Shown one piece after another: positions 1-64,000 of a stretch of DNA of 64,000 bases. How positions within the stretch are numbered: the first letter of the stretch is position 1; each line of letters starts with the position of its first letter. Location: assembly GCA_003483855.1 (NCBI GenBank), contig DMXP01000005.1, forward strand, positions 29,202 through 93,201. The letters are read 5' to 3'. A program made the translations under genes and the position numbers. The DNA is from Candidatus Yonathbacteria bacterium (lineage in GTDB: Bacteria > Patescibacteriota > Minisyncoccia > Phycocordibacterales > UBA1550). The notes beneath the pieces are model-generated. The model made no database searches and was not told where the DNA came from. It saw only the letters and a list, made by a program, of their open reading frames with translations.

Positions 1-3000
1 CAAATGACGCAGCTGACATCCAGCTCTTTGTAGTAAGGGCAACAACAGAAATACCAAGCACCACTGTTTCCCCTTTTGCTTTTTCTCCACCCATCTTCTC
101 AATTCGCTCGTTTTCATGAGCGAGTTCTCCCTGTTCAACCACATCACCAAGATTGAAAATCGTATCTCCAGCATCCTTAATCTTTCTTCGCGAGAACATT
201 TGGCGAATAATTACCTCAATGTGCTTGCGTGAGATAGACGCGCCCTGAAGTTCGTAAATCTTGAGGACTTCAGTAATAATGTAATTTTCTGCTACATCCT
301 TTCCTGCGTACTGGAACACCTCTGCTATGTCTGCTGAACCGTCTGACAAAAGTTGTCCTTTTGACACAGCGTCGCCCACCTTTACAAACGGCGTACGCTT
401 TGCTGATGTTTCGTACTCTATTGCTTCACCCTTTTTCTTGCCTTCACCCTCAGCAGGGAGAACCTTGATAACCAGCTCCTTTTCGTCACGAATTACTTCT
501 GTAATCACGCCGTTTGTGTGAGAAATAATTGCGAGACTCTTTGGCTCACGCTTTTCAAAGATTTCTTCAACACGCGGAAGACCCATAGTAATGTCACCGC
601 CTGCCGATGCAATACCTCCAGAGTGGAAAGTACGCATTGTAAGTTGTGTACCTGGTTCGCCGATAGCTTGAGCAGCGATAATACCCACAGCCTCGCCAAT
701 CTCTACAAGCTCATTTCTACCGATGTCCAGACCATAACACTTGCGACAAATGCCATGTGAAGTCTTGCACGAAAGAGGAGAGCGGACAACGGCTTCGGTG
801 ATACCCTTCGCCTCCGCGTCCTTTGCATCTGCTTTTGACATAAGTTGACCCTTCTTGAAAATCACCGTGCCATCCGCGAGCGCAAGGTCCTTGGCAAGCA
901 CGCGACCTTTTAGATTGCGTGAAAGAAGGATGTCAAACCCAACAAGGTTTTCCTTGCGAATAGTCTTGCCTTCTTTGTCTCCACAGTCTTCCTCGGTGAT
1001 GATGGCGTCCTGCGCTACATCAACAATACGACGAGTAAGGTACCCTGCCTTTGCAGTCTGAAGAGCTGTGTCGGCGAGACCTTTACGTGAACCGTGAGTC
1101 GTAATGAAGTACTCAACCGGAGACAAACCTTCCTTGCTTGATGGAATAATCGGGAAGTCAATAGTGCGTCCCGCCGTGTTGATGATGAGTCCCATCATAC
1201 CTCCCATCTGGAGAATCTGAGCAATAGAACCGCGAGCGCCTGACTTCAACATGTCTTCCACAGAACCATTTTTGTCTAGAGTTCCTGGCATAAATTTTTC
1301 TATCTCGCCACGAGCTCCCTGCCAACACTCAATGGTGCGACGATAACGCTCGTCCTCGGAAAGAAGTCCGGCATTAAATTCTGAACGAATTTCGTCAGCT
1401 TCAATTTTTGCTTTTGCAATAATGCCTTTTTTCTCAGCAGGAATCTTGATCTCATCAATACCCCACGTAATACCAGCCTTGGTTACATACTTGAAACCAA
1501 AGTCCTTGATTTTGTCCAAAATCGGAGGTGTCGCGTCAATGCCGTACTTGTTTACAATCTCGTCAATAATAGACTCAAGCTCCTTTTGTGTAATCTCCTT
1601 GTTTACATATGCGAAGTCTGAAGGAAGCACGCTGTTAAAAAGTAGACGACCGACAGTAGTCTCAAAAACCTGACCGCCGAAAATGGCGTATTTTTGAGAG
1701 TCGGTACCCATCACCTTTATCTTTGCGCGATAGCTCACTGCGTCAAAATCGTGCGCTGTAATAGCGCTGTTTGGCGTAGGAAAAATCTTTCCTTCACCCT
1801 TTGCGCCTTCAATAATCTTTGTCATTGAATAACAACCTAGAGGAATATCAAGTTTTGGTTTTACAATTGGATCGCCGTTACCTGGCCCGAGGAGGTTCTT
1901 GTTTGCGGCCATAAGCTCGCCAGCTTCTTTTTGCGCAGCGTGCGAAAGTGGCACATGTACAGCCATTTGGTCTCCGTCGAAGTCCGCGTTGAAAGCGGCA
2001 CAAACGAGAGGATGAACCTGGATAGCGTTGCCTTCGATTAGTACAGGATGGAAAGCCTGAATACCAAGACGGTGAAGAGTAGGCGCGCGGTTCAAAAGAA
2101 CGTACTTGCCCTTAATCACTTCTTCAAGAATTGCCCACACTTCAGCAACACTGTCGTCTATGAGCTTGTTTGCTCCGCGAATATTGTACGCTAGCTCGCG
2201 CTCAATAATTTTTGAAACGATAAACGGACGGAAAAGCTCAAGAGCCATATGCTTTGGCAAACCGCACTGATCTAGATGAAGTTTTGGCCCAACGACAATA
2301 ACCGAACGACCGGAATAGTCCACACGCTTTCCGAGGAGGTTCTGACGAAAGAGTCCCTGCTTGCCTTTGAGAGTATCAGCGAGTGACTTCAAAGTACGCT
2401 TTTGAGCAGCATTCATTGCCACAGACTGCACACGACGAATAGAGTTATCAATAAGCGAATCCACCGCCTCCTGAAGGATACGCTTCTCGTTGCGGAGGAT
2501 AACATCCGGAGCGCCGATAGCCATGAGTTTCTTCAAGCGATTGTTGCGGTTGATAACGCGACGATACAAGTCGTTAAGGTCAGACGTAGCATGACGTCCA
2601 CCCTCAAGGGCGACCATCGGACGAAGCGCTGGTGGAATAATAGGAATAACTTTAATGAACATCCACTCTGGACGAACTCCAGAATTGATGAGAGACTTCA
2701 CGATTCCCAAACGCTTGTGGAGCTTCGCGCGCTCCACCGCGCCTGCTTTTTCTAGCTCACCCTGAAGCTTCTCGCGGAATTTTACCAAATCAATCTTTTT
2801 GAAGATGTTGTAAATCGCTTCTGCTCCAATACCTGCTTCAAATGCGGTGCTGTATTTGAGCGCAAACTTGTGATAGGTCATCTCATCAAGCACCTTGCCT
2901 TCAACAAGCGATTCAATTTCTTTTTTTGCTGTCAAAAGAAGCTCCTTCAATTTTTCTTTCCCTTTTTCGTCGGTAAGTGTCTTTGATTTGTTTTTATATT

Positions 3001-3469
3001 CCTGATCAAGCTCCTTCAAGAAGTTGTCACGCTCTGTGGTGTTTACAGAAGTGATGATGTACCCCGCAAAGTAAATAACTTTCTCAAGATCCACAATAGG
3101 AAGATTGAGTAGAAGGCCCATGCGTGAAGGAATGGAACGAAGGAACCAAATGTGCGCAACCGGTGAAGCAAGCTCAATATGCCCCATTCGCTCGCGACGA
3201 ACGATAGAGCGAGTAACCTCAACTCCACATTTCTCACAAATAATATTCTTGTAACGAATGCGTTTATACTTTCCGCAGTAACATTCGTAGTCCTTTTCAG
3301 GCCCGAAGATTCGCTCGTCAAAGAGACCTCCGCGTTCACTCCTTTGTGTGCGATAGTTGATAGTCTCCGGCTTTGTAACCTCGCCGTATGACCACTCCTT
3401 GATGCGTTCAGGAGATGCAAGCTTGAGAACTATTTCGTCGAAATTCTGTAATTCGCGTAGTGTTTTCAT
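1..3469 (-). CDS. rpoC: DNA-directed RNA polymerase subunit beta-prime, 3-prime end runs off window start
   Basis: The minus frame is open from ATG (rc of cat at 3467-3469) to position 1. N-terminal translation reads [41 protein letters not shown]... The C-proximal part reads ...HIEVIIRQM...[19 protein letters not shown], typical of beta-prime. It starts 1 nt after the rpoB stop. It is absent from the ORF track only because its stop lies outside the window. Confidence 0.93.
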
Positions 3470-3470
3470 A

Positions 3471-6400
3471 TTATTTTTTCTTATTGAGCGAAATGTCGAG
3501 TGAGAGCCCGCGTAGATAATTTAGAAGCACATTGAACGACTCGGGGATATTTGTGCTTGTGATGTCGTTGCCTTTCACAATAGCGTCAAATGCTTCCGAA
3601 CGACCTGAAATATCGTCTGATTTAATAGTGAGCATTTCACGAAGGACATGCGATGCGCCGTAACCTTCCAGAGCCCACACTTCCATTTCTCCAAAACGCT
3701 GACCTCCACCTTGCGCCTTTCCGCCAAGTGGCTGTTGCGTGATGAGAGAGTACGGCCCGATTGAACGCATGTGGATCTTGTCTTCCACCATGTGGTTTAG
3801 TTTCAAGATGTACATATAACCAACCGCAATATCCTGATCAAACGAGTCTCCAGTGCGTCCGTCAAAGAGTGGCATCTTGCCGTCCTCGCGGTAGCCTGCC
3901 TTCACGAGCTCGCCCTTAATTTCCTCAACTGTTGCTCCCATAAACGGAGGTACGATTGCCTGATAGTTGAGCGTGTGCGCGGCTAGACCCAAGTGAAGCT
4001 CAAGAATTTGTCCCAAGTTCATACGAGAAGGCACGCCGAGCGGAGTAAGCACAACATCAATAGGTGTACCGTCTGCCATGTATGGCATATCCTCCTCAGG
4101 AAGGATTACAGAAATAACACCCTTGTTACCGTGACGTCCCGCAAGCTTGTCGCCCACAGAAATGTTACGCACCTGAGCAACTTCAATGTGAATTTTCTTG
4201 ATGATACCGCTGTCTAGCGCATCGCCCTTTTCGCGCGAGAATACTTTCACACCAATCACGCGTCCACGCTTGCCGTGATCCATGCGAAGCGAAGTGTCTT
4301 TCACGTCGCGAGCCTTGTCTCCGAAAATACTGCGAAGGAGTCGCTCCTCAGGGGTCAATTCTGTCTCACCCTTTGGCGTAATCTTTCCAACCAAAATATC
4401 TCCTGGGTGCACCTCTGCGCCAATACGAATGATGCCGTCTTCGTCCAAGTCTTTGAGCTTGAGCTCACCAACGTTTGGAATATCGTGAGTTGTAACCTCG
4501 GGCCCGAGCTTTGTGTCACGCACATTCACAACAAACTCGTCCATGTGAATAGAAGTAAACTTGCTGTCCTTTACGAGACGCTCCGAAAGAATGATCGCGT
4601 CTTCGTAGTTGGAACCTGCCCATGACATAAACGCAACGAGCGCGTTTTGCCCGATAGCAATCTGACCATTGTCTGAAGACGAAGTGTCAGCAAGTACAGC
4701 TCCCTTCTTCACCTTGTCGCCCACGTTTACAATAGGACGCTGATGGAATGCTGTGAATCCGTTTGTTCGTGAGAATGTTACAAGCTTGTATGAATGTTCC
4801 TTCCCATCTCCACCCTTCAAAACAATTTTTCTTGAATCCGAATGAGTGACAGTGCCATCCACATCCGCAATAACGAGACGACCTGTGTCGCGAGCAGCCA
4901 TTCCCTCCATACCTGTTGCAACCAGCGGAGCCTCTGGCACAACTACTGGGATTGCCTGCTTCTGCATGTTTGAACCCATGAGCGCGCGGTTTGCGTTGTC
5001 GTGTTCCAAAAATGGAATCATGGATGTAGCTACCGAGTATGCTTGGTTTGCTGCGATGTCCATGTAGTGCACATCCGCGCGGTCTACAAGCTCTGGGTGT
5101 CCAGCGCGACGAACCTCAACCTTCTCTTCAACAATGCTGTCACCATCCATTTTCAAAGACGCATGCGCGATGTTGTATTGCTCTTCTTCTAACGCATCCA
5201 TGTACACGATTTCTTTTGTGGTCTTGCCGTTCTTCACCTTTACATAAGGCGTTTCAATCATTCCAAAGTCATTGATGCGCGCATAGCAAGAGAGACGGAG
5301 AATAAGACCGATGTTTGGACCTTCTGGAGTGTGGATAGGGCAAAGGCGTCCGTAGTGCGATGTGTGCACGTCGCGAACTTCAATACCAGCGCGTTCGCGA
5401 GTGAGGCCACCTGGCCCAAGCGCTGAAAATGTGCGGAGAAGCTCAATTTCAGAAAGCACGTTGTACTGACTCATAAACTGAGAGAGCTGGTTTGTCGCAA
5501 AGAATTCCTTTAGTCGCGCCTGAAGCGGGCGAGGAGAAATAAATTGCACAGGCATTGTGGCGTCGGTATCAATTGTGGACATTCTGTCCTGAATATTACG
5601 CTTCATCTGTGTCATACCCACGCGAATCTTTTGCTGGAGCATTTCACCTACAGAGCGAATGCGACGGCTTCCGAGGTGGTCAATATCGTCTGGAAGAGCG
5701 CGAGGGTCTGCGTTTAGCTTTACGATGTGCGAAACGATTGTTGCAACATCACTTGCATCAATAGTGCGTCTTGCAATATCATCTTTATCAAGTCCTTTTC
5801 CAAAACGCTTGTTAAACTTAAAGCGTCCTACTTCTGATAGGTCATACTTCTCCTTTGCAAAAATAGAGTTCACGAAACCGCGAGCATTTTCTGCTGTTGC
5901 AAGGTCGCCATCGCGAAGCTTCTTGTGAATTTCAATAAATGATTCGTCAGGAGTAAGAGCGAGGTCTTTTGCGAGAGTTGCTTCAATCACCTTCTTTACC
6001 GCTTCGTCTTTCTTTGCAAATGCTTTTAGAATTGCTTCATTGTTTTCCAAACCAAGAGCGCGAAGAAGCACGGTTACAGGGAACTTGCGCTTTTTATCAA
6101 TACGCACGTACACCGCTCCGTCTGGATCGGACTCCACCTCTACCCATGCGCCACGGCCTGGGATAATTTTTGCGCCGAAGTAACGCTTGCCCTTGAGCTC
6201 GTCTACGGTGAATGACACACCGAATGAACGAGAAATCTGTGGCACAACCACGCGTTCAACCCCGTTCACGATAAATGTACCGTGCGAGGTCATCATAGGA
6301 AAATCCGCCATAAAGATTTCCTGCTCTTTCTCACTCTTAAACGTTTTGTTTATAAGTTTTACGCGCGCTTTGAGAGGCGCTTCGTAAGAGAGGTTGTTTT

Positions 6401-6623
6401 CTTTTGCAAAATACTCGTCATACTTTGGCGCCGAGAGTTCAATGCCAACGAATTCAAGTTCAAACTTTTTTTCCGAGTAATCTTTAATCGGAGAAAATTC
6501 TTTAAATGCTTCCTTGAGTCCTACTTCGAGAAGCCATTTGTATGACTTCAAGTGTGTCTCTACGAGGTTCGGGAGTTCGATTTGCGGTTTCTTGTACCGC
6601 GCAAAATATTTCTGTTCTCGCAT
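3471..6623 (-). CDS. rpoB: DNA-directed RNA polymerase subunit beta
   Basis: 1050-aa ORF with rpoB hallmarks throughout (MREQKYFARYKKPQIELPNLVETHLKSY..., rifampicin-region and C-terminal GGQRFGEMEVWALEGYGA). The rpoB-rpoC order is conserved. Confidence 0.95.
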   Translation of the reverse strand: MREQKYFARYKKPQIELPNLVETHLKSYKWLLEVGLKEAFKEFSPIKDYSEKKFELEFVGIELSAPKYDEYFAKENNLSYEAPLKARVKLINKTFKSEKEQEIFMADFPMMTSHGTFIVNGVERVVVPQISRSFGVSFTVDELKGKRYFGAKIIPGRGAWVEVESDPDGAVYVRIDKKRKFPVTVLLRALGLENNEAILKAFAKKDEAVKKVIEATLAKDLALTPDESFIEIHKKLRDGDLATAENARGFVNSIFAKEKYDLSEVGRFKFNKRFGKGLDKDDIARRTIDASDVATIVSHIVKLNADPRALPDDIDHLGSRRIRSVGEMLQQKIRVGMTQMKRNIQDRMSTIDTDATMPVQFISPRPLQARLKEFFATNQLSQFMSQYNVLSEIELLRTFSALGPGGLTRERAGIEVRDVHTSHYGRLCPIHTPEGPNIGLILRLSCYARINDFGMIETPYVKVKNGKTTKEIVYMDALEEEQYNIAHASLKMDGDSIVEEKVEVRRAGHPELVDRADVHYMDIAANQAYSVATSMIPFLEHDNANRALMGSNMQKQAIPVVVPEAPLVATGMEGMAARDTGRLVIADVDGTVTHSDSRKIVLKGGDGKEHSYKLVTFSRTNGFTAFHQRPIVNVGDKVKKGAVLADTSSSDNGQIAIGQNALVAFMSWAGSNYEDAIILSERLVKDSKFTSIHMDEFVVNVRDTKLGPEVTTHDIPNVGELKLKDLDEDGIIRIGAEVHPGDILVGKITPKGETELTPEERLLRSIFGDKARDVKDTSLRMDHGKRGRVIGVKVFSREKGDALDSGIIKKIHIEVAQVRNISVGDKLAGRHGNKGVISVILPEEDMPYMADGTPIDVVLTPLGVPSRMNLGQILELHLGLAAHTLNYQAIVPPFMGATVEEIKGELVKAGYREDGKMPLFDGRTGDSFDQDIAVGYMYILKLNHMVEDKIHMRSIGPYSLITQQPLGGKAQGGGQRFGEMEVWALEGYGASHVLREMLTIKSDDISGRSEAFDAIVKGNDITSTNIPESFNVLLNYLRGLSLDISLNKKK

Positions 6624-6820
6624 ATGGTGATGTAACGCGTTAATTACAAAATGCCTCTTAACCCATTATTGGTTGCCCGTAAACAGCAAAAATCAAAAAG
6701 GCACGGAATATCCACCTTTCTGATTAAACAAGGGTATAAAAGACACTTAATACCTATTAAAATTGTACCTCCTCTCTATCGTACGGCGCCAAGTACGCAA
6801 TCAAATTACCGTTAAAAAGC

Positions 6821-6849
6821 AGTATACCAGACTGTAAATTGGTGTCAAT
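6821..6849 (-). promoter_or_regulatory. candidate sigma70-type promoter for rpoBC
   Basis: On the minus strand: TTGACA (rc of 6844-6849), 17-nt spacer, TATACT (rc of 6821-6826). It lies about 195 nt upstream of the rpoB ATG and just downstream of the hairpin at 6855-6881. Confidence 0.4.
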
Positions 6850-6854
6850 GCGTA

Positions 6855-6881
6855 AATTATCCTTACACAGCAAGGATAATT
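6855..6881 (-). terminator. hairpin downstream of the Mrr-cat operon (possible terminator, weak U-tract)
   Basis: Stem aattatcctt / aaggataatt with a 7-nt loop. No clear U-run follows. Confidence 0.3.
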
Positions 6882-6889
6882 CTGAATTT

Positions 6890-7771
6890 CTACTGCCAGG
6901 CTTCATGAAGATGCTCCGCAAGCTTACGCTTCAAGAGACCTCCGTCAATCAATTCCACTGAGTTTGACTTCGCCAAAGCTATCGCTCCTTGTGTAAAATA
7001 TGAAGTCGTTATTACAACTGCTCTTGTACACCCATAATGTACTCGCCCCGCCACCGCTTGCTGAACTGCTTTGTTATCGACAGGATCCTGATAACACTTC
7101 GCTTGAATAAGTATGCTCTCACCATTTTTATTCGCAATAACATCTGCGCCTTGATCACCAGAGCCACCTACTCTTTTACTTGCGTAACCCATCGCGCTAT
7201 AAAGTCGGGCGACAAGATTTTCAAATTCAATTCCACTTTTGCTCAACTCGCTCATGTTGTGCACTGCTTTTGTTCCAATACTTTCATTTAAATATCTATT
7301 CTCTTTTTTATCAATAAAATGTCTCAAGATTACAGAAAGTTCACCATAATCTTTTGTTGATATGGTGATATTTTTTTTATTAGCATTATCACGAAAGTCA
7401 TCGAGACGCTTCCACTCAAACTTGTACCCCCGATATTCCCAAGGTTTAATTTTGCCCTCCTTTCCAAACTGGTCAATGAAGCTGTTTACACTACTCTCAA
7501 AACCAGTATTTGCTATCTGCTCAAGGATACTATCAAGATGACGTTTCGTATTTTCCCTTCTTTTAAATATGTAAAACATATAGGCACCGACAGCTAGGAC
7601 AAGTACCGCAAGTGCAGGAAAAACGTAATGATTCATCTCAAACCAAAAACGATTAGTATCCACGTAGTATACGAATATGAGGTACGCGATACCAAACACA
7701 AATAGACCTGCAACCCCTCTCAAAAAACCATCTTCTTCATTTTCTTTTCTTCTGTAGCGTCTTTTATACAT
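6890..7771 (-). CDS. membrane-anchored restriction-endonuclease-like (Mrr-cat, PD-(D/E)xK) domain protein
   Basis: Two N-terminal TM helices (GVAGLFVFGIAYLIFVYYV and FPALAVLVLAVGAYMFYIF). The C-terminus FENLVARLYSAMGYASKRVGGSGDQGADVIANKNGESILIQAKCYQDPVDNKAVQQAVAGRVHYGCTRAVVITTSYFTQGAIALAKSNSVELIDG matches the Mrr N-terminal catalytic-domain pattern (GDGGID...QCK...ITTS.F). Confidence 0.7.
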   Translation of the reverse strand: MYKRRYRRKENEEDGFLRGVAGLFVFGIAYLIFVYYVDTNRFWFEMNHYVFPALAVLVLAVGAYMFYIFKRRENTKRHLDSILEQIANTGFESSVNSFIDQFGKEGKIKPWEYRGYKFEWKRLDDFRDNANKKNITISTKDYGELSVILRHFIDKKENRYLNESIGTKAVHNMSELSKSGIEFENLVARLYSAMGYASKRVGGSGDQGADVIANKNGESILIQAKCYQDPVDNKAVQQAVAGRVHYGCTRAVVITTSYFTQGAIALAKSNSVELIDGGLLKRKLAEHLHEAWQ

Positions 7772-7836
7772 ATTAGAAACAGTATACCAAATTCAAAACA
7801 ATAATTCCTAGTTCACATAGGCGAGCCCTATGTAAA

Positions 7837-8439
7837 CTACTTCAACTTCCCCTTTCGCCACTTCTCAATCTTTTTGATACCGAGCTTTTTTCCGAGGCAA
7901 TTAACCCATGCCTCGTCAGTCCCCCGAGACGCATAGTGTCTAATGTTGACAACCTTACCGCACCTAATTCTATCCCTAAAGTGCTCATTAAAACATCTCC
8001 ACAAAAAAGATGTGTCTGCACCTAAGGTAATAAATACTGTATCCTTGCCGATTTTAACATCCATCATTTCTTTTTCAAATAAATCTGCGTGTTTTTTAAT
8101 CTTTTCAGGATGCTTATGAAAATAAGATTCTACTTCTCGTGCATTTGCATTCGCATGATACTTAAAAATATCAGTCAGGTAGGAGCCCCTTAGTTTAGTA
8201 TCATTATTGCACGCATACATTAACTTCCTATCATGTTGCCCACCGTGGAAATTTGACCATGATGGTTTCTTCAAGTCTTTTGATATATTTAAACCAACAA
8301 ACACATATCTCGTATTCAGTTGAGCAACACTTTCATCAATAACAGATGTATCATTCTGGTCATTTTCATCCCAAATCGCCCAACTGGAACATGGGCCGTA
8401 TTCCATGCTTAATTTTTCATATTCATTAGTGGTATACAT
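7837..8439 (-). CDS. hypothetical protein with weak UDG-superfamily-like motifs
   Basis: 200 aa. Its start codon abuts the stop of the upstream gene (TAA-ATG junction at 8437-8442), which suggests translational coupling. YVFVGLNISKD and VVNIRHYASRG loosely resemble UDG-fold motif A (G-x-N-P-G) and motif B (H-P-S). No confident family assignment. Confidence 0.5.
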   Translation of the reverse strand: MYTTNEYEKLSMEYGPCSSWAIWDENDQNDTSVIDESVAQLNTRYVFVGLNISKDLKKPSWSNFHGGQHDRKLMYACNNDTKLRGSYLTDIFKYHANANAREVESYFHKHPEKIKKHADLFEKEMMDVKIGKDTVFITLGADTSFLWRCFNEHFRDRIRCGKVVNIRHYASRGTDEAWVNCLGKKLGIKKIEKWRKGKLK

Positions 8440-9183
8440 TTAATCAATAACATACCCATCTACTTTTTGAGAGTGGAACAGTGTTGTATTTGAAACAACA
8501 GTGACTCCATTATCCCACGCCTCAACACTATAGCCATGGGTGAACGGGGTAAGCAAGACATCATCTGGGATATCCACGAAATGCTCTGTTGAGTAACCAG
8601 AAGACGAGGGGAAGAAAGTGACTGAATTAGGACCATAAGTATACAAAACTAGCCGTGAATTAGCTGGAATATTTGTTCTCCATGAGAAACGACCTGAGTT
8701 ATTAATATTAGTTATACCTCTCAGTAAAATTGACAGTGCAGGGACATCCTCTTGAGATATCTGAGTTTGTACAGGTTGAACTAAAACGGATGGGATAATT
8801 ACTGCTTCCTTTATCCATCGAACAACATTTCCTCTTGCATCAATCTCGGCAACAGCACCATTTTGAAATGTTACGATACTAGTCTTTGACTCGTCCTGTT
8901 TTTGTGCTACCTGTGGTTCGGGTGTAACTTGCTTTTTAGGTGATACAACCACAGAGTTTTTACTTTTTTTTGTAGCTACTTCTTTTTGTTGAGAAACTTC
9001 CCCCGAACTTGTTGCAGTTGTTGTCGCTTTTTTATTTTCAAAATTTACATCATGAGTTTGCTCAACTCTCACTTCTGCTGGTCTACTAAAAATCTTCCAA
9101 GAAAACGGATTCCACCATGAAGCCAGCGCAATCTGTGGCACAATAAGCGTAGCTACAGCCAAAGAGATCAAGATTTTTTTCAT
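8440..9183 (-). CDS. secreted hypothetical protein (signal peptide)
   Basis: N-terminus MKKILISLAVATLIVPQIALASWW is a typical signal peptide. The rest shows no recognisable domain. Confidence 0.55.
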   Translation of the reverse strand: MKKILISLAVATLIVPQIALASWWNPFSWKIFSRPAEVRVEQTHDVNFENKKATTTATSSGEVSQQKEVATKKSKNSVVVSPKKQVTPEPQVAQKQDESKTSIVTFQNGAVAEIDARGNVVRWIKEAVIIPSVLVQPVQTQISQEDVPALSILLRGITNINNSGRFSWRTNIPANSRLVLYTYGPNSVTFFPSSSGYSTEHFVDIPDDVLLTPFTHGYSVEAWDNGVTVVSNTTLFHSQKVDGYVID

Positions 9184-9221
9184 ACCAATATGGTACTCCT
9201 CTTCCCTCAGATAAGCAACAT

Positions 9222-9635
9222 TTATTCCTCTGACTTCTTCACTTCTCTTTCCTTACTTCGTGTAGTTGAACCATACATAAAAACTCCTACAAGTGATGCA
9301 AGAGTACCCACGCCGATTATACCGCCAGCAATGGCATTCCCATAGATAGAGATGATTGCGGAAACAACAAGCCCAGCAACAGCAATAACAAAACCAAGAA
9401 TTTGACCCCATTTTGAACGAGCAATGTCGGAACTAATTACCTTTTGCTCAAGATCTTTTCTGTGCGCAGATTGGTCTTCTGCCATCTTGATTATTCTTTC
9501 AGCCGAACCAGGAACTACTTCTTCAAACTTGCGCAGAATGTCTGGATGAGGAAGCGGTCCAGAAAACGACTGCACAGAGTGCTGTTGAACTACTACACCA
9601 TTCTGATTATGCTGTCTTTGTAAGCCCTTGCTCAT
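9222..9635 (-). CDS. DUF2335-like membrane protein
   Basis: PHPDILRKFEEVVPGSAERIIKMAEDQSAHRKDLEQK followed by two TM helices resembles the DUF2335 predicted-membrane-protein pattern. It overlaps the upstream small gene by 29 nt. Confidence 0.55.
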   Translation of the reverse strand: MSKGLQRQHNQNGVVVQQHSVQSFSGPLPHPDILRKFEEVVPGSAERIIKMAEDQSAHRKDLEQKVISSDIARSKWGQILGFVIAVAGLVVSAIISIYGNAIAGGIIGVGTLASLVGVFMYGSTTRSKEREVKKSEE

Positions 9636-9828
9636 AATTTTTTATAGAAAACTTTAAGTCCTCGCCAACTGCACCCCAATCACTCTTTAACGCTTTTATA
9701 TCAGCCTCCTGTTCTGTTTCTGAAATATTGTAATCCTGTAGTGTCGCTCCTAAATCAAGAATGCGCGACATACCCTCAAGAAATGATGGTTCTGCAAAAA
9801 GCCTGCTAGAAGAATAGATATTTTTCAT
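9607..9828 (-). CDS. small hypothetical protein (74 aa)
   Basis: The ORF 9607..9918 is trimmed to the internal Met (MKNIYSSSRLFAEPSF...). The upstream extension overlaps the trmD terminator hairpin. First gene of a 5-gene minus-strand operon. Confidence 0.45.
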   Translation of the reverse strand: MKNIYSSSRLFAEPSFLEGMSRILDLGATLQDYNISETEQEADIKALKSDWGAVGEDLKFSIKNYEQGLTKTA

Positions 9829-9868
9829 ATTGAAAGTATAACAAATCGAGTTTATATATACAAATGCA

Positions 9869-9896
9869 GAAACCGCAACACGGGGTTGCGGTTTCG
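9869..9896 (-). terminator. hairpin terminator downstream of trmD
   Basis: gaaaccgcaac-acgggg-gttgcggtttc, an 11-bp perfect stem. On the minus strand it is followed by TGCATTTGTATATATA. Confidence 0.45.
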
Positions 9897-10103
9897 CGTC
9901 CTGCCACCGAAGCGACAAGAGGTATGAATTAAAGATACCTTACCTCTATGCAAATTGCAAGCAGTTATCCACAGCCTCAAAACCTACCTCATCTTCCCTC
10001 TCCTCCACTCTTGAATTAGCAAATTCACTTACGTGTCATATCTTCTTATGGTCGCCCGACGAAATTTCCTTTTAGAAATTTTTTCGGGTAAACCACCCGA
10101 GGA

Positions 10104-10763
10104 CTACCTTAGTTTACCTTCTCTCCATTTTTCTATCGCAGAATGGTCGCCGGACAGTAATACCTTTGGGACTCGGTACTTTTTGCCTTTCCATTCTAGG
10201 ACTTCGGGGCGAGTGTACATCTCGGGGGAAGCAGTGCGTTCCTCCTCTAGCGATTCCATTTTCCCGAGCACGCCTTCAATCTGGCGCGCACAAGCGTCTA
10301 CGACAACCATTGCAGGCACTTCCCCGCCTGTGAGCACAAATGGCCCCACGGAAACCTCCTCCGCTTTGAAAATCTTTTTCACTCGCGCGTCAATACCTTC
10401 GTAGCGACCTGCTATCAAAATAATGTCTGTATATTTGGTAACAAGAGCTTTTGCGTACACGTTTGTAAATTGCTTGCCTCCTGGCGCAAACAAAATTACC
10501 TTCACTTTAGTATTCTTTTTGCGCGCAATACCTCTTGCAATCTTTTCAAGTGTGCGAAGCATCGGCTCTGCTGTCATTACCATCCCAGGACCTCCCGCGT
10601 ATGGGCGGTCATCCACCTTTCCCCATTTGTTACCGGCAAGCTCACGTGGGTCATAATACGAAACAGAGATGAGCTTCCCTTCCTGTGCACGACCAAGAAT
10701 AGACGCGTCCATATATGGACGTACAGCCTCTGGGAAAATAGTGACAATATGAAAACGAATCAT
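10104..10763 (-). CDS. trmD: tRNA (guanine37-N1)-methyltransferase
   Basis: MIRFHIVTIFPEAVRPYMDASILGRAQEGKLISVSYYDPRE...LTGGEVPAMVVVDACARQIEGVLG is TrmD (SPOUT). The start is trimmed to the Met at 10763. The ORF-track N-terminal extension is discounted. Confidence 0.9.
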   Translation of the reverse strand: MIRFHIVTIFPEAVRPYMDASILGRAQEGKLISVSYYDPRELAGNKWGKVDDRPYAGGPGMVMTAEPMLRTLEKIARGIARKKNTKVKVILFAPGGKQFTNVYAKALVTKYTDIILIAGRYEGIDARVKKIFKAEEVSVGPFVLTGGEVPAMVVVDACARQIEGVLGKMESLEEERTASPEMYTRPEVLEWKGKKYRVPKVLLSGDHSAIEKWREGKLR

Positions 10764-10766
10764 GAG

Positions 10767-10806
10767 GGGGTAGAATATCGAATATTGAATGTCGAAGTTG
10801 GAATGG
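10767..10806 (-). promoter_or_regulatory. array of NNNATTC heptamers / GAATAT-n3-ATATTC palindrome immediately upstream of trmD
   Basis: Coding-strand reading: cccattc caacttc gacattc aatattc gatattc tacc, then ccctc ATG. Related arrays occur at 16337-16372, 50976-50990, 51908-51927 and 62208-62263. Confidence 0.35.
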
Positions 10807-10842
10807 GCCCAACTCATTACATTCGTTCAATACTTAATACTA

Positions 10843-10886
10843 TACACCAAAAACAAAAGAGCACCATTTTGGCACTCTTTTGTTTA
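10843..10886 (-). terminator. rho-independent terminator after the KH-domain gene
   Basis: Stem aaacaaaagag / ctcttttgttt with a U-run on the minus strand (cttttgtttttggtg). Confidence 0.5.
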
Positions 10887-10929
10887 ATGCGAATCCTTGT
10901 ATTATTCAATATTCGATATTCTATTTCTC

Positions 10930-11244
10930 CTACCCCTTTAGTCCTTCAATCACCTCATCCACTGTCTTTGAAGCGCTGGGGCCTTTGCCTCCTGCTGGCT
11001 CGCTGATCTTTAAATTCACACGCGCGTTGTTTTTCATTCCAACTACGCGAAGAAGTGTGCGGATTGCTTTTGCGGTGTTGCCATCGCGTCCGATAATTTT
11101 TCCCATATCTCCGGGATTTACATCAAGCGTGATGAGCACGCCCATTTCGTCCACCACACGTGTTACTTTTACATCGCTTGGATGTTCTACGAGCGCTTTT
11201 ACTACATATTCTAGAAATGTTACATCTGGTTCCTGTGTTGTCAT
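10930..11244 (-). CDS. KH-domain RNA-binding protein (YlqC/UPF0109-like)
   Basis: 104 aa with VTRVVDEMGVLITLDVNPGDMGKIIGRDGNTAKAIRTLL, the KH fold GxxG motif. It sits upstream of trmD as in rpsP-KH-rimM-trmD clusters. Confidence 0.8.
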   Translation of the reverse strand: MTTQEPDVTFLEYVVKALVEHPSDVKVTRVVDEMGVLITLDVNPGDMGKIIGRDGNTAKAIRTLLRVVGMKNNARVNLKISEPAGGKGPSASKTVDEVIEGLKG

Positions 11245-11456
11245 ATGATCGTGTTGTCTTATCGGTTAGCTACTAACATTTCAGCCTACTAGCTGATTGG
11301 GATATCGTACTACAAATGTGCCTACTATTCAAGAACGACCACGCCTTGTTTTAGAATTGCTTTGAGTACGAGGCGTGGGAGGTTTTTGTGACTAAAATGT
11401 ACAATTTGTACTTTGCAGAAACAAAAACATCCCACAACGAAGTAGGCGAAGTGATT

Positions 11457-13265
11457 TTAAGACAAGGTTGCCTTTATACGGCGAACGCCAGCTGACGACG
11501 CCTCCTCTTTCACAATTTTAAACTTCCCCATTCCTTCTGTTTTTTCTACGTGAGGTCCACCACAAAGCTCTGCGGAGTATTGTGTGCCGTCTGGTGAAGC
11601 AACAGAGTACACATTAACCACATCTGGATACTTCTCCCAGAAACTTCCTTCCGCCCCACGCGCTTTCGCTTCTTCTTTTTTCATCTGCTCAATTTTTACC
11701 GCGCATCCTTTCGCAATCGCCTCATTTACATACGCTTCCACCTTGTCTAAAACGTCCCGCTCTACTTTTTGCGGATATGTGAAATCAAAACGGGTTCTTT
11801 CTTCTGTAATATTTGAACCTGCCTGATGCACATCGTTTCCTAAATATTTGCGAAGGCCCGCGAGCATTAGGTGGGTCGCTGTATGAAGCGCGGTTGTCTT
11901 TATGCTCGCATCCGCGAGCCCACCTTTAAACTTCCCCTCTGCGCCTGCGCGCGAAAGCTCCTGATGTTTTTTGAAATCCTCGTCGTACCCCGCTCTGTCC
12001 ACAGAAACATGATGCTCCTCCGCGAGCTCCTCTGTCATCTCTATTGGGAAACCGTATGTTGAAAACAACTTAAACGCGTCGTCCCCAGAAATTGTTTTAT
12101 TTTCAAAAAGTCGAGCAATCTCTTTTGTTCCACGCTCAAGTGTTTTTCTAAACCTGTCTTCCTCCTCCCAAATTTCTTTTACAATAATATCGGTTTGTTC
12201 AAAAACATTGTCGTACACTCCGCGATATTTTTCTGCAATCACAGGAACAAGTTCAGAAAGCATATTGTGCCCTATGCCAAGTATGTCTGAATAACGAACA
12301 GCGCGACGAAGAAGTCTGCGCAAAATGTATCCTTGGTCGGTGTTTGACGGTCGCACTCCATCCGCAATAATCATCACAGCGGTACGCACGTGGTCTGCCA
12401 CGATACGCGATGCGCGAATGTGTTTAACATCAACAGGAATATCTCCGCCAGCCAAATCTGCAATCTTTTGCATTATCGGCGCAAACAAATCCGTCTCAAA
12501 CACATTGTCTTTCCCTTGTATCGCCATAACCACACGCTCTAGCCCTGAGCCTGTGTCAACATTTTTCTGCGCTAGTCTTCCAATCACCTTGCCGTCTTTT
12601 TTCTCGTACTCCATAAACACGTCGTTCCAAACCTCCACGATATCCTGCCTATCATCTGCCGTTAGATATTCCTCCTTTGTCATCTCGCCTAGCCCATTTT
12701 CGGTAATATCGTAAAACATTTCTGTGTCGGGACCGCATGGGCCGTTGTCTCCTGGGCTCCACCAGTTGGACTTTGCAGACATAAAATAAATATGACTGTC
12801 CGGCATATAGTTTCGCCAAATATCAAGCGCTTCGTTGTCGCGCGGAGCATCATCATTGCCTTCAAAAACAGTTACATACAAACGCGACGGATCCAAACCA
12901 AGCCCCTCGTCTTTTGATGTCAAAAATTCAAAACTCCACTGAATAGCTTCTTCTTTGAAATAATCTCCAAGCGACCAGTTGCCAAGCATTTCAAAAAAAG
13001 TGTCATGAGTTTTGTCACCCACTTCCTCAATGTCCTGCGTGCGAACACACTTCTGGCTGTTCACGAGTCGCTTCCCGCTTGGATGCGGTGTGCCCATTAG
13101 GTACGGCGCGAGCGGTTGCATTCCAGCAGTATTAAAAAGCACCGAGGGGTCATTCTCGGGAACAAGTGGCGCCGAGGGAATAATCGTATGCCCGCGCTTC
13201 TCAAAAAACTTTAAAAATCTGTCGCGAATTTCTCGGGAGTCCATCCCAATAGAAGTTTTGTCCAT
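11457..13265 (-). CDS. alaS: alanine--tRNA ligase, short form lacking the C-Ala domain
   Basis: N-terminal class II catalytic core (FLKFFEKRGHTIIPSAPLVPENDPSVLFNTAGMQP). The editing domain has HTATHLM...CGGPHV. Only 602 aa. Confidence 0.92.
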   Translation of the reverse strand: MDKTSIGMDSREIRDRFLKFFEKRGHTIIPSAPLVPENDPSVLFNTAGMQPLAPYLMGTPHPSGKRLVNSQKCVRTQDIEEVGDKTHDTFFEMLGNWSLGDYFKEEAIQWSFEFLTSKDEGLGLDPSRLYVTVFEGNDDAPRDNEALDIWRNYMPDSHIYFMSAKSNWWSPGDNGPCGPDTEMFYDITENGLGEMTKEEYLTADDRQDIVEVWNDVFMEYEKKDGKVIGRLAQKNVDTGSGLERVVMAIQGKDNVFETDLFAPIMQKIADLAGGDIPVDVKHIRASRIVADHVRTAVMIIADGVRPSNTDQGYILRRLLRRAVRYSDILGIGHNMLSELVPVIAEKYRGVYDNVFEQTDIIVKEIWEEEDRFRKTLERGTKEIARLFENKTISGDDAFKLFSTYGFPIEMTEELAEEHHVSVDRAGYDEDFKKHQELSRAGAEGKFKGGLADASIKTTALHTATHLMLAGLRKYLGNDVHQAGSNITEERTRFDFTYPQKVERDVLDKVEAYVNEAIAKGCAVKIEQMKKEEAKARGAEGSFWEKYPDVVNVYSVASPDGTQYSAELCGGPHVEKTEGMGKFKIVKEEASSAGVRRIKATLS

Positions 13266-13393
13266 AAAAATACTTAAAATATTACCGAGCCCCCAATGCG
13301 TTTTCCTATAATTCTGTGAATATTTCAGAGAAACTTCTAACGGGACAAGTATTCGCCTATCTTATACCAAAATGCTCCATTTAGACAACTTTT

Positions 13394-13876
13394 CTAATCC
13401 TCAGGAGAAAAATGCGCGAGAGCTTTGACCTTGTTTTCTATGTACCAGAGACCGGTAAAAATAAACAACGCGAATACTGTCGCAATGACCGCCAAAACAT
13501 AATATCCATACCCTATTGCCACGCCCACGCCGGCGGCAACCCAAATGCCTGCCGCAGTTGTAACCCCGCTAACTTTTGAGCCCTTGAAAATAATGAGGCC
13601 AGCGCCGATGAAACCGATTCCCTGAATAATAGCAGCGGTAACGCGCGCTGATGAATCTGTAAACATTGTGGCGTTGGAACCGTAACCGCCCGATGCAAGC
13701 ACTCCGACAATTACAAAGAGAGCCGAGCCCATAGTCACGAAACCGTATGTGCGCATACCGGCAGTCTTGCCAGCAAGCGCGCGCTCAATGCCAAGCGACA
13801 TTCCTAAAAACATCGCTGTGAACAACTTGAGAATAATTTCCAAATCTTGACTGCTTAAAAGTGTTGTGATGTCCAT
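13394..13876 (-). CDS. MgtC/SapB family membrane protein
   Basis: FTAMFLGMSLGIERALAGKTAGMRTYGFVTMGSALF matches the MgtC N-terminal domain. About four TM segments. Confidence 0.8.
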   Translation of the reverse strand: MDITTLLSSQDLEIILKLFTAMFLGMSLGIERALAGKTAGMRTYGFVTMGSALFVIVGVLASGGYGSNATMFTDSSARVTAAIIQGIGFIGAGLIIFKGSKVSGVTTAAGIWVAAGVGVAIGYGYYVLAVIATVFALFIFTGLWYIENKVKALAHFSPED

Positions 13877-13896
13877 TTGTTTATTGTAACAAATTA

Positions 13897-14760
13897 TTAA
13901 AATTCCTGACAGACTTGATCAACTTCTTCTACTACTCTTCCAATCTGTTCATCCGTAAAGCCAATTGATTTCAATGGAGCTGGATTATTCTTTAAATCGC
14001 GACACATCACAATTCCTTGTTCAAGTAAATTATTTTTGTCACTCTGACTAAGTGTAGAAAGAAATGTAAGCGGATGCACTCCCGTTTCCAAGATTAAATC
14101 CTGCAAATTGCCTTTTTCAGGATAGTCCCAGCCAATCACAGTGAGCCCAGAGCAATTCGCATATTGAATTGCATCACTCGTGAGCTTAGTGTTTGTAATG
14201 AGCCACCCCTCGTGAACTTTCTTTACCTCTCCTTCGTGTCTTTTATGCGCTTCATCGTGAGCTTTCTGCAAATCCATAAATCGCGCACGGACATAAAGCG
14301 CGACCTTCACGTCTGTTTTTATACCTTGCTGATTGTGGAACTTGCACTCTGCAAAAATATGCCTGTCGCCTTTTTCCATAAGCACGTCCACCTCGTGATC
14401 AACACAAAATCCCTGTAGAATTACACCTGTCTCTGCAGTGTAACCCTTTCCACGCAAAACTTCCGCGACAAATTTTTCAAATGGAAATCCGCTAGGCCCG
14501 AGCTCTAGCACTGCTTTCCTTAGCGAATAACGAATAGCGGCAGGATATTTTTTTTTCTTGAGAATAGAGTACGCGTGCTTGTAAATCTGCGAAGTCTTCA
14601 TCCCCTCGTGAAGCTCTGGGAGAATGTGCTCAACTATACGCTCTATAGTTTCATCGTCTGCACCAGAACGCGTAAGCGAACGACGAAGTTTATTAAGAGA
14701 AAATCGCTCACGCTCGCCAGTGCTTTTTATGACCCACACGTCATCTTGCTCTTTGTTCAT
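13897..14760 (-). CDS. ATP-cone domain fused to restriction-endonuclease-like PD-(D/E)xK domain protein
   Basis: N-terminus VWVIKSTGERERFSLNKLRRSLTRSGADDETIERIVEHI is an ATP-cone. The middle FEKFVAEVLRGKGYTAETGVILQGFCVDHEVDVLMEKGDRHIFAECKFHN is a D..EVD...ECK nuclease core. Start trimmed to MNKEQDD. Confidence 0.7.
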   Translation of the reverse strand: MNKEQDDVWVIKSTGERERFSLNKLRRSLTRSGADDETIERIVEHILPELHEGMKTSQIYKHAYSILKKKKYPAAIRYSLRKAVLELGPSGFPFEKFVAEVLRGKGYTAETGVILQGFCVDHEVDVLMEKGDRHIFAECKFHNQQGIKTDVKVALYVRARFMDLQKAHDEAHKRHEGEVKKVHEGWLITNTKLTSDAIQYANCSGLTVIGWDYPEKGNLQDLILETGVHPLTFLSTLSQSDKNNLLEQGIVMCRDLKNNPAPLKSIGFTDEQIGRVVEEVDQVCQEF

Positions 14761-14786
14761 ATTCCTTAGTTTAACACAATGAATAG

Positions 14787-14824
14787 GCAAAAGAAAAAGG
14801 TCGAGCTAAGATACTAGCTCGACC
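14787..14824 (-). terminator. rho-independent terminator
   Basis: Perfect 10-bp stem ggtcgagcta / tagctcgacc followed on the minus strand by tttttcttttgc. It lies about 320 nt downstream of the mnmA stop. Confidence 0.5.
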
Positions 14825-15143
14825 TTGCTAAGATACTTTGGGGGATCGCAAACTCTCCAAAGGGTTGCTGTCGTGGGATGCCGTATGCAACCGTGCCTCT
14901 TTAATTCAACCCCAAGTGAAGACATAAATACCTCAGAGATTCACTGTGCACAAATAAACACTATCACAAGAATGCAATTTTGTCTATATTTTTTTATTTA
15001 TTGTAATGTCGTGCACCAGTCTTTGCGAGCAGAGCGAAGCAAGCCAGGATTATGTGCGACAAGCTCTGGATTGCTTCGTTGTACCTCCTCGCAAAGACAA
15101 TGCCGAGAGACATCGCTACAAACCATCAACTAACGACTATTGG

Positions 15144-16268
15144 CTATCCCACTATTCCGCCACCAATACACTCTTTCCCATCATACAAAACTACTGATTG
15201 CCCTGCGTCAAAAACTGCTGGCTTTTCGAGGCGCAATGAAAAAGAATTTTCATTAACACTAGCAATCTTGCATTTGTACTGCTCGCCGTGGTAGCGCACC
15301 TGCGCGGTATATTTCCTTGCAGTATCAGGAATCGTTCCACTACAAAAACTCGCCTGCTCGGCTCGTAGCTCCTGCGAGGCGCACCCCAGTGCCTTTTTTG
15401 TATGAGGTGCAACCGTAATTGTATTTTTTTCAAAATCTTTTGCCACAACATAGAGTGGCGCATCGTCAGTACCTTTCTTCGTAACCATAAATCCATGACG
15501 TTCGCCAAGCGTAAAAAAGTATGTGCCACGATGCGTACCGATTATCTCGCCTTTTCCATTCAGCACACTTCCCTCTTTCTCCTCAATATAGTTCGCGAGA
15601 AAATCCTTCATATCAAGCTTGCCCACAAAACACAGTCCTTGCGAATCTTTTTTCTCCGCAACTGGCAAACCAAACTTTTTCGCAAGAGCGCGCACTTGCG
15701 ACTTTTTGTAACCGCCAATCGGGAAAAATGTTTTGCTCAGCTGTTCCTTTCCTAGTGTCCACAAAAAATACGATTGATCCTTGGTATCATCAACTCCCTT
15801 TAGCATTCTGTGTTTGCATTCACTTTTGACTTTTGACTTTTGACTTCGAATCAGCTGATTCGCGTCTTGGACGCAGACTACCTTTGCGTAGTGTCCTGTC
15901 GCCACAAAGTCCGCTCCCTCTTTCATGGCTCGTCTAAAAAATGCGCCAAACTTTACCTCGCGGTTGCACATTACATCGGGGTTCGGCGTGCGACCCTGCC
16001 TGTACTCCGCAATCATATAATCCGCCACGCCTTCTTTGTATTCCTTTTCAAAATCCCACGTGAGGAGGGGGATGCCAAGGGGCGCAGAAACGCGCATTGC
16101 GTCCAAACGCTCCTCACGCCACGTGCATGGCAAAAAATCCGGTTGCCATACCTTCATAAAAACACCCGTAACATCGTACCCTGCTTTTTGTAAAAGCGCT
16201 GCAGAAACTGACGAATCCACTCCGCCTGACATTCCAACATATACTTTACCCTTCGACTTTCTATTCAT
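15144..16268 (-). CDS. mnmA: tRNA-specific 2-thiouridylase
   Basis: VYVGMSGGVDSSVSAALL (PP-loop), ...KDQSYFL..., and a C-terminal beta-barrel. Contains an in-frame repeat-derived insertion (see repeat 15823-15874). Confidence 0.9.
   Translation of the reverse strand: MNRKSKGKVYVGMSGGVDSSVSAALLQKAGYDVTGVFMKVWQPDFLPCTWREERLDAMRVSAPLGIPLLTWDFEKEYKEGVADYMIAEYRQGRTPNPDVMCNREVKFGAFFRRAMKEGADFVATGHYAKVVCVQDANQLIRSQKSKVKSECKHRMLKGVDDTKDQSYFLWTLGKEQLSKTFFPIGGYKKSQVRALAKKFGLPVAEKKDSQGLCFVGKLDMKDFLANYIEEKEGSVLNGKGEIIGTHRGTYFFTLGERHGFMVTKKGTDDAPLYVVAKDFEKNTITVAPHTKKALGCASQELRAEQASFCSGTIPDTARKYTAQVRYHGEQYKCKIASVNENSFSLRLEKPAVFDAGQSVVLYDGKECIGGGIVG
15823..15874. repeat. 3x ttttgac heptamer plus 27-bp double palindrome (gaatcagctgattc + cgtcttggacg) embedded in frame in mnmA
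   Basis: cacttttgacttttgacttttgacttcGAATCAGCTGATTCgCGTCTTGGACG. The same double palindrome occurs at 54743-54770 and 57053-57080. Confidence 0.55.
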
Positions 16269-16336
16269 TTGTTTACCCTACTTGAATACCATCAAAATCG
16301 CAACTCTAACAAACAATCAAGTTTTGCATTTCGCGC

Positions 16337-16372
16337 CCATTCCATGTTCTACATTCCAAATTCGACATTCTA
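16337..16372. repeat. degenerate NNcATTC heptamer array between mnmA and mltG
   Basis: ccattcc atgttc tacattc caaattc gacattc tatc. Confidence 0.3.
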
Positions 16373-17398
16373 TCTTAGATACTTCCCCTTGTTTACCACA
16401 TGCTCATCAAATGTTTTTGCGTAATGCATCGCGCCTTCTTTATCTGAAAGATAATACATAAAAGATGTTGCCGTTGGACTAATAGCCGCGCGAATAGCAA
16501 CAATGCCTGGGTTTCCAATAGGACCAGCAGGGAGACCTTTGTTTGTATATGTATTGTACGCTGATTTTATTTTTAGATCTGCAGTTGTAAGCTCGCTTGA
16601 TTTCTTGCCCAGTAGATACATAAATGTTGCGTCTACTTGAAGAGGCATTCCTTTTGAAATACGATTCCAAAGCACGCCTGACACTAGAGCCATATCCTCG
16701 GGATTAGAGGCTTCTCGTTCAAGTATAGATGCCATAATAATTATATCGCGCAATGAATGCTTTGATGTTTCAATCGCGCCAGACCATGGCTCTATTTTTT
16801 TATTAAAATTGTTAATCATTATTTGTTCTGCTTCCAATGCTGTAACATTTTCAGGGAAAAAATATGTGTCGGGAAAAAGGTATCCTTCCTGCGGACGCGC
16901 ATGTTCTAGAAAAAACACAGTATCAAAATTTGAAATATTTTTTTCTAAAACTACTGCTACTTCCTTGTTAGACATTCCCTCCGGGATAGTTACGCGTACC
17001 GCAGGAATTCCTGAGATGCTTCGCGCAATGCGTATTGCAATACGACAGGCAGAAATCGGTTCTTTAAAAAGATACTGCCCTGCGGACACAGGCTTTGCGC
17101 CTCCGACGAGCTTCGCGCAAGATTCAAAAAGACTCTGTGAGCGGATAAGATTTTCTTTTTCAAGGAGTGCGGAAACTTCTGTAAGTGAAGCGCCCTTCTT
17201 TACTGTAATCATTTTATTTTCTGGAAAACTAAATGGGGGCATTACACGAAAGGAGATGTACGCTGAAAAAAGGACAATTATAATAACAATAACAATCAAA
17301 ACTTTTGCTCCTCGCTCTTCTATGCCGAGCGAAGACAGAAACCTTGAAAAACGTCCTGCTTCTTCTTGTGTTACTTTTTCTTCTGGTGTTTTGTCCAT
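16370..17398 (-). CDS. mltG: endolytic murein transglycosylase (YceG/MltG family)
   Basis: C-terminal LQVDATFMYLLGKKSSELTTADLKIKSAYNTYTNKGLPAGPIGNPG is the YceG signature. One TM helix. Start trimmed to MDKTPEEK. Confidence 0.85.
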   Translation of the reverse strand: MDKTPEEKVTQEEAGRFSRFLSSLGIEERGAKVLIVIVIIIVLFSAYISFRVMPPFSFPENKMITVKKGASLTEVSALLEKENLIRSQSLFESCAKLVGGAKPVSAGQYLFKEPISACRIAIRIARSISGIPAVRVTIPEGMSNKEVAVVLEKNISNFDTVFFLEHARPQEGYLFPDTYFFPENVTALEAEQIMINNFNKKIEPWSGAIETSKHSLRDIIIMASILEREASNPEDMALVSGVLWNRISKGMPLQVDATFMYLLGKKSSELTTADLKIKSAYNTYTNKGLPAGPIGNPGIVAIRAAISPTATSFMYYLSDKEGAMHYAKTFDEHVVNKGKYLR

Positions 17399-17403
17399 GA
17401 TGA

Positions 17404-18639
17404 TTAAATTGGCAAATTGACTGGCGCTTCTGACTTGCGTGAGGGAATACGACCGAATGTAGGTGTCTGCGCAACACCTCCTGGGAAGTGATAAATAGTG
17501 GCGAGCTCCTCTGTGGTAAGCACAAACGGTTTCAACTTGCGTGGCAAGTGGAACCACGAGCGTTGCTTGTAAGCTTCAAACATATCTACCTTTTTCCAAG
17601 TAAGACGCGTCTTGTCATAATCCTCCCACGGGAAATCCCATCCGTATGTTTGCTCACCACCTTTGAATGAGTTTAGATTGTTTGAAGTAAACGGGCGCAA
17701 TAGACCACCTAGCGCTTTTATATGACCAAAATCTGCTTTGTCCTTCTTCCCAAGATATATCGCGCGAATACCGCAATCAAAACCGAGCTTGTTTATACTA
17801 CGCTCAATAGCAGCAACGGCGTCTTGTTCGCCCTTGGTGGTCATAAAAAGTTTAGCAAAGCCTTCATCAGTTTTCTGGTCACGCTTCATTATCCTTTCGA
17901 TTAGCGCTTTCCCTTCATCTTGCCATGTACCAATACTGCTATCGGCTTTTTTATATCGCTTGCTTGCCGACTGAACAAGTATCTGAATCCAAATCTGCTC
18001 ATCCTTCCCAATTGACCCTAAGTACTCAATAATAGAAGTGATTGGATCAATTTTGAACTCCTCTTTCACACCCTCTTTGTCCATACCGTAGTCAACATAA
18101 GTTTTTATTGGATACGCGTCTTCTTTTGAGAGAGTGTATTCGGAGCTAATCATTTCCCATTCGCCCTTTTTGCCCCTGTAGTCCACATAGCGTGTGTAGT
18201 CTGGGACCTCGTGTATTTCTATATCAGGATACTGCGCGTAAAGTTGCGCCTCTATAACATTTTTATAAAATGCGCCTGTGCGAATAAAAAAGTGGACATT
18301 TCCATCTAGAGAAACCATCTCTAGAGAAAACCAATCCTTTACTTTTCCTTTCCAGTATTTGTCCCACCAAACAATCTTGCCGGATGACTGATAAAGCGCG
18401 TTTAACATAATCTCCATCGCAAGCGGAGTTTTGTGAATCTCCTTTGGAATCTTGACCTCGAGCATTATCCAATTGATGCGTGAGATATATCGCCCCTGCA
18501 CATAATGCATCCATTGATGCAAAAATAAATAACCTAGAAAAATCGGGCCCCAATAAGGGAACCATGCAAAAAAAGTTGATAGAAGAGAAACAACCTGCGC
18601 GTATAACTCGCTAAATCCGAGAGACTGAATTAAATCCAT
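17404..18639 (-). CDS. hypothetical membrane protein
   Basis: 412 aa from MDLIQSLGFSELY with two N-terminal TM helices. No recognisable domain. A predicted promoter sits immediately upstream. Confidence 0.55.
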   Translation of the reverse strand: MDLIQSLGFSELYAQVVSLLSTFFAWFPYWGPIFLGYLFLHQWMHYVQGRYISRINWIMLEVKIPKEIHKTPLAMEIMLNALYQSSGKIVWWDKYWKGKVKDWFSLEMVSLDGNVHFFIRTGAFYKNVIEAQLYAQYPDIEIHEVPDYTRYVDYRGKKGEWEMISSEYTLSKEDAYPIKTYVDYGMDKEGVKEEFKIDPITSIIEYLGSIGKDEQIWIQILVQSASKRYKKADSSIGTWQDEGKALIERIMKRDQKTDEGFAKLFMTTKGEQDAVAAIERSINKLGFDCGIRAIYLGKKDKADFGHIKALGGLLRPFTSNNLNSFKGGEQTYGWDFPWEDYDKTRLTWKKVDMFEAYKQRSWFHLPRKLKPFVLTTEELATIYHFPGGVAQTPTFGRIPSRKSEAPVNLPI

Positions 18640-18646
18640 ATTTCCT

Positions 18647-18674
18647 ATGATAACACACGGGGAACAATTGACAA
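18647..18674 (-). promoter_or_regulatory. candidate sigma70-type promoter (TTGTCA-16nt-TATCAT), short or no leader
   Basis: Minus strand: TTGTCA (rc of 18669-18674), 16-nt spacer, TATCAT (rc of 18647-18652), 7 nt, then ATG at 18639. It overlaps the caattgacaattgaca motif. Confidence 0.35.
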
Positions 18675-18682
18675 TTGACATG

Positions 18683-18723
18683 TAACCAAAAAAGCGCGTT
18701 TCCGCGTAGCGGAAACGCGCTTT
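18683..18723 (-). terminator. rho-independent terminator after the sigma-like gene
   Basis: aaagcgcgtttccgc-gtag-gcggaaacgcgcttt, a perfect 15-bp stem. The minus strand continues with TTTTTTGG. Confidence 0.6.
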
Positions 18724-18762
18724 AGTCAATTGTTAATGGTCACATGTCAAATGTTCCCCCTC

Positions 18763-19791
18763 TTACGCCAACGCGTATTTCCCGTCCTTTGTTCTCTTGA
18801 ACATCTTTGGGTCCTGAAGATTTACAAAGACTGTATTTTCTTTTACATAACGCTCTTTGAGTACACGGTCAATGATATCTTTTTTTGCAAGTGGTCCTTC
18901 CTTTTTGAGAACCTTTGCGATTACATCCTTCACAACACCTTTTTCGTAACCCCATGACGATAGAGCATACAGACCGCGACCGACTAGCACAAAACGTTTG
19001 TCTTTTATAAGCTCATTGTGACATGTTGCTACGTGCGCTTTTTTGCCAAAAATCTGAGTGATTGACTTTGCAACCTCTGTAAAGTGCATAGGTGAACCGT
19101 GCTTGCGAATAATAAGGTACGCATAATCGCGCATTCCGCGGGCATTTACATTGTGTGACTCTGTAACACCCCACTCGCCAAGAGGGTTTCTTGCAATTGT
19201 TTTCGAAAGCGCCAACCAACGCTTTGTGATTTCCTCGTTTTTATACTCTTCAGAAACATCCTTGAGGTGACTCAAAAATGCTGCGATGATTTCACTTTCA
19301 GGAACCAAATCCTCATGAGTAAGTGTTTTGTAAAGGTCGCGAATAGCATCATGGACCTTCATAGAAACTTTGTCGTCAACGATCCAGCGATGGCGAAAAT
19401 TCTCATCCTCTTTTTCACGTTTAAACTGGTCACCGAGAACAAGCAAAAAATACAGGTGGTTCTGCGTACCTTCGTCCTTAGATATATGCATCAAAAAATC
19501 TTCCTCGCACACGACTCCGCCCAATGACACTACTAGCTTATTCAATTCTTCAAATACGTCCGCTTCCTTTTTGAACGCGTCGGATTTCTTGATGGCGCCC
19601 AAAGCAAAGTTTTCAATCTGGCGAACGCGCTCGCGTGTTATACCATATGATTTGCCTATACCCTCAAGTGTCATACGATCGGTACTTTCACCCAAACCGT
19701 AGCGCCTTATCATCATATCAAGGGCGCGAGGCGAAAGAGAAGCGAGTAATCGTTTTACGACTTGTTTTGGCTTAAATGTTATGGCTGACAT
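18763..19791 (-). CDS. sigma-70 region-4-like HTH protein with extended C-terminal domain
   Basis: N-terminus RRYGLGESTDRMTLEGIGKSYGITRERVRQIENFALGAIKK is a sigma-70 region 4 HTH. The remaining ~260 aa are unassigned. Confidence 0.6.
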   Translation of the reverse strand: MSAITFKPKQVVKRLLASLSPRALDMMIRRYGLGESTDRMTLEGIGKSYGITRERVRQIENFALGAIKKSDAFKKEADVFEELNKLVVSLGGVVCEEDFLMHISKDEGTQNHLYFLLVLGDQFKREKEDENFRHRWIVDDKVSMKVHDAIRDLYKTLTHEDLVPESEIIAAFLSHLKDVSEEYKNEEITKRWLALSKTIARNPLGEWGVTESHNVNARGMRDYAYLIIRKHGSPMHFTEVAKSITQIFGKKAHVATCHNELIKDKRFVLVGRGLYALSSWGYEKGVVKDVIAKVLKKEGPLAKKDIIDRVLKERYVKENTVFVNLQDPKMFKRTKDGKYALA

Positions 19792-19878
19792 ATGTAATGA
19801 CTATTAAAATATCTTGTTAATTAATTTTCTCGCACAAAGTAAACCCTTTATATCATCAAAGGGGTTATGAGTCAACCC

Positions 19879-22275
19879 CTAGTCGCCAACCACAATATTG
19901 ATAAGTCTTCCTTTTACATAAATAATCTTTCTTATAGTATTGCCACCCACCCATTTAACGATTGCTGGACGCGCAAGAGCAAACTCTTTTACACCCTCCT
20001 CTGATGCATTCACAGACACAACTATAGTGTCGCGGAGCTTTCCACCGACCTGAATGGCAATAGTAACCTCATTCGCCACGCATTTAGACGCGTCAAAAAC
20101 AGGCCATTTTGCTAGGTGGATTGACTCCTTGTTCCCCACTTCATGCCATAGCTCCTCTGTGATGTGCGGAGCAAATGGAGCAAGGAGCAGAAGAAGATTC
20201 TCATACACACTCTTTGGAATCGCTTCAAGCTTCTCTATTTCATTTACCAAAATCATCATCGCAGAAATGACTGTATTGAAACTAAACTCTTCAATATCCT
20301 CCCCGACTTTTTGAATTGTTTTGTGAACAATCGCTTCGTCTTTTAGTTCTGCATTGTTTGAAACCTTTTCCTTCAATTTCCACACCCGTTCCAAAAAACG
20401 TCGCGGACCTATGATTGTTGCTGAATTCCACGCCTTCATATCCTCAAGAGGTCCTAGAAACATTTCATGGAGACGTAGTGTGTCCGCTCCGTATTCAAAA
20501 ACTATGTCGTTCGGGTTAATCACATTCCCAAGCGACTTTGACATTTTTCGCCCATCCTCTGCGAGAATCATTCCTTGGTGGCGAAGCTTCATAAATGGCT
20601 CATCAAAATTAATATAGCCAAGTTTTTTTAGAACTTTTGTAAAAAATCTTGCATACATAAGGTGAAGCACGGTGTGCTCTGCTCCCCCCATATACATATC
20701 TACAGGAAGCCACTTTTCAATTGCTTCGTGTGAAGCGAATTCTATATTATTTTTTGGGTCGGCGAAACGTAAATAGTACCAACTTGAACAAACAAAAGTG
20801 TCCATAGTGTCTGCTTCACGTCGCGCAGGTTTTTTACACTTTGGGCAAGCAACATCATTAAATGTCTTTGAGTATTTGAGTGGGGATTCTCCTGTTGGAC
20901 GAAAATCAACATCCGTAGGAAGGAGCACTGGGAGGTCTTCTTCGGGCACTGACACTTCGCCGCATTCGTCGCAATAAATAATCGGTATTGGCGCGCCCCA
21001 ATAGCGCTGTCTCGACACAAGCCAATCACGCAAACGATAATTTACTTTTTTAAAACCCAACTTTTTTGATTCGAGCCACTCAGACATTTTCGCGCGGGCT
21101 TCCTCGGATAAGAGTCCGTCAAATTCCCCAGAATTGATGAGTATGCCATCCTTTATGTATGCTTCTACTCCGCCAAAACCATCAATCGACGGCAAGATTG
21201 ACAGGTTGTATTTTTTAGCAAACTCAAAATCGCGTTCATCGTGTGCTGGGACTGCCATCACTGCTCCTGTGCCGTAGTTACTAAGCACATAATCAGCAAT
21301 AAACACTGGCACAGGTTCATTAGTAAATGGGTTAACCGCAGAAATCCCCTCAAACTTTACTCCTGTTTTTTCTTTCGCGAGTTCTGTGCGCTCAAGTTCA
21401 GTCTTTTTACTGGTTTCTTTAATATACGCATCAATTTCATCGTTATTTTTAGTAGTTGCGCGGAGTTTTTGGATAAGCGGGTGTTCTGGCGCCAGAACCA
21501 CATACGTCATTCCAAACACAGTGTCGATGCGAGTCGTGTATACAGCAATTGATTCATTTACATCTGAAATTTCCATCTTGAACTCTACACCCTCGCTTCT
21601 GCCAATCCAGTTTCGCTGAGCAGAGATTGTAGACGAAGGCCAATCAACTTTACTGAGATCATCAATGAGCTCATCTGCATAATCTGTAATTTTAAAAAAC
21701 CACTGCTCCAAATCTTTTTGTATAACTTCATTTTTACATCTTTCACAAATACCGTTCTCGGCCTGCTCGTTTGCAAGAACAGTTTTACATGATTCGCACC
21801 AATTTACCTTCGCCTTCTTTTTGTATGCAAGACCATTTTTGTAAAGAAGCAAGAAAAACCACTGTGTCCATCGATAATACTCAGGCGATGACGTATCAAT
21901 CTCGCGCGACCAGTCAGATGAAAAACCGAGACTCTTCATCTGACCAATAAAGTTTTTGATATTCTTATGTGTACTTATGTCAGGATGAATACCTGTTTTG
22001 ATAGCATAATTTTCCGCAGGCAAACCAAAAGCATCCCAGCCAATCGTGTGCATCACATTAAACCCCTTCATCCGCAAATAACGCGAATAGATGCATGTTG
22101 CAGTGTAGTTTTCTACATGCCCAAGGTGCAACCCATCTCCCGATGGATACGGAAACATATCCAGCACGTATTTTTTGGGCTTGTTGGAGTTATTGTCAGC
22201 CTGATACATCCCAGCCGACTCCCATTCAGCCTGCCACTTTTTCTCTATTTTAATATGGTCGTACTTTTCAGACAT
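19879..22275 (-). CDS. leuS: leucine--tRNA ligase
   Basis: PYPSGDGLHLGHVENYTATCIYSRYLRMKGFNV (HIGH), ...KMSKSLGNV (KMSKS), and an editing domain. Start trimmed to MSEKYDHIK. Confidence 0.93.
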   Translation of the reverse strand: MSEKYDHIKIEKKWQAEWESAGMYQADNNSNKPKKYVLDMFPYPSGDGLHLGHVENYTATCIYSRYLRMKGFNVMHTIGWDAFGLPAENYAIKTGIHPDISTHKNIKNFIGQMKSLGFSSDWSREIDTSSPEYYRWTQWFFLLLYKNGLAYKKKAKVNWCESCKTVLANEQAENGICERCKNEVIQKDLEQWFFKITDYADELIDDLSKVDWPSSTISAQRNWIGRSEGVEFKMEISDVNESIAVYTTRIDTVFGMTYVVLAPEHPLIQKLRATTKNNDEIDAYIKETSKKTELERTELAKEKTGVKFEGISAVNPFTNEPVPVFIADYVLSNYGTGAVMAVPAHDERDFEFAKKYNLSILPSIDGFGGVEAYIKDGILINSGEFDGLLSEEARAKMSEWLESKKLGFKKVNYRLRDWLVSRQRYWGAPIPIIYCDECGEVSVPEEDLPVLLPTDVDFRPTGESPLKYSKTFNDVACPKCKKPARREADTMDTFVCSSWYYLRFADPKNNIEFASHEAIEKWLPVDMYMGGAEHTVLHLMYARFFTKVLKKLGYINFDEPFMKLRHQGMILAEDGRKMSKSLGNVINPNDIVFEYGADTLRLHEMFLGPLEDMKAWNSATIIGPRRFLERVWKLKEKVSNNAELKDEAIVHKTIQKVGEDIEEFSFNTVISAMMILVNEIEKLEAIPKSVYENLLLLLAPFAPHITEELWHEVGNKESIHLAKWPVFDASKCVANEVTIAIQVGGKLRDTIVVSVNASEEGVKEFALARPAIVKWVGGNTIRKIIYVKGRLINIVVGD

Positions 22276-22341
22276 TAGACCCATTGTAGCAAAACACGCG
22301 CCGAGCACCAATATTGGTGCTCGGCGGGGGTTTGAAGTACA

Positions 22342-23310
22342 TTATCTGACAGGAGCAGGTTTTACTATAGTGTTGATCATCGGATATAGCTCTGGATCAA
22401 GAGTGCGGTCGAAACAGACTCTCCCTGCTTCGTGTTGCCAGTTTTCATTTGTTGAAGTTTTATACACAGAAACAGGGCGGGCAAAATTCTCTACGGCCAT
22501 ACCTTCTGGGGTTTCCTTGCTAAATGTTGCGCATAGTTGGAATGAATACTTTCCCTTAACAAGGTACTCATATTGCGCTTTTGTGGTTGGGTCAATCGGC
22601 ATTACAAAACCGCTCAATGGATCCTTGATGTCATCCAACACTGCTGGAAGTTTTTGTTTCGCCTGCCAATAATAAATTATTTGATTTTGAATTGTTTGCA
22701 AACCATCCAGCCTGCTAGCGTCAAAACGCTTTTCCTTTTGCGCATAAGGCGAACCCATCACAAAAAATCCTACTACTACGGCAAGTATTACAAACACGCC
22801 CGACCCATAGGCAAAACGTTGACGCATACCAGCGCTTTCAGAAGACAAATGACGCATATCATAAAAGTAGTACCCGAACACTGATGAAAGCACGAGAATT
22901 ATAGAAATTACTTTGAGAGCAAAAGCGATCGTGATTTCCTGACCGGCAAAAAACGTTTGCAAAAGAACAATGAGATCTACCGCTATCATCGCGCCAGCAA
23001 TAAAAAGTGTGAGGTACACAAGCCATTTGCGCACCGACAACTCCCGTTTCTCTGGAAACTCGGATTCCGCGCGCGACGTGATTCGCATAAAAAGAATGTG
23101 GAGCGGGAACGCAACGATGAGCATCGCTATAGCCAAAGACACACCGCCAGCGTATGGATCAACATACTCAAAAGGTTTTGGATAAAGCTGGTTAATAACT
23201 TCAAATAAAAGTGTCAGAATGCTGGCAACACTGATATATAGTGTTACGATTGCGCCGAAATAGAGAAAGAAGTCCTTTGGCGAGGTTCTAGGTTTTTGCG
23301 TGTTTTCCAT
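22342..23310 (-). CDS. hypothetical polytopic membrane protein with C-terminal soluble domain
   Basis: Five to six TM helices followed by about 150 aa soluble region. No recognisable domain. Confidence 0.55.
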   Translation of the reverse strand: MENTQKPRTSPKDFFLYFGAIVTLYISVASILTLLFEVINQLYPKPFEYVDPYAGGVSLAIAMLIVAFPLHILFMRITSRAESEFPEKRELSVRKWLVYLTLFIAGAMIAVDLIVLLQTFFAGQEITIAFALKVISIILVLSSVFGYYFYDMRHLSSESAGMRQRFAYGSGVFVILAVVVGFFVMGSPYAQKEKRFDASRLDGLQTIQNQIIYYWQAKQKLPAVLDDIKDPLSGFVMPIDPTTKAQYEYLVKGKYSFQLCATFSKETPEGMAVENFARPVSVYKTSTNENWQHEAGRVCFDRTLDPELYPMINTIVKPAPVR

Positions 23311-23385
23311 ACAAGTAATTGTACCTCGGCGATGGACAATTGACAATTGTTATTAGTTGGTCTTTTTGTGATAGAATGAATATCA

Positions 23386-23814
23386 ATGGAAGCGCGGAAA
23401 AAGAAGATTCTACTAATAGACGATAACGAAATTGTTCGTTTGATGTTTTCAAATGTTTTTTGGCTTCACGGACTAGACGACAAATACGAGTTAAACACTG
23501 TCGGGACCATAGACGAGGCGTTTGTTTTCATAGACAACCCATCTACTCGCCCAGACATTATCTTTACAGGACTTGTTATGCCATTTATAAAGGACGGCAA
23601 AAAAGAAACGAGCGCTGAGGCAGGATTTTCACTTCTTAATCGCGTAAAAAATAATCCTGAGACTCAGGCAATTCGTGTCGTAGTTTTTTCTGGATACAAC
23701 GAGGAAGAATACCGCGCGCAAGCGATGTCCCTTGGCGCAGAGATGTACCTACAAAAAGGTGAGAATATGCCACAGGATCTTATTGGGATTATCAAGTCAT
23801 TTGACACACCGTAA
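23386..23814 (+). CDS. response-regulator receiver-like protein lacking the phospho-acceptor Asp
   Basis: KKILLIDDNEIVRLMF and the conserved Lys region are present. At the usual D-x-x-x-P position the sequence reads PDIIFTGLVMP, with T/G in place of Asp. Confidence 0.75.
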   Translation: MEARKKKILLIDDNEIVRLMFSNVFWLHGLDDKYELNTVGTIDEAFVFIDNPSTRPDIIFTGLVMPFIKDGKKETSAEAGFSLLNRVKNNPETQAIRVVVFSGYNEEEYRAQAMSLGAEMYLQKGENMPQDLIGIIKSFDTP

Positions 23815-23816
23815 TC

Positions 23817-25118
23817 ATGAGCGCGCCACTTGTAAAACTTGAAGGTATAAACTTCTACTACAATCGTGGGAAGCCTTCTGAAGTGCACGCATTGAAGGAC
23901 ATCAATCTTGAAATTGAACGCGGAGGATATGTAGCTTTTTTTGGGCCATCTGGATGCGGAAAAACTACACTCACCTATTTGATTGGCGGTATAGAAACAG
24001 AAAACACGGACGAGGGACACATTCTCATAAACGGACGCGACCTTCGTGGACTTTCTAAAAAAGAGCTCGCTGTTTACCGTCAAGTCGGTGTTGGTATTAT
24101 TTTTCAACAATTCAACCTTCTCCCTTCTCTGACAGTTTTAGACAATGTAGCACTTCCCATGGCATTCCTTGGCATTAGTGTTGATCGTCGTAGAAAAGAG
24201 GCGATGAAACTACTGGATAGATTCTCTATGACAAGCAAAGCAGACCGTTTTCCATCGGAGCTTTCAGGCGGGCAACAGCAACGCGTAAGTATCGCGCGCG
24301 CGCTCGCAAACAACCCCCCTCTAATTATCGCGGACGAACCTCTCGGTAATTTGGACTCTGAAAACGCAAACAAGGCACTTGAATTTTTAAAAGAGCTTAA
24401 TGAAAAAGATGGACGCACCATTATCATGGTTACACACGAATCATGGAGCTTACGTGATGCAAAAACAATTTTCTACCTAAAGGATGGCGAATTGATCAGA
24501 AAAGAACAGCCAGAAAAAAAGAAAGAGGCTCAAAAGAAACTTTCAGAACATTTGTATCACAACCTTTTCCCCGATGTAACGCCTGAGAGGCTAATGGCGC
24601 GTTCACTTTCGTATATGCTTATGCGCGGGTTCTCGGGAGACGAGATTAAACGCTTTGAGATGTTCCTCGCAAAAAGACTTGCGGGAGAGATAGACACACC
24701 AACATTTATTGATTTTCTCGATAGCCCATACAAAGAAGGAGGGGTTGGCCTATGGAAGCAACGCGCAATCGCAATCGCAAAAACAGTGGAGGACATTGTA
24801 GAAAAAAGGAAGACAGTTGAGGATGTTTACACGGACCTACAAAAAGATCCTGAGACACCTCTCTATGAAGCAGTTTCAAAAATGCGTTCATGGCTATTAG
24901 AAGACTACAAGGGCATACTTTCAGACATTCAAATCGTGCGATTTGATGAGGCAGTTGAGGACCGCTTCAGAAACATCATCAGTCCGGAAAACTTCCGCCA
25001 GGTGCTAGAGCTTCCACGAGTAGACTTTGGAGTTGGTCTCGCGCCAGGAACAGTGAGAACAATTTCAGAAAAGCTTGAAACAATTCTCACCGGCAAGAAC
25101 CTGCAAGTATTTCATTAA
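23817..25118 (+). CDS. ABC transporter ATP-binding protein (MacB/LolD-like) with ~200-aa C-terminal extension
   Basis: GPSGCGKTT (Walker A), LSGGQQQRVSIARAL (signature), IIADEPLGNLD (Walker B). The C-terminal 200 aa are unassigned. Confidence 0.85.
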   Translation: MSAPLVKLEGINFYYNRGKPSEVHALKDINLEIERGGYVAFFGPSGCGKTTLTYLIGGIETENTDEGHILINGRDLRGLSKKELAVYRQVGVGIIFQQFNLLPSLTVLDNVALPMAFLGISVDRRRKEAMKLLDRFSMTSKADRFPSELSGGQQQRVSIARALANNPPLIIADEPLGNLDSENANKALEFLKELNEKDGRTIIMVTHESWSLRDAKTIFYLKDGELIRKEQPEKKKEAQKKLSEHLYHNLFPDVTPERLMARSLSYMLMRGFSGDEIKRFEMFLAKRLAGEIDTPTFIDFLDSPYKEGGVGLWKQRAIAIAKTVEDIVEKRKTVEDVYTDLQKDPETPLYEAVSKMRSWLLEDYKGILSDIQIVRFDEAVEDRFRNIISPENFRQVLELPRVDFGVGLAPGTVRTISEKLETILTGKNLQVFH

Positions 25119-25123
25119 AATAT

Positions 25124-26392
25124 ATGGATCAATTCACTGAAAAAACAGAAGTGCAACAGAAGGTAGCGTCAAAACTTGAAGTAAAGACAGACCACAGTCT
25201 TTCTGCTTGGGACCTGCTCAAACTCTCCCTTCGAGTTTTTCGCACAAAACCAACACGTACTATTTTAACAGTACTTGGTATGTCCGTTGGTATCGGTACT
25301 GTCGTTTTTCTTGTGTCTCTTGGTTATGGGCTTCAATACATTTTAATTGGTAACCTAATTACTAGCGAGGACTCCCTTATGACACTAGAAGCAGCATACC
25401 CAAGCGAAGCTGGAAAAAGTATTGACCTTGAGAAAATGGATGAAATAAAAACAATGGAGGAAGTGGACGCAATAAGCCCTGTCACAGAATTCTCTGGCGA
25501 ACTTTCTATTGCTGGTGGAGCTCCAGGCCTTATCCCTGTGACTCGTGTCGTTCGTTCATCATATTTTAGATATGCAGGAGTTTACCCAGATATTGGAGAT
25601 GTATTTAGCGAGGATAACCCTGGAGCTGTTTTATCAATACAAGCATTGAAACTTCTAGGCCTCAATGTAGATGAATCGATTATTGGGAAAGAGGTTTCTG
25701 GAAAAGTTTATTACCCAAAACAAGACGGAAGCACAGAAGAGGTAATTATTTCTAAACTGCAAATTCGTGGAGTTATTACTGACGAAAATGAACCGCCTCT
25801 TGCGTACATTCCCTACTATTCAGTCTCGAAAGAGCCAACTGCTCTCAAGAGTTTACTCATCAAAGCGCGTAATGTTGACCTTGTTGAACAACTGCGAGAT
25901 AAATTAGATAAAGAAGGTTTCCTCGTGAGCGCGAAAATTGACCTAGTGAATCAAGCGCGAAAAATCACAAACGCTATAACAGTAGTCCTTATGGTTTTTG
26001 GCACAGCCGCTCTTATCGTGTCCGCTATTGGAATGTTCAACACTATGATAGTCGGCTTTCTTGAACGTATTTACGAAGTGGGGGTTATGAAATCCCTCGG
26101 CGCGACAGACGGCGACGTGCAAAACCTGTTCCTTATGGAATCCTTCATCATCGGATTCTTGGGAGGGCTCTCTGGAGTCGCTATCGGTATGGGGGGAGGA
26201 TCAGCCATAAACTTTGTGATGAGTACTCTTTCTCAAAACCTAGGAAGCAAGGCACTTACACTTTTCATCACACCAGCGTGGTTTGCAATTTCAACTATTA
26301 TTCTTTCCTCGTGTATAGGAATTATTTCCGGCGCTTTGCCTGCAAGAAACGCATCCAAGCTCTCACCGAGAGAAGCATTCGTGAGAAAATAA
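25124..26392 (+). CDS. ABC transporter permease (FtsX/MacB-type)
   Basis: N-terminal TM, large periplasmic domain, then three C-terminal TM helices with the FtsX pattern (MKSLGATDGDVQNLF). Confidence 0.8.
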   Translation: MDQFTEKTEVQQKVASKLEVKTDHSLSAWDLLKLSLRVFRTKPTRTILTVLGMSVGIGTVVFLVSLGYGLQYILIGNLITSEDSLMTLEAAYPSEAGKSIDLEKMDEIKTMEEVDAISPVTEFSGELSIAGGAPGLIPVTRVVRSSYFRYAGVYPDIGDVFSEDNPGAVLSIQALKLLGLNVDESIIGKEVSGKVYYPKQDGSTEEVIISKLQIRGVITDENEPPLAYIPYYSVSKEPTALKSLLIKARNVDLVEQLRDKLDKEGFLVSAKIDLVNQARKITNAITVVLMVFGTAALIVSAIGMFNTMIVGFLERIYEVGVMKSLGATDGDVQNLFLMESFIIGFLGGLSGVAIGMGGGSAINFVMSTLSQNLGSKALTLFITPAWFAISTIILSSCIGIISGALPARNASKLSPREAFVRK

Positions 26393-26686
26393 AATCCGCT
26401 CACCATTTCCTTTTCTGTTGCACGCATAATTTTTTGCTAAAAATTTGACTCCAAGAGCGAACCAGCTGATTCGTCTGCTCGCCTCGCCAGGCTGTGCAAG
26501 GCACCAGAAAACGAAACGGCTCGCTCTGAGAAAAATCATGCGGTCGTCTTTTATGCAAAAAACAACCGCATCTGTTTAGGGTCTAAATTGCTCAAGGTGC
26601 GAGGCGTGGAATATTTTTACGCCCAAGACGTACACTCGTACGACGTGGGAGAAAAAATATTCCGCAACAAAGCAGATTGAGATAAC

Positions 26687-27784
26687 TTAGACTCTAAACT
26701 CGATGACGTCGCCGTCGCTGACTATATACTCCTTCCCTTCAATCCTCAGCAACCCCTTCTCCTTTGCATTCGCAAATGATCCCGCATCCAATAAATCCTT
26801 CCAATAAATAACCTCCGCGCGAATAAACTTGTCTTTAAAATCGGTATGGATTGCCATTCCTGCCACTGGCGCTGTGCTCCCCTTTTTAATAGTCCATGCG
26901 CGGGTCTCTTTTTCTCCAGTTGTAAAATATGTTTCAAGCCCGAGCATTTCGTAACCTTTTGTAATGAGGTCATTGATGCCGTCATTTTTTGAGCCAAGTT
27001 CTGCGCGGAACATTTCTTTTTCTTCACCTTCAAATACTGAGAGCTCGTGTTCCACTCCTGCATCCACTACCACATAGTGCGCGCCGAGCGTCTTCAAGTA
27101 TGCGAGAAGTTTTTCAAAACGTTCACCTTTCACTTCATCCAAATTCTTACCGCCAGCTTTTTTGTTAAGCACATATAAAATAGGTTTCATTGTAAGCAGG
27201 TGCATTGCGCGCGCAATGAGCACCTCCTCGTCTGTAAGCGATACCGTACGCGCGAGTTTCCCTTGCACTAACGCATTTGAAATTTTTTGCAAAATATCTT
27301 TTTCTCTTATTGCATCCTTGTCGCCACGCTTCACATCCTTCTCAATATTCGCGAGACGTTTGGTCACTGTTTGTTCGTCGGCAATAATAAGCTCAAGGTT
27401 TATTGTTTCAATATCTGACACAGGGTCAACCTTGCCGTGCACATGTATCACGTTGTCGTCCTCAAAAATGCGCACTACTTCTGCAATGGCATCCGTCTCG
27501 CGAATATTTGAAAGAAACTGATTTCCCAAACCTTCACCTTCACTAGCTCCTTTCACGAGCCCAGCAATATCCACAAACTCCACCGCTGCAGGAATTGTCT
27601 TTTGTGTTTTTGAAAACTCCGCGAGTTTATGCAGGCGCTCGTCAGGCACAGCAACAACACCCACTGATGGGTCTATTGTGCAAAAAGGATAATTCTCCGC
27701 TGGAACAGATTTTTTCGTTAATGCGTTAAAAAGAGTGGACTTGCCGACATTTGGAAGTCCGACGATACCTATTGCGAGTGCCAT
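26687..27784 (-). CDS. ychF: ribosome-binding ATPase YchF
   Basis: [28 protein letters not shown], and a TGS domain at the C-terminus. Confidence 0.9.
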
Positions 27785-27785
27785 A

Positions 27786-28013
27786 TTACTTTTGTAGTAC
27801 TTTCTGGAGCTCCCCCTGATGAGCCCTCATCACTTCCATTGAGGCGGCTTGCTCTGAACGGCCAGCCTTCACCTTGGCCTTTATTTCGTCACCAATCTTT
27901 TTAAAAAGCTCTGTGTTCTTTTCTACAAGCCCGATAATGCGGTCAATTTCTGCCTCTGGAACACCTTTGAGTTGGCGTTTTATAACTTGTTTAAGTAAAA
28001 ATTCTTTTATCAT
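27786..28013 (-). CDS. small helical hypothetical protein
   Basis: 75 aa from MIKEFLLKQV. Its stop is 1 nt before the ychF start, suggesting coupling. Confidence 0.4.
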   Translation of the reverse strand: MIKEFLLKQVIKRQLKGVPEAEIDRIIGLVEKNTELFKKIGDEIKAKVKAGRSEQAASMEVMRAHQGELQKVLQK

Positions 28014-28142
28014 ATCTGACGATATTAGCAGAAAAAAACCGGTTTTACAAACAAAAACTAACAAGAAAAAATCTCAACCCATACTATACACGCATTTGTC
28101 CGATAGTATATTATACGTGTATAGTAGAAAACAGGAGAAAAA

Positions 28143-29144
28143 CTAATGCCCGCTGACTGCGCTGATGCATGCGTTGAACGCCTGCACGCCCGCATTGTAT
28201 GTTGCAACTGCAACTCTGTTTGCCTCTACGAGCGAGTTATATTGTGGCACCAGCGCGTTGTATTCATTTATATATGTATTGTAATTTGGATCATGTTGCG
28301 AAGTCGCATCAAGCAAGGCCTTTTTTGCGTCAAGCTTGGAACGCATGTCCGCTATCGTTGCGCTGGTTGAATCAATCTGAGCTTTGAGTGTTTGATCTGT
28401 TGCTGGACACGCTGACAATGGAAGCCCAAAACTTTGCACGGCGAGCCATGTCATATGACCATCATACATTCCTTTACCAACAGCAACGCCGATCTCCCTA
28501 TAATGCGTATTCAAAATATTCGCGCGATGACCGGGGCTGTTCATCCACGCGGTAACCACTCCAGCGTCGCCCGCAAAATCTCCTAGAGCGAGGTTTTCCC
28601 CTACTGTCACATATGCGTACCCGACAGCCTGAGCCAAGTCCGAAGGACCCACACCAGTTGGCGACACGTGTTCAAAGTATTGTTTTGCAAACATGTCATC
28701 AACCTTCATCTGCGCATCACGATTTAGAAGAGTATTTTCAGTAAGCGCAGGCAGTGCTCCATTTTGCGCTCGTTCTATGTTTGTGCGTTCTATTATTCCT
28801 CGCGCAGTAAGGTCTGTCGCGCTTGTAGTCTGTGTAATTGCCCGAAGTGGACCAGGAGTAACAACAGACTTCTCTACCACTGCCGTTTTTGGTACAAGAC
28901 TGCCGTTTGTCGCAGTTGCGGTTGTCGTTTTTGGTACGACCTTTTTTACTGTTGCTTGCGTGGATGTAGAAACAACTGTTTCTCGGCTTGGCCGTGGACT
29001 TAATTGCTCCTTTTTCGCAACAACTGGCATTTCTTGCGCTATTTCTCTCGGCGCAAAAGTCTCCCCGAGGTACGTGTACGAAAGCGCTCCCGCTCCTATG
29101 AGCGCCAAAATTCCCGCGAGAATTTTTATTATTGATGCCAGCAT
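28143..29144 (-). CDS. CAP/SCP (PR-1-like) domain protein with N-terminal TM anchor
   Basis: C-terminal GENLALGDFAGDAGVVTAWMNSPGHRANILNTHYREIGVAVG matches the bacterial SCP/YkwD pattern. Confidence 0.7.
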   Translation of the reverse strand: MLASIIKILAGILALIGAGALSYTYLGETFAPREIAQEMPVVAKKEQLSPRPSRETVVSTSTQATVKKVVPKTTTATATNGSLVPKTAVVEKSVVTPGPLRAITQTTSATDLTARGIIERTNIERAQNGALPALTENTLLNRDAQMKVDDMFAKQYFEHVSPTGVGPSDLAQAVGYAYVTVGENLALGDFAGDAGVVTAWMNSPGHRANILNTHYREIGVAVGKGMYDGHMTWLAVQSFGLPLSACPATDQTLKAQIDSTSATIADMRSKLDAKKALLDATSQHDPNYNTYINEYNALVPQYNSLVEANRVAVATYNAGVQAFNACISAVSGH

Positions 29145-29148
29145 TGTT

Positions 29149-29934
29149 TTATTTCCTTAACACCTCAAGAAAGAGAAACATTGGTATCTCTTTTCTCGCT
29201 CTATCCTCTGCTTTCTTTCTTGGACCAGCCTCGCTTTCTCTGTGAGAGAGCCATTCTTCTAATCGCGCAACCACAAACCCGCTGTTCGCGAGTGTTTTGA
29301 AATAGTACTGGAGCGGACGGTGGAAAGAAACGGTCGTTGGCCCGCCACGCTTACTTGGATTCATTTCAATCTCCACTTTTGACTCTGACATATAGCTGTC
29401 TATGCGACGATACTGTGTTTTTGATTCCTCGTCATAACCCCATGCGCTTGCTTTTGGAACACGAAATGCTGGATGGTTGAGGACGATAAAAAGCTTTCCG
29501 TGAGGTTTAAGCACGCGCGCGCACTCTTTAAAAACTTTGTGTGGAGCTTCTATATTTTGTATCGCAAGCACAATCGCAATTTTATCAAATGAGCTGTCTT
29601 CAAAAAGCGAGAGGTCCTCGGCAGAGTGTGGGAAGTATTTGATCTCTTTTGAGGACTCTTTTTTTGCGATGAGGATGAGTTGTTTCCCGAGGTCCACTCC
29701 AGTAGTATCCGCGCCTTCTTGAAAAAATGCTTGCGTAAAAAAGCCCTGCCCACACGCGAGGTCAAGCACACGCTCCCCCTTCATAATAGCCATAGCGCGG
29801 AGAATATTTGGTAAAATCACGCGCGCTTGATATGTATCATCCCCAGCGAGAAGCGTATCGTACCAATGCGCCACCCCTCCCCACGAGGTGGTCTTCTTTT
29901 TCGCTATCGGATGTTTTTTAGGTTGTTCGGTCAT
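29149..29934 (-). CDS. class I SAM-dependent methyltransferase
   Basis: RVLDLACGQGFFTQAF (motif I), a DKIAIVLAIQN-type motif and a VLKPHGKLFIV-type motif. Confidence 0.8.
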   Translation of the reverse strand: MTEQPKKHPIAKKKTTSWGGVAHWYDTLLAGDDTYQARVILPNILRAMAIMKGERVLDLACGQGFFTQAFFQEGADTTGVDLGKQLILIAKKESSKEIKYFPHSAEDLSLFEDSSFDKIAIVLAIQNIEAPHKVFKECARVLKPHGKLFIVLNHPAFRVPKASAWGYDEESKTQYRRIDSYMSESKVEIEMNPSKRGGPTTVSFHRPLQYYFKTLANSGFVVARLEEWLSHRESEAGPRKKAEDRARKEIPMFLFLEVLRK

Positions 29935-29976
29935 ATTGTCATTGATTCTAGCATAAAATTGTAGTATTGTGACCCA

Positions 29977-30484
29977 ATGAAATGGATTCTATTCACGGGG
30001 ACATGGAAGCTCACGAACGACGAAGTTGAGCACGATGTGCGTCAGGCTGCGCGTGAAGTTATAGCGCGTGGGGACCGGCGTACTCACTGGTGGTGCGACT
30101 GGAGTAGACTACTTCGCAATGGATGAAGTGTTGAAGCACAATCCTACAGCATCTCACCTCCGCGTTATCATCCCCGCTCGGCTAGAAAGCTATATTGAGG
30201 ACTACTTTACGAACTGGTGTCACGAACCAATCACGCAAAAAGACATCGACAACCTTGCGACAATTTTAAAACATATCAAGAAAATAAACCCTGCAGGTCT
30301 TTTGGAAATGCCATACAAGAAAATCACGCAGGAACACTACAACCTACGCCATGACCAAGAGGTTATGTACTCAGACGAAGTACACGCATTCCAAGTAAAT
30401 GAGAGTGCTGGCACACAAGATACAATAGATAAATCAGCAAAAGCTGGACTTAAAACCACTCATCACAAAAAGTATCAGATTTAA
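29977..30484 (+). pseudogene. DUF2493/SLOG-family (DprA-like Rossmann) gene interrupted by a +1 frameshift at a poly-G tract
   Basis: Frame 1 from ATG 29977 gives MKWILFTGTWKLTNDEVEHDVRQAAREVIARGD and then stops. The frame shifted by +1 (ORF 30068..30484) continues VLTGGATGVDYFAMDEVLKH... Joined, they resemble DUF2493. The junction is at gcgcgtGGGGaccggc (~30066-30075). Confidence 0.5.
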
Positions 30485-30504
30485 TTATGTGCTAAAATCG
30501 GCCT

Positions 30505-31071
30505 ATGAATAAGTCTGATGAGCTAAAAGCGCTCCATGAAAAATGGCTTCAGGAATGCGCCTGTGAATTACGAAAAAACGCGATACAGTGTGTTCCTGGT
30601 GACGGCAAGGCAAGCGCGCAAATCGTATTCATCGGCGAAGCGCCAGGAGCAAAGGAGGACAAAGATGGTCGCCCATTCGTCGGCTCCGCGGGGAAATTTC
30701 TAGCGGAGATGCTTGAGAGTATAAAAATGAAACGCGAGGATGTGTACATTACCAACATCGTGAAATATCGCCCGCCAGAAAATCGCGACCCGACATCTAA
30801 AGAGATTGCCGACTGTGCAAAGTGGCTTGAAGAAGAAATCAAACTCATAGACCCAGCGCTTATTGTTTTTCTCGGTCGCCACTCAATGAACCATTTCTTT
30901 CCGAACGAAAAAATTTCTGAGGCGCACGGTATTCTAATCACAGGAGAGCACTTCGGCAAGGTTCGTAACTTTCTCCCTCTCTATCATCCTGCCGCTGCTC
31001 TCTACAACGGCTCTTTGCGCGAAGTTCTGAAAGAGGATTTTAAAAAAATTCCTAGAGCAATGAAAATGTAG
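30505..31071 (+). CDS. uracil-DNA glycosylase, family 4
   Basis: FIGEAPGAKEDKDGRPFVGSAGKFL (GEAPG motif) and HPAAALYN (motif B). Confidence 0.85.
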   Translation: MNKSDELKALHEKWLQECACELRKNAIQCVPGDGKASAQIVFIGEAPGAKEDKDGRPFVGSAGKFLAEMLESIKMKREDVYITNIVKYRPPENRDPTSKEIADCAKWLEEEIKLIDPALIVFLGRHSMNHFFPNEKISEAHGILITGEHFGKVRNFLPLYHPAAALYNGSLREVLKEDFKKIPRAMKM

Positions 31072-31197
31072 AAAACTAAAAAATTGTTTTAGATACGAGG
31101 AGCCTAGAAATTTTTTGAGGATGATGTACAGGCAGTACTTCGACGAGAAAAATTTCGTAGTGACAAAGTAGATGAAATAATTTTTTAGTTTTCTACA
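31069..31197. repeat. 18-bp inverted repeat pair flanking the udg/atpC convergent intergenic region
   Basis: gtagaaaactaaaaaatt (31069-31086) and aattttttagttttctac (31180-31197). Confidence 0.3.
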
Positions 31198-31432
31198 AAA
31201 TGACTGTCGCCTCATTATGAGCCACTTCCAATATCCCACTCTCCACAGGAATTACAATTTCCTTGCCTTCGCTGTCAACAATTTTTAGAACACCATTTTT
31301 GATAGGTGTCGCAAGAGGCGCATGGTGAGGAAGAATGGTAAGGTCACCTATACTACCAGTGCATGACAAACTCTCTGCTTCTCCTTTAAAAAGCACTTCG
31401 TCCACTTTTGCGATGGTTAGCTTCATTGACAT
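31193..31432 (-). CDS. atpC: ATP synthase epsilon subunit (beta-sandwich only, no C-terminal helical hairpin)
   Basis: 79 aa. MKLTIAKVDEVLFKGEAESLSCTGSIGDLTILPHHAPLATPIK follows immediately after atpD. Confidence 0.8.
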   Translation of the reverse strand: MSMKLTIAKVDEVLFKGEAESLSCTGSIGDLTILPHHAPLATPIKNGVLKIVDSEGKEIVIPVESGILEVAHNEATVIL

Positions 31433-31433
31433 A

Positions 31434-32834
<1,401 letters not shown>

Positions 32835-32959
32835 CTAATAAATCTTCCTCAATTAGTCTGAACTCTATCATTTTTTACCCAAAAAACCAAGCCAAAAAAA
32901 GGAGAATTTGGGATGTGGATAACTCAACCTATAAAAGTTGCCGTTTATTCGCAGATAGT

Positions 32960-33025
32960 ATATATTATAGGTATTAGGGCTTCGGCCTCCGAGATACCCG
33001 TCACCGCAAGGTGGCGGGTATCGAT
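32960..33025 (+). ncRNA. candidate plus-strand structured RNA (UUCG and GCAA tetraloop hairpins) antisense to the mazF-like 3-prime end
   Basis: ggc-TTCG-gcc hairpin at 32978-32987. An 8-bp + 4-bp stem capped by GCAA at 32993-33023. Preceded by TTGCCG-17nt-TATATT (32936-32964). The canonical tetraloops exist only on the plus strand. Confidence 0.25.
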
Positions 33026-33041
33026 GTTTACGGACGAGCCC

Positions 33042-33455
33042 TTAGGTATATATTCGGAAGGCTTCAACTACTCTATCAAATTCACTTTGATTAACAGTGT
33101 CCACCTTACGCAATAACCTATTATTACTAATCACGCGTGCTTGAGTAAGTTTAATCCAGACAGGCTTCGTATATTCCTCTTCCGTTTTACTATTTTTAGC
33201 TTGTATCTGAATCTCATAATGAAAGCCATCTAGTTTCTCTTTGCTCGTTATCGGTAGCACGAGCATGGTTTCTTTATTATACACTCGCACAACCAAAACT
33301 GGCCGTTCAAAATTTTCATTTTTGCCATCAACTTCTGCTCCGACATTTACACCAAGAGCGCACCACCATACTTCACGAGGATACGCATACGCTTTCTTTC
33401 CCGAATCACCTAAATTCTTTTTCTGTGAATTCCAAGCATCAAACTCTTTTTTCAT
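33042..33455 (-). CDS. MazF/PemK-family endoribonuclease toxin-like protein (no adjacent antitoxin gene)
   Basis: YPREVWWCALGVNVGAEVDGKNENFERPVLVVRVYN...MLVLPITSKEK...LTQARVISNNRLLRKVDTVNQSEFDRVVEAF aligns with MazF/PemK (RGDVY.ADL.PVVGSEQGGVRPVLVIQND...LEQIRTIDKQRL..). Confidence 0.75.
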   Translation of the reverse strand: MKKEFDAWNSQKKNLGDSGKKAYAYPREVWWCALGVNVGAEVDGKNENFERPVLVVRVYNKETMLVLPITSKEKLDGFHYEIQIQAKNSKTEEEYTKPVWIKLTQARVISNNRLLRKVDTVNQSEFDRVVEAFRIYT

Positions 33456-33591
33456 ATAGGCTCAATTATATCACGATTAATTATAGATAATTAAAGGTAC
33501 CTGACACCTTTCCCCTCCTTTTCTTCATATAGACATAACAAACTCCCAGCAATTGCTGAGAGTTTGTTATTAAATACACAGACCCCTTTAC

Positions 33592-34272
33592 TTATTTAAC
33601 GACCGCAGCATCCAACACAGCCTGCGCCTCCACATTCCCATTCTTTGAGGAGAGGGTTACCTCTGTAGGGGTAACAACGCCTCCAGAAGGAGGTAACACT
33701 GCTACTGATTTTATTTCATTCTCTATATCAGAAACAAAGCGACTTCCACTAAACATTTTGTGTAAATGCGCCAACTCTTCATCCCCTACGCCAATTTCTC
33801 CATTAACACTTACGGTGTATTTCCCTTGCGTCCAACCATTTACCGTAAACGCACCCAAGGAATCTCTTGTTAGGAAAACGAGGACACGATCGCCAGCCTT
33901 AAACGAAGGAGACCCTTCGACAATCATTTTTGTACCGCTTACCGAACCACCAAGAGTTTGAACAGCTAGCGTTTGAGAGGTGATGTTTTCTGGGTTATAA
34001 AGATACTTTTCAACCTCCAAAGTTACTGTAGAAACTATATCTTCTTCTCCTTCTCTAATTTTTGATGGATACTTACCACTTCGCACACTGCTTACCCTTG
34101 CAATAAGAGCCACTGTAGAACTTCTAATAAGCTCTTCTTTACTAATTTCAGCCAAAACTGCGTGCCCAACCACCGATGTCGTTTGGCTTGCTCTGGGTAA
34201 AAAAACATACACTCCCATACTTGCACCAATCACTACTAGCGAAATAATAACGGGCGAGATATTTCTTTTCAT
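33592..34272 (-). CDS. secreted hypothetical protein (signal peptide)
   Basis: MKRNISPVIISLVVIGASMGVYVFL signal or anchor. No recognisable domain. Confidence 0.55.
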   Translation of the reverse strand: MKRNISPVIISLVVIGASMGVYVFLPRASQTTSVVGHAVLAEISKEELIRSSTVALIARVSSVRSGKYPSKIREGEEDIVSTVTLEVEKYLYNPENITSQTLAVQTLGGSVSGTKMIVEGSPSFKAGDRVLVFLTRDSLGAFTVNGWTQGKYTVSVNGEIGVGDEELAHLHKMFSGSRFVSDIENEIKSVAVLPPSGGVVTPTEVTLSSKNGNVEAQAVLDAAVVK

Positions 34273-34311
34273 AAGTTGCGAGATAAATTAATTATTAATT
34301 AAAGACAAAAA

Positions 34312-34872
34312 TTAAGGGTACACGGCGTTTATTCCACTCAAGTCATCCGCAACGAGAGTACGCTTTTTAGTTTCACCAGTTCCGACATAGCCATACATCG
34401 TTTTTTCTGTATCTCCGCCACCATATAAGTCATTCAACATAAGAAAATGCCCGAATTCATGCGTTGCGACATTCTGCACATCATACAATCCAGGAGCCCC
34501 AGAAGTTGACCATGAGTAATAACTATTAAACACTAGATCGGTGTCTGTTATTGTAGACCCAGAAGAAGTAACTGTTGTTAGGGCAAGTGCTCCTGCGCCA
34601 AAATTTGAAACAGTGATATCGTTGTTTGATGTTCCAGCAGAAAAAGTAAACGGCGACGATGCCCCATTCCAAGGAGTCATCCCTTGTGCAATCGGTGTAA
34701 TCCACGAACTTGGTATACTTGGACTTCCAAAATCAGCAGTGGTTCCATTTGTTGACCACTTTACGCCAGCATATGAATATGCAGAAACGAATGACGGGAT
34801 CATTAAAACCAGCAACATCGTACCAAAACCAAAACTGAACATTTTTTTGAGAATTAACGTATTTCGAAGCAT
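34312..34872 (-). CDS. secreted zinc metalloprotease, snapalysin/matrixin-like (HExxHxxxxxD)
   Basis: Signal peptide, then ATHEFGHFLMLNDLY. This reads H-E-F-G-H-x5-D, the spacing of the snapalysin M7 zinc site HETGHVLGLPD. Confidence 0.7.
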   Translation of the reverse strand: MLRNTLILKKMFSFGFGTMLLVLMIPSFVSAYSYAGVKWSTNGTTADFGSPSIPSSWITPIAQGMTPWNGASSPFTFSAGTSNNDITVSNFGAGALALTTVTSSGSTITDTDLVFNSYYSWSTSGAPGLYDVQNVATHEFGHFLMLNDLYGGGDTEKTMYGYVGTGETKKRTLVADDLSGINAVYP

Positions 34873-35060
34873 AATTGAATTATTTATTAATTTTACATTG
34901 ATAGTATCTGCGCATCGACCATTACACTACAGTGTAGTAAAAAAAACTGGGTTTAGTAAATCCGCAACTGTGGACAACCTAAAAACCATTGAATAACCAC
35001 GGAACCGAAGCTAGTCACAGATAGGAAACGGGTACGGTTCACTGTCTCATTATATTTTAC

Positions 35061-35232
35061 CACTCCCCACTCCTCGTGCGAGGGATGCCTCTTGTGTGGG
35101 GACTTGCGAGCGTGAACCCAGGGTCATTCTGCTGAATGAGACGCTCACACGAGGACGATTTAGTAAAATCGCTCTTGGAGCTTTTCTAGCAAGAAAATAT
35201 CCGTACCCCGCACAAGACGGCTCCCGAGCTAT
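35061..35232. repeat. copy B of a ~170-bp palindromic (MITE-like) structured element
   Basis: Shares cctcttgtg[c/t]ggggacttgcga...cacgaggacgatttag[c/t]aaaatcgc...gcttttcta...atatccgtacc...cacaagacg...cccgagc with 53918-54086. The arms are mutually complementary. Confidence 0.5.
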
Positions 35233-36155
35233 TTCATCGCTTCAATCCCCCCGATAATCTCACTCATCTCTCTTGTAATCGCGCCTTGTCGGGCTTTGTT
35301 GTACTGACGCGTGAGTGAGAATGTAACTTCCTCGGCCTTGTCAGAAGCATTTCGCATCGCGACCATTCGCGCCGAATGCTCGGACGCCTTTGCTTCCAGA
35401 AAAGCATGGTGGAGTTCAATAGCGAGAAGTCGCGGAATGAGTGTCTCAAACACCGCCTCTGGCGATGGCTCAAACAAATAGTCAGCCGGCGCCGATTCCT
35501 TTTCAATATCAACATTTGTTTCGGCAAACGCGCCCTTCTCTGGCACGATGCCCTTTATCATTGTTGTGAGTCCCTCCACAGAGAGGGGGAGCAACGAGCG
35601 CGAAACTGGTTCCTGTTCAAATGTTGAGCGAAAGTTTGTGTACACTAGCATACACTCGTCGTACTTCCCATTTGTAAACAAGTCAGTAATGAGCGACACG
35701 ACCCCAGAAAAATCACCGATGGCGCTTTCGTCTTTCATTGTTTCAATATGCTTTTCCATAATATACCCTCGGCGCGCAAAAAATTCTTCCCCTTTGCGAC
35801 CGATAGCAATAACACCTGTGTTCTCGCGAGAAATGTATCTGTCCGAGAGAGAAGACAGGGCGCACTTTGTAGCCCCACTGTTCAGTCCTCCAGCAAGCCC
35901 TTTGTCGCTCGTCACAATAACAAGGAGAATGCGACTCACTGGACGCACAGCTACGAGTGGGTGACGAGCAATATCAACTGAGTGCGAGATGCGAGAAAGA
36001 ATACGAAATGCCGCCATAGCATATGGACGCGCTGTAAGCGCGGACAACTGCGCCTTGCGCATTTTTACACCAGAAACAGCCTCCATAGCTTTTGTGACTT
36101 GGTGCGTCTTTTGCACAGAGCGTATTTTTCCTTTTATCGCGCGGAGGGATGACAT
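35229..36155 (-). CDS. atpG: ATP synthase gamma subunit
   Basis: MSSLRAIKGKIRSVQKTHQVTKAMEAVSGVKMRKAQ and C-terminal ITREMSEIIGG. Confidence 0.9.
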   Translation of the reverse strand: MSSLRAIKGKIRSVQKTHQVTKAMEAVSGVKMRKAQLSALTARPYAMAAFRILSRISHSVDIARHPLVAVRPVSRILLVIVTSDKGLAGGLNSGATKCALSSLSDRYISRENTGVIAIGRKGEEFFARRGYIMEKHIETMKDESAIGDFSGVVSLITDLFTNGKYDECMLVYTNFRSTFEQEPVSRSLLPLSVEGLTTMIKGIVPEKGAFAETNVDIEKESAPADYLFEPSPEAVFETLIPRLLAIELHHAFLEAKASEHSARMVAMRNASDKAEEVTFSLTRQYNKARQGAITREMSEIIGGIEAMK

Positions 36156-36200
36156 TTGGGTAGGTGTTAGTTTGTAGGTTTTAGTTTTTAGAAAATGCTA

Positions 36201-37772
36201 CTAGTGAACGATAAAAAGTTCTGGGTGCGATGTTACAAAATCCGCAAGAGCGAGTTTCAAATTTGCCTCAGTTTGCTCTGAAATCGCGTGCTCCTTTTTG
36301 ATTGCATCCACAATGCCCTTTGCATGATGATCAAAGTATTCTGAAAGTTTGTCCTCAAAAAGACGCATGTCCTCAACCTTGACCTTGTCAATAATTCCGG
36401 AGATGCCAGCAAAAATAACGATGACTTCTTTTTCAAATGAAAGCGGTTTCCCGTTTGTCTGCTTCAATAGCTCCGAAAGACGTCGGCCTTTTTCAATACG
36501 ATCTTTTGTTTCCTTGTCCAGGTCAGACGCAAACTGCATAAAAGCTTCAAGTTCGCGAAATTGCGCAAGCTCCAAACGAATCTTCCCAGCAACTTTCTTC
36601 ATCGCTTTTGTTTGCGCATTTGATCCAACGCGTGACACCGAGAGACCAACGTTTACCGCAGGACGCATGCCTTTGTTGAAAAGATCAGTGTCCAAATAAA
36701 TCTGTCCGTCGGTTATGGAAATCACGTTTGTGGGAATATACGCTGACACGTCTCCTTGCTGTGTCTCAATAATAGGAAGCGCAGTTAGTGACCCACCACC
36801 GAGTTTGTCCGAGAGCTTTGCGGCGCGCTCAAGAAGACGCGAGTGCAAATAAAAAATATCTCCCGGATACGCCTCGCGTCCAGGTGGACGGCGAAGTAGG
36901 AGCGACATCTGGCGATACGCAACAGCGTGCTTAGAAAGGTCGTCGTACACAACAACCGCATCTTTCCCTTTCAACATAAAAAATTCACCAATTGTCGCGC
37001 CTGTAAATGGAGCGAGGTATTGAAGCGCAGCCGCTTCCGACGCCCCAGCGACAACAACAATCGTGTACGCCATAGCTCCACGTTCCTCAAGCTCGCCCAC
37101 GATGCGCGCGATCTTTGACTCCTTTTGACCAATAGCAACATAAATACAAATAGGGCGTGTTTCTTTTGGCTCTGTGATTTGGTTTAAAATAGTATCAAGG
37201 GCGATGGCGGTCTTCCCTGTGCCACGGTCGCCAATGATGAGCTCGCGTTGTCCTCGCCCAACTGGAATCATAGAGTCAATAGCTTTGATGCCAGTGTGCA
37301 CTGGCGTATCCACTCCTGCGCGGTCAATAACTCCAAAAGCGATGCGCTCAATAGGCATTCTATCTTCTTCTTTGATCGCCCCCTTGCCGTCTACAGGCTC
37401 GCCGAGCGCATTCACAACACGACCAATCATTCCAGTTGATACGGGGATAGAAAGTGTTTTTCCTGTGCCTTTTACAATCATCCCTTCAACAATACGCTCC
37501 GCGCCAGACAAAATAACTGCCTTCACATAGTCCTCCTCTAGGTTAAGAACGAAACCAACAATCGGTTCCGCATCAAGGGTATCATTGAGTGTCTTTTTGC
37601 CAACATGTTCAAAAACAACCATTTCCGCCATCATCGCGTTTTGAAGTCCGTCAATCTCAGCGATGCCGTCGCCTGCCTTCACAACAGTGCCAACACGCTC
37701 CACTGATGTCTTTGGTTCAAGCGCTTCTATTTCCTTTCTGATTTTTTCTATGAGGATTGTGTTCATGGTCAT
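36201..37772 (-). CDS. atpA: ATP synthase alpha subunit
   Basis: [18 protein letters not shown] (P-loop). 523 aa. Confidence 0.95.
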
Positions 37773-37773
37773 T

Positions 37774-38205
37774 TTAATTAGTAATGTCTCGATAAAGTTC
37801 TACGAGGGATTTTTTGTAACTGCCGTCTATCAGAGTGTCTTTTGTTCTTATTTGAAACCCTCCAACTATTGTTTCGTCCACTACATCACGGCGTGTCGCG
37901 CCTTTGCGTATAACTCCTTCTTTTTCATAATGGTCATACGCATGCGCCCACTTGCTCACACTCTTGTTGTCAGCAGTTACTAGGAGGACTTCGTTCCTAT
38001 CTCTTTCACGCGACATTATTTTTTCAAGTTCATGAGCGACAAAAGGTAGCAACCTTTCATGTCCGCGCGCTGAGACTACCTTGCGAAAGCGAGCAAAGAT
38101 TTTTTTAGAATCGCTATCGGACTCGAGCAAGCTTGCTCGTGGCTTGGCCATAGACATATTTTGTAACGCTCCATAAAGCGCCTCTGCGTACCATGATGCT
38201 TTCAT
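37774..38205 (-). CDS. atpH: ATP synthase delta (OSCP) subunit
   Basis: 143 aa, in the position expected between atpF and atpA. Confidence 0.8.
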
Positions 38206-38294
38206 CCCGTTAGAAGTTACTTACGATTAGCTGATAATGGTTAAAATTTTTCATGTTGTTTAAATACACATTACTTCTAACGGGATGAATCCCG

Positions 38295-38750
38295 TTACTT
38301 CTTAAGCGCGCCTTGACGAAGAATCTTCTCCGCAGAGAGAACCGCCATGCGCGCGACCTCGCGCTCGGCTTTTTGAATCATCTCTTCGCGCTCGCGCGCA
38401 GTACGACGCTCTGCTTCGTTCAAAAGATGCACCGCCTTTCGGTGCGCATCTTTCATTATTGTAATCTCCGAGGTTTCCGCGTGCTTCTTTGCTGAGTCTA
38501 TAATATCATCACCTTTCATTGTGGCCTCGCGTATAATACGCGCTTTTTCAGCTTCCGCTTCACCTAGCTGACGGTCAGCTTCTTCTGCATCCTGAATGGC
38601 GCGTTCAATCTTTTTTCTACGCACATCCACCATTGCAAGAACTGGCTTGTACAAGAAAATGTACAAAACAAGCAGAAGCAAGCCAAAGTTAATCATCTGC
38701 ACAACAAGGAGCTTCCAGTTGATTCCAAATACGTCGAGAATTTGCTCCAT
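38295..38750 (-). CDS. atpF: ATP synthase subunit b
   Basis: N-terminal TM followed by a long charged coiled coil. Located between atpE and atpH. Confidence 0.8.
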   Translation of the reverse strand: MEQILDVFGINWKLLVVQMINFGLLLLVLYIFLYKPVLAMVDVRRKKIERAIQDAEEADRQLGEAEAEKARIIREATMKGDDIIDSAKKHAETSEITIMKDAHRKAVHLLNEAERRTAREREEMIQKAEREVARMAVLSAEKILRQGALKK

Positions 38751-38769
38751 AATTAACGAATGATTTTGA

Positions 38770-39033
<264 letters not shown>

Positions 39034-39039
39034 CTAGTC

Positions 39040-39783
39040 CTAATGCACCTCAGTGATTGCAATCTTCACAAAGAAAAGTGTGAGGAGCGCAAATATTGCG
39101 GCTTGGATAAACCCAACAAATACCTCAAAAAGCATGATGGGGACAGGCAACACAATTGGAACAAAATGCTGAATAACCAGAATCATCACTTCCCCTGCAA
39201 AAATGTTTCCGAATAAACGAACAGAAAACGAGACCAATCTTGCGACCTCAGAAAATAGTTCGATAATTCCCACCAGAAACCCTAGGGCAGAACTAAGATT
39301 AACAAATTTCTTCCCATATCTCAAGAACCCCAATGTTGCCACCCCAGCAACCTCTATTACTATGAATACGATTACGGTTAGAGCTAGTGTGGTATTGAGA
39401 TCCGTATTCATTGAGCGAAGTAGCGGAATAAACTCTCCATGAGCATTTGTCCATCCAATACTTCCTATCCCAGGGGTAAACTCAATGATATTTGCGGTAA
39501 AAATAAAAAGGAAGATAGTGAGGATTAACGGAAAAAGCTGTCGTGCCAGTTTTTCATTCCCAAGAGTTTCTGTTATGTAGTCTAAAATTCCAACAAAAAG
39601 CGTCTCAACGAGAGTTTGTAAACGCCCTGGAATTAGAGCGAGTTTTCTTCGCACAAAAAAAGTAAGCACCACCAAAAGGAAAAAAACAACGAAGCTCATC
39701 AGCATCGTGTTTGTGATTGGAATTCCCCAAAGTGTGCCTATTTGTTCAGCGGAGAGCGAGATGTGGATACTTTTTTCTGCCAT
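39040..39783 (-). CDS. atpB: ATP synthase subunit a
   Basis: 247 aa polytopic protein with the conserved Arg-containing helix (VSFSVRLFGNIFAGEV). Confidence 0.85.
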   Translation of the reverse strand: MAEKSIHISLSAEQIGTLWGIPITNTMLMSFVVFFLLVVLTFFVRRKLALIPGRLQTLVETLFVGILDYITETLGNEKLARQLFPLILTIFLFIFTANIIEFTPGIGSIGWTNAHGEFIPLLRSMNTDLNTTLALTVIVFIVIEVAGVATLGFLRYGKKFVNLSSALGFLVGIIELFSEVARLVSFSVRLFGNIFAGEVMILVIQHFVPIVLPVPIMLFEVFVGFIQAAIFALLTLFFVKIAITEVH

Positions 39784-39864
39784 ATGACTGCGCGCATTCT
39801 AGCAGAAACTTGGGCTGACTTCAACAATGAAGCCGAAACACTCATGACTCAATAGATGTTGGTG

Positions 39865-40335
39865 TTAAATCCCTAAAATACGGTATACGGCAACTCCAAA
39901 AGCGATAGTTACATTGAGCGACTCCTTTGTGCCGAGCATTGGGATTTCTGCGATAACATCGCTTTGAGCAAGTACATCATTTGAAATACCAACTACCTCC
40001 GCGCCAACCACAAACGCAACCATTTCACATCCACTCACACTCACCTCTTTATAGTCTACTGATTTCTCGTCCTGCTCCAACGCAATAATAAAATACTTTT
40101 CTTCCTTTAGTTTTTTTACGCATTCAAATGTGCTTTCTACATATTCCCATTTCACAGTGTCCTCTGCTCCTAGTGCGACCTTAGCAAAATCTTTTCTTCG
40201 CTCCTCTTTTTTATCAAGTGGTGTTGGAGTGGTTCCGCACAAATATATTTTCTCTATGCCAACCGCATTTGCAGTGCGAAAAATAGAGCCAACATTGTAA
40301 ACACTGCGAAGATTGTCTAGCACTGCAACAGCCTT
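39865..40335 (-). CDS. SpoU/TrmH-family RNA 2-prime-O-methyltransferase
   Basis: MKAVAVLDNLRSVYNVGSIFRTANAVGIEKIYLCG...IIALEQDEKS...LNVTIAFGVAVY is a SPOUT fold. Start trimmed to avoid overlap with the upstream gene. Confidence 0.7.
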   Translation of the reverse strand, partial: KAVAVLDNLRSVYNVGSIFRTANAVGIEKIYLCGTTPTPLDKKEERRKDFAKVALGAEDTVKWEYVESTFECVKKLKEEKYFIIALEQDEKSVDYKEVSVSGCEMVAFVVGAEVVGISNDVLAQSDVIAEIPMLGTKESLNVTIAFGVAVYRILGI

Positions 40336-40342
40336 CATTTTT

Positions 40343-41374
40343 TTAACTGTTGCGTGTTCCACGAATAGTGGAGTATATTTCAAGAAACGCAAAGAGAAGC
40401 GCGAGCGCGAGTGGTCCAAACAAAAATCCAATAGGTCCAAACAATCCTATCCCTCCTAAAATAGAAAGAAGAATTAGAAATGGATGAAGCTTCGCGCCCT
40501 TGCCTACAATCTTTGGCCCCAACACATTGTCCACCAAACCTACAGCAACAATCCCCCAAATGAGGAGTCCGACAGCCGCCACCTCCGCTCCTGTGAAAAA
40601 TAGAAATAAAATCGATGGGATAATAACGATAGATGTCCCAACACCAGGGATAAGGGCTGTTACAGCCGCCACACTACCCCAAAGGACAGAGTTTGGAACT
40701 CCAAAAATAGCGAGACCTATCGCCGTCAACACGCCCTGCACTAGCGCAACTGAAATACTCCCGCGCACCACAGAGTTGATAGCAAGTTCAAGCTTGCGAA
40801 AAATTGTTTCATCGTATACATCAGAAAGTGGGCTAAGCGCAACCACAGACTTCCTAAGCTCGTGTCCATCCTTGAACAAGTAATAAAGCGCGATAAAAAG
40901 AACGATAATGCTGACCATTATTTTCGCAACATTTGAAAAAACAGTGCCGAGGTGTTCTATTAGGAAGCTCAATCCCTGTTCCATGTACTGTTCAAAATCA
41001 AGAGACCCGACAGGAAGGAATGGTATACTCATTCCTCGCACTAGATTTTCTGTGGCTCTCAATAGTCCGCCTGCTCCACCATTATCTGTTAGAGACGAGT
41101 ATAGCGATGTTGCCTCCTGAAAAATTTGCGTGCTTAAAAATGTTACCGGCACGACAATCACAACAAGAACGAATGCGGTGGTTATGAGAGCGGAGATTCC
41201 ACGGCTCTCACGCAACGCTGATAAAATTCTTTTATGCACAGGAGAAAAAACCGTTGCAAAAATCACCCCTAAAATAAGCGTGTATAAAAACGGCTCAAAA
41301 ATAAAAAATGTGATAATAGACATCCCCACAAGAAGGGTGATGAGAAAGTATAGTTCTGATTTTTGGTAGCTCAT
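40343..41374 (-). CDS. AI-2E family (PerM/UPF0118) transporter
   Basis: 343 aa with eight TM helices and a typical AI-2E topology. Confidence 0.8.
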   Translation of the reverse strand: MSYQKSELYFLITLLVGMSIITFFIFEPFLYTLILGVIFATVFSPVHKRILSALRESRGISALITTAFVLVVIVVPVTFLSTQIFQEATSLYSSLTDNGGAGGLLRATENLVRGMSIPFLPVGSLDFEQYMEQGLSFLIEHLGTVFSNVAKIMVSIIVLFIALYYLFKDGHELRKSVVALSPLSDVYDETIFRKLELAINSVVRGSISVALVQGVLTAIGLAIFGVPNSVLWGSVAAVTALIPGVGTSIVIIPSILFLFFTGAEVAAVGLLIWGIVAVGLVDNVLGPKIVGKGAKLHPFLILLSILGGIGLFGPIGFLFGPLALALLFAFLEIYSTIRGTRNS

Positions 41375-41384
41375 ATGGACTCAA

Positions 41385-42359
41385 TTATATAGTTTTATTG
41401 GAAAGAACGCCATTTAATCTATTTTCCGCAACAGAACGCCAAAAGAAATAGCCGACAACAGTGATTGTAACCACTGGCGAAAACCATGCTGGAATGTGCG
41501 CCCCAAATGCCTCAAGAATCATCACAAATCCAAGGAAACCAATGGAGTACATTGCGCCATTCTTTAGATAACTGTAAGAGCGAATGCGCTCAACACCCAA
41601 AACTGTGAGTTGACGCACTACAATAGCGCCAATACCAGTACCAATAAGTATCATCGGCACTGACGTAGTGAACGCAAATGCTCCAACAACACCGTCAATA
41701 CTAAACACCGTGTCAAGAACCTCCAGAAAAAGCACCTTTGACCAGTCCGACATAGAACTGTGCTCGCCAGAAGCAATGATTCGCTCCTCAATAATTTGCG
41801 CATTGTCTTTAAACCCTTGTGTTATAAAAAAGATACTAAAACCGACAGCTGATGCAAGAGCAAGATGCATTGGGTTTTCCAAAATTGACTTATTTATTTC
41901 ATAAAGAACACCTACGAGTAGAAGCGCTGCTATTGAATAAAACCAAACCGCGCCATATTTTTGGACATACCATTCGTGCGGAAGCCCAAAGTTTTTGTCC
42001 TCCATAAAAAGCCAATGCGCCCAAAGAAGAATAAGAAACATCCCACCTGCTATCATAATTATCGGCGTTGCTTCAAGGACTGCGACAGAAACAGATGGAT
42101 CATTTTGCCAAATTACAGAAATAGCGCCAAAAAAACTTAGACCCGGAGTAGAGAGGTATACAATAATAGACGGCAAAACCCCGCGAACAACGAAGACTGC
42201 AAAAAGAATTCCCCACGTAAGGAAAAATCTCCTAGCTCGACGACTCTTCATTGTTGAAAGCACGTCCGCATTGACAACCGCGTTGTCAATACTCATCACT
42301 GTTTCAAAAATTACGAGCCCGAGAATTATGAGGAAAAGTTCAAACATTGCGTTTATCAT
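41385..42359 (-). CDS. TerC family integral membrane protein
   Basis: VMSIDNAVVNADVL... and a repeated TerC motif in the second half (FSIDGVVGAFAFT). Confidence 0.8.
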   Translation of the reverse strand: MINAMFELFLIILGLVIFETVMSIDNAVVNADVLSTMKSRRARRFFLTWGILFAVFVVRGVLPSIIVYLSTPGLSFFGAISVIWQNDPSVSVAVLEATPIIMIAGGMFLILLWAHWLFMEDKNFGLPHEWYVQKYGAVWFYSIAALLLVGVLYEINKSILENPMHLALASAVGFSIFFITQGFKDNAQIIEERIIASGEHSSMSDWSKVLFLEVLDTVFSIDGVVGAFAFTTSVPMILIGTGIGAIVVRQLTVLGVERIRSYSYLKNGAMYSIGFLGFVMILEAFGAHIPAWFSPVVTITVVGYFFWRSVAENRLNGVLSNKTI

Positions 42360-42415
42360 AACGCATAATTGAGCAAAAGAAAAACCTGGGTAATTTACAC
42401 CCAGGTTATAGTTTA

Positions 42416-42751
42416 TTACTGGAGCTGATGCCCATCTGGACAGAAGAGAATGATCTGATCCACAAAATTATCGAGGTCTGTAGGATTGCTTCCATACTCA
42501 ACCATTTCTTCTATCACCTCATCTAGATACGCAATGGTGAATGGTAGGAGCTCAAAATTAAACTCAACCACAAACTTTTTTCTTGAGGTAGAAAAGTTTT
42601 TAAAAAAATCCTTCTCAAAAACTGGGACTCGTGTGCCTTTTGTTTTCTCCTCCTCAATTACCAACTGCATTAATACTGAAAGCCGGTCTGACTCATTTGG
42701 TAAAAAAGAAAGCGTGGTCTTGCCATCACTCGGGTTAAATCTGACGTCCAT
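42416..42751 (-). CDS. hypothetical protein
   Basis: 111-aa ORF with no recognisable domain. Confidence 0.4.
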   Translation of the reverse strand: MDVRFNPSDGKTTLSFLPNESDRLSVLMQLVIEEEKTKGTRVPVFEKDFFKNFSTSRKKFVVEFNFELLPFTIAYLDEVIEEMVEYGSNPTDLDNFVDQIILFCPDGHQLQ

Positions 42752-42859
42752 ATCACACCTCCTTCATCTTCGCAAATTTAAGGAACAAAAAATGTGACCA
42801 GTGGCAACTACGTTTATTATAAAGCGATTAGAATATTTGAGCAAGGAGCCCGCCTCCGC

Positions 42860-43198
42860 CTTTCGATTCTCCTCGGAGTCACACAATAGCAAAAGATGTC
42901 CCGAGGCTCTCGGTCACGGGTTACTAATTAATTTTTGGATAGCCTCGTCGTGTACGACAGGTCTAAGACTAGCGTGTGGTCAACACGTAAGTAATTTTGC
43001 TAAATCAAAGTCACTAAGTCTACTCGTGTGTCGCGTTTCAATCGACACTACGCGACGCGATTTTGCAAAATCGACACTGCGTGGACGTAAGTGCTCGCGA
43101 CCCCAGAGTCCAAGATTAGGGCCAAGCCCCGAATTTGTTAATTCGAAATCTGCAGATTCGTCGTGGTTTTGCGTGCTCGCAAAACATCACTGCGCTTT
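42860..43198. repeat. mosaic noncoding repeats next to tRNA-Ala, including a 45-bp segment repeated at 57660-57704
   Basis: 43116-43160 ttagggccaagccccgaatttgttaattcgaaatctgcagattcg is near-identical to 57660-57704. An inverted partial copy of the tRNA-Ala T-arm (ttcgattctcctcgg) lies at 42866-42880. aatcgacact is duplicated. Confidence 0.45.
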
Positions 43199-43239
43199 CC
43201 ACAAACTAAAAACCTGCCGCAGGGCAGGTTTTTAGTTTG
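43199..43239 (-). terminator. long hairpin terminator immediately after tRNA-Ala
   Basis: ccacaaactaaaaacctgcc-gcag-ggcaggtttttagtttgtgg, a 20-bp stem with U-runs on both strands. Confidence 0.5.
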
Positions 43240-43313
43240 TGGACCCGAGGAGAATCGAACTCCTTACCTCCGGAGTGCAAAACCGGCGCTCTAGCCAGGT
43301 GAGCTACGGGCCC
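43240..43313 (-). tRNA. tRNA-Ala (anticodon TGC)
   Basis: Cloverleaf GGGCCCG-TA-GCTC...GAGC-G-CCGGT-TTTGCAC-TCCGG-AGGTA-AGGAG-TTCGATT-CTCCT-CGGGTCC-A. The G3:U70 identity pair is present. Confidence 0.9.
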
Positions 43314-43348
43314 AGATATCAAAACACTACTTTAGCAAACTACCTAGA

Positions 43349-43430
43349 TTTTTACAGCGCCGGTTTTGAAACCGGCGACTATTATTCCTCTCGGCAGAGC
43401 CTCGTGGCCAGGTGAGCTACGGGCACATTC
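43349..43430 (-). other. degenerate partial copy of tRNA-Ala (5-prime half) plus perfect hairpin
   Basis: gccaggtgagctacgggc (43399-43416) duplicates tRNA-Ala 43296-43313. gcgccggttttgaaaccggcgac mimics the anticodon arm as a perfect hairpin. The rest cannot fold as a tRNA. Confidence 0.35.
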
Positions 43431-43533
43431 ACCACATTTAACAATTAACTTGTGACATGTGACAAATTCAAACCCATTTGTGCGGGTCAATTGTCAATTA
43501 TTCTTAGTTAAATGTTATCCCGTCTATAATACC

Positions 43534-44499
43534 TTATTTTTTCCTTAATGCAAGGGTGAGCACATAGTCAACAAATTCTGGAAGGGTGAGCCCACTCTGC
43601 GAGAGTGATTTCATGAGGAGCGATGTATCGGTAAGTCCGGGGAGTGTGTTTACTTCTAAAAGGTACGGCCCTTCTTCTGTCAAAATAAAATCGTATCTCG
43701 CATAATGTCGCGCGCCAAGGTGGGCGTGAGCGCGGAGTGCATCTTCCTCAAGGGCTCTGCGTTCAGCGTCGCTCATGCGCGCGGGTCCTACTGGATGCGT
43801 CAGATTCCTATATTTTTGATCATAGTCAAAAAGCTTCCCATCTGGTAAAAGAATCTCAAGAGCGGGAGTTGCGTATGAACCAACCCCTTCTGATGAATCT
43901 ACGACACCAACTGTAACCTCGCGCCCTCGCACGTACTCCTCAATCATTGCCTTCTCCGAGTATGCGAGAGCGCGCTCTATCGCGGACACAAGTTCGCGGT
44001 CTGTATGCGCGAGAGAGAGGCCTACTGACGAACCTCCCGAAAGTGGCTTCACCACATACGGCGCCTTTATCTCAGATCCGACACGCGCCACGACCTCGCT
44101 CACCTCCTCGCCTCTGGAAACAACGAGCCCACGTGGCACCTTGATGCCGACAGCAGAAAAGTATTTCTTCGCGAGATCTTTGTTCATACCAATAGCAGAA
44201 GGCATCGCTGTGGAACCAGTGTACGGAATATTAAAAAGCTCAAGAATTTTTTGCACTTTTCCGTCCTCACCAAACTCACCATGAAGAGCGTTGAAAACAA
44301 TATCAACGTGTTGAGCAAGTTTCGCCGGGCTCGTTGGTCTGCCGTCTATGTGCCACTCGCCAGCGTTTGTGATAAGTATATCGTGTGCTTCATATTTGTC
44401 CGAAGGAAGCGCTGAGAGCACGTTTCCACCAGTACGAAGAGAAACATGGTATTCGCTACCAAGCCCCCCGCGCATAACACCGACCCGAAGTTTGTTCAT
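43534..44499 (-). CDS. ddl: D-alanine--D-alanine ligase
   Basis: MNKLRVGVMRGGLGSEYHVSLRTG...ATP-grasp motifs...EVNTLPGLT. Start trimmed to MNKLRV. Confidence 0.9.
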   Translation of the reverse strand: MNKLRVGVMRGGLGSEYHVSLRTGGNVLSALPSDKYEAHDILITNAGEWHIDGRPTSPAKLAQHVDIVFNALHGEFGEDGKVQKILELFNIPYTGSTAMPSAIGMNKDLAKKYFSAVGIKVPRGLVVSRGEEVSEVVARVGSEIKAPYVVKPLSGGSSVGLSLAHTDRELVSAIERALAYSEKAMIEEYVRGREVTVGVVDSSEGVGSYATPALEILLPDGKLFDYDQKYRNLTHPVGPARMSDAERRALEEDALRAHAHLGARHYARYDFILTEEGPYLLEVNTLPGLTDTSLLMKSLSQSGLTLPEFVDYVLTLALRKK

Positions 44500-44591
44500 A
44501 CAGACAGTATACAAGAGGTGTGTCACTTGCGAAAGTGCCACATTGATTTTAGTGCTGTTTCTGATAGTATGAGCAAGTATTTATATTGATT

Positions 44592-44672
44592 GCCGGAATG
44601 GTGGAATGGTATACACGTGCGACTCAAAATCGCATGCCGCAAGGCTTGTGGGTTCAAGTCCCACTTCCGGCA
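44592..44672 (+). tRNA. tRNA-Leu (anticodon CAA)
   Basis: GCCGGAA-TG-GTG...CAC-G-TGCGA-CTCAAAA-TCGCA, a 13-nt variable arm, GTGGG-TTCAAGT-CCCAC-TTCCGGC-A. Confidence 0.9.
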
Positions 44673-44684
44673 CAAAGCGTAAAA

Positions 44685-44708
44685 AAACCTGCACTGCTGC
44701 AGGTTTTT
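44685..44708 (+). terminator. rho-independent terminator after tRNA-Leu(CAA)
   Basis: aaacctgca-ctgc-tgcaggttt followed by tt. Confidence 0.6.
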
Positions 44709-44930
44709 AGCTTTGTGCGGGCGGAGTGATGTTCCGCGACCACGCGGAACCGCGAGCCGGGGGCGGCAAGTACTTACGGCTATGAGAGCGTATCCGCTTG
44801 AAGAGACTTAGTAACTTATGCTCACACAGACTCAGTCGGGCTTTGCCCGTCCTTACCTTTCCCTTCGTGACCGACCCTCTCTCGGCACAAGCAAAGCGGG
44901 TGTGACCGAAGGTCGCACCCGCTTTTACTT
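44709..44930 (+). repeat. ~220-nt structured noncoding segment ending in a terminator; member of the tRNA-flanking mosaic repeat family
   Basis: Contains cgcgaccacgcggaacc, gcgagccggggg, gtacttacgg and gagacttagtaac, shared with 46531-46610 and 57300-57660. The 5-prime gctttgtgcgggcgg pairs with the 3-prime cggcacaagcaaagc. It ends with gcgggtgtgacc-gaag-gtcgcacccgc then tttt. Confidence 0.35.
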
Positions 44931-44961
44931 AAATTGTCAGTTGTCAAATGTTCCTCCCAAT

Positions 44962-45582
44962 TTATATCTTCCCCACCAAGTCCAATCCCGGCTTCAATGT
45001 GTCATCACCTGGCTCCCAGCTTGCTGGACAGACATTGCCACCATGCTCACGAACAAATTTTGCCGCCTGCAGTTTACGTACGAGCTCCTTTGCGCTTCGC
45101 CCTACGCTGTTATCGTTTACTTCCACTATACGAAGAATACCATCTGGATCAACCACAAATGTTCCGCGAAGCGAAAGTCCTTCTTCGGGAATGTATGTGC
45201 CAAACATATGGCAAAGTTCACGACGAGTATCAGAAATCATTGGGAACTTTATTTTCTTGATAGCTTCCGAAGTGTCGTGCCACGCCTTATGAACAAAAAC
45301 AGTATCTGTTGAAACTGAAAGCACTTCCCCGCCAAGTTTTTGAATCTCCGCATAGTTGTCCGCCATCTCCTCAAGCTCTGTTGGGCAAACAAACGTAAAG
45401 TCAGCTGGATAGAAAAAGAGAATGAGCCACTTTCCGCGATAATCAGAAAGTTTAATCTTTTTTACTTCTTCATTGTGAAATGCTTCCACCAGAGCGTCTG
45501 GAATTTCGTGTCCTATTTCCGCAAACATTAGCATATCTACCGAACATCCTCCACAACACTCATTCATATCTTTATGTTTCAT
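44962..45582 (-). CDS. peroxiredoxin (AhpC/TSA family)
   Basis: WLILFFYPADFTFVCPTE carries the peroxidatic Cys. There is a Cys-rich N-terminal 16 aa (MKHKDMNECCGGCSVD). The start could instead be the Met at ~45534. Confidence 0.85.
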   Translation of the reverse strand: MKHKDMNECCGGCSVDMLMFAEIGHEIPDALVEAFHNEEVKKIKLSDYRGKWLILFFYPADFTFVCPTELEEMADNYAEIQKLGGEVLSVSTDTVFVHKAWHDTSEAIKKIKFPMISDTRRELCHMFGTYIPEEGLSLRGTFVVDPDGILRIVEVNDNSVGRSAKELVRKLQAAKFVREHGGNVCPASWEPGDDTLKPGLDLVGKI

Positions 45583-45625
45583 GGTAGTAATTTATTGTTT
45601 ATTGATATATAAGTAATATACCAAA

Positions 45626-46528
45626 ATGGCACCAAAACAGAAAGATAGGATAATCGCTGTTGTCGGTCCAACAGCCTCAGGCAAGAGCGCTCTTGCTGTA
45701 GAGATTGCTCGCCTTGTTAACGGCGAGATTATTTCGGCTGATTCACGACAGGTTTACACTGGGCTTGATATCGGCACAGGCAAGGTCACGAAACGAGAGA
45801 TGCTTGGTGTGCCCCACCACATGCTTGATGTCATAAATCCTAAACGAACAATGTCGGTCGTACAGTACGAACGCCTCGCCACACGAGAAATAGAAGATAT
45901 TTTGAAGAGAGGAATAACCCCCATCATTTGCGGAGGCACGGGGCAATACGTTGACGCAGTACTTACCACTGCTTCATTCCCTGAGGTTCCACCAAATGCA
46001 AAACTCAGGAAAAAATTGGAGAAACTTTCGGCTGAAAAACTTTTTAAAAAATTGCAGAAAATGGATCCTGCGCGGGCAAAAACAATTGATGCAAAAAATC
46101 CACGACGGCTCATTCGCGCAATTGAAATTGCAGAAGTGCTCGGTAGTGTGCCATCGCGCGAGCCTGCGACCGAGCGCTATGACACTCTTTACATAGGACT
46201 CGCGCTTCCAAAAGAAGAACTGTCAGAACGCATCCACAAGCGCCTCGTGGCACGTATGCGCCAAGGCATACTAGCCGAAGCGAAGCGTTTGCACGAGAAA
46301 GGTCTCTCCTGGAAGCGCATGAAGGCACTTGGACTTGAGTATCGCTTCCTTGCGCAATTTTTGCAAAATAAAATCTCAAAAGAGGAATTGCTTGATTTGC
46401 TTGAAATTGCAATTCGTCAGTACTCAAAACGCCAGATAGTTTGGTTTAAGAGGAATGAGAAGATTAAGTGGTTTGAGCCAAGTGAGTCTAAAAAGGTTTT
46501 GTCAGTTGTAGTAAAATTTTTGAAATAG
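45626..46528 (+). CDS. miaA: tRNA dimethylallyltransferase
   Basis: IIAVVGPTASGKSALAVEIARLVNGEIISADSRQVYTGLDIGTGK. Confidence 0.9.
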   Translation: MAPKQKDRIIAVVGPTASGKSALAVEIARLVNGEIISADSRQVYTGLDIGTGKVTKREMLGVPHHMLDVINPKRTMSVVQYERLATREIEDILKRGITPIICGGTGQYVDAVLTTASFPEVPPNAKLRKKLEKLSAEKLFKKLQKMDPARAKTIDAKNPRRLIRAIEIAEVLGSVPSREPATERYDTLYIGLALPKEELSERIHKRLVARMRQGILAEAKRLHEKGLSWKRMKALGLEYRFLAQFLQNKISKEELLDLLEIAIRQYSKRQIVWFKRNEKIKWFEPSESKKVLSVVVKFLK

Positions 46529-46530
46529 AA

Positions 46531-46803
46531 GCGGGCCCACGAGTCCGCGGTCCCGAGTTACTAAGTATTTTTCCACACTTCGTGTTCAAAAATCCTAAGT
46601 GTTCGCGACCACGCCTCGGCGACCCAGTGAGTACACTGTGTGCTCCCGATTTCTTAGGTTGTACTCAACCTCTTGAAATCGCAGTGCCCTAGATTTATCG
46701 TGGCCCCGCCTGCGGTTTTCGAGTCCTCGTGGGCCTAGCAGTAACAACAAACCCCAAACACTGTCGTGTTTGGGGTTTGTTACTGCGGGCCCACGAGGAC
46801 TCG
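46531..46803. repeat. noncoding repeat region containing an 84-bp near-perfect palindrome (46720-46803) that incorporates the tRNA-Trp 3-prime end
   Basis: cgagtcctcgtgggcc-tagca-gtaacaacaaaccccaaacac-tgtc-gtgtttggggtttgttac-tgc-gggcccacgaggactcg. A third degenerate copy gcgggcccacgagtccgcgg lies at 46531-46550. ccgagttactaagtat and gttcgcgaccacgc are shared with other tRNA-flanking regions. Confidence 0.45.
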
Positions 46804-46856
46804 AACCTCGGTCTGCGCGTTTGGAGTGCGATATTCTACCACTGAACTATAGGCCC
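46786..46856 (-). tRNA. tRNA-Trp (anticodon CCA), with an unusually weak anticodon stem
   Basis: GGGCCTA-TA-GTTC-AGTGGTA-GAAT-A-TCGCA-CTCCAAA-CGCGC-AGAC-CGAGG-TTCGAGT-CCTCG-TGGGCCC-G. It sits directly downstream of rpmG, the classic rpmG-tRNA-Trp position. Only 3 Watson-Crick pairs in the anticodon stem. Confidence 0.6.
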
Positions 46857-46931
46857 TATAGCTACTGCCTTACAAATCGGAGTATATCAAAATACTCATG
46901 AAAAGAAAAACCCGGCATTGCCGAGTTTTTT

Positions 46932-47090
46932 CTACTTCTTTGCTTCCTTGTGAGAAGTATGAGCGCGACAAGAATTGCAGTATTTGTCTAGCTCAATTTT
47001 ACGCTCAACAAGCTTCTTGTTCTTGCGAGTCCAATAGTTTATGCGCTTGCACTTCTTGCAGGCGAGTTTGATAAGTTGGTCTTGTGACAT
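46932..47090 (-). CDS. rpmG: 50S ribosomal protein L33
   Basis: 52-aa ORF below the ORF-track cutoff: MSQDQLIKLACKKCKRINYWTRKNKKLVERKIELDKYCNSCRAHTSHKEAKK. It has the Cys4 zinc ribbon and typical L33 length. Confidence 0.85.
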   Translation of the reverse strand: MSQDQLIKLACKKCKRINYWTRKNKKLVERKIELDKYCNSCRAHTSHKEAKK

Positions 47091-47138
47091 AATTTTCCTA
47101 TCCTACTACACTCAGCACAAAAAGGCAAGAAAACTGCT

Positions 47139-47172
47139 ATTTAAAAAAGACGGGTGATAATATCACCCGTCT
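47139..47172 (-). terminator. rho-independent terminator after the HDOD gene
   Basis: aagacgggtgat-aat-atcacccgtctt, a perfect 12-bp stem. The minus strand continues with TTTTTTAAAT. Confidence 0.55.
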
Positions 47173-47195
47173 TAACTATTTATTATCATTTACTA

Positions 47196-47840
47196 TCATG
47201 CGCATTTATCAGAATACGTATCGATGTTTGCGCAAGCAATCATCTTTGCATCATACCATGACGTGTAAAGATATCCTGCTTCAAAAGGTTTGGTTCCTTT
47301 TTCAAAACCGTTTATGAGCTCTTTCACCTGATCAATAGTTGATATTCCTTCCATTTGAATACCATGCGCATATGAAGAACTAAAGTAGTCCCTGAGCTCG
47401 TCGTTACATTCGTAAAGTATCGATTCGTCCTCCTCTATGAGTGGTGCGATAAGACCTGCCAAAAAATGTTCTGGGGCTTTTTTCTTTCCAAATATTTGCT
47501 CAGCGAGCGACGCGTACACTGATGCAAGAATGTAACAATCTATTGCATGATTCAATATCTTGCGCTCCTCGTGCAGTGGCGCATATTCAACACGATTAAT
47601 TTCATACTCAACCTTACTGAATCCAAGTATATTTATGATACCATGGACACTCGTAGGTCTTCTGAATGAACCGTGACATATACACATATGATTTGTCATG
47701 CGCAAGAGTCTCACAACAAGGTAAGGTTGAAAGACCAAAAGTTTTGCAATGTCTCCAAACGAAGAATCCTTGTTTGCAAGCAAGTTAGAGAATTTCTTGA
47801 TGAACCCTTGTGTCACATACACCTTTTCAAATTCTTCCAT
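47196..47840 (-). CDS. HDOD-domain (HD-related output domain) signalling protein
   Basis: FGDIAKLLVFQPYLVVRLLRMTNHMCICHGSFRRPTSVHGIINILGFSKVEYEINRV fits the HDOD pattern. Start trimmed to MEEFEKVY. Confidence 0.65.
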   Translation of the reverse strand: MEEFEKVYVTQGFIKKFSNLLANKDSSFGDIAKLLVFQPYLVVRLLRMTNHMCICHGSFRRPTSVHGIINILGFSKVEYEINRVEYAPLHEERKILNHAIDCYILASVYASLAEQIFGKKKAPEHFLAGLIAPLIEEDESILYECNDELRDYFSSSYAHGIQMEGISTIDQVKELINGFEKGTKPFEAGYLYTSWYDAKMIACANIDTYSDKCA

Positions 47841-48042
47841 TCTACCCTCCTGTGTATTATTTTGTGATGTAAATGTACTGGTGCACATAATATCATAAAA
47901 TATGGGATTATGTCAAATAGCAATTTTTTAGAATTAAAAATCTAGTAGAACCTTTAACGGATTCATAATTTTGTACACCTGTAAATTAGCAAATTTTAAT
48001 CTTGGCAAAAGGATTCTCTTTTTCGAATCCTTCCCAACACTA

Positions 48043-48079
48043 CAAAAGCCAAAAGCCTCCAACTCTCTCGAGTTGAGGG
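48043..48079 (-). terminator. terminator after tRNA-Tyr
   Basis: cctccaactc-tctc-gagttgagg hairpin. The minus strand continues with cttttggcttttg. Confidence 0.5.
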
Positions 48080-48090
48080 CTAGGTTTTTG

Positions 48091-48173
48091 TGCGCCGGGA
48101 AAGATTCGAACTTTCGAAGACCGAAGTCAGGAGATTTACAGTCTCCCCTCGTTGACCACTTGAGTACCGACGC
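48091..48173 (-). tRNA. tRNA-Tyr (anticodon GTA)
   Basis: GCGTCGG...GGAGA-CTGTAAA-TCTCC, a long variable arm TGACTTCGGTC, TTCGA-AAGTTCGAATC, CCGGCGC-A. Confidence 0.88.
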
Positions 48174-48241
48174 ATTTTAACAAGCGCTTTTAAAGCGTTT
48201 GTTAACTCTATCACTTTTTTTCTCTCACTTCAACCTCATTT

Positions 48242-50932
48242 TTAAATGCTTGCTTTTGCTCTAACTCGCGTTTTTGTCGTCACTTGTTTTTTCTCCACAC
48301 GGATAGCAATCTCGTCTTTCTCCACAGAGACTAGCACGCGACCGCCTTTTAGCACTCCAGATGAAATCATAAGCGAAGCGACTGGTGTCAAAATCTTTGT
48401 CTGGATTAGTCTCTTGAGCGGGCGTGCGCCGTAGCGTGAGTCGTACCCTTTTTCGGCAAGATATGTCAGAACTTCGGGCATAACATTGAGAGCAATTTCT
48501 TTTTCTGCGAGTCGCTTCTTTATGATATCCACCTGGAGTCCGACAATACTCTTGATAACCTCTGGCGACAAAATATCAAAAATGATGATTTCGTCCAAGC
48601 GGTTCAAAAATTCTGGACGGAAGAAATCCTTAAGCGAGCCCATCACGCGCTCCTTTGCGTCGGAATAATCAGCACTGTCACTCGCATGCGCGCCGAAACC
48701 AATCGCCTGCATTTTATCAATGTATTCAGAACCAATGTTTGATGTCAAAATGATGACAGTGTTTTTGAAATTCACCACACGACCTTTTGAGTCTGTAAGG
48801 TGACCACTGTCAAGAACCTGAAGCAAGATGTTGAACACCTCTGGATGCGCTTTCTCAATTTCGTCAAAGAGTAACACAGAGTATGGGCGATGGCGCACTG
48901 TCTCAGTGAGGTTTCCACTCTCTTCGTGTCCCACATATCCAGGAGGTGAGCCGATTAATTTTGACACTGAGTGTTTCTCCATATACTCCGACATATCCAC
49001 TCGAACAAGCGCTTTGTCGTCGTTGAACATAAACTCAGCGAGTGCTTTAGAGAGCTCTGTCTTACCAACACCTGTTGGTCCAAGGAAAAGAAACGAGCCG
49101 ATTGGGCGGTTTGGATCGGCGATGCCCGCGCGCGTACGTTTGATTGCGTCTGAAACTTTTTGGATAGCGTCCCTTTGTCCTACAACACGCTTCTCAAGTT
49201 CTGCTTCTATGTGCGCAAGCTTTCCAGCTTCTTCCTCGAGCATCTTGGTCACCGGAATACCTGTCCAACGAGCAACAACTTCCGCGATATCTTGCTCTAC
49301 AACTTCTTCCTTCAAAATACGACGTGATGACTGAAGCTTTTTCAGACGCGCGACTTTAGAAACCAAATCTTTTTCAAATGATGGAATGCGTCCATAACGA
49401 ATCTCCGCCGCAAGAGCGAGGTCAGCTTTCATTTCAGCAGTTTCTGCCTCCAGGCGAGCAGTCTCCAGACTTTTCTTGATTGCGCGAATGTCTTGAACAA
49501 GCTCCTTTTCGTTTTTCCACTTAATCTCTATTTCCTTTGTCTTCTCGCGAAGGTCACCGATTTCCTTATCAATCTTTTTTGTGCGCGCTTTTGCATTTTT
49601 GCCGGCATCACCCTCAATAGTTGACTCCTTTTTAAGGGCCTCTTTTTCAATTTCAAGACGCATTATGCGACGATGTGCCTCCTCAAGAACAGGCGGTTTG
49701 TTTTCAAGCGAAATGCGAAGTGACGACGCAGCCTCGTCTATAAGGTCCACTGCTTTGTCTGGTAGAAAACGATCGGTGATGTAGCGACTTGAGAGATTTA
49801 CCGCAGCCATAATTGCGTCGTCTGTAATATGCACTCCGTGAAAGAGTTCGTATTTTTCTTTTAGTCCACGAAGAATAGCCACCGCGTCTTCAATGCTTGG
49901 CTCATTTACATGCACAGGCTGGAAACGACGAGTAAGCGCGGGATCTTTTTCAATATGCTTTTGGTACTCACGAAGGGTCGTTGCGCCGATAGCGCGAAGC
50001 TCCCCGCGAGCTAGAGCAGGCTTCAACATATTTGACGCGTCCATAGAACCCTCCGCGGCGCCAGCGCCTACTATAGTGTGAATCTCGTCTATAAAAAGAA
50101 TTATCTTCCCTTCCGAGCGCTCAATTTCTTTCATAATTTTCTTCAAACGATCCTCAAATTCACCGCGGTACTTTGTGCCTGCGATAAGCTGACCAAGGTC
50201 TAGAGAGACGAGCTCCTTGCCCTTCAGAGACTCTGGCACGTCACCCTTTGCCATGCGAATAGCGAGTCCTTCCACAACAGCAGTCTTGCCCACACCTGCC
50301 TCCCCAATAAGAATGGGATTGTTTTTTGTGCGACGAGAAAGAATTTGAATTATACGCCCGACTTCATTATCGCGACCAATCACTGGGTCAAGCTTGTCCT
50401 GACCAGCAAGCGCTGTGAGGTTCCTCGTGTATTTGTAAACTGACTTGAGTTTTTTTGATGGCGTGCTGTCTGTAATATTTTGTGTGCGAAATTCCTCTAG
50501 CACGCGCATTACACCTTCGCGGTCAATATTGTGACGTGACAAAAATTCGCGCGCTTGACCTTCTACGTCAAAAAGCGCGAGAAAAAGATGTTCACAGGAA
50601 ATCTGTTCGTCTTTCATTGCTTCTGCAAGGCGGGGCGCAACTTCTCCCAAAACTTGCCCAAGCTCAGGAGTAAGATACAGTTGATACGATGCCGAAGCGA
50701 CATTTTGCGAGGTTGTTGGTTCAATGAGATCAAGGATCGCTTCCGCAAACGCCATTGAGTCCACATCTAGACGATCTAGGATAGACACAACAATACTCTC
50801 GTCGTCGAGGACAAGGGAAGTCAATAGGTGCATTGGGCTCACATGGTTCTGCCCGCGCTCTACCGCAAGCTCGTGCGCGCGACGAATAATATCGCGAGCT
50901 TTTGTTGTGAAATTGTTAAATGGTGGCATCAT
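48242..50932 (-). CDS. clpB: ATP-dependent chaperone ClpB
   Basis: Two AAA+ modules ([15 protein letters not shown]; [15 protein letters not shown]), a long middle coiled coil and the Clp N-domain. Start trimmed to [15 protein letters not shown]. Confidence 0.93.
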
Positions 50933-50949
50933 TTGAATTGAATGTTGAC

Positions 50950-50990
50950 GAATTAGCAAATTCGCGCCTGGCGCTATCGAATATTGAATG
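50950..50990 (-). promoter_or_regulatory. palindromic GAATT-n4-AATTC plus CATTCAATATTC motif pair upstream of clpB
   Basis: Coding-strand reading: cattcaatattcgat...cgaatttgctaattcg...aacattcaattcaa then ATG. The same two motifs precede the HtrA-like gene. Confidence 0.35.
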
Positions 50991-51060
50991 CTAGATATTA
51001 AGAGTAATGTACAATAGCTGTTCTCCCCTGTCAAACTTCGCCGTAAAAATGCTGAACCCA

Positions 51061-51903
51061 CTATATAATCTTCTCAGGATCAGCAAGGGCTGTTTTCGTG
51101 GCTTCATTAATGAGCCTTTTTGCTTCTGTCACAGGTACTCCATACTGAGAACCAGTGCTTTCATCAATATTCAAAAAACCAATAATTTCGCCGTTCAAAT
51201 TAATGATAGGCGCGCCGTTTGATGTGCCGGCAAAGCGCATGGAGATTGCGATATTGTCCAAAATCTTCGTTTCAACTTTTGTTTCCTTGTCAACAACAGC
51301 GCGCGTATCAAGGCTTGTGATAATTCCAGTTGAAATCGTTTTTCCGTCACGACCGGCGATGACAAGTGAAGTTTGCCCAAGTTTTAGTGTGTCGGGATTC
51401 CCAAACGCGACAGTGTTAAACTTTGGTGTTGATGTTGCTGACACTGGCACAAGGCGACCAAGACCTAACGAGTTTGCCTTATTGTTTGAAATAACTTCAA
51501 GAGTGTATTGGATTCCATTGATTGTCGTATAGAGTACACCAAGTCCAAGATTCCAACGAGCTGTTATCACAAGTCCATCAGGAGACACAATCGTTCCCAC
51601 CCCTGCAGAAAGAACACCTCCATCACCAATCTCCGCCTTAAAAGGAATAATGTTATTTATGTTTTTATCGATAGCCACCACGAGTAGGTCTTCATCTTTA
51701 ACCACAACAGTTGCACCCGGCTTATCTACAAAAGTAGGAGTAATCTTTTCTATCGTGCGCTCAACCACGTTGGTTATCGTTTGATTTACTGGGTCAGGCG
51801 CCTGATCCATAAGTGTAACTACAACGATTCCTGTTGCCATTGATGCAACAAAACTAACGAAAAGTGTGAGTAAAACTATTTGCGCTTTTGTGAGATGCTC
51901 CAT
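51061..51903 (-). CDS. trypsin-like serine protease (HtrA/DegP S1C core, no PDZ) with N-terminal TM
   Basis: SAGVGTIVSPDGLVITARWNL...GNSGGPLI-like region (GTSNGAPIINLNGEIIGF). 280 aa. Confidence 0.75.
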   Translation of the reverse strand: MEHLTKAQIVLLTLFVSFVASMATGIVVVTLMDQAPDPVNQTITNVVERTIEKITPTFVDKPGATVVVKDEDLLVVAIDKNINNIIPFKAEIGDGGVLSAGVGTIVSPDGLVITARWNLGLGVLYTTINGIQYTLEVISNNKANSLGLGRLVPVSATSTPKFNTVAFGNPDTLKLGQTSLVIAGRDGKTISTGIITSLDTRAVVDKETKVETKILDNIAISMRFAGTSNGAPIINLNGEIIGFLNIDESTGSQYGVPVTEAKRLINEATKTALADPEKII

Positions 51904-51907
51904 AGGG

Positions 51908-51956
51908 TTGAATATTGAATGTTGAATTAGCGTCCAAGACGTGAATTTGTTAATTC
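51908..51956 (-). promoter_or_regulatory. CATTCAATATTC heptamers + cgtccaagacg palindrome + GAATT-n4-AATTC palindrome upstream of the HtrA-like gene
   Basis: Coding-strand reading: gaattaacaaattc-acgtcttggacg-ctaattcaacattcaatattcaaccct then ATG. Confidence 0.35.
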
Positions 51957-52023
51957 AAGAATGTAGAACAAATGCGGATACAAATACTCTCAATTCTTTA
52001 TTATTGTAATTGTACAGCCTTGT

Positions 52024-52599
52024 CTATTTTACTGCAAGAAATCGCTCAGATGCAACGCTCCAGTCAATCGCATTCCAAAACGCAGAGATGTAGTCCGCGC
52101 GTTTGATGCCATAGTCTAGAGCAAATGCGTGTTCAAATACATCCATCACCAAAATGATTGTCGTTCCAGCGAGATGCCCGCCGTCGTGTTCATTTATCCA
52201 CACATTAAAAAGTTTTCCCGTTTCCACATCGCGCGCAAGCACAGCCCAGCCAATACCACGCATAGCGCCAATTGCGCGAAAATCTTTTTCCCAGTTTTCC
52301 ACTGAACCAAAATCCTCTTCAAGTTTTTTCGCAAGCAAGGACTTTATATCCAAATCACTTCCGCCCTTAGTCATATTCCCAAAATATAATTCGTGCAGAC
52401 GCATTCCGTTCCACTCCCATCCGAAACGACGCTTTAGCTCGCTGTACGGCGGTGTTCCAACATCTGCGGGCTTTAGAAACTCGTGAATTTTATTGGTATT
52501 AGAAACATATCCCTCGTAGAGCGTGAAATGGTTACGTAGAAGCACATCCGAAAATCCATCGGTTCCCAAAAGTCGTTCAAAATTTTTTGCTTCGTACAT
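52024..52599 (-). CDS. Fe/Mn superoxide dismutase
   Basis: HHxxHH-type N-terminus (LRNHFTLYEGYVSN) and C-terminal DVFEHAFALDYG (the DxWEHAYY motif). Confidence 0.9.
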   Translation of the reverse strand: MYEAKNFERLLGTDGFSDVLLRNHFTLYEGYVSNTNKIHEFLKPADVGTPPYSELKRRFGWEWNGMRLHELYFGNMTKGGSDLDIKSLLAKKLEEDFGSVENWEKDFRAIGAMRGIGWAVLARDVETGKLFNVWINEHDGGHLAGTTIILVMDVFEHAFALDYGIKRADYISAFWNAIDWSVASERFLAVK

Positions 52600-52625
52600 A
52601 ATAATTTAGTCTAAAGTTATTAAGG

Positions 52626-53810
52626 TTAAATTAAATCGCTCTGCGCTTGCGATTCACGGAGGAATGGTACGAGACGAATGATTTCATTCGCCACGTGCGC
52701 AATATCCTCATTTTTTGTTTCCCTTCCGAGTGAAAAGCGGATTGAGCCTGATTCACCTTCATTTGCTTCGCCTATCGCCATTATAACATGAGACGGTCCA
52801 CCATCTGAACTCTTGCAAGCACTCTTCCCAGACACCGCAACCCCAGAAGCATCAAGGTAAAGCACGAGCGCTTCACTATCCACTCCGTCAAACGAAATGT
52901 TCAAAATATTTGGCAAACTGTGTTCAAGAGAGCCGTTCACACTTGTGCCTGAAACTTTCTTAAGAATCTTCGTAGCGAGCGCGTCGCGAAGGATAACCAC
53001 GCGCTTCCCTTCTTTCGCGCTCATTTTTTGCGCCTCCTGTAGGGCCTCTGCGAACCCTCTAGCAAGGGCAACGGCTTCCGTGCCTGGACGACGACCGCCT
53101 TCATGTTCACCGCCGTACATTTGCGAAAGCAAATTAACTCCGCGTTTTACAAATAGCGCGCCGATACCGCGTGGGCCGTATGTCTTGCCAGAAGAAATGG
53201 TCATCAAGTCTACACCAAGGCGTAGCACGTTGATGTCCAAGTAGTTCCCTGCTTGCGCGGCGTCTGTATGAAAATATGGGTACGCGCTTCCGTTCATTTT
53301 CCTTGCATGGCGAATTTCTTTTGCAACATCAATAATCGGCTCAATCGTTCCGATTTCATTATTCGCATACATTATAGACACAAGAGCAGTTTCAGGAGTG
53401 ATAAGTTTCCGCAGCTCTCTCGTGTCCACCAGCCCGCGACTATCAACAGGGAGATAATCCACCTGAATCCCAGCAGATTCAAATGCTCTCGCAAGTCCAA
53501 TAACCGATGCGTGCTCAATAGCAGATACAATGATACGTGGTTTCGCAATTCCACAAGCGCGCACCACACCGCTTATCGCCAAATTGTTCGCCTCGGTCGC
53601 GCTACTCGTGAAAACAATCTCATCTGGACGCGCGGACAAACATTCAGCAATTCCGGCACGAGCCGTCTCGAGGACGGCTCGTGCCGACCTGCCCTCCTTA
53701 TGAATCCCACTCGGGTTCCCTGGAAACTTTTTTGTCGCTTCAACAACCGCGCGCAAAGCCGTGGCACTCACCGGCATCGCCGAAGCATAATCCATGTAGA
53801 TTCTTTTCAT
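52626..53810 (-). CDS. cysteine desulfurase (aminotransferase class V, IscS/NifS-like)
   Basis: SATEANNLAI, the PLP-lysine region SSGKTYGPRGIGAL, and the C-terminal active-site loop SGKSACKSSDGGPSHV. Confidence 0.9.
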   Translation of the reverse strand: MKRIYMDYASAMPVSATALRAVVEATKKFPGNPSGIHKEGRSARAVLETARAGIAECLSARPDEIVFTSSATEANNLAISGVVRACGIAKPRIIVSAIEHASVIGLARAFESAGIQVDYLPVDSRGLVDTRELRKLITPETALVSIMYANNEIGTIEPIIDVAKEIRHARKMNGSAYPYFHTDAAQAGNYLDINVLRLGVDLMTISSGKTYGPRGIGALFVKRGVNLLSQMYGGEHEGGRRPGTEAVALARGFAEALQEAQKMSAKEGKRVVILRDALATKILKKVSGTSVNGSLEHSLPNILNISFDGVDSEALVLYLDASGVAVSGKSACKSSDGGPSHVIMAIGEANEGESGSIRFSLGRETKNEDIAHVANEIIRLVPFLRESQAQSDLI

Positions 53811-53917
53811 CCCGACATCATATCCCGCGAGTCAATTGTTTTCAATAGTTGAACCCAACCTTGGTCTTTCTGGCGAGGCGGTCTTCCTATTTACCAGCAA
53901 TGCAAAATAAGCATTGG

Positions 53918-54086
53918 GTTCCCCTCCTTGGCGAGGAATGTCTCTTGTGCGGGGACTTGCGAAAGCGACGGCTTGAGCACGAGGACGATTTAGCAAAATC
54001 GCACCTTGGGCTTTTCTAAAATAAATATCCGTACCTCATTCACCAGAATGACCTACGGGCAAGTCCACAAGACGACATCCGAGCAG
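53918..54086. repeat. copy A of the ~170-bp palindromic (MITE-like) structured element
   Basis: Aligns with 35061-35232. A 20-30 nt module present in the left arm of copy B (ggtcattctgctgaatgag) appears here as its reverse complement in the right arm (ctcattcaccagaatgacc). Confidence 0.5.
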
Positions 54087-54285
54087 TTTTTGCAAAAATC
54101 CTTAAAATGTGGTACATTTTCGGAACCTCCTCTCTAAAATAGTGCTGAGATGAAAGGTTTTAATTTCGTAGCGAGAATTTCAAGACGCGAAGAGGTGAAG
54201 CGAGCTTCATTGATGAGTGCCTTGAAATTTGTAGTAGAAATTTAAGCCTTATCAGCCAGCAATATTTTAGAGGGCGGTTCCTAAT

Positions 54286-54753
54286 ATGACACCAGAAGCT
54301 CTACAAATAACCGTTATCGTATTGAGCGTTATCATGATAGCGCTCTCTGCATTGGTTTTTGTATTAGAGCGTCGTATGAAAAAGCTACTCGCGGGGAAAG
54401 ACGCATTGAGTCTTGAGGAAACAATTGTAGCCCTGGGCAAAGACATTCGCGCTCTGGAAAAGTTTCAGTCAGATACGGAGAACTACATTACTGATTCAAA
54501 CAGACGCATCAAGCGAAGCATTCAAGGTGTTGAGACAATTCGTTTCAACGCTTTCAAAGGCAACGGTGAAGGAGGAAACCAAAGTTTCGCAATCGCGCTC
54601 CTGTCTGAAAATGGCGATGGAACGGTAATCTCCTCCCTCTTCGCTCGCGACCGAATGAGCATCTTTGCAAAGCCCATCAAAAACTTCACTTCCGAACTTG
54701 AAATGACAGACGAAGAAAAGGACGCGGTCAAACGCGCGACACCGAATCAGTAG
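54286..54753 (+). CDS. DUF4446-like small membrane protein
   Basis: N-terminal TM, then ...RFNAFKGNGEGGNQSFAIALLSENGDG... Its stop codon lies inside the 27-bp double-palindrome element. Confidence 0.55.
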   Translation: MTPEALQITVIVLSVIMIALSALVFVLERRMKKLLAGKDALSLEETIVALGKDIRALEKFQSDTENYITDSNRRIKRSIQGVETIRFNAFKGNGEGGNQSFAIALLSENGDGTVISSLFARDRMSIFAKPIKNFTSELEMTDEEKDAVKRATPNQ

Positions 54754-54770
54754 ATTCGCGTCTTGGACGT
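54743..54770. repeat. 27-bp double palindrome (gaatcagtagattc + cgtcttggacg)
   Basis: Same element as 15846-15874 and 57053-57080. Confidence 0.45.
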
Positions 54771-54819
54771 AAAATTAATAAGTTCCTCATACGTTCGCGT
54801 TTGTATTTTCATTTTTTTT

Positions 54820-56355
54820 ATGACAAAAAATTCCACATCAAAAATAATTCCACGTCCGCCCATTGTTGTTATCATGGGGCATATTGACCATGGAAAGTCA
54901 TCGCTCCTTGACTACGTCCGCAAGACAAACGTTGTTGAGGGAGAAGCTGGTGGCATTACTCAGCACATTTCTGCATACGAGGTGTCACACCATCTTGACC
55001 AAACGCGAAAAGATGCGCTCGCGAGCAACCGCATCACTTTTCTAGATACTCCGGGGCACGAAGCTTTTTCAAAAATGCGCGCTCGTGGCGCAGGGGTAGC
55101 GGACATTGCTATTCTTGTAGTCTCAGCAGAAGACGGTGTGAAGGAGCAAACAAAAGAGGCGCTTCGTTCTATTAAAGAGGCCGGCATCCCGTACATTGTC
55201 GCCATCAATAAAATAGACAAGCCAAACGCAAACATTGAGCGCACAAAACAAAATCTCGCTGAGAACGAAATCTATCTTGAGGGATTCGGCGGTGACGTGC
55301 CATTCGTACCAATCTCTGCAAAGCTCGGCACCGGTGTGCCAGACCTTTTGGATATGATGCTTCTTGTTGCAGAAATGGAGAACCTTACAGGCGACACATC
55401 GCTTCCAGCAGAAGGAATTGTGGTGGAGTCAAACATTGATACAAAACGTGGCACATCCGCAACTCTCATCATTACAAATGGCACACTCAAAAAAGGAATG
55501 TTCATTCTCGCAGAGGAAAGCATGTCCCCTGTGCGCGTGATTGAAAACTTTCTAGGCAAGCAAGTTTCCGAAGCAACATTCTCATCCCCTGTTCAGATTA
55601 CCGGCTTTGACGCTCTCCCTGCTGTAGGAAGCACTTTCCGCGCGTACGCAAACAAAAAAGATGCTGAGAAGGTTCAGCTTGAACTCAGGGAAGCAAAGAG
55701 CAAGGAAAAAGTGAAGGAGATTGTGCGGACAATCCCGCTCGCAGACGACGCGCTTGTCGTGCCTATTGTTTTGAAATCAGACGTCGCAGGTACCCTTGAA
55801 GCGATTGAAAAAGAACTTGCTAAAATTGAGCGCGAGCGTGTTGTAATAAAAATCATCGCGAAGGGTGTCGGCACTATCGGTGAAAACGACGCGAAGCTCG
55901 CTTCTGGTTCAGACAGCGCCATCATCATTGGCTTCCACACAAAGGTAGAGCGTGGCGCACAAGATATTGCGGAGCGCTTTGGCATCACTATCAAAACTTT
56001 TGATATCATCTACAAACTTTCAGAGTGGTTAAACGAGGAGCTAGATCGTCGCACACCTAAAGTTATGGGCGAGGAAGTTGTTGGTATGGCAAAAATTCTC
56101 AAAACATTCAGCGCCACAAAGCACAAGCAGGTTATTGGTGGAAAGGTAACTTCAGGCACGCTTGAAGTTGGCGCGCAGGTAAAGATTATGCGTCGCGATG
56201 TTGAAATCGGTCGCGGAAAAATTGAAGGTCTCCAAGCGCAAAAACTTCCAGCGAAAAAAGTTGAGGAAGGAAACGAGTGCGGAATGATGATAGACGGAAA
56301 AATTGAAATTGCCGGCGGTGACGTGCTTGAAGCTTTTGTGATGAACGCCAAATAA
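54820..56355 (+). CDS. infB: translation initiation factor IF-2 (short form: G domain to C-terminus)
   Basis: [46 protein letters not shown]. Start trimmed to MTKNSTSK. The long N-terminal domains of canonical IF-2 are absent. Confidence 0.9.
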
Positions 56356-56526
56356 AGGCCACTCGCTAAATTCTTTTTAGGGTACGACTTTTTTGAAGCT
56401 TAAAAAAATCTGAAGTTTTCGCGCCGTCGCGCTCAAAACCCCCTAAAAAGCAATTTAGCTCGCTCTGAGTTAGGGGAGCCGACTTAAATTACGAATTGTG
56501 GTAGTATAAAAAATAATAAGAAAATC

Positions 56527-56853
56527 ATGACCACTCCAAGACAAGACAAAATGCGCGCATTCCTACGCGCCATCGCCGCAGACTTTTTCACTCGTGAAGC
56601 TGGAAAAAACTCGCTCATCACAGTGACAGATGCGACCATCTCCCCCGACTTCAAACGTGGGACAATTTACTTTACCTGCTTCCCCACAAGCGAGGAAGAG
56701 AAGGCTCTTGATTTCGCAAAACGAAAGCGCACCGAACTCCGTGAATACATCAAAGATCATGCGCATTTAAAAAATCTTCCAGTGCTTGAAGTAAAGATAG
56801 ATGAAGGCGAACGAAACCGCCAGAGAATTGACGAGTTGGGACAACAAGGCTAA
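56527..56853 (+). CDS. rbfA: ribosome-binding factor A
   Basis: LITVTDATISPDFKRGTIYFT. It follows infB as usual. Confidence 0.85.
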   Translation: MTTPRQDKMRAFLRAIAADFFTREAGKNSLITVTDATISPDFKRGTIYFTCFPTSEEEKALDFAKRKRTELREYIKDHAHLKNLPVLEVKIDEGERNRQRIDELGQQG

Positions 56854-56894
56854 GATAGGCAGGTGCTTAGGTTTAAGATCCACAAATAGGGAAC

Positions 56895-57047
56895 ATGGCA
56901 ATAAAACCAAAGTGTGATAAATGTAAAGAAGAACTCAAAGATTTTGGTGGCATTTTATTAAGTCCGCCTGACAAAAAAGATATGGTTAGGAAATTTCATT
57001 TGTGCCAAAAGTGTTACAAAGAAATCTCAAATGAGTTAAAAAATTAA
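56895..57047 (+). CDS. small zinc-ribbon protein (50 aa, 2x CxxC)
   Basis: MAIKPKCDKCKEELKDFGGILLSPPDKKDMVRKFHLCQKCYKEISNELKN. SD aggga lies 4 nt upstream. Below the ORF-track size cutoff. Confidence 0.5.
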   Translation: MAIKPKCDKCKEELKDFGGILLSPPDKKDMVRKFHLCQKCYKEISNELKN

Positions 57048-57052
57048 GGTTT

Positions 57053-57080
57053 ACGTCCAAGACGTGAATCAGCTGATTCA
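57053..57080. repeat. 27-bp double palindrome (cgtccaagacg + gaatcagctgattc), inverted order relative to 54743-54770, abutting tRNA-Cys
   Basis: cgtccaagacgtgaatcagctgattc. Confidence 0.45.
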
Positions 57081-57152
57081 GGCGTGGTAGCCAAGTGGTA
57101 AGGCAGTGGTTTGCAAAACCTCTACACGCGAGTTCGATTCTCGCCCACGCCT
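57081..57152 (+). tRNA. tRNA-Cys (anticodon GCA)
   Basis: GGCGTGG-TA-GCC...GGC-A-GTGGT-TTGCAAA-ACCTC-TACAC-GCGAG-TTCGATT-CTCGC-CCACGCC-T. The discriminator is U. Confidence 0.88.
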
Positions 57153-57418
57153 CAAAGAAAATTCTGTTAAGAATTTTCTTGGCGTGGGAGCAGGTAAACT
57201 GCTTTGCCTGCGTCGGGTCCTAAATTTCGCACAACTTTGTTGTGCGAAATCTTACGACATGATTTTTGAAGCGCAAAAATCAGAATCGAAGGGCGGAGCA
57301 TGTCGCTTGCGACAGCGAGCCGGGGTCGCGAACACTTTGTAGTTTTCAAGCGAAGCGAAGAAAAATACTTAGTGATTCGTGACCGAGAGCGCCCACGCCT
57401 CAAGAAACAATTAAATAC
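57153..57418 (+). repeat. hairpin-dense spacer between tRNA-Cys and tRNA-Leu carrying tRNA-flanking mosaic motifs
   Basis: gaaaattct-gtta-agaattttc (57161-57182), tttcgcacaac-ttt-gttgtgcgaaa (57226-57250), gcgagccggggtcgcgaacac, agcgaagcgaag and aaaaatacttagtgattcgtgacc are shared with 44709-44930, 46531-46610 and 57597-57704. Confidence 0.4.
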
Positions 57419-57499
57419 GTCCGGGTGGTGGAATGGTATACACAGGAGACTTAAAATTTCCCGCCGTAAGGCTTATGGGTTCGAGTCCCATCCCGGACA
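57419..57499 (+). tRNA. tRNA-Leu (anticodon TAA)
   Basis: GTCCGGG-TG-GTG...CAC-A-GGAGA-CTTAAAA-TTTCC, a 13-nt variable arm, ATGGG-TTCGAGT-CCCAT-CCCGGAC-A. Confidence 0.88.
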
Positions 57500-57720
57500 C
57501 AAAATTAACAAGCGGAAAGCGATAGCTTTTTGCGACTGTAATTTTGTAGTCCGGGATGGGACTCGAAAGCCGGAGGCGGGCACCTTGTGTAATCACAAGG
57601 TCGCTGAGGCGGGGTCGCGAGTACTTAGGAGCGAAGCGACTTAGTAACTCGGGCCAAGCTTAGGGCCAAGCCCCGAATTTGTTAATTCGAAATCTGCTGA
57701 TTCGTGACCGCGGACCATCC
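57500..57720 (+). repeat. post-tRNA-Leu noncoding repeats: inverted copy of the tRNA 3-prime end and the 45-bp segment shared with 43116-43160
   Basis: gtagtccgggatgggactcgaaagcc (57547-57572) is the reverse complement of the tRNA-Leu T-arm and acceptor. 57660-57704 ttagggccaagccccgaatttgttaattcgaaatctgctgattcg. Confidence 0.45.
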
Positions 57721-57807
57721 CTGTATTACCAAACAAGATTTGCCGAGCAAGCTAGTCCAATTGTAACAAACAAAAACACCCATAAGGGGTGTCTATGTTT
57801 ATATTTG

Positions 57808-57890
57808 TGCCGAGGAGAGGACTTGAACCTCCATGGGTTAACCCCGCTTGCTCCTAAGGCAAGTGCGTCTACCAATTTCGCCACCTCGGC
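57808..57890 (-). tRNA. tRNA-Leu (anticodon TAG)
   Basis: GCCGAGG...CTTGC-CTTAGGA-GCAAG, a long variable arm, GAGGTTCAAGTCCTC, TCCTCGGC-A. Confidence 0.88.
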
Positions 57891-57901
57891 ACTTCGCCCT
57901 G

Positions 57902-57974
57902 TGCACCCAGTAGGATTCGAACCTACGACCGTCTCGTTAAGAGCGAGCTGCTCTACCAACTGAGCTATGGGTGC
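57902..57974 (-). tRNA. tRNA-Lys (anticodon CTT)
   Basis: GCACCCA-TA-GCTC-AGTTGGTA-GAGC-A-GCTCG-CTCTTAA-CGAGA-CGGTC-GTAGG-TTCGAAT-CCTAC-TGGGTGC-A. There is one G-A mismatch at the top of the anticodon stem. Confidence 0.8.
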
Positions 57975-58028
57975 ATGTAGAAAGCATTATACACAAAAAC
58001 TGGAAAATTAAAAGACGTTTTTGTTTTG

Positions 58029-58113
58029 TGCTGGAGGGCGGGACTTGAACCCGCATAAGCTTACGCTCGTAGCGTTCTGAACACTATGTGTATACCAATT
58101 TCACCACTCCAGC
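58029..58113 (-). tRNA. tRNA-Leu (anticodon CAG)
   Basis: GCTGGAG...TAGTG-TTCAGAA-CGCTA, a long variable arm, GCGGGTTCAAGTCCCGC, CCTCCAGC-A. Confidence 0.88.
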
Positions 58114-58183
58114 AAAATTTTATCTTTTTGAATATCCCAAATTTTACCATATTTCCCAAGCCTTCCACGTCGTACGTGCGGGC

Positions 58184-58212
58184 TTGACTTTTTCATCAAA
58201 ATCCTATATAAT
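58184..58212 (+). promoter_or_regulatory. canonical sigma70-type promoter for the SPFH operon
   Basis: TTGACT (58184-58189), 17-nt spacer, TATAAT (58207-58212). SD aggagg lies 7 nt before the ATG at 58271. Confidence 0.55.
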
Positions 58213-58270
58213 ATAAAAAGGTTACAGATCTTTGATAATTGCAAATTAAACTTACTTATAGGAGGTTCAA

Positions 58271-59308
58271 ATGGACATAATAATCATAGTGCTTCTGTTG
58301 GTTGCAATTTGGTATCTCGCGCAACTGACAGTCTGGCTTTGTGCCAGCATTGGTATCTTTTGGATTACACCAAAAGAAGGAACCGCTGTTGCCATTATGC
58401 GCAACAAAAAATTCCATAAAATGTTGCTACGCTACACTGGTCACCACTTTAAAAGCCAGCGCAGCGCTTATAAACCGTCAGAAAACAATCTTGATGGATA
58501 CGAAATTGAGCAAGAAGAAATTTCTGAAGAAATTTCTATGTTTACTTCTATCGTCTTCCCTATCCGCGGAGTTTCGTGGATAGGCATCCCGCCATTTTAC
58601 AGCGTGTACAGTTACAAATTTAAATGGATGGATGACAGGTTCGTAATGCGTGATCCAGAAGAGATTGAGTGGATCCTCGTGCAAAAATATGTCTATGGCC
58701 TCGTTCTAGACAATATTGAGCTTGAAGGAGGAATCCCTTACACAATCAAACTTCTAATTACACTTCAGGTTACAAATCCGGCAAAGGCTTTATTTCGTGT
58801 TAAACGTTGGCTTGATGCAACAATGGAAAGAGTCTCTGGTTGGTCGCGAGATGAATTCTCCACTTTGTCCATAGATGACTTCGTTGTAGCAGAAGGCGAC
58901 AGGGAAATGGCGGAGTCAGAAGGTCATGCTGGGCCGAGACTTGAAAGAGCTCTCAAAAGGATAATGAATTCTGCAGAAAAAGACATAGAGCCAGAGTTTG
59001 GCATTGACATCAGCATTGTTCAGGTTGTAGAAATAGACCCTGCCAATGATGAGATGCGAAAAATCATTATCCAAAGAGAAGTAGCGAAGCAACAAGCTGC
59101 GGCGGTAATTGAAAAAGCAAAAGGCGAAGCGGAGGCGATAAACATTGTCAATGCTGCGGCGGAAAAAATGAGCGACAAAGCAATGATGCTCAAGGGATTC
59201 CACGCAATTGAAAACGCTGGAGCAAATGTAACGCTTATCGGGAAGGATCTTAATCTTCCCTCAATGCTTCAAATTCCAACATCTAACAAAGAAGGAGGTG
59301 CTAAATGA
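58271..59308 (+). CDS. SPFH/Band-7 (stomatin/prohibitin/flotillin-like) membrane protein
   Basis: N-terminal TM, SPFH core, and a C-terminal coiled coil EMRKIIIQREVAKQQAAAVIEKAKGEAEAINIVNAAAEK typical of the family. Confidence 0.8.
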   Translation: MDIIIIVLLLVAIWYLAQLTVWLCASIGIFWITPKEGTAVAIMRNKKFHKMLLRYTGHHFKSQRSAYKPSENNLDGYEIEQEEISEEISMFTSIVFPIRGVSWIGIPPFYSVYSYKFKWMDDRFVMRDPEEIEWILVQKYVYGLVLDNIELEGGIPYTIKLLITLQVTNPAKALFRVKRWLDATMERVSGWSRDEFSTLSIDDFVVAEGDREMAESEGHAGPRLERALKRIMNSAEKDIEPEFGIDISIVQVVEIDPANDEMRKIIIQREVAKQQAAAVIEKAKGEAEAINIVNAAAEKMSDKAMMLKGFHAIENAGANVTLIGKDLNLPSMLQIPTSNKEGGAK

Positions 59309-60138
59309 TTAACAGTTTGTTGTGGATATTGTTGATTCTGGTAATTGTGACTGCCTCTTTGGGGTCACTTTACTTTTTGAAATTCAACAAGTCAGCACCT
59401 GCAGTAGGTGGCAATTCATCGCAACCAAAACAACCAACCGCCATAGGCAAGATCTATGCTGGATGGGGTAAAATGACGCCAGGCTCAAAAAAAAGGGTTT
59501 GGCTCATCGTCCTTTCTGTCATAGCGATGTTGGTTGCCGCAGCGTCAATGCCAAAATCAATTGCAGCAGAAAGTTCCCCAGAAAATGTCTATCTCTGGGC
59601 GGGTATTATTGCCCTTTTGGGGGTTCACTTTGTCTGGGCAGTCTACTCGTTTAGCGAAAAAGTAAGCTGGATGGAAACAACAATTCTATACGGCATCATT
59701 TTCTTCTACGGGTTAACGTTGGTATTTCCGCAAGTTGTGCCGATACGTGATGCTTTATGGGGTCTAACAAATAAAGCATTAACGGATGCGCAGGAGGTAA
59801 TAGTATCCGCTAACGAAAAATACGGGGAAACACCTTCTGCTCCACAAGTACAGCAGTCAGCAAGCGCGCCAGCGGTGTATCAGCCACAGACACGAGTGAT
59901 TGAGATGACGGCCACCGAGGATGAATTCACGGAAGTGAAAATACCTTCGGGTGTACATTTCTCAATAGACTGTCCTGATGACGGGCTTGCAAAAGTCTTT
60001 CATCGTGATGCGCAACAAGGAATCATCTATGATTGCGCGCAGACTGTTGAGGTTGGCGAAAACCTGCACAACTTCCGTATTGGATTCTCTTCAAAAACGG
60101 AAACTCCTGTGTTGGTGCGAGTTCGCATCACATCGTAG
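59305..60138 (+). CDS. hypothetical 4-TM membrane protein with C-terminal soluble domain (SPFH operon partner)
   Basis: Overlaps the SPFH stop by 4 nt (ATGA). There is no NfeD-like serine protease signature. Confidence 0.55.
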   Translation: MINSLLWILLILVIVTASLGSLYFLKFNKSAPAVGGNSSQPKQPTAIGKIYAGWGKMTPGSKKRVWLIVLSVIAMLVAAASMPKSIAAESSPENVYLWAGIIALLGVHFVWAVYSFSEKVSWMETTILYGIIFFYGLTLVFPQVVPIRDALWGLTNKALTDAQEVIVSANEKYGETPSAPQVQQSASAPAVYQPQTRVIEMTATEDEFTEVKIPSGVHFSIDCPDDGLAKVFHRDAQQGIIYDCAQTVEVGENLHNFRIGFSSKTETPVLVRVRITS

Positions 60139-60160
60139 ACTTAATTTGCAATTCAACTCA

Positions 60161-60193
60161 AAAGCCCACAGAGCAATCTGTGGGCTTTTTTCT
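60161..60193 (+). terminator. rho-independent terminator of the SPFH operon
   Basis: aagcccacag-agcaat-ctgtgggctt followed by tttttc. Confidence 0.65.
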
Positions 60194-60283
60194 TTACCCG
60201 CTTAAGTTTTCTGCTTGCCTGTCCTGATTTCATTGAAACCCAGGTAGATAAGAAAATTTTGGCGGGTTTGTGTTTACCCAAAC

Positions 60284-60526
60284 CTATCTGGAGAACCCCA
60301 TCACAAACTCATTGATGAAGTTTAGTATCCCCCACACGCTGAGCATAATAGAAAGACCAATAACTCCCCACATCATATGTTTCTTTCCTTCTTGTTGAGC
60401 GTCCTCACTACTTTGGTCCTTTACAAACTTCATTACTCCATACAGAAAATATCCTACAGCCAAAGCCATAAGTAGCATCACTATCGGCTGAAGGATAGCG
60501 TCGTTAATTTTCTGAATGATGTTCAT
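60284..60526 (-). CDS. small two-TM membrane protein, paralog 1 of 5 (VirB2/TrbC-pilin-like topology)
   Basis: 80 aa. GYFLYGVMKFVKDQSSEDAQQEGKKHMMWGVIGLSIMLSVWGILNFI shares the FL(W/Y)...charged loop...WG(V/I)IG...(M)VS(I/M)WG(L/I)(V/L)NF pattern with the next four genes. Confidence 0.6.
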   Translation of the reverse strand: MNIIQKINDAILQPIVMLLMALAVGYFLYGVMKFVKDQSSEDAQQEGKKHMMWGVIGLSIMLSVWGILNFINEFVMGFSR

Positions 60527-60547
60527 TGTGAGCTTTTTTAACCTATA

Positions 60548-60895
60548 CTAGAGAGAAAGCGAAGGCGCGGTACGCGTAGTTGTGTCTAGCTTTGCTGAAG
60601 ATGTAAGAAAGTTTACTAGGCCCCAAATGGACACCATCACTGCAATACCGATAACACCGTATATCATTCCTCCTTGCTTTTCCTTGCGCGCCTCAGGGTC
60701 ACCAGCGGACATTACATAACCAAATACGTTCCAAAGAAAATACACAACAGCTCCAGCGAGAATAAGCACTGTTAATGTACTGAGTCCATCCTTCAAAAAT
60801 GCGATTAGCCCAGACACAGTGCTTGCCCCTTGCGCAATCTGCGCTCCTGCCACAAATGGTGTTAAAATGAAACCTAATGCAATAATCTTTTTCAT
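60548..60895 (-). CDS. small two-TM membrane protein, paralog 2 of 5 (signal peptide)
   Basis: MKKIIALGFILTPFVAGAQIA signal peptide, then VVYFLWNVFGYVMSAGDPEARKEKQGGMIYGVIGIAVMVSIWGLVNFL. Confidence 0.6.
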   Translation of the reverse strand: MKKIIALGFILTPFVAGAQIAQGASTVSGLIAFLKDGLSTLTVLILAGAVVYFLWNVFGYVMSAGDPEARKEKQGGMIYGVIGIAVMVSIWGLVNFLTSSAKLDTTTRTAPSLSL

Positions 60896-60977
60896 ATTTA
60901 TATTTATATTTATTAATTTACCTACGATAATTAAGGCCCGCTCGTATGCATATTATTATACGAAACTTGTGAAAAAA

Positions 60978-61265
60978 CTACAATGGTCGTTCAAACCGCT
61001 CCAAATTGATGCGGTCTGAAGTGTTTAATTTGAGCGAACCAGTGACAAAGTTTACCAACCCCCACATAGACACCATTACAGTGATAGCAATAATGCCCCA
61101 CACCGCTTGTTTCTTCACTTTTGCAAGCTCCTCTGGGTTGTCGTTGTTCTTGTACACCCCCATCATGTTCCATAGGAAAAAAACCACAGCCACACCCAGA
61201 AAAATAGAGAAAAACGGCGTTATGACCGTGTTAATGATGTAGTTAATAAATTCCTTGAAATTCAT
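60978..61265 (-). CDS. small two-TM membrane protein, paralog 3 of 5
   Basis: From MNFKEFINYII: VVFFLWNMMGVYKNNDNPEELAKVKKQAVWGIIAITVMVSMWGLVNFV. Confidence 0.55.
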   Translation of the reverse strand: MNFKEFINYIINTVITPFFSIFLGVAVVFFLWNMMGVYKNNDNPEELAKVKKQAVWGIIAITVMVSMWGLVNFVTGSLKLNTSDRINLERFERPL

Positions 61266-61270
61266 AATTA

Positions 61271-61762
61271 TTACTGGGTAAGCGTTGAAACAGTCTGCCC
61301 GATAATCTGCGCAAATCCCCACGCACCGAGGAGGATAAATGTGCCAATAATACTATACCAAAGGATATTTTTCGCTTCTGTTAATTTCGTGTCATTTCCT
61401 TGCGCGCTTACAAAAAGGAACCCAGAATAAATGAAGGCGAGGACGATAAATGGCATAAGCACCTGAACAGCGGTTTTTGTGACAGCGGTGGCAAACTGAG
61501 AGAACGTGGAATATTTTATTGGGTTTTGGAGTTTTGTGTTTGCGGAGAGGCCAGAAGTACCGCCTGAAGGCGCTGTACTTCCTGATGGCGCTGTACTTCC
61601 TGATATTGATGGAGCAGAATAACCGCTAGACATCACAGGGAGGGAACAATCAATACCAATGTAATCTGGATCGCCAGGAACGCACTGATCTGCCATTGCA
61701 AAAGAAGGGATTCCTATCAAAACAGCCAATAATGTCGCGCCAAATATTTTTTTCATATCCAT
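61271..61762 (-). CDS. small membrane protein, paralog 4 of 5 (signal peptide, Cys pair, Ser/Thr/Pro-rich linker)
   Basis: Signal peptide, DQCVPGDPDYIGIDC, then SGSTAPSGSTAPSGG encoded by a direct DNA repeat at ~61560-61610, then the C-terminal two-helix module FIYSGFLFVSAQGNDTKLTEAKNILWYSIIGTFILLGAWGFAQIIG. Confidence 0.55.
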   Translation of the reverse strand: MDMKKIFGATLLAVLIGIPSFAMADQCVPGDPDYIGIDCSLPVMSSGYSAPSISGSTAPSGSTAPSGGTSGLSANTKLQNPIKYSTFSQFATAVTKTAVQVLMPFIVLAFIYSGFLFVSAQGNDTKLTEAKNILWYSIIGTFILLGAWGFAQIIGQTVSTLTQ

Positions 61763-61777
61763 AGTATATCTTATTTA

Positions 61778-62179
61778 TTATTGAAACATAAACTGCATAA
61801 AGCTTGCCTGTTCGTCAGTCAAAAACGCAAAGAGTACTGTCTTGATAAGGATATACGCCCCGAGCATCACAAGGAACCCTACGCCAACACCTTGGAAAAT
61901 ACCGGTTGCCTTAGTCTTTGCTTCTTCTTTTTTAGGATTTAATATTAACAAAGCCCCAGCATACATAAAGCGAAGTGCAGCTAAAGGCACCGCAACAGCA
62001 AAGATTAAGAACTTTATAACATTATTAACTAGCATAATCAGATCATCAAATCCACAGTCTGGACCGTTGCATGGGATGCCAACTTGCGCCCACGCAAACA
62101 CTGGAACTGCAAAAAAAGTAAGCGACAAAATCCACGCTATTATTTTTTGATTTTTCATTACAGAATTTGTATTTTGCAT
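61778..62179 (-). CDS. small membrane protein, paralog 5 of 5 (signal peptide, CNGPDCGFDD)
   Basis: Signal peptide, CNGPDCGFDD, then ALRFMYAGALLILNPKKEEAKTKATGIFQGVGVGFLVMLGAYILI. Alternative start at MKNQKII. Confidence 0.55.
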   Translation of the reverse strand: MQNTNSVMKNQKIIAWILSLTFFAVPVFAWAQVGIPCNGPDCGFDDLIMLVNNVIKFLIFAVAVPLAALRFMYAGALLILNPKKEEAKTKATGIFQGVGVGFLVMLGAYILIKTVLFAFLTDEQASFMQFMFQ

Positions 62180-62207
62180 ATTTAGTTCGCTAATTATTCT
62201 ATCGCAT

Positions 62208-62263
62208 TACATTCTACATTCGACATTCTACATTCTACATTCTACATTCTACATTCAATATTC
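62208..62263. repeat. tandem heptamer array (tacattc)x8 upstream of the paralog array
   Basis: tacattc tacattc gacattc tacattc tacattc tacattc tacattc aatattc, read directly from the sequence. Confidence 0.6.
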
Positions 62264-62273
62264 TACCCTACCA

Positions 62274-63596
62274 TCATTGCTGTTGATAATCCTGCAGAAT
62301 CTTTGAAAGACTACCGTGCGCCACAGTGAGCGCCTCGTTCATACTGCTACGACCGGAGTTCACGCTCTCAATCATATTCATAAAAATAAGATTTGTTTCC
62401 GCAGATGATGGGTCGTACCAAGCGCGTGAGATGAGAGCGGAGTCATAAAAAACCGATAGTGCAGGGTCCGTTGGTCTAACAGAAATGAGGTCGCGTCGCA
62501 CCGGTGGAAGCTTTAATAGGTCGCTAATTCCAGTAATAACCCTGCTTCCAGAAAGAAGTGTTGTAGCGCGCAATGCCCCTGCTTGATTTTTCCCTGACGC
62601 CACAATTGCCACACCGTACATGCGACCAAACGTGAGTTTCTTTGCTGTCATGCCGACCTGTGGCACTACCGCCACATCAAAGTTTAAGTGTGGATTCATT
62701 TGTTTTATTAATTGATTTTCGCTCGCGTAGCCAAAGTAGAGAGCCAAGTCTCCCGACTGAAACATCGCGCTGGATTGAGGCAATGAGCGATTCCACGAGT
62801 ATGAATCCTTTTCTGGTTTCGAAAACTCTGTGTAAAAACGCATTGCTGTAACTACTGGATTTTCAATGTTTGCAGGACCCTGAATGGTGAGACCGGCTGA
62901 AAGCGAACCATTTTTGCTAATTACAACAGAGCTTCCCGCCTGCATTAAAAGGATAGAGAGGATTTCCTTTACGTTGGTAACATTTCTGTATTCACCGAAT
63001 GGTACGAGACTCTTTAAAATGCCTCCCGTTCTGCTACGAACAGTAATCTTTGGAACTAGATCATAAAATTCTGTCCAGTATTTTGGAGGCGCGGTGAGAA
63101 GCGCATTGGTAAAAATATCGCGGTTCCAATACATCACGATTGGGTCCACAATAAAAGGCAAGGCGACGATGCCTTCAGGACGGAGAAACATCTCCCCTTC
63201 TTCTATAAATGTATTTTTAAAATCACGTTCACGGATTGTTTCGTACGAAATTGGAGCAATCTTATTAAGATTTGCTATTAATTCGTCTTGTGGAAGTATT
63301 ACCATATCGGGGCCCTTGCCACTAGCAAGCGCTTCAACAAAATCCTTCGTAAAATTTTCGGGTCTTTTTTCTACATATTTTATGCTCACACTCCTCTCGT
63401 CACGAAAAATGTTTTCAATGAGTGTTTGCATTATTTCCTTAGGCACACTTCCCCATAGTATCACCTCACCATAATTGATATCTTTTTTACTTGTAGGAAG
63501 TGGGATTTTCCCAGAAAAACCAAGGAACCCGAGTATGAGCAAAACGACAAACACACCTGTGAGAACTATTTGAAAAATTTTTGGTCGCTGTGGCAT
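62274..63596 (-). CDS. extracellular solute-binding protein (ABC-type SBP family 1-like) with N-terminal TM anchor
   Basis: 440 aa. N-terminal TM, then ...NYGEVILWGSVPKEIMQTLIENIF...GKGPDMVILPQDELIANL... typical of MalE/UgpB-like binding proteins. Confidence 0.65.
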   Translation of the reverse strand: MPQRPKIFQIVLTGVFVVLLILGFLGFSGKIPLPTSKKDINYGEVILWGSVPKEIMQTLIENIFRDERSVSIKYVEKRPENFTKDFVEALASGKGPDMVILPQDELIANLNKIAPISYETIRERDFKNTFIEEGEMFLRPEGIVALPFIVDPIVMYWNRDIFTNALLTAPPKYWTEFYDLVPKITVRSRTGGILKSLVPFGEYRNVTNVKEILSILLMQAGSSVVISKNGSLSAGLTIQGPANIENPVVTAMRFYTEFSKPEKDSYSWNRSLPQSSAMFQSGDLALYFGYASENQLIKQMNPHLNFDVAVVPQVGMTAKKLTFGRMYGVAIVASGKNQAGALRATTLLSGSRVITGISDLLKLPPVRRDLISVRPTDPALSVFYDSALISRAWYDPSSAETNLIFMNMIESVNSGRSSMNEALTVAHGSLSKILQDYQQQ

Positions 63597-63611
63597 ATAG
63601 TTAGAATTATA

Positions 63612-64000
63612 TCAGGACTTGAACAATAGCAAACCATAATGGTGCTCGCCGACTGGGACTTCGTTTTTTAGAACAAAACCTTCCGCCTCGCAAAGTGCTA
63701 GAGCAGTGTCCTTTGTCACCACCATTTTCGGCGCTGGGCCCAAGTTGTTGAACGAGTCAGTCCAGTCTATCAGAAAAAGCTTGCCACCGACTTTCAAAAT
63801 ACGACTCGCCTCGCGAAGGAGCCCCGACTTGTCCTCCGCCTGGAAAAGAACGTTAGAGATAATTACCGCATCGCATACTCCGTCTTTTATTTTAGTTCCG
63901 CCGATATTTTCAATATTCCCCCATAGAAGCTCAACATTTTTTAGTCCGCGACGTGTCGCCTCGTCTTTAATATTAGTAAGAAAATCTTTTTGCACCTCCA
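63612..64000 (-). CDS. class I SAM-dependent methyltransferase, N-terminus outside window
   Basis: C-terminal 127 aa (CDAVIISNVLFQAEDKSGLLREASRILKVGGKLFLIDW) with post-motif II/III. The ORF continues beyond position 64000. Confidence 0.6.
   Translation of the reverse strand, partial: EVQKDFLTNIKDEATRRGLKNVELLWGNIENIGGTKIKDGVCDAVIISNVLFQAEDKSGLLREASRILKVGGKLFLIDWTDSFNNLGPAPKMVVTKDTALALCEAEGFVLKNEVPVGEHHYGLLLFKS

Follow-up and report, generated by a model that had tools for sequence, protein, structure and literature searches.

Williams is said to have described, in 2002, the T-loop and the 3′ end of tRNA genes as the classical crossover sublocations of tRNA-targeting integrases. Another kind of recombination site, represented by integron attC and the attP(+) of the CTX phage, is used as a folded single strand, with a fixed recombinase (IntI and XerCD, respectively) and a fixed partner (attI and dif, respectively). 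In the phylum to which the present DNA belongs, tRNA genes are also known to host group I introns, which sit at anticodon-loop position 35/36 and match group I models (PMC13011429).

The locus reported here lies at the 3′ end of a tRNA-Trp gene in a window of 64 kb (the whole stretch of DNA that was analysed), which is nearest to contigs labelled Yonathbacteria. The preliminary description of this DNA had pointed out a near-perfect palindrome at 46720–46803; it is real and is contained in an 88-nt span, 46718–46805. The outer arms, 46718–46735 (TTCGAGTCCTCGTGGGCC) and 46788–46805, are 18 nt each and 100% complementary, and they enclose a hairpin with arms 46738–46761 and 46766–46786 and the loop TGTC, the arms of which differ solely by a 3-nt CAA indel. 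As had been proposed, the right arm belongs to the tRNA: by the ARAGORN and Rfam gene calls it is tRNA-Trp(cca), on the minus strand, from T54 in the T-loop to C71 in the acceptor stem. The degenerate third copy of the tRNA end, previously placed at 46531–46550, was found at 46531–46549 with 16/19 identical positions; within it, GCGGGCCCACGAG (46531–46543) is an exact 13-nt direct repeat of 46785–46797. We calculate that some 5e-6 exact inverted repeats of 18 nt would be expected in 800 nt of sequence, and the repeat is therefore not due to chance. The palindrome marks the place where tRNA-Trp meets one member of a family of small non-coding elements that is present in many copies. This copy is ~255 bp long (46531–46785), with the palindrome forming its left edge, and it is bracketed by inverted and direct copies of the tRNA 3′ end, which bears out the likeness to an attachment site suggested earlier. 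Read from the gene, the tRNA is followed by a hairpin, then by the tRNA 3′ end in inverted form (X′), by a pair of conserved hairpins (H1 and H2) and lastly by a direct copy (X2); the palindrome is the X1–hairpin–X′ portion. The parts are as follows.

46786..46856, minus strand: tRNA-Trp(cca), complete, with no encoded CCA; ARAGORN and Rfam tRNA, with alignment
46786..46805, minus strand: X1, the palindrome's right arm, made of the T-loop, the 3′ strands of the T-stem and acceptor stem and the discriminator of the tRNA itself (TTCGAGTCCTCGTGGGCCCG)
46738..46786, minus strand: H0, central hairpin with 21/24-nt arms and a 4-nt loop; terminator-like by eye
46718..46735, minus strand: X′, the palindrome's left arm; it reads GGCCCACGAGGACTCGAA on the minus strand and repeats the tRNA 3′ part exactly, in inverted form, over 18 nt
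46611..46717, minus strand: H1, conserved hairpin 1 (AACCGCAGGCGG ... GGGTCGCCGAGGCGT), with an enlarged variable insert in the Trp copy
46549..46610, minus strand: H2, conserved hairpin 2 (GGTCGCGAACACTTAGG ... ACTTAGTAACTCGGGACC), with the invariant ACUUAGU/ACUUAGU quasi-palindrome
46531..46549, minus strand: X2, decayed direct copy of the tRNA 3′ part, 16/19, the last 13 nt (CTCGTGGGCCCGC) exact

The element occupies the interval between tRNA-Trp, with rpmG upstream of it on the minus strand, and miaA on the plus strand, which ends at 46528; X2 abuts the miaA stop codon (46526–46528) and could form a 10-bp pairing with X′. On the minus strand the inner stem of H0 is made of CCCCAAACAC and GTGTTTGGGG and is followed by UUUGUUGUU; by eye, this inner stem has 10 bp and is followed by TTTGTTGTT, itself within the longer stem. 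A consensus terminator scan did not call H0 of the tRNA-Trp copy. The stretch 46531–46737 (about 205 nt) folds far better than its shuffles (z of −5.9 and −5.6 for the two strands), and in the predicted fold of the whole tRNA-plus-element transcript (z = −10.4) X1 pairs with X′ and the 5′ acceptor strand pairs with X2. A covariance model (CM R1) of the family core matches the Trp copy at 46545–46656 with 45.3 bits (E = 1.3e-10).

The tRNA gene itself is sound. ARAGORN places it at 46785–46856 and Rfam at 46786–46856; the Rfam score is 61.5 bits against a gathering score of 29, both programs agree on Trp(cca), and it is the one tRNA-Trp within the window. The preliminary description was right that the gene occupies its usual place after rpmG and that three Watson–Crick pairs remain in its anticodon stem: in the Rfam alignment U27·C43 and A31·C39 are non-standard, and the gene does not show five standard anticodon-stem pairs. 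The doubt that this had raised about the gene is not borne out by the normal score or by the comparison with relatives. The same weak stem is kept in the nearest relative (L121–L123), so that it is a tolerated lineage trait that is unconnected with the palindrome; the more distant relatives L130 and L142 have a tRNA-Trp anticodon stem with five Watson–Crick pairs.

A BLAST search of the inter-copy stretch against the window returned related sequence beside tRNA-Cys and tRNA-Leu(taa), at ~57.3–57.7 kb. Altogether, copies of the element follow five of the nine tRNA genes in the window (Trp, Cys, Leu(taa), Leu(caa) and Ala), and a covariance model derived from an alignment of 94 core copies (A2) recovers five out of five. 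Each of the five has the same orientation as its tRNA, and its X′ and X2 match that tRNA; the core motifs ..CGSAG.., ..GAGNCGGGGTCGCGARYACTTAG.. and ..ACTTAGTRAYTCGTGAC are shared. The other copies and remnants in the window are listed here.

57154..57403, plus strand: copy after tRNA-Cys (57081–57153), CM 92.9 bits; hairpin 57154–57180, X′ GGCGTGGGAG 57181–57190, core 57286–57388, X2 CGCCCACGCCTCAA 57390–57403
57501..57721, plus strand: copy after tRNA-Leu(taa) (57419–57500), CM 52.0 bits; core 57563–57660, decayed X2 near 57715–57721
44670..44892, plus strand: copy after tRNA-Leu(caa) (44592–44673), 'type B', CM 54.9 bits; core 44714–44827, X2 CGGCACAAGC 44883–44892
42897..43243, minus strand: copy after tRNA-Ala (43239–43313), CM 17.4 bits, E = 0.006
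42845..42876, minus strand: truncated second unit beyond the tRNA-Ala copy, with X′ (CCGAGGAGAATCGAA) and the start of hairpin 1 (AGGCGGAGGCGGGCTCC) kept
48022..48040, minus strand: solo relic after tRNA-Tyr (48090–48173), recognised by reading only

X2 of the tRNA-Cys copy (57390–57403) is an exact 14-nt direct repeat of 57142–57155, and X′ of the tRNA-Leu(taa) copy (GTCCGGGATGGGACTCGAA, 57549–57567) is an exact 19-nt inverted copy of 57480–57498. The hairpin of the tRNA-Leu(caa) copy has a CTGC loop and a base formed by GCACAAAGC (44670–44678) paired with GCTTTGTGC (44710–44718). The tRNA-Ala copy has large inserts in its core, a 21-bp hairpin (43198–43243) that takes in the last 5 nt of the tRNA, and X2 CCTCGGGACA at 42897–42906. 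Its truncated second unit gives way to unrelated AT-rich sequence; the relative L121 has two tandem units at this site. At tRNA-Tyr the relic repeats the T-loop and T-stem in inverted, degenerate form (GTGTTGGGAAGGATTCGAA); it lies downstream of a hairpin, and no core accompanies it.

The core consists of two hairpins. The consensus of H1 is RNC/GSA/G-YR-(AU bulge)-variable stem-YRC/GA/GNY, and its base RNC/GNY covaries (GCC/GGC, GAC/GUC, GGC/GCC, AGC/GCU and ACC/GGU). The consensus of H2 is GUCGCGA-R-Y-ACUUAG..variable..ACUUAGU-R′-A-Y′-UCGUGAC, in which the two invariant ACUUAGU strands pair with one another around a central U·U, one A is bulged and one G·U pair is invariant. For the 24-pair structure, 96.4% of the cells of the alignment are paired, compared with 81.2% in shuffles; 350 cells are double changes, compared with 114 in shuffles; and the covariation score is 0.424, compared with 0.145 in shuffles and at most 0.088 in slid controls. 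None of 500 shuffles reached the observed value for pairing, and none of 500 reached that for covariation. The covarying two-hairpin structure is therefore real, and the invariant G·U pair together with the frequent G·U pairs elsewhere assigns the fold to the upstream gene's sense strand. The 5′ and 3′ flanks of the core (X′ and X2) are complementary outward from the junction (median of −10.0 kcal/mol, versus −6.6 kcal/mol for mismatched flank pairs; p = 2e-10), so that the folded strand is a three-way junction. For 67 tRNA copies the X1·X′ pairing is on average stronger than X2·X′ (−17.2 versus −12.7 kcal/mol; Wilcoxon p = 1e-5), being the stronger of the two in 48 copies and the weaker in 16, and X2·X′ is no better than a foreign-tRNA control (−12.2 kcal/mol). 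This imbalance could mean selection for the X1/X′ hairpin. It could instead reflect survivorship, if copies with intact direct repeats have been lost by deletion and the survivors are those with a decayed X2.

The copies differ in how much of the gene they repeat. In type A, the commonest type among tRNA and tmRNA copies, X2 starts at C56 of the T-loop (..GTGAC/CGAWTC.., the slash marking the junction) and X′ ends in TCGAA, the complement of T54–A58; X′ often carries a small hairpin with an ACUGCUU loop, inserted exactly at the boundary of the acceptor stem and T-stem. In type B only the last ~5 nt of the tRNA and the trailer are copied, and these form the base of a family-specific hairpin (..GCGTWAAGAAAA-stem-CTGC-stem-TTTTTAGC..). 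A hairpin with a CTGC loop precedes 40% of cores and 2% of background windows, and since this hairpin is specific to the family it is not simply a pre-existing terminator that the element has folded back on. At least four other core variants have the same outer architecture, and mixed tandem arrays occur. Throughout, the elements are ~150–350 bp long and non-coding, and they lie just downstream of the 3′ end of a gene, on that gene's own strand.

The core pattern TCGCGARYACTT-N(8-38)-ACTTAGTRA was searched in contigs representing one genome per species and gave at least 120 loci. Among the listed loci, all are from Patescibacteria-type MAGs save one chance match in Vibrio. The record labels include Paceibacteria and Parcubacteria (Yonath-, Kaiser-, Lloyd-, Nomura-, Campbell- and Wolfebacteria), many Saccharibacteria, one Gammaproteobacteria and some just 'bacterium'. 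A tRNA lies within 600 nt upstream in 78 of the 123 core matches among the listed loci, on the same strand in 77 of these 78, and the tRNAs that precede cores in these loci represent at least 27 anticodons. Some of the remaining matches are too near the edge of the locus to show the upstream gene; many others follow tmRNA (..CCATCTCCACA), ftsZ (..DWGAVPAFLRRSKLK and stop; the FtsZ identity is confirmed by Pfam), rplL (..TLK and stop) or another gene for a small basic protein, and their X′ and X2 derive from the last codons and trailer of that gene. ARAGORN found no tmRNA in the window. When the Trp, Cys and Leu copies were searched against Rfam, at the gathering threshold and at E ≤ 10, only the tRNA passed, the rest being sub-threshold hairpin matches to miRNA models; a literature search, which included terms within the 224-motif paper, found no description of the element. 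With neither an Rfam match nor a description in the literature found, we regard this element family in Paceibacteria as undescribed. The preliminary description was correct in seeing more than a terminator and an att-like anatomy here, but it missed the core, the sister copies and the class-wide family; neither the covarying two-hairpin structure, nor the four further tRNAs of the window, nor the copies at tmRNA and protein genes appear in it.

Occupancy varies between relatives. The closest relatives found (L121–L123; MiaA 78% identical, same gene order, ~80–88% nucleotide identity, identical tRNA-Trp 3′ end) lack the element at both tRNA-Trp and tRNA-Leu(caa) but carry two tandem units after tRNA-Ala. 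Absence of the palindrome from a close relative with matching synteny had been named beforehand as favouring insertion, and this is what L121–L123 show at tRNA-Trp. A clean empty site was not found: the nearest relative, at only ~80–88% identity, is too diverged for this, and it carries other DNA (a 95-aa ORF) at this position. In L141 and L139 tRNA-Trp abuts miaA, whereas L153 and L156 do carry the element at this tRNA, and their direct repeats measure 26 and 23 nt. The direct repeat of the tRNA 3′ part around the insert reaches 37–60 nt at most in L064, L044 and L053, compared with 13 exact and 16/19 positions in the Trp copy, and the repeats run 18–60 nt beyond the tRNA end in L064, L044 (Cys) and L053. 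Identical tandem units are found at the tRNA-Lys of L044, and truncated units and solo X′ relics occur. The nearest-neighbour core shares its tRNA target in six of 60 cases, with 2.4 expected, and core similarity is higher within genomes than between them (median of 0.63 versus 0.54; p = 1.5e-4, from only 12 pairs); the cores thus cluster according to their genome and not according to their target. Inverted copies of at least 9 nt accompany 40% of tRNAs with a core and 23% of those without, a weak and confounded difference, as the 'without' set holds core variants missed by the pattern. At the same ftsZ site, L077 and L085, which have a common downstream flank, differ by a compensatory change in H1 (GAC/GTC versus ACC/GGT); in these copies X′ tracks the synonymous changes of its own gene and X2 does not.

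The most recurrent genes around the cores are of the housekeeping kind. The 25 most recurrent Pfam families of 146 core-adjacent ORFs include no integrase, transposase or reverse transcriptase, and a Pfam search of 61 ORFs of the window likewise gave housekeeping-type genes among the 25 most recurrent families. Viral contigs searched with the core pattern gave one chance hit inside a coding region and no viral, free or circular form. In L142 a GIY-YIG ORF follows tRNA-Trp, lying between 16-bp inverted repeats with ACTTAGTG and followed by a copy of the tRNA end; this is no more than a lead, as there are three such ORFs in all of the loci and none is inside a core.

Comparison with the known systems gives partial likenesses in several directions. 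As in the att sites of integrase-borne islands and prophages in tRNA and tmRNA genes, the T-loop or the 3′ end is where the direct repeat begins, the gene is left intact with the displaced copy on the far side, tmRNA genes and the 3′ ends of protein genes are used as well and units accrete in tandem. Unlike integrase islands, the insert is only ~150–350 bp and holds neither an integrase nor any other gene (at Trp it is a non-coding stretch of ~255 bp), dozens of targets are served by a single homologous core, the target is also copied in inverted form and the core is conserved as a folded single strand. With attC and the CTX attP the element shares the topology site–loop–inverted site–cargo–site and the conservation of structure over sequence, with bulges and mismatches; it differs in that its arms copy many different host genes and that it is known here without a recombinase. 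We would read the likenesses to att, attC and the CTX attP as resemblances and not as memberships. REP/REPIN sequences and bacterial MITEs are comparable in being small, non-coding, multi-copy, hairpin-forming, patchy and non-autonomous, and in lying at gene 3′ ends and between convergent genes. However, MITEs have terminal inverted repeats of their own, whereas the sole complementarity between the ends of the present element is that of X′ and X2, which is specific to the target; the duplicated flank is long and of variable length (5–60 nt) and occurs also in inverted form, in place of a duplication of fixed length; and, unlike in REPs and MITEs, the core is conserved over a class and not within a single species, and the orientation follows the upstream gene.

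Structured RNAs offer further parallels. The group I introns of tRNA genes occur in the same phylum and likewise combine tRNA hosts, a structured RNA ~200 nt in length and a segment that resembles a guide in its complementarity to the exon; they self-splice, whereas the element, for which no group I model gives a match, comes after a tRNA that is complete. Retron ncRNA (msr-msd) similarly has a closing helix made from two ends around one short and one long hairpin, but the element has no adjacent reverse transcriptase (the neighbours at Trp are miaA and rpmG), is present in many copies per genome and takes its closing helix from the neighbouring gene. The central hairpin is often, like a Rho-independent terminator, a GC-rich stem with a U-tract and a matching A-tract. 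It departs from such terminators in that the stem is lengthened by 5–48 nt of host-gene sequence, that the CTGC loop and the internal loop are specific to the family and that the hairpin is always linked to the core and direct copy.

The reading that we prefer, to which we would give a probability of roughly one half, is that of a non-autonomous mobile or integrative element that targets the 3′ ends of genes, often at the T-loop. What the sequences show directly is the anatomy, the number of copies, the covariation in the core, the differences in occupancy between relatives, and the tandem arrays and relics; the mobility of the element, and the mode of it, we infer. Insertion would take place at gene 3′ ends, for most tRNA and tmRNA copies at T-loop position 55/56, and the gene would be left intact because its full 3′ end and the hairpin stay on the gene side, with the displaced copy decaying on the far side. 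At insertion the target would either serve as the source of the flanking copies or be matched by them; the sense strand, as RNA or as single-stranded DNA, would fold into the three-way junction of X′/X, H1 and H2, and this junction would be recognised by an enzyme encoded elsewhere in the genome. A bolder version, which we consider unlikely, makes the three-way junction the scaffold of a guide-programmed insertion system with target-rewritten arms and an enzyme acting in trans. The enzyme would then read the invariant ACUUAGU/ACUUAGU helix and the internal loop of H1, and the arms would steer insertion to the T-loop of any tRNA or tmRNA, or to the 3′ ends of other highly expressed genes, regenerating the gene. 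If this were true, the system would stand apart from IS110 bridge RNAs, TnpB/IscB omegaRNAs and group II introns, as a new class of mobile element guided by nucleic acid.

The main rival, possible although on balance doubtful, is that the element is a cis-acting RNA with a host function, a conserved 3′-trailer or 3′-UTR module of highly expressed translation-related genes (tRNA, tmRNA, rplL and ftsZ). X′ would pair either with the gene 3′ end, extending the hairpin, or with X2, closing the three-way junction, and thereby act as a switch or as a processing or stability signal; in tRNA copies the X′/X2 helix would mimic the stacked acceptor and T-stems, which RNase P, RNase Z or the CCA-adding enzyme could recognise. 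The class-wide conservation of the core, the compensatory change in the same-site ftsZ copies and the better retention of X1·X′ than of X2·X′ fit a host function at least as well as mobility, and there is no explanation for how X′ and X2 would be gained at a new target, which counts against the mobile reading. Also against that reading are the most recurrent neighbours of the copies, which are housekeeping genes and include no transposase, integrase or reverse transcriptase, the negative search for a viral, free or circular form, the lack of a cleanly defined empty site and the family-specific features of the hairpin. The covariation and invariant loop and bulge nucleotides, the G·U pairs that put the fold on the transcribed sense strand and the way in which X′ follows synonymous changes in X1 favour a host function. 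At ftsZ and rplL the stop codon lies in the loop of the X1/X′ hairpin with no U-tract after it, so that the core would be part of the mRNA, and many tRNA copies have the extra X′ hairpin exactly at the acceptor/T-stem boundary, in the manner of a tRNA. A host RNA would, however, hardly be expected to show sporadic occupancy between close relatives, tandem arrays, truncated and solo relics and decayed X2 copies, all of which are observed, or cores that do not track their targets; the terminator-like hairpin and U-tract ahead of the core in most tRNA copies would limit transcription of the core, and a closing helix requires no identity to the neighbouring gene.

The remaining explanations fare worse. 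A relic or derivative of a self-splicing (group I-like) or other catalytic RNA in the T-loop, with X′ as the internal guide, is very improbable. Here each half of X′ would have an exon of its own to pair with, the 3′ half the T-loop as 5′ exon and the 5′ half X2 as 3′ exon, and the contiguous pairing of X′ with the T-loop and X2 does follow the order of P1 and P10; the predicted fold of the whole transcript, which pairs the 5′ acceptor strand with X2, agrees with this. Splicing, however, would be neither needed nor productive, given an upstream tRNA that is complete and without interruption and, in many copies, a decayed X2. At E ≤ 10 the Trp, Cys and Leu copies matched neither Intron_gpI nor a ribozyme, the element has ...GUGAC and not G at its end, its core has two hairpins in place of a P3–P9 architecture and the published introns sit at anticodon-loop position 35/36 (PMC13011429). 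A group I intron as such was rejected, given the complete tRNA, the decayed X2 and the lack of a match to group I models. There is hardly any chance that the locus is no more than a bidirectional intrinsic terminator for two convergent genes, miaA and tRNA-Trp, with a stem that reaches the tRNA by accident. In favour of it are the A-rich and U-rich runs on either side of the inner hairpin and the convergent arrangement of the genes. Against it, the hairpin is not called in the consensus scan, chance would not be expected to carry the stem into the tRNA over 18 exact positions and the construction recurs at four other tRNAs of the window and at more than 100 loci, always with the core and direct copy. 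This recurrence refutes a plain terminator as the full explanation, in line with the earlier view that the palindrome is more than that; the H0 hairpin may still end transcription.

The genomes of Paceibacteria, which belong to the candidate phyla radiation, are tiny, yet the element follows more than half of the tRNA genes in the window and recurs throughout the class. If it is mobile, it represents a way into the T-loops of tRNAs and the 3′ ends of genes that has no enzyme encoded alongside; since the target is copied both directly and in inverted form, one must then ask how it is read and rewritten. If it is instead a host RNA, it would be a new and widespread structured RNA tied to the transcripts of tRNA, tmRNA and ribosomal-protein genes, in a phylum in which RNA processing is, to our knowledge, poorly known. 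In either case the elements create pseudo tRNA 3′ halves and long palindromes, which can mislead annotation, the prediction of att sites and assembly.

At least four further core variants with the same outer architecture as the element were found 3′ of tRNAs:

L025, L034, L053, L065, L079, L157, L002, L108, L075, L010, L011, L049, L074 and L156 (loci in other genomes): other core variants, 3′ of tRNAs

The outer architecture common to these variants consists of a terminator-like hairpin, an inverted copy of the gene end (X′) that ends in TCGAA and a direct copy (X2) that runs from the T-loop onward. The core itself reads ..AAAGGTGTACTG-NNN-CTGTAAG.. in one example and ..TGCCCAGACCAAAG..GAGGGAGA in another, and the core variants also make up mixed tandem arrays. 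Because the variants share their outer architecture and are combined in such arrays, the element family is a modular superfamily.

At ftsZ, the final ~30-45 nt of the gene base-pair with an inverted copy downstream (loci L077, L085, L045, L018 and L083), which places the ftsZ stop codon within the loop of the hairpin. In each genome, the inverted copy tracks the synonymous codon choices. L077 and L085 share a conserved displaced copy (X2), but it has ceased to encode the conserved C-terminal peptide. Loci L018 and L076 lie on the same contig (CAXRCZ010000007.1), separated by ~70 kb, and are identical over the end of ftsZ and the whole element but in opposite orientations; this identity reflects an inverted duplication of large size or else an artefact of the assembly.

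The anticodon stem of the window tRNA-Trp (arm 46815-46831) was indeed found to contain only three Watson-Crick pairs, as the preliminary description had proposed, with mismatches at U27.C43 and A31.C39. The arm is identical in the nearest relative (L121-L123), and five pairs are present in more distant relatives.

A GIY-YIG ORF lies immediately 3′ of tRNA-Trp in another genome:

L142:3949-4266, minus strand: GIY-YIG nuclease ORF, 99 aa (Pfam E=1.7e-12)

This ORF is flanked by 16-bp inverted repeats (CGCACACTAAGTCTCC / GGAGACTTAGTGTGCG) that include the ACTTAGTG motif of the element family, and a tRNA-end copy (GTGGGCCCGC) follows the ORF and its repeats. GIY-YIG ORFs are also adjacent to tRNAs at L153 and L143.

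A Pfam scan of the whole window covered 61 ORFs. Among the 25 most recurrent families, PF18895 (pilin of type IV secretion systems) was matched by three ORFs and Mrr-type restriction endonuclease by two, the remainder being housekeeping families, including ATP synthase, AlaRS, LeuRS, RpoB and ClpB-type AAA domains. One protein is encoded between tRNA-Tyr and rpmG:

47199-47888, minus strand: 230-aa protein, weak HDOD-domain match (E=2.6e-4, under the Pfam cut-off)

Two ORFs downstream of tRNA genes, neither of which had a match in Pfam, were also recorded:

L121:3897-4310, miaA to tRNA-Trp interval: 95-aa ORF, then a terminator-like hairpin, at the site of the window element
42416-42751, minus strand: 111-aa ORF, beginning directly after the truncated second unit 3′ of tRNA-Ala

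Intervals 3′ of tRNA genes seem to be turnover hotspots, as in the miaA to tRNA-Trp interval of L121. The start of an ORF homologous to the 111-aa one is seen at the corresponding position in L121.

What the first reader, a model, noticed from the sequence alone, without database searches (positions are those of the whole stretch)
60284..63596. Tandem array of five divergent paralogous small two-helix membrane proteins downstream of a solute-binding protein gene
Five consecutive minus-strand genes of 80-163 aa all end in the same module. It has a hydrophobic helix with FL(W/Y), a charged loop (D/N-P-E-E/K...K-K), and a second helix with W-G-(V/I)-I-G...(M)-V-S-(I/M)-W-G-(L/I)-(V/L)-N-F. Their N-terminal parts are diversified: none, a signal peptide, Cys pairs CNGPDCGFDD or CVPGDPDYIGIDC, or a Ser/Thr/Pro-rich linker made by a direct DNA repeat. 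The topology and size resemble VirB2/TrbC-type conjugative pilins (T4SS_pilin). They are not type IV prepilins, since there is no G-FTLIE motif. Paralog arrays with hypervariable exposed regions suggest surface structures under diversifying selection, a host-interaction trait in episymbiotic Patescibacteria. There is a heptamer repeat at the array's upstream end. The whole block follows a tRNA cluster and the SPFH operon.
Basis: partly seen in the sequence, partly recalled or inferred. Interest (0 to 1): 0.6.

Follow-up and report, generated by a model that had tools for sequence, protein, structure and literature searches.

The report
VirB2-like pilin operon with sugar-binding protein
Five neighbouring small membrane-protein genes in this groundwater Yonathbacteria (Patescibacteria) genome belong to the conjugative-pilin (VirB2-like) family, a kind of array already described in this phylum; here it sits in a widely conserved operon with a sugar-binding protein and a methyltransferase, away from any secretion machinery.

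Summary
Five consecutive minus-strand genes (80, 115, 95, 163 and 133 aa) share a two-helix module. Four match Pfam PF18895 (T4SS_pilin) above the curated cut-off. The fifth is a divergent member whose orthologues also touch PF04956 (TrbC/VirB2). Arrays of divergent VirB2-like pilins are already published for Patescibacteria (Wang 2023; Quinonero-Coronel 2025), so the kind is known.

Three points are new here.
- The five genes are ancient orthologue groups, not recent or hypervariable copies. They keep their order in relatives whose binding protein is only 54% identical, and dN/dS is 0.02-0.28. Only the N-terminal extension of the fourth gene and the Cys loop of the fifth vary freely.
- The array is the distal part of a conserved operon: SAM methyltransferase, membrane-anchored MalE-like binding protein, then 4-8 pilin-like genes. 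I found it in 62 of 64 informative loci across Paceibacteria.
- No VirB4, VirB6 or VirD4 gene lies within about 84 kb here, nor a VirB4-sized gene within 7 kb in 80 related loci. Relatives encode VirB4 elsewhere, with separate pilin genes beside it.

The most likely function is a fixed hetero-oligomeric pilin assembly working with a glycan-binding partner. Dependence on a T4SS is inferred, not shown.

The parts
60160..60189 (.). Bidirectional intrinsic terminator. It has a 13-bp stem, GCCCACAG...CTGTGGGC, flanked by A and T runs. It closes both the array operon (minus strand) and the convergent SPFH operon (plus strand).
   Evidence: Terminator scan. Sequence. Rfam finds only terminator-like partial matches here.
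60284..60526 (-). g1, 80 aa. Pilin-like protein without a signal peptide: a short amphipathic N-terminus, helix 1, a charged loop and helix 2. It is the last gene of the operon.
   Evidence: PF18895 at E 1e-10, 41.9 bits. NF045849 at 40.8 bits against a cut-off of 40. Orthologues are 53-70% identical in L005-L008. dN/dS is 0.04-0.12.
60548..60895 (-). g2, 115 aa. It has a signal peptide followed by the pilin module. It is among the best conserved members and has its own promoter, so it is a candidate major subunit.
60923..60946 (-). Inverted repeat TACGA-N14-TCGTA just downstream of the internal promoter. It could be an operator or a 5' UTR hairpin.
   Evidence: Its position is conserved in the Yonathbacteria-level loci. 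Its function was not tested.
60955..60983 (-). Internal sigma-70-type promoter, TTGTAG-N17-TATAAT, upstream of g2-g1. The -35 box overlaps the g3 stop codon.
   Evidence: A TTGNNN-N16-18-TATA(A/C)T motif lies upstream of the g2-like gene in 21 of 22 Yonathbacteria-level loci, against a background of 0.16 hits per kb. In the 11 aligned loci TTG, GTTT and GTATAAT are invariant; the full GTTTCGTATAAT is in 10 of 11. It is one of only three exact TTG-N20-TATAAT matches in the 64-kb window.
60978..61265 (-). g3, 95 aa. Pilin-like protein without a signal peptide. Its C-terminal tail varies among relatives.
   Evidence: PF18895 at E 5.5e-11. The ATG start is supported by gene calls on identical contigs and by orthologues.
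61271..61762 (-). g4, 163 aa. It has a signal peptide, then a variable exposed extension (a Cys pair and a GSTAPS repeat), then a strongly conserved pilin core.
   Evidence: PF18895 at E 2.6e-7. The extension ranges from 0 to about 75 aa among relatives, while the core LQNPIKY...FAQIIG.TVSTLTQ is nearly invariant.
61563..61604 (-). 18-bp direct repeat, 2.3 copies, inside g4. It encodes GSTAPS-GSTAPS.
   Evidence: Tandem Repeats Finder, score 77.
61778..62179 (-). g5, 133 aa. It has a signal peptide, a conserved disulfide loop (GIPC-x(n)-CGFDDLI) and a divergent pilin core. It is the first gene of the array.
   Evidence: PF18895 reaches only E 0.0087 in the window. The g5 HMM hits g4 at 4e-8, and hhalign gives 82-87% to g1, g2 and g4. 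Of the 65 g5-position proteins scanned, 52 hit PF18895 and 24 hit PF04956 TrbC/VirB2. Cys37 is invariant and Cys42 is conserved in at least 90%.
62208..62266 (-). Heptamer tandem repeat, GAATGTA with seven full units (one unit carries a substitution). It is a strain-specific insertion at the junction between the binding-protein gene and g5.
   Evidence: The junction is a median of 4 nt long in 77 related loci, against 94 nt here. The copy number is the same in three assemblies.
62274..63596 (-). MalE-like (SBP_bac_1) solute-binding protein, 440 aa. It has an uncleaved N-terminal membrane anchor and no adjacent ABC permease or ATPase.
   Evidence: PF01547 at E 7e-15. The AlphaFold model has pLDDT 82. 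The best Foldseek matches are oligosaccharide-binding proteins at E 6e-21. It is followed by pilin-like genes in all 64 informative loci.
63612..64000 (-). 3' part of a class I SAM-dependent methyltransferase gene, the first gene of the operon. The window end cuts it; the full product is 174 aa on contig L001.
   Evidence: Methyltransf_11 and UbiE-like hits. Only generic NCBIfam hits were found. It lies directly upstream of the binding-protein gene in 71 of 80 loci, with a median gap of 10 nt.

Best explanation
Shown:
- The five genes encode VirB2/TrbC-superfamily (PF18895) pilin-like hairpin proteins.
- They form the distal part of a conserved Paceibacteria operon: SAM methyltransferase, membrane-anchored MalE-like binding protein, g5, g4, g3, then g2 and g1 behind an internal promoter.
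- Each position is an ancient orthologue group under purifying selection.

Inferred:
- The products assemble in fixed combination into one hetero-oligomeric envelope structure. This would be a short pilus or stalk of the conjugative-pilin type, built from the membrane pool of hairpins.
- g2 (with g1), having its own consensus promoter, would be the abundant subunit.
- g5 and g4 would be low-copy subunits. Their N-terminal disulfide loop and variable extension would face outward.
- The co-translated sugar-binding protein would act at the same site as a glycan-recognising partner, either as an adhesin or receptor for host surface polysaccharide, or as a substrate catcher.
- Assembly is most likely driven by the VirB4/TrsD/VirB3 system that relatives encode elsewhere, near oriC according to the literature.
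- The methyltransferase's target is unknown.
For: Family:
- Pfam PF18895 matches four of the five genes above the gathering score.
- NF045849 matches g1 at its cut-off.
- Of 65 g5-position proteins scanned, 52 hit PF18895 and 24 hit PF04956, the latter below its cut-off.

Fixed set of subunits:
- The best hit across genomes is always the gene at the same position, at 38-77% identity. This tracks the binding protein at 54-77%.
- dN/dS is 0.02-0.28.
- Elsewhere in the family, 2-8 modules are fused in one polypeptide behind a single signal peptide. The modules therefore work side by side.

Operon:
- All 64 loci with more than 3.5 kb downstream of the binding-protein gene carry pilin-like ORFs, and 62 of them carry 4-8.
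- The gap from the binding-protein stop to the first pilin start has a median of 4 nt. The gap from the methyltransferase to the binding protein has a median of 10 nt.
- The binding protein diverges down to 41% identity across these loci.

Other points:
- The internal promoter is conserved.
- The binding protein has a MalE-like oligosaccharide-binding fold.
- VirB4 is reported in six of the eight operon-carrying relatives listed in the published table.
- The literature reports essential VirB2-like pilin arrays in Patescibacteria T4SS loci.
Against: - No VirB4, VirB6 or VirD4 gene lies in the 64-kb window or in the roughly 20 kb of flanking sequence read on the same contig.
- No VirB4-sized gene lies within 7 kb of the operon in any of 80 loci.
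- In Nomurabacteria GW2011_GWC2_42_20, which carries this operon, the VirB4 locus has its own two PF18895 genes. The array is therefore not needed to supply that machine with a pilin.
- No window protein hits PF04956, and none hits any solved pilin by sequence.
- No filament has ever been observed for this family.
- The role proposed for the binding protein is pure inference.
Confidence: 0.5

Rival explanations
1. A T4SS-independent membrane complex. The five hairpins (ten transmembrane helices) and the anchored binding protein would form a dedicated envelope module. It could be an unconventional uptake or sensing device for host-derived oligosaccharides, or a membrane scaffold. On this reading 'pilin' reflects shared ancestry only.
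For: - The operon is never next to VirB4 in 80 loci. Its neighbourhood is housekeeping genes: gyrA upstream, IF-2 and RbfA beyond.
- The T4SS locus of a relative has its own PF18895 genes.
- The binding protein has no ABC permease or ATPase partner nearby, yet is tightly coupled to the hairpin genes.
- Poly-module fusions of up to 8 modules, about 16 helices, look like polytopic membrane proteins.
- In L060 a subtilisin-like domain is fused to a g5-type module, as if the module were an anchor.
Against: - The family's only functional context elsewhere is T4SS and ICE gene clusters: Pfam and NCBIfam names, arrays within T4SS loci, and essentiality together with the T4SS in S. epibionticum.
- No transporter precedent exists for two-helix subunits working with a MalE-like protein.
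- No energy-coupling component is encoded in the operon.
Confidence: 0.27
2. An antigenic or host-range variation cassette. The paralogues would be interchangeable alternative major pilins, diversified to evade or match different hosts, as suggested for the VirB2 paralogues of Bartonella and Anaplasma.
For: - Identity between paralogues is low, 19-46%.
- The g4 N-terminal extension and the g5 loop vary in length and sequence.
- g5 or g4 are locally replaced between close relatives. Window against L009: g5 is 67% identical with dS 1.95, while the flanking genes are 94-98% identical with dS 0.3-0.55.
- The published survey of these arrays offers this interpretation.
Against: - One-to-one orthology of all five positions holds across deep divergence.
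- Every gene has dN/dS below 0.3.
- There are no near-identical copies and no silent cassettes.
- Gene order is conserved: g5-like first, then g4-like, with g2-like and g1-like last.
- Fused multi-module proteins exist.
Confidence: 0.1
3. Unrelated small membrane proteins, such as holins, bacteriocin immunity proteins or toxin-antitoxin-like peptides. The pilin match would then be an artefact of hydrophobic composition.
For: - The proteins are small and have two helices.
- Foldseek gives no specific PDB match.
- Weak sub-threshold hits to assorted membrane families appear in Pfam.
Against: - PF18895 hits are above the curated cut-off and cover the whole 71-position model.
- PHROGs returns no holin; the only hit is one 0.005 match to a generic membrane protein.
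- No lysin, toxin or bacteriocin gene lies nearby.
- The family has 29,157 cluster representatives with a specific conserved motif.
Confidence: 0.03

Closest known systems
VirB2-like pilin arrays of Patescibacteria: the essential pilin series inside the Southlakia epibionticum T4SS cluster (SEML1_0006-0019; Wang et al. 2023), and the 441 arrays of 2-11 genes surveyed by Quinonero-Coronel et al. 2025
   Same: Both belong to PF18895. Both are tandem arrangements of 2-11 sequence-divergent but structurally alike two-helix proteins. The published average identity is 25%; here it is 19-46%. Both occur on the chromosome of a monoderm ultrasmall bacterium that lacks a relaxase context.
   Different: - The S. 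epibionticum array lies inside the T4SS locus. This one lies more than 10-60 kb from any T4SS gene, in a housekeeping neighbourhood.
- This array is fused into an operon with a MalE-like binding protein and a methyltransferase. Neither partner is mentioned in those papers.
- The published survey reports arrays mainly in Microgenomatia and Saccharimonadia. Its Table S3 rows for two genomes that carry this operon do not list these genes.
- The members here are stable orthologue groups rather than lineage-specific amplifications.
Conjugative pilins: TrbC/VirB2 (PF04956), F-pilin TraA, and the archaeal Ced/Ted pilins (for example PDB 8dfu)
   Different: No window protein reaches PF04956. There is no sequence match to any solved pilin. 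Two members lack a signal peptide. There is no neighbouring VirB4, VirB6 or VirB5, and no cyclase or acetylase. No evidence of polymerisation exists.
Small pilin-like proteins of monoderm ICEs: NCBIfam NF045849 (Mbov_0395 family, Mycoplasma ICE). One source also labels a close g2 homologue TIGR03745.
   Same: g1 aligns end to end with the 80-position NF045849 model at the curated cut-off. A UniRef entry for a close g2 homologue (same 90%-identity cluster) carries the TIGR03745 ICE membrane-protein name.
   Different: Those proteins are single-copy genes inside mobile conjugative elements. Here there are five copies in a fixed chromosomal operon, with no integrase, relaxase or coupling protein nearby.
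VirB2 paralogue clusters of Bartonella and Anaplasma
   Same: Both have several tandem VirB2-type genes with divergent exposed parts.
   Different: Those clusters are recent, lineage-specific amplifications beside the virB operon and are interpreted as antigenic variation. Here the paralogues are ancient, one-to-one orthologous and under purifying selection.
MalE/UgpB-type carbohydrate-binding proteins of ABC importers
   Same: The binding protein hits PF01547 and PF13416. Its predicted fold matches maltodextrin, cellodextrin, sucrose and manno-oligosaccharide binding proteins at TM-scores of 0.6-0.8.
   Different: It has an N-terminal transmembrane anchor rather than a lipobox or a cleaved signal. 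No permease or ATPase gene lies in the operon or within the roughly 84 kb examined. Its constant partners are pilin-like hairpins.

Membership tests
PF18895 T4SS_pilin (VirB2-like pilins of CPR and monoderm elements) | Pfam HMM score at or above the gathering cut-off of 26.6 bits | tested here: met
   g1 scores 41.9, g2 34.0, g3 42.8 and g4 31.0 bits. g5 scores 16.5 bits, below the cut-off. However, 52 of the 65 g5-position proteins scanned hit the model (best E 1e-15), and g5 is linked to g4, g1 and g2 by HMM and hhalign.
PF18895 T4SS_pilin (VirB2-like pilins of CPR and monoderm elements) | Architecture: an optional signal peptide, then two hydrophobic helices joined by a short charged loop, about 70-80 aa when mature | tested here: met
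   Hydropathy segments. The AlphaFold model of g2 has helices 27-62 and 67-100 with block-mean pLDDT 84-94 over residues 41-100.
Conjugative pilin superfamily (TrbC/VirB2 PF04956, TraA, Ced/Ted pilins) | Detectable sequence relationship to PF04956 or to solved pilins | tested here: inconclusive
   No PF04956 hit at E below 1 for the window proteins. No solved pilin was found by profile search of PDB sequences. Of the 65 g5-position proteins scanned, 24 hit PF04956 at E down to 9e-6, all below the cut-off.
Conjugative pilin superfamily (TrbC/VirB2 PF04956, TraA, Ced/Ted pilins) | Fold superposable on a solved conjugative pilin | tested here: inconclusive
Type IV secretion system (functional membership) | Genomic linkage to VirB4 and other machinery genes, conventionally within about 20 CDS | tested here: not met
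   Pfam scans of 29 large ORFs of the window show no T4SS gene. Nor do the precomputed Pfam calls for 10 kb beyond one end and about 6.5 kb beyond the other. No VirB4-sized gene lies in the 7-kb flanks of 80 related loci.
Type IV secretion system (functional membership) | VirB4, VirB3 and TrsD present somewhere in the same genome | not testable with these tools
   Only about 84 kb of this genome could be read. By proxy, the published Table S1 marks VirB4 as present in six of the eight operon-carrying relatives it lists. Table S3 places VirB4, TrsD and VirB3 elsewhere in two of them.
Type IV secretion system (functional membership) | Subunits polymerise into an extracellular filament | not testable with these tools
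   This needs microscopy or surface proteomics.
Patescibacterial VirB2 arrays (Quinonero-Coronel et al. 2025) | Two or more PF18895 or VirB2-type genes in tandem, or separated by one gene, with low mutual identity | tested here: met
   Five adjacent genes with 19-46% pairwise identity. Definition taken.
Type IV (T4P) prepilins | Class III signal peptide: a positively charged leader, then G followed by F/M-T/S-L-I/L-E, then a hydrophobic helix | tested here: not met
   A regular-expression search of the first 45 residues of all five proteins was negative.
ABC-importer substrate-binding proteins (for the upstream gene) | SBP_bac_1 domain and a two-lobe binding fold | tested here: met
   PF01547 at E 7e-15 and PF13416 at E 2e-10. 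Foldseek E 6e-21 to sugar-binding proteins.
ABC-importer substrate-binding proteins (for the upstream gene) | Cognate permease and ATPase genes in the same operon or neighbourhood | tested here: not met
   The operon holds only the methyltransferase, the binding protein and the pilin-like genes in the 80 loci. The only ABC genes in the window are a MacB/FtsX-type pair 36 kb away.
Holins and bacteriocin immunity proteins | A match to a phage holin or immunity family, or linkage to a lysin or toxin gene | tested here: not met
   PHROGs returns no holin hit. Pfam and NCBIfam give none. The neighbouring genes are housekeeping.

The most novel reading that the evidence does not exclude
The operon would encode a self-contained nutrient-capture or host-recognition organelle peculiar to Paceibacteria. 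A defined hetero-oligomer of five VirB2-derived subunits would form a conduit or stalk. A membrane-anchored MalE-like protein would load or dock host-derived oligosaccharides or cell-wall fragments onto it. This would be a substrate-binding protein coupled to a pilin-type channel instead of an ABC permease. The T4SS ATPase might power it in trans, or it might work without one. The mode of five subunits could reflect the pentameric layers of conjugative pili. I consider that link weak, because relatives have 4-8 genes.
Probability: 0.12. Interest if true: 0.8.

Novelty: new variant of a known kind. Interest (0 to 1): 0.42.

Why it matters
Patescibacteria lack most biosynthesis and must take building blocks from hosts. 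How they do so is an open question. Reviews speculate that their T4SS and its VirB2-like pilins form an uptake or signalling conduit.

This locus does not change the basic picture, because such pilin arrays are known. It adds three testable facts for the largest class, Paceibacteria:
- The pilin set is a fixed complement of ancient, distinct subunits rather than a variable cassette.
- It is genetically coupled to a sugar-binding protein and a methyltransferase, not to the secretion ATPases.
- g2 and g1 have a dedicated conserved promoter.

The link to the binding protein gives a concrete handle for experiments: its ligand and its partner contacts. These could test whether these structures recognise or import host glycans.

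The published survey's table does not list this array for two genomes that carry it. Pilin arrays in Paceibacteria may therefore be under-counted.

Tried and rejected
- **Profile search of PDB sequences with the five-paralogue core.** It returned only chance membrane hits.
- **Generic promoter scan of 59900-64000.** The count was not above shuffled controls. The real conserved promoter was missed because its -35 box, TTGTAG, matches only 3 of 6 consensus positions. Comparative alignment found it.
- **Phase variation by the heptamer repeat.** The copy number is 7 in the window and in two independent assemblies. Two short Logan contigs simply end inside the repeat. There is no support for slippage.
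- **A specially conserved membrane anchor on the binding protein, as a sign of intramembrane contacts.** Across 81 sequences the anchor is no better conserved than the rest (0.49 against 0.41-0.69). Only F8, F16, G23 and F27 reach 90% or more. I dropped this as an argument.
- **Locating virB4 in this genome.** Only the window plus about 10 kb on one side and 6.5 kb on the other could be read. The stored copy of the published Table S3 stops before the Yonathbacteria rows.
- **Rfam search of the region.** It found nothing beyond terminator-like fragments.
- **Large ORFs just downstream of the array in six loci, checked by eye as possible VirB4 genes.** They are RpoB, ValRS, a spermidine-synthase-like membrane protein, secreted low-complexity proteins and a protease-pilin fusion.
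- **More specific naming of the methyltransferase.** NCBIfam gave only generic class I hits far below their cut-offs.

Full report
**1. The observation**

The region 60284-63596 carries six co-directional minus-strand genes.
- g1 60284-60526, 80 aa
- g2 60548-60895, 115 aa
- g3 60978-61265, 95 aa
- g4 61271-61762, 163 aa
- g5 61778-62179, 133 aa
- a 440-aa solute-binding protein gene at 62274-63596

The mechanical ORF for g3 starts at a GTG at 61322 and overlaps g4. Gene calls on identical metagenome contigs give 95 aa, and the orthologues agree.

The five small proteins align over a C-terminal module of about 70-80 aa. Pairwise BLASTP identities are 19-46%, with E from 2e-19 to 3e-3. Profile-profile probabilities are 94-99% among g1-g4 and 82-87% for g5 against g1, g2 and g4. 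The g3-g5 pair is not detected directly. An HMM of g5 orthologues hits the window's g4 at 4e-8.

The rest of the description also holds.
- g2, g4 and g5 have signal-peptide-like N-termini. g1 and g3 have none.
- The Cys pairs are CNGPDC in g5 and CVPGDPDYIGIDC in g4.
- An 18-bp direct repeat at 61563-61604 encodes GSTAPS twice.
- A GAATGTA heptamer repeat lies at 62208-62266, between the binding-protein gene and g5.
- A cluster of five tRNA genes lies at 57081-58113.
- A convergent SPFH gene pair lies at 58271-60138.
- A 13-bp-stem bidirectional terminator at 60160-60189 closes both operons.

g4 and g5 have degenerate versions.

**2. The family**

- Pfam PF18895 (T4SS_pilin) matches g1-g4 over essentially the whole 71-position model, at 31-43 bits against a gathering score of 26.6. 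g5 reaches only 16.5 bits.
- NCBIfam NF045849, the Mbov_0395 family of pilin-like conjugal transfer proteins from Mycoplasma ICEs, aligns end to end with g1 at 40.8 bits against a cut-off of 40.
- Of 65 g5-position proteins scanned singly (the window's g5 and 64 orthologues), 52 hit PF18895 (best E 1e-15). Twenty-four also hit PF04956, the classical TrbC/VirB2 family (best E 9e-6, all below its cut-off). The first gene of the array thus links the group to the classical family.
- An AlphaFold model of g2, built with a 72-sequence alignment, shows a signal-peptide helix and then a long helical hairpin (H27-62, H67-100), with block-mean pLDDT 84-94 over residues 41-100.
- Foldseek against the PDB found nothing significant, which is expected for a bare hairpin.
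- A profile search of PDB sequences found no pilin.
- PHROGs gave no holin or other phage family.
- None of the five has a type IV prepilin motif.
- The family is large. An exhaustive HMMER search found 29,157 cluster representatives at E of 1e-3 or better.

**3. What is already published**

- Wang et al. [quoted passage not shown]
- Quinonero-Coronel et al. 2025 searched 3,035 Patescibacteria genomes with PF18895 and PF04956, among other profiles. They found VirB2-like pilins in 1,948 assemblies and 441 arrays of 2-11 pilin genes. Mean identity within arrays was 25%. They interpreted the arrays by analogy with the VirB2 paralogues of Bartonella and Anaplasma.
- A 2025 review calls these arrays the remarkable feature of the patescibacterial T4SS and speculates about a pilus conduit.

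**4. Organism and neighbourhood**

- The binding protein's closest relatives are from Candidatus Yonathbacteria.
- The exact proteins are in GenBank as HAS84886-HAS84891, locus tags DCS23_02330 to DCS23_02355, from a Yonathbacteria MAG. All are annotated 'hypothetical protein'.
- The window matches a 198-kb groundwater contig with a single mismatch over the 3.9 kb compared.
- Pfam scans of 29 large ORFs of the window show only housekeeping and envelope genes: RpoB, AlaRS, LeuRS, ATP synthase, ClpB, IF-2 and others. There is no VirB4, VirB6 or VirD4.
- The 10 kb beyond the window end carries the methyltransferase gene, gyrA, an S1-domain gene, a sigma factor and a helicase.
- The 6.5 kb before the window start carries rpoC, dnaG, sigA, a DsbA-like gene and znuA.
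- About 84 kb around the array is therefore free of T4SS machinery.

**5. The array is a fixed set of ancient subunits**

Four contigs carry binding proteins only 54-77% identical to the window's. All four have the same order: methyltransferase, binding protein, five pilin-like genes, then the convergent SPFH pair.

The best cross-genome hit of each window gene is always the gene at the same position. Identities are 38-77%, similar to the binding protein (54-77%) and the methyltransferase (68-79%).

Nei-Gojobori dN/dS against five relatives is 0.02-0.14 for g1-g3 and 0.05-0.28 for g4 and g5. The binding protein and methyltransferase give 0.05-0.09.

Free variation is confined to three things.
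- The mature N-terminal extension of g4 ranges from 0 to about 75 aa. It is rich in low-complexity sequence, and its Cys residues are not conserved.
- The loop between the two conserved cysteines of g5 ranges from 4 to about 21 residues.
- g5 or g4 is occasionally replaced by a divergent allele between close relatives. Against L009, g5 is 67% identical with dS 1.95, while the flanking genes are 94-98% identical with dS 0.3-0.55.

The claim of diversifying selection therefore fails for the array as a whole. It survives only for the exposed ends of the first two genes.

Fused proteins support the same view. The top hits of the exhaustive search are single polypeptides with 2-8 tandem modules behind one signal peptide. 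P0257 has three modules and is named 'pilin' in a Paceibacteria MAG. P0258 has seven and P0259 has eight. Modules that can be fused head to tail must work side by side, with both termini on the same face.

**6. A conserved operon with a binding protein and a methyltransferase**

A scan of one genome per species with the binding-protein alignment matched 287 relatives. The best 80 were kept: Yonath-, Nomura-, Zambryski-, Taylor- and Campbellbacteria and other Paceibacteria, with 94% down to 41% identity.

I searched all ORFs of these loci with position-specific HMMs.
- All 64 loci with more than 3.5 kb downstream of the binding-protein gene carry pilin-like ORFs on the same strand. Sixty-two of them have 4-8, with a mode of 5.
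- The first ORF is usually g5-like, followed by a g4-like one. The last two are typically g2-like and g1-like.
- The gap from the binding-protein stop to the first pilin start has a median of 4 nt.
- The methyltransferase gene precedes the binding-protein gene in 71 of 80 loci, with a median gap of 10 nt.

In the window this junction is 94 nt, because of the heptamer repeat. Other strains carry insertions of 609 nt and 880 nt at the same spot.

The binding protein has an uncleaved N-terminal anchor. Its predicted MalE-type fold (pLDDT 82) best matches maltodextrin, sucrose, cellodextrin and manno-oligosaccharide binding proteins, at Foldseek E about 1e-20 and 15-20% identity. No ABC permease or ATPase accompanies it.

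The methyltransferase is a generic class I SAM enzyme.

I found no paper that mentions this linkage.

**7. Regulation**

Comparative alignment shows a promoter, TTGTAG-N17-TATAAT, at 60983-60955 on the minus strand. Its -35 box overlaps the g3 stop codon.
- A TTGNNN-N16-18-TATA(A/C)T motif lies upstream of the g2-like gene in 21 of 22 Yonathbacteria-level loci. The background is 0.16 hits per kb.
- In the 11 aligned loci TTG, GTTT and GTATAAT are invariant, and the full GTTTCGTATAAT occurs in 10 of 11.
- It is one of only three exact TTG-N20-TATAAT sites in the 64-kb window.
- An inverted repeat, TACGA-N14-TCGTA (60946-60923), follows it.

g2 and g1 can thus be transcribed separately and probably more strongly. 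Together with g2's strong sequence conservation, this makes it my candidate for the major subunit. This is inference.

The operon's own promoter and a strong terminator after gyrA lie just outside the window.

**8. Relation to the T4SS**

Table S1 of the published survey marks VirB4 as present in six of the eight operon-carrying relatives it lists. The two absences are in draft MAGs.

Table S3 gives gene indices for two of these genomes.
- Nomurabacteria GW2011_GWC2_42_20, whose contig is locus L015, has VirB3, TrsD and VirB4 at indices 600-602. Two PF18895 genes lie at 595 and 604, beside the machinery.
- Parcubacteria GW2011_GWA1_47_8, locus L029, has VirB4, TrsD and VirB3 at 699-701.

In neither genome are the five operon genes listed. 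Yet four of the five in each locus hit PF18895 at 1e-6 to 3e-9 with 70% or more of the model covered, and g5 hits more weakly.

Two conclusions follow. A T4SS exists in this lineage and has pilin genes of its own. And the operon studied here is a second, unlinked pilin locus that the survey apparently did not capture, at least in those two genomes.

**9. Interpretation**

Shown:
- The five proteins belong to the VirB2-like family.
- The set is fixed, ancient and under purifying selection.
- It is coupled in an operon to a MalE-like protein and a methyltransferase.
- An internal promoter precedes g2 and g1.
- No machinery genes lie nearby.

Inferred:
- The five products build one hetero-oligomeric envelope structure of the conjugative-pilin type.
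- g5 and g4 present variable, disulfide-stabilised ends to the outside. A DsbA-like gene is present 7 kb before the window.
- The sugar-binding protein acts with the structure as a glycan receptor, adhesin or substrate catcher.
- The distant VirB4 system assembles it.

I put this at about 0.5.

The main rival, at about 0.27, is a T4SS-independent membrane complex of the hairpins with the binding protein. Several facts favour it: the complete lack of linkage to VirB4, the T4SS locus having its own pilins, the orphan status of the binding protein, the polytopic look of the fused forms, and a protease-pilin fusion in L060.

The antigenic-variation reading (about 0.1) is contradicted by orthology and by dN/dS. 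A holin or immunity role (about 0.03) has no support.

**10. Verdict**

The object belongs to a kind described in 2023-2025.

It differs from the published examples in three ways: its operon partners, its separation from the T4SS locus, and the stable orthology of its members. I therefore class it as a new variant of a known kind, of moderate interest.

The most novel reading still open is a substrate-binding protein working with a pilin-derived conduit in place of an ABC permease. It would be important if true, but it rests on gene linkage alone.

Noticed in passing
window 60955-60983 and 60923-60946 (minus strand): A conserved internal promoter, TTGTAG-N17-TATAAT, overlaps the g3 stop codon. 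An inverted repeat, TACGA-N14-TCGTA, follows it. The promoter motif is found in 21 of 22 Yonathbacteria-level loci, and the repeat keeps its position in the aligned loci. Whether the repeat is an operator or a 5' UTR hairpin is unknown.
   Followed up: partly
window 62208-62266 and 16338-16370; L001 about 9190-9245 and 9425-9455 (just beyond the window end): Tandem repeats of period 7 or 14, built on GAATnnn units, recur in intergenic spacers of this genome: GAATGTA seven times; GAATTGA-like units after gyrA; and the reverse-complement form TTCCCCA before the methyltransferase gene. The copy number at 62208-62266 is identical in three assemblies. Two short Logan contigs end inside the repeat.
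   Followed up: partly
L010 1936-2544; L011 8324-9203; window 62180-62273: The junction between the binding-protein gene and g5 is normally 0-18 nt. It is an insertion hotspot. L010 has 609 nt inserted. L011 has 880 nt holding a small gene flanked by palindromic repeats of about 45 nt, possibly a miniature mobile element. The window has the heptamer repeat.
   Followed up: no
P0257, P0258, P0259, P0260, P0262, P0270: Some proteins have 2-8 tandem copies of the pilin module in one chain behind a single signal peptide ('poly-pilins'). At least one comes from a Paceibacteria MAG and is named 'pilin' by NCBI. None of the long ORFs in the 80 arrays linked to the binding protein has more than one module.
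   Followed up: partly
L060 4722-6347: In one relative the first array position is a 541-aa protein. A subtilisin-like (S8) domain is fused N-terminally to a g5-type module that keeps the CxxxC-GFNDLI motif.
   Followed up: no
L009 8370-8786 against window 61778-62179; L010 3063-3566 against window 61271-61762: Divergence is mosaic. Between close relatives, g5 or g4 is much more diverged, at synonymous sites as well, than the flanking genes. This suggests allele replacement by recombination.
   Followed up: partly
Published Table S3 of PMC12102498 against loci L015 and L029: The survey's table lists no PF18895 protein from this operon for GCA_000998425.1 or GCA_000996605.1. Yet four of the five ORFs in each locus hit PF18895 at 1e-6 to 3e-9, and g5 hits more weakly. 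Arrays in Paceibacteria may be under-counted. The reason, whether annotation or thresholds, is unknown.
   Followed up: partly
L010 and L014 (both from MAG UBA12043); L015: One MAG carries two versions of the operon, with binding proteins 88% and 67% identical to the window's. L014 is 100% identical over 12.9 kb to Nomurabacteria GW2011_GWC2_42_20 (L015). The bin is probably mixed.
   Followed up: partly
window 6890-7771 and 13897-14790: There are two Mrr-type restriction endonuclease domain genes. The second is fused to an ATP-cone and an AF1548-like C-terminal domain.
   Followed up: no
window 58184-58212 and 58271-60138: The convergent SPFH (Band 7) gene and its overlapping 277-aa membrane-protein partner have one of the three consensus promoters in the window. 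They share the terminator with the array. The pair is conserved downstream of the array at Yonathbacteria level only.
   Followed up: no
L089 20110-20817 (about 7 kb before the window start): A DsbA/thioredoxin-like gene lies here. It fits disulfide formation in exported proteins such as g5, which has an invariant Cys37 and a conserved Cys42.
   Followed up: no
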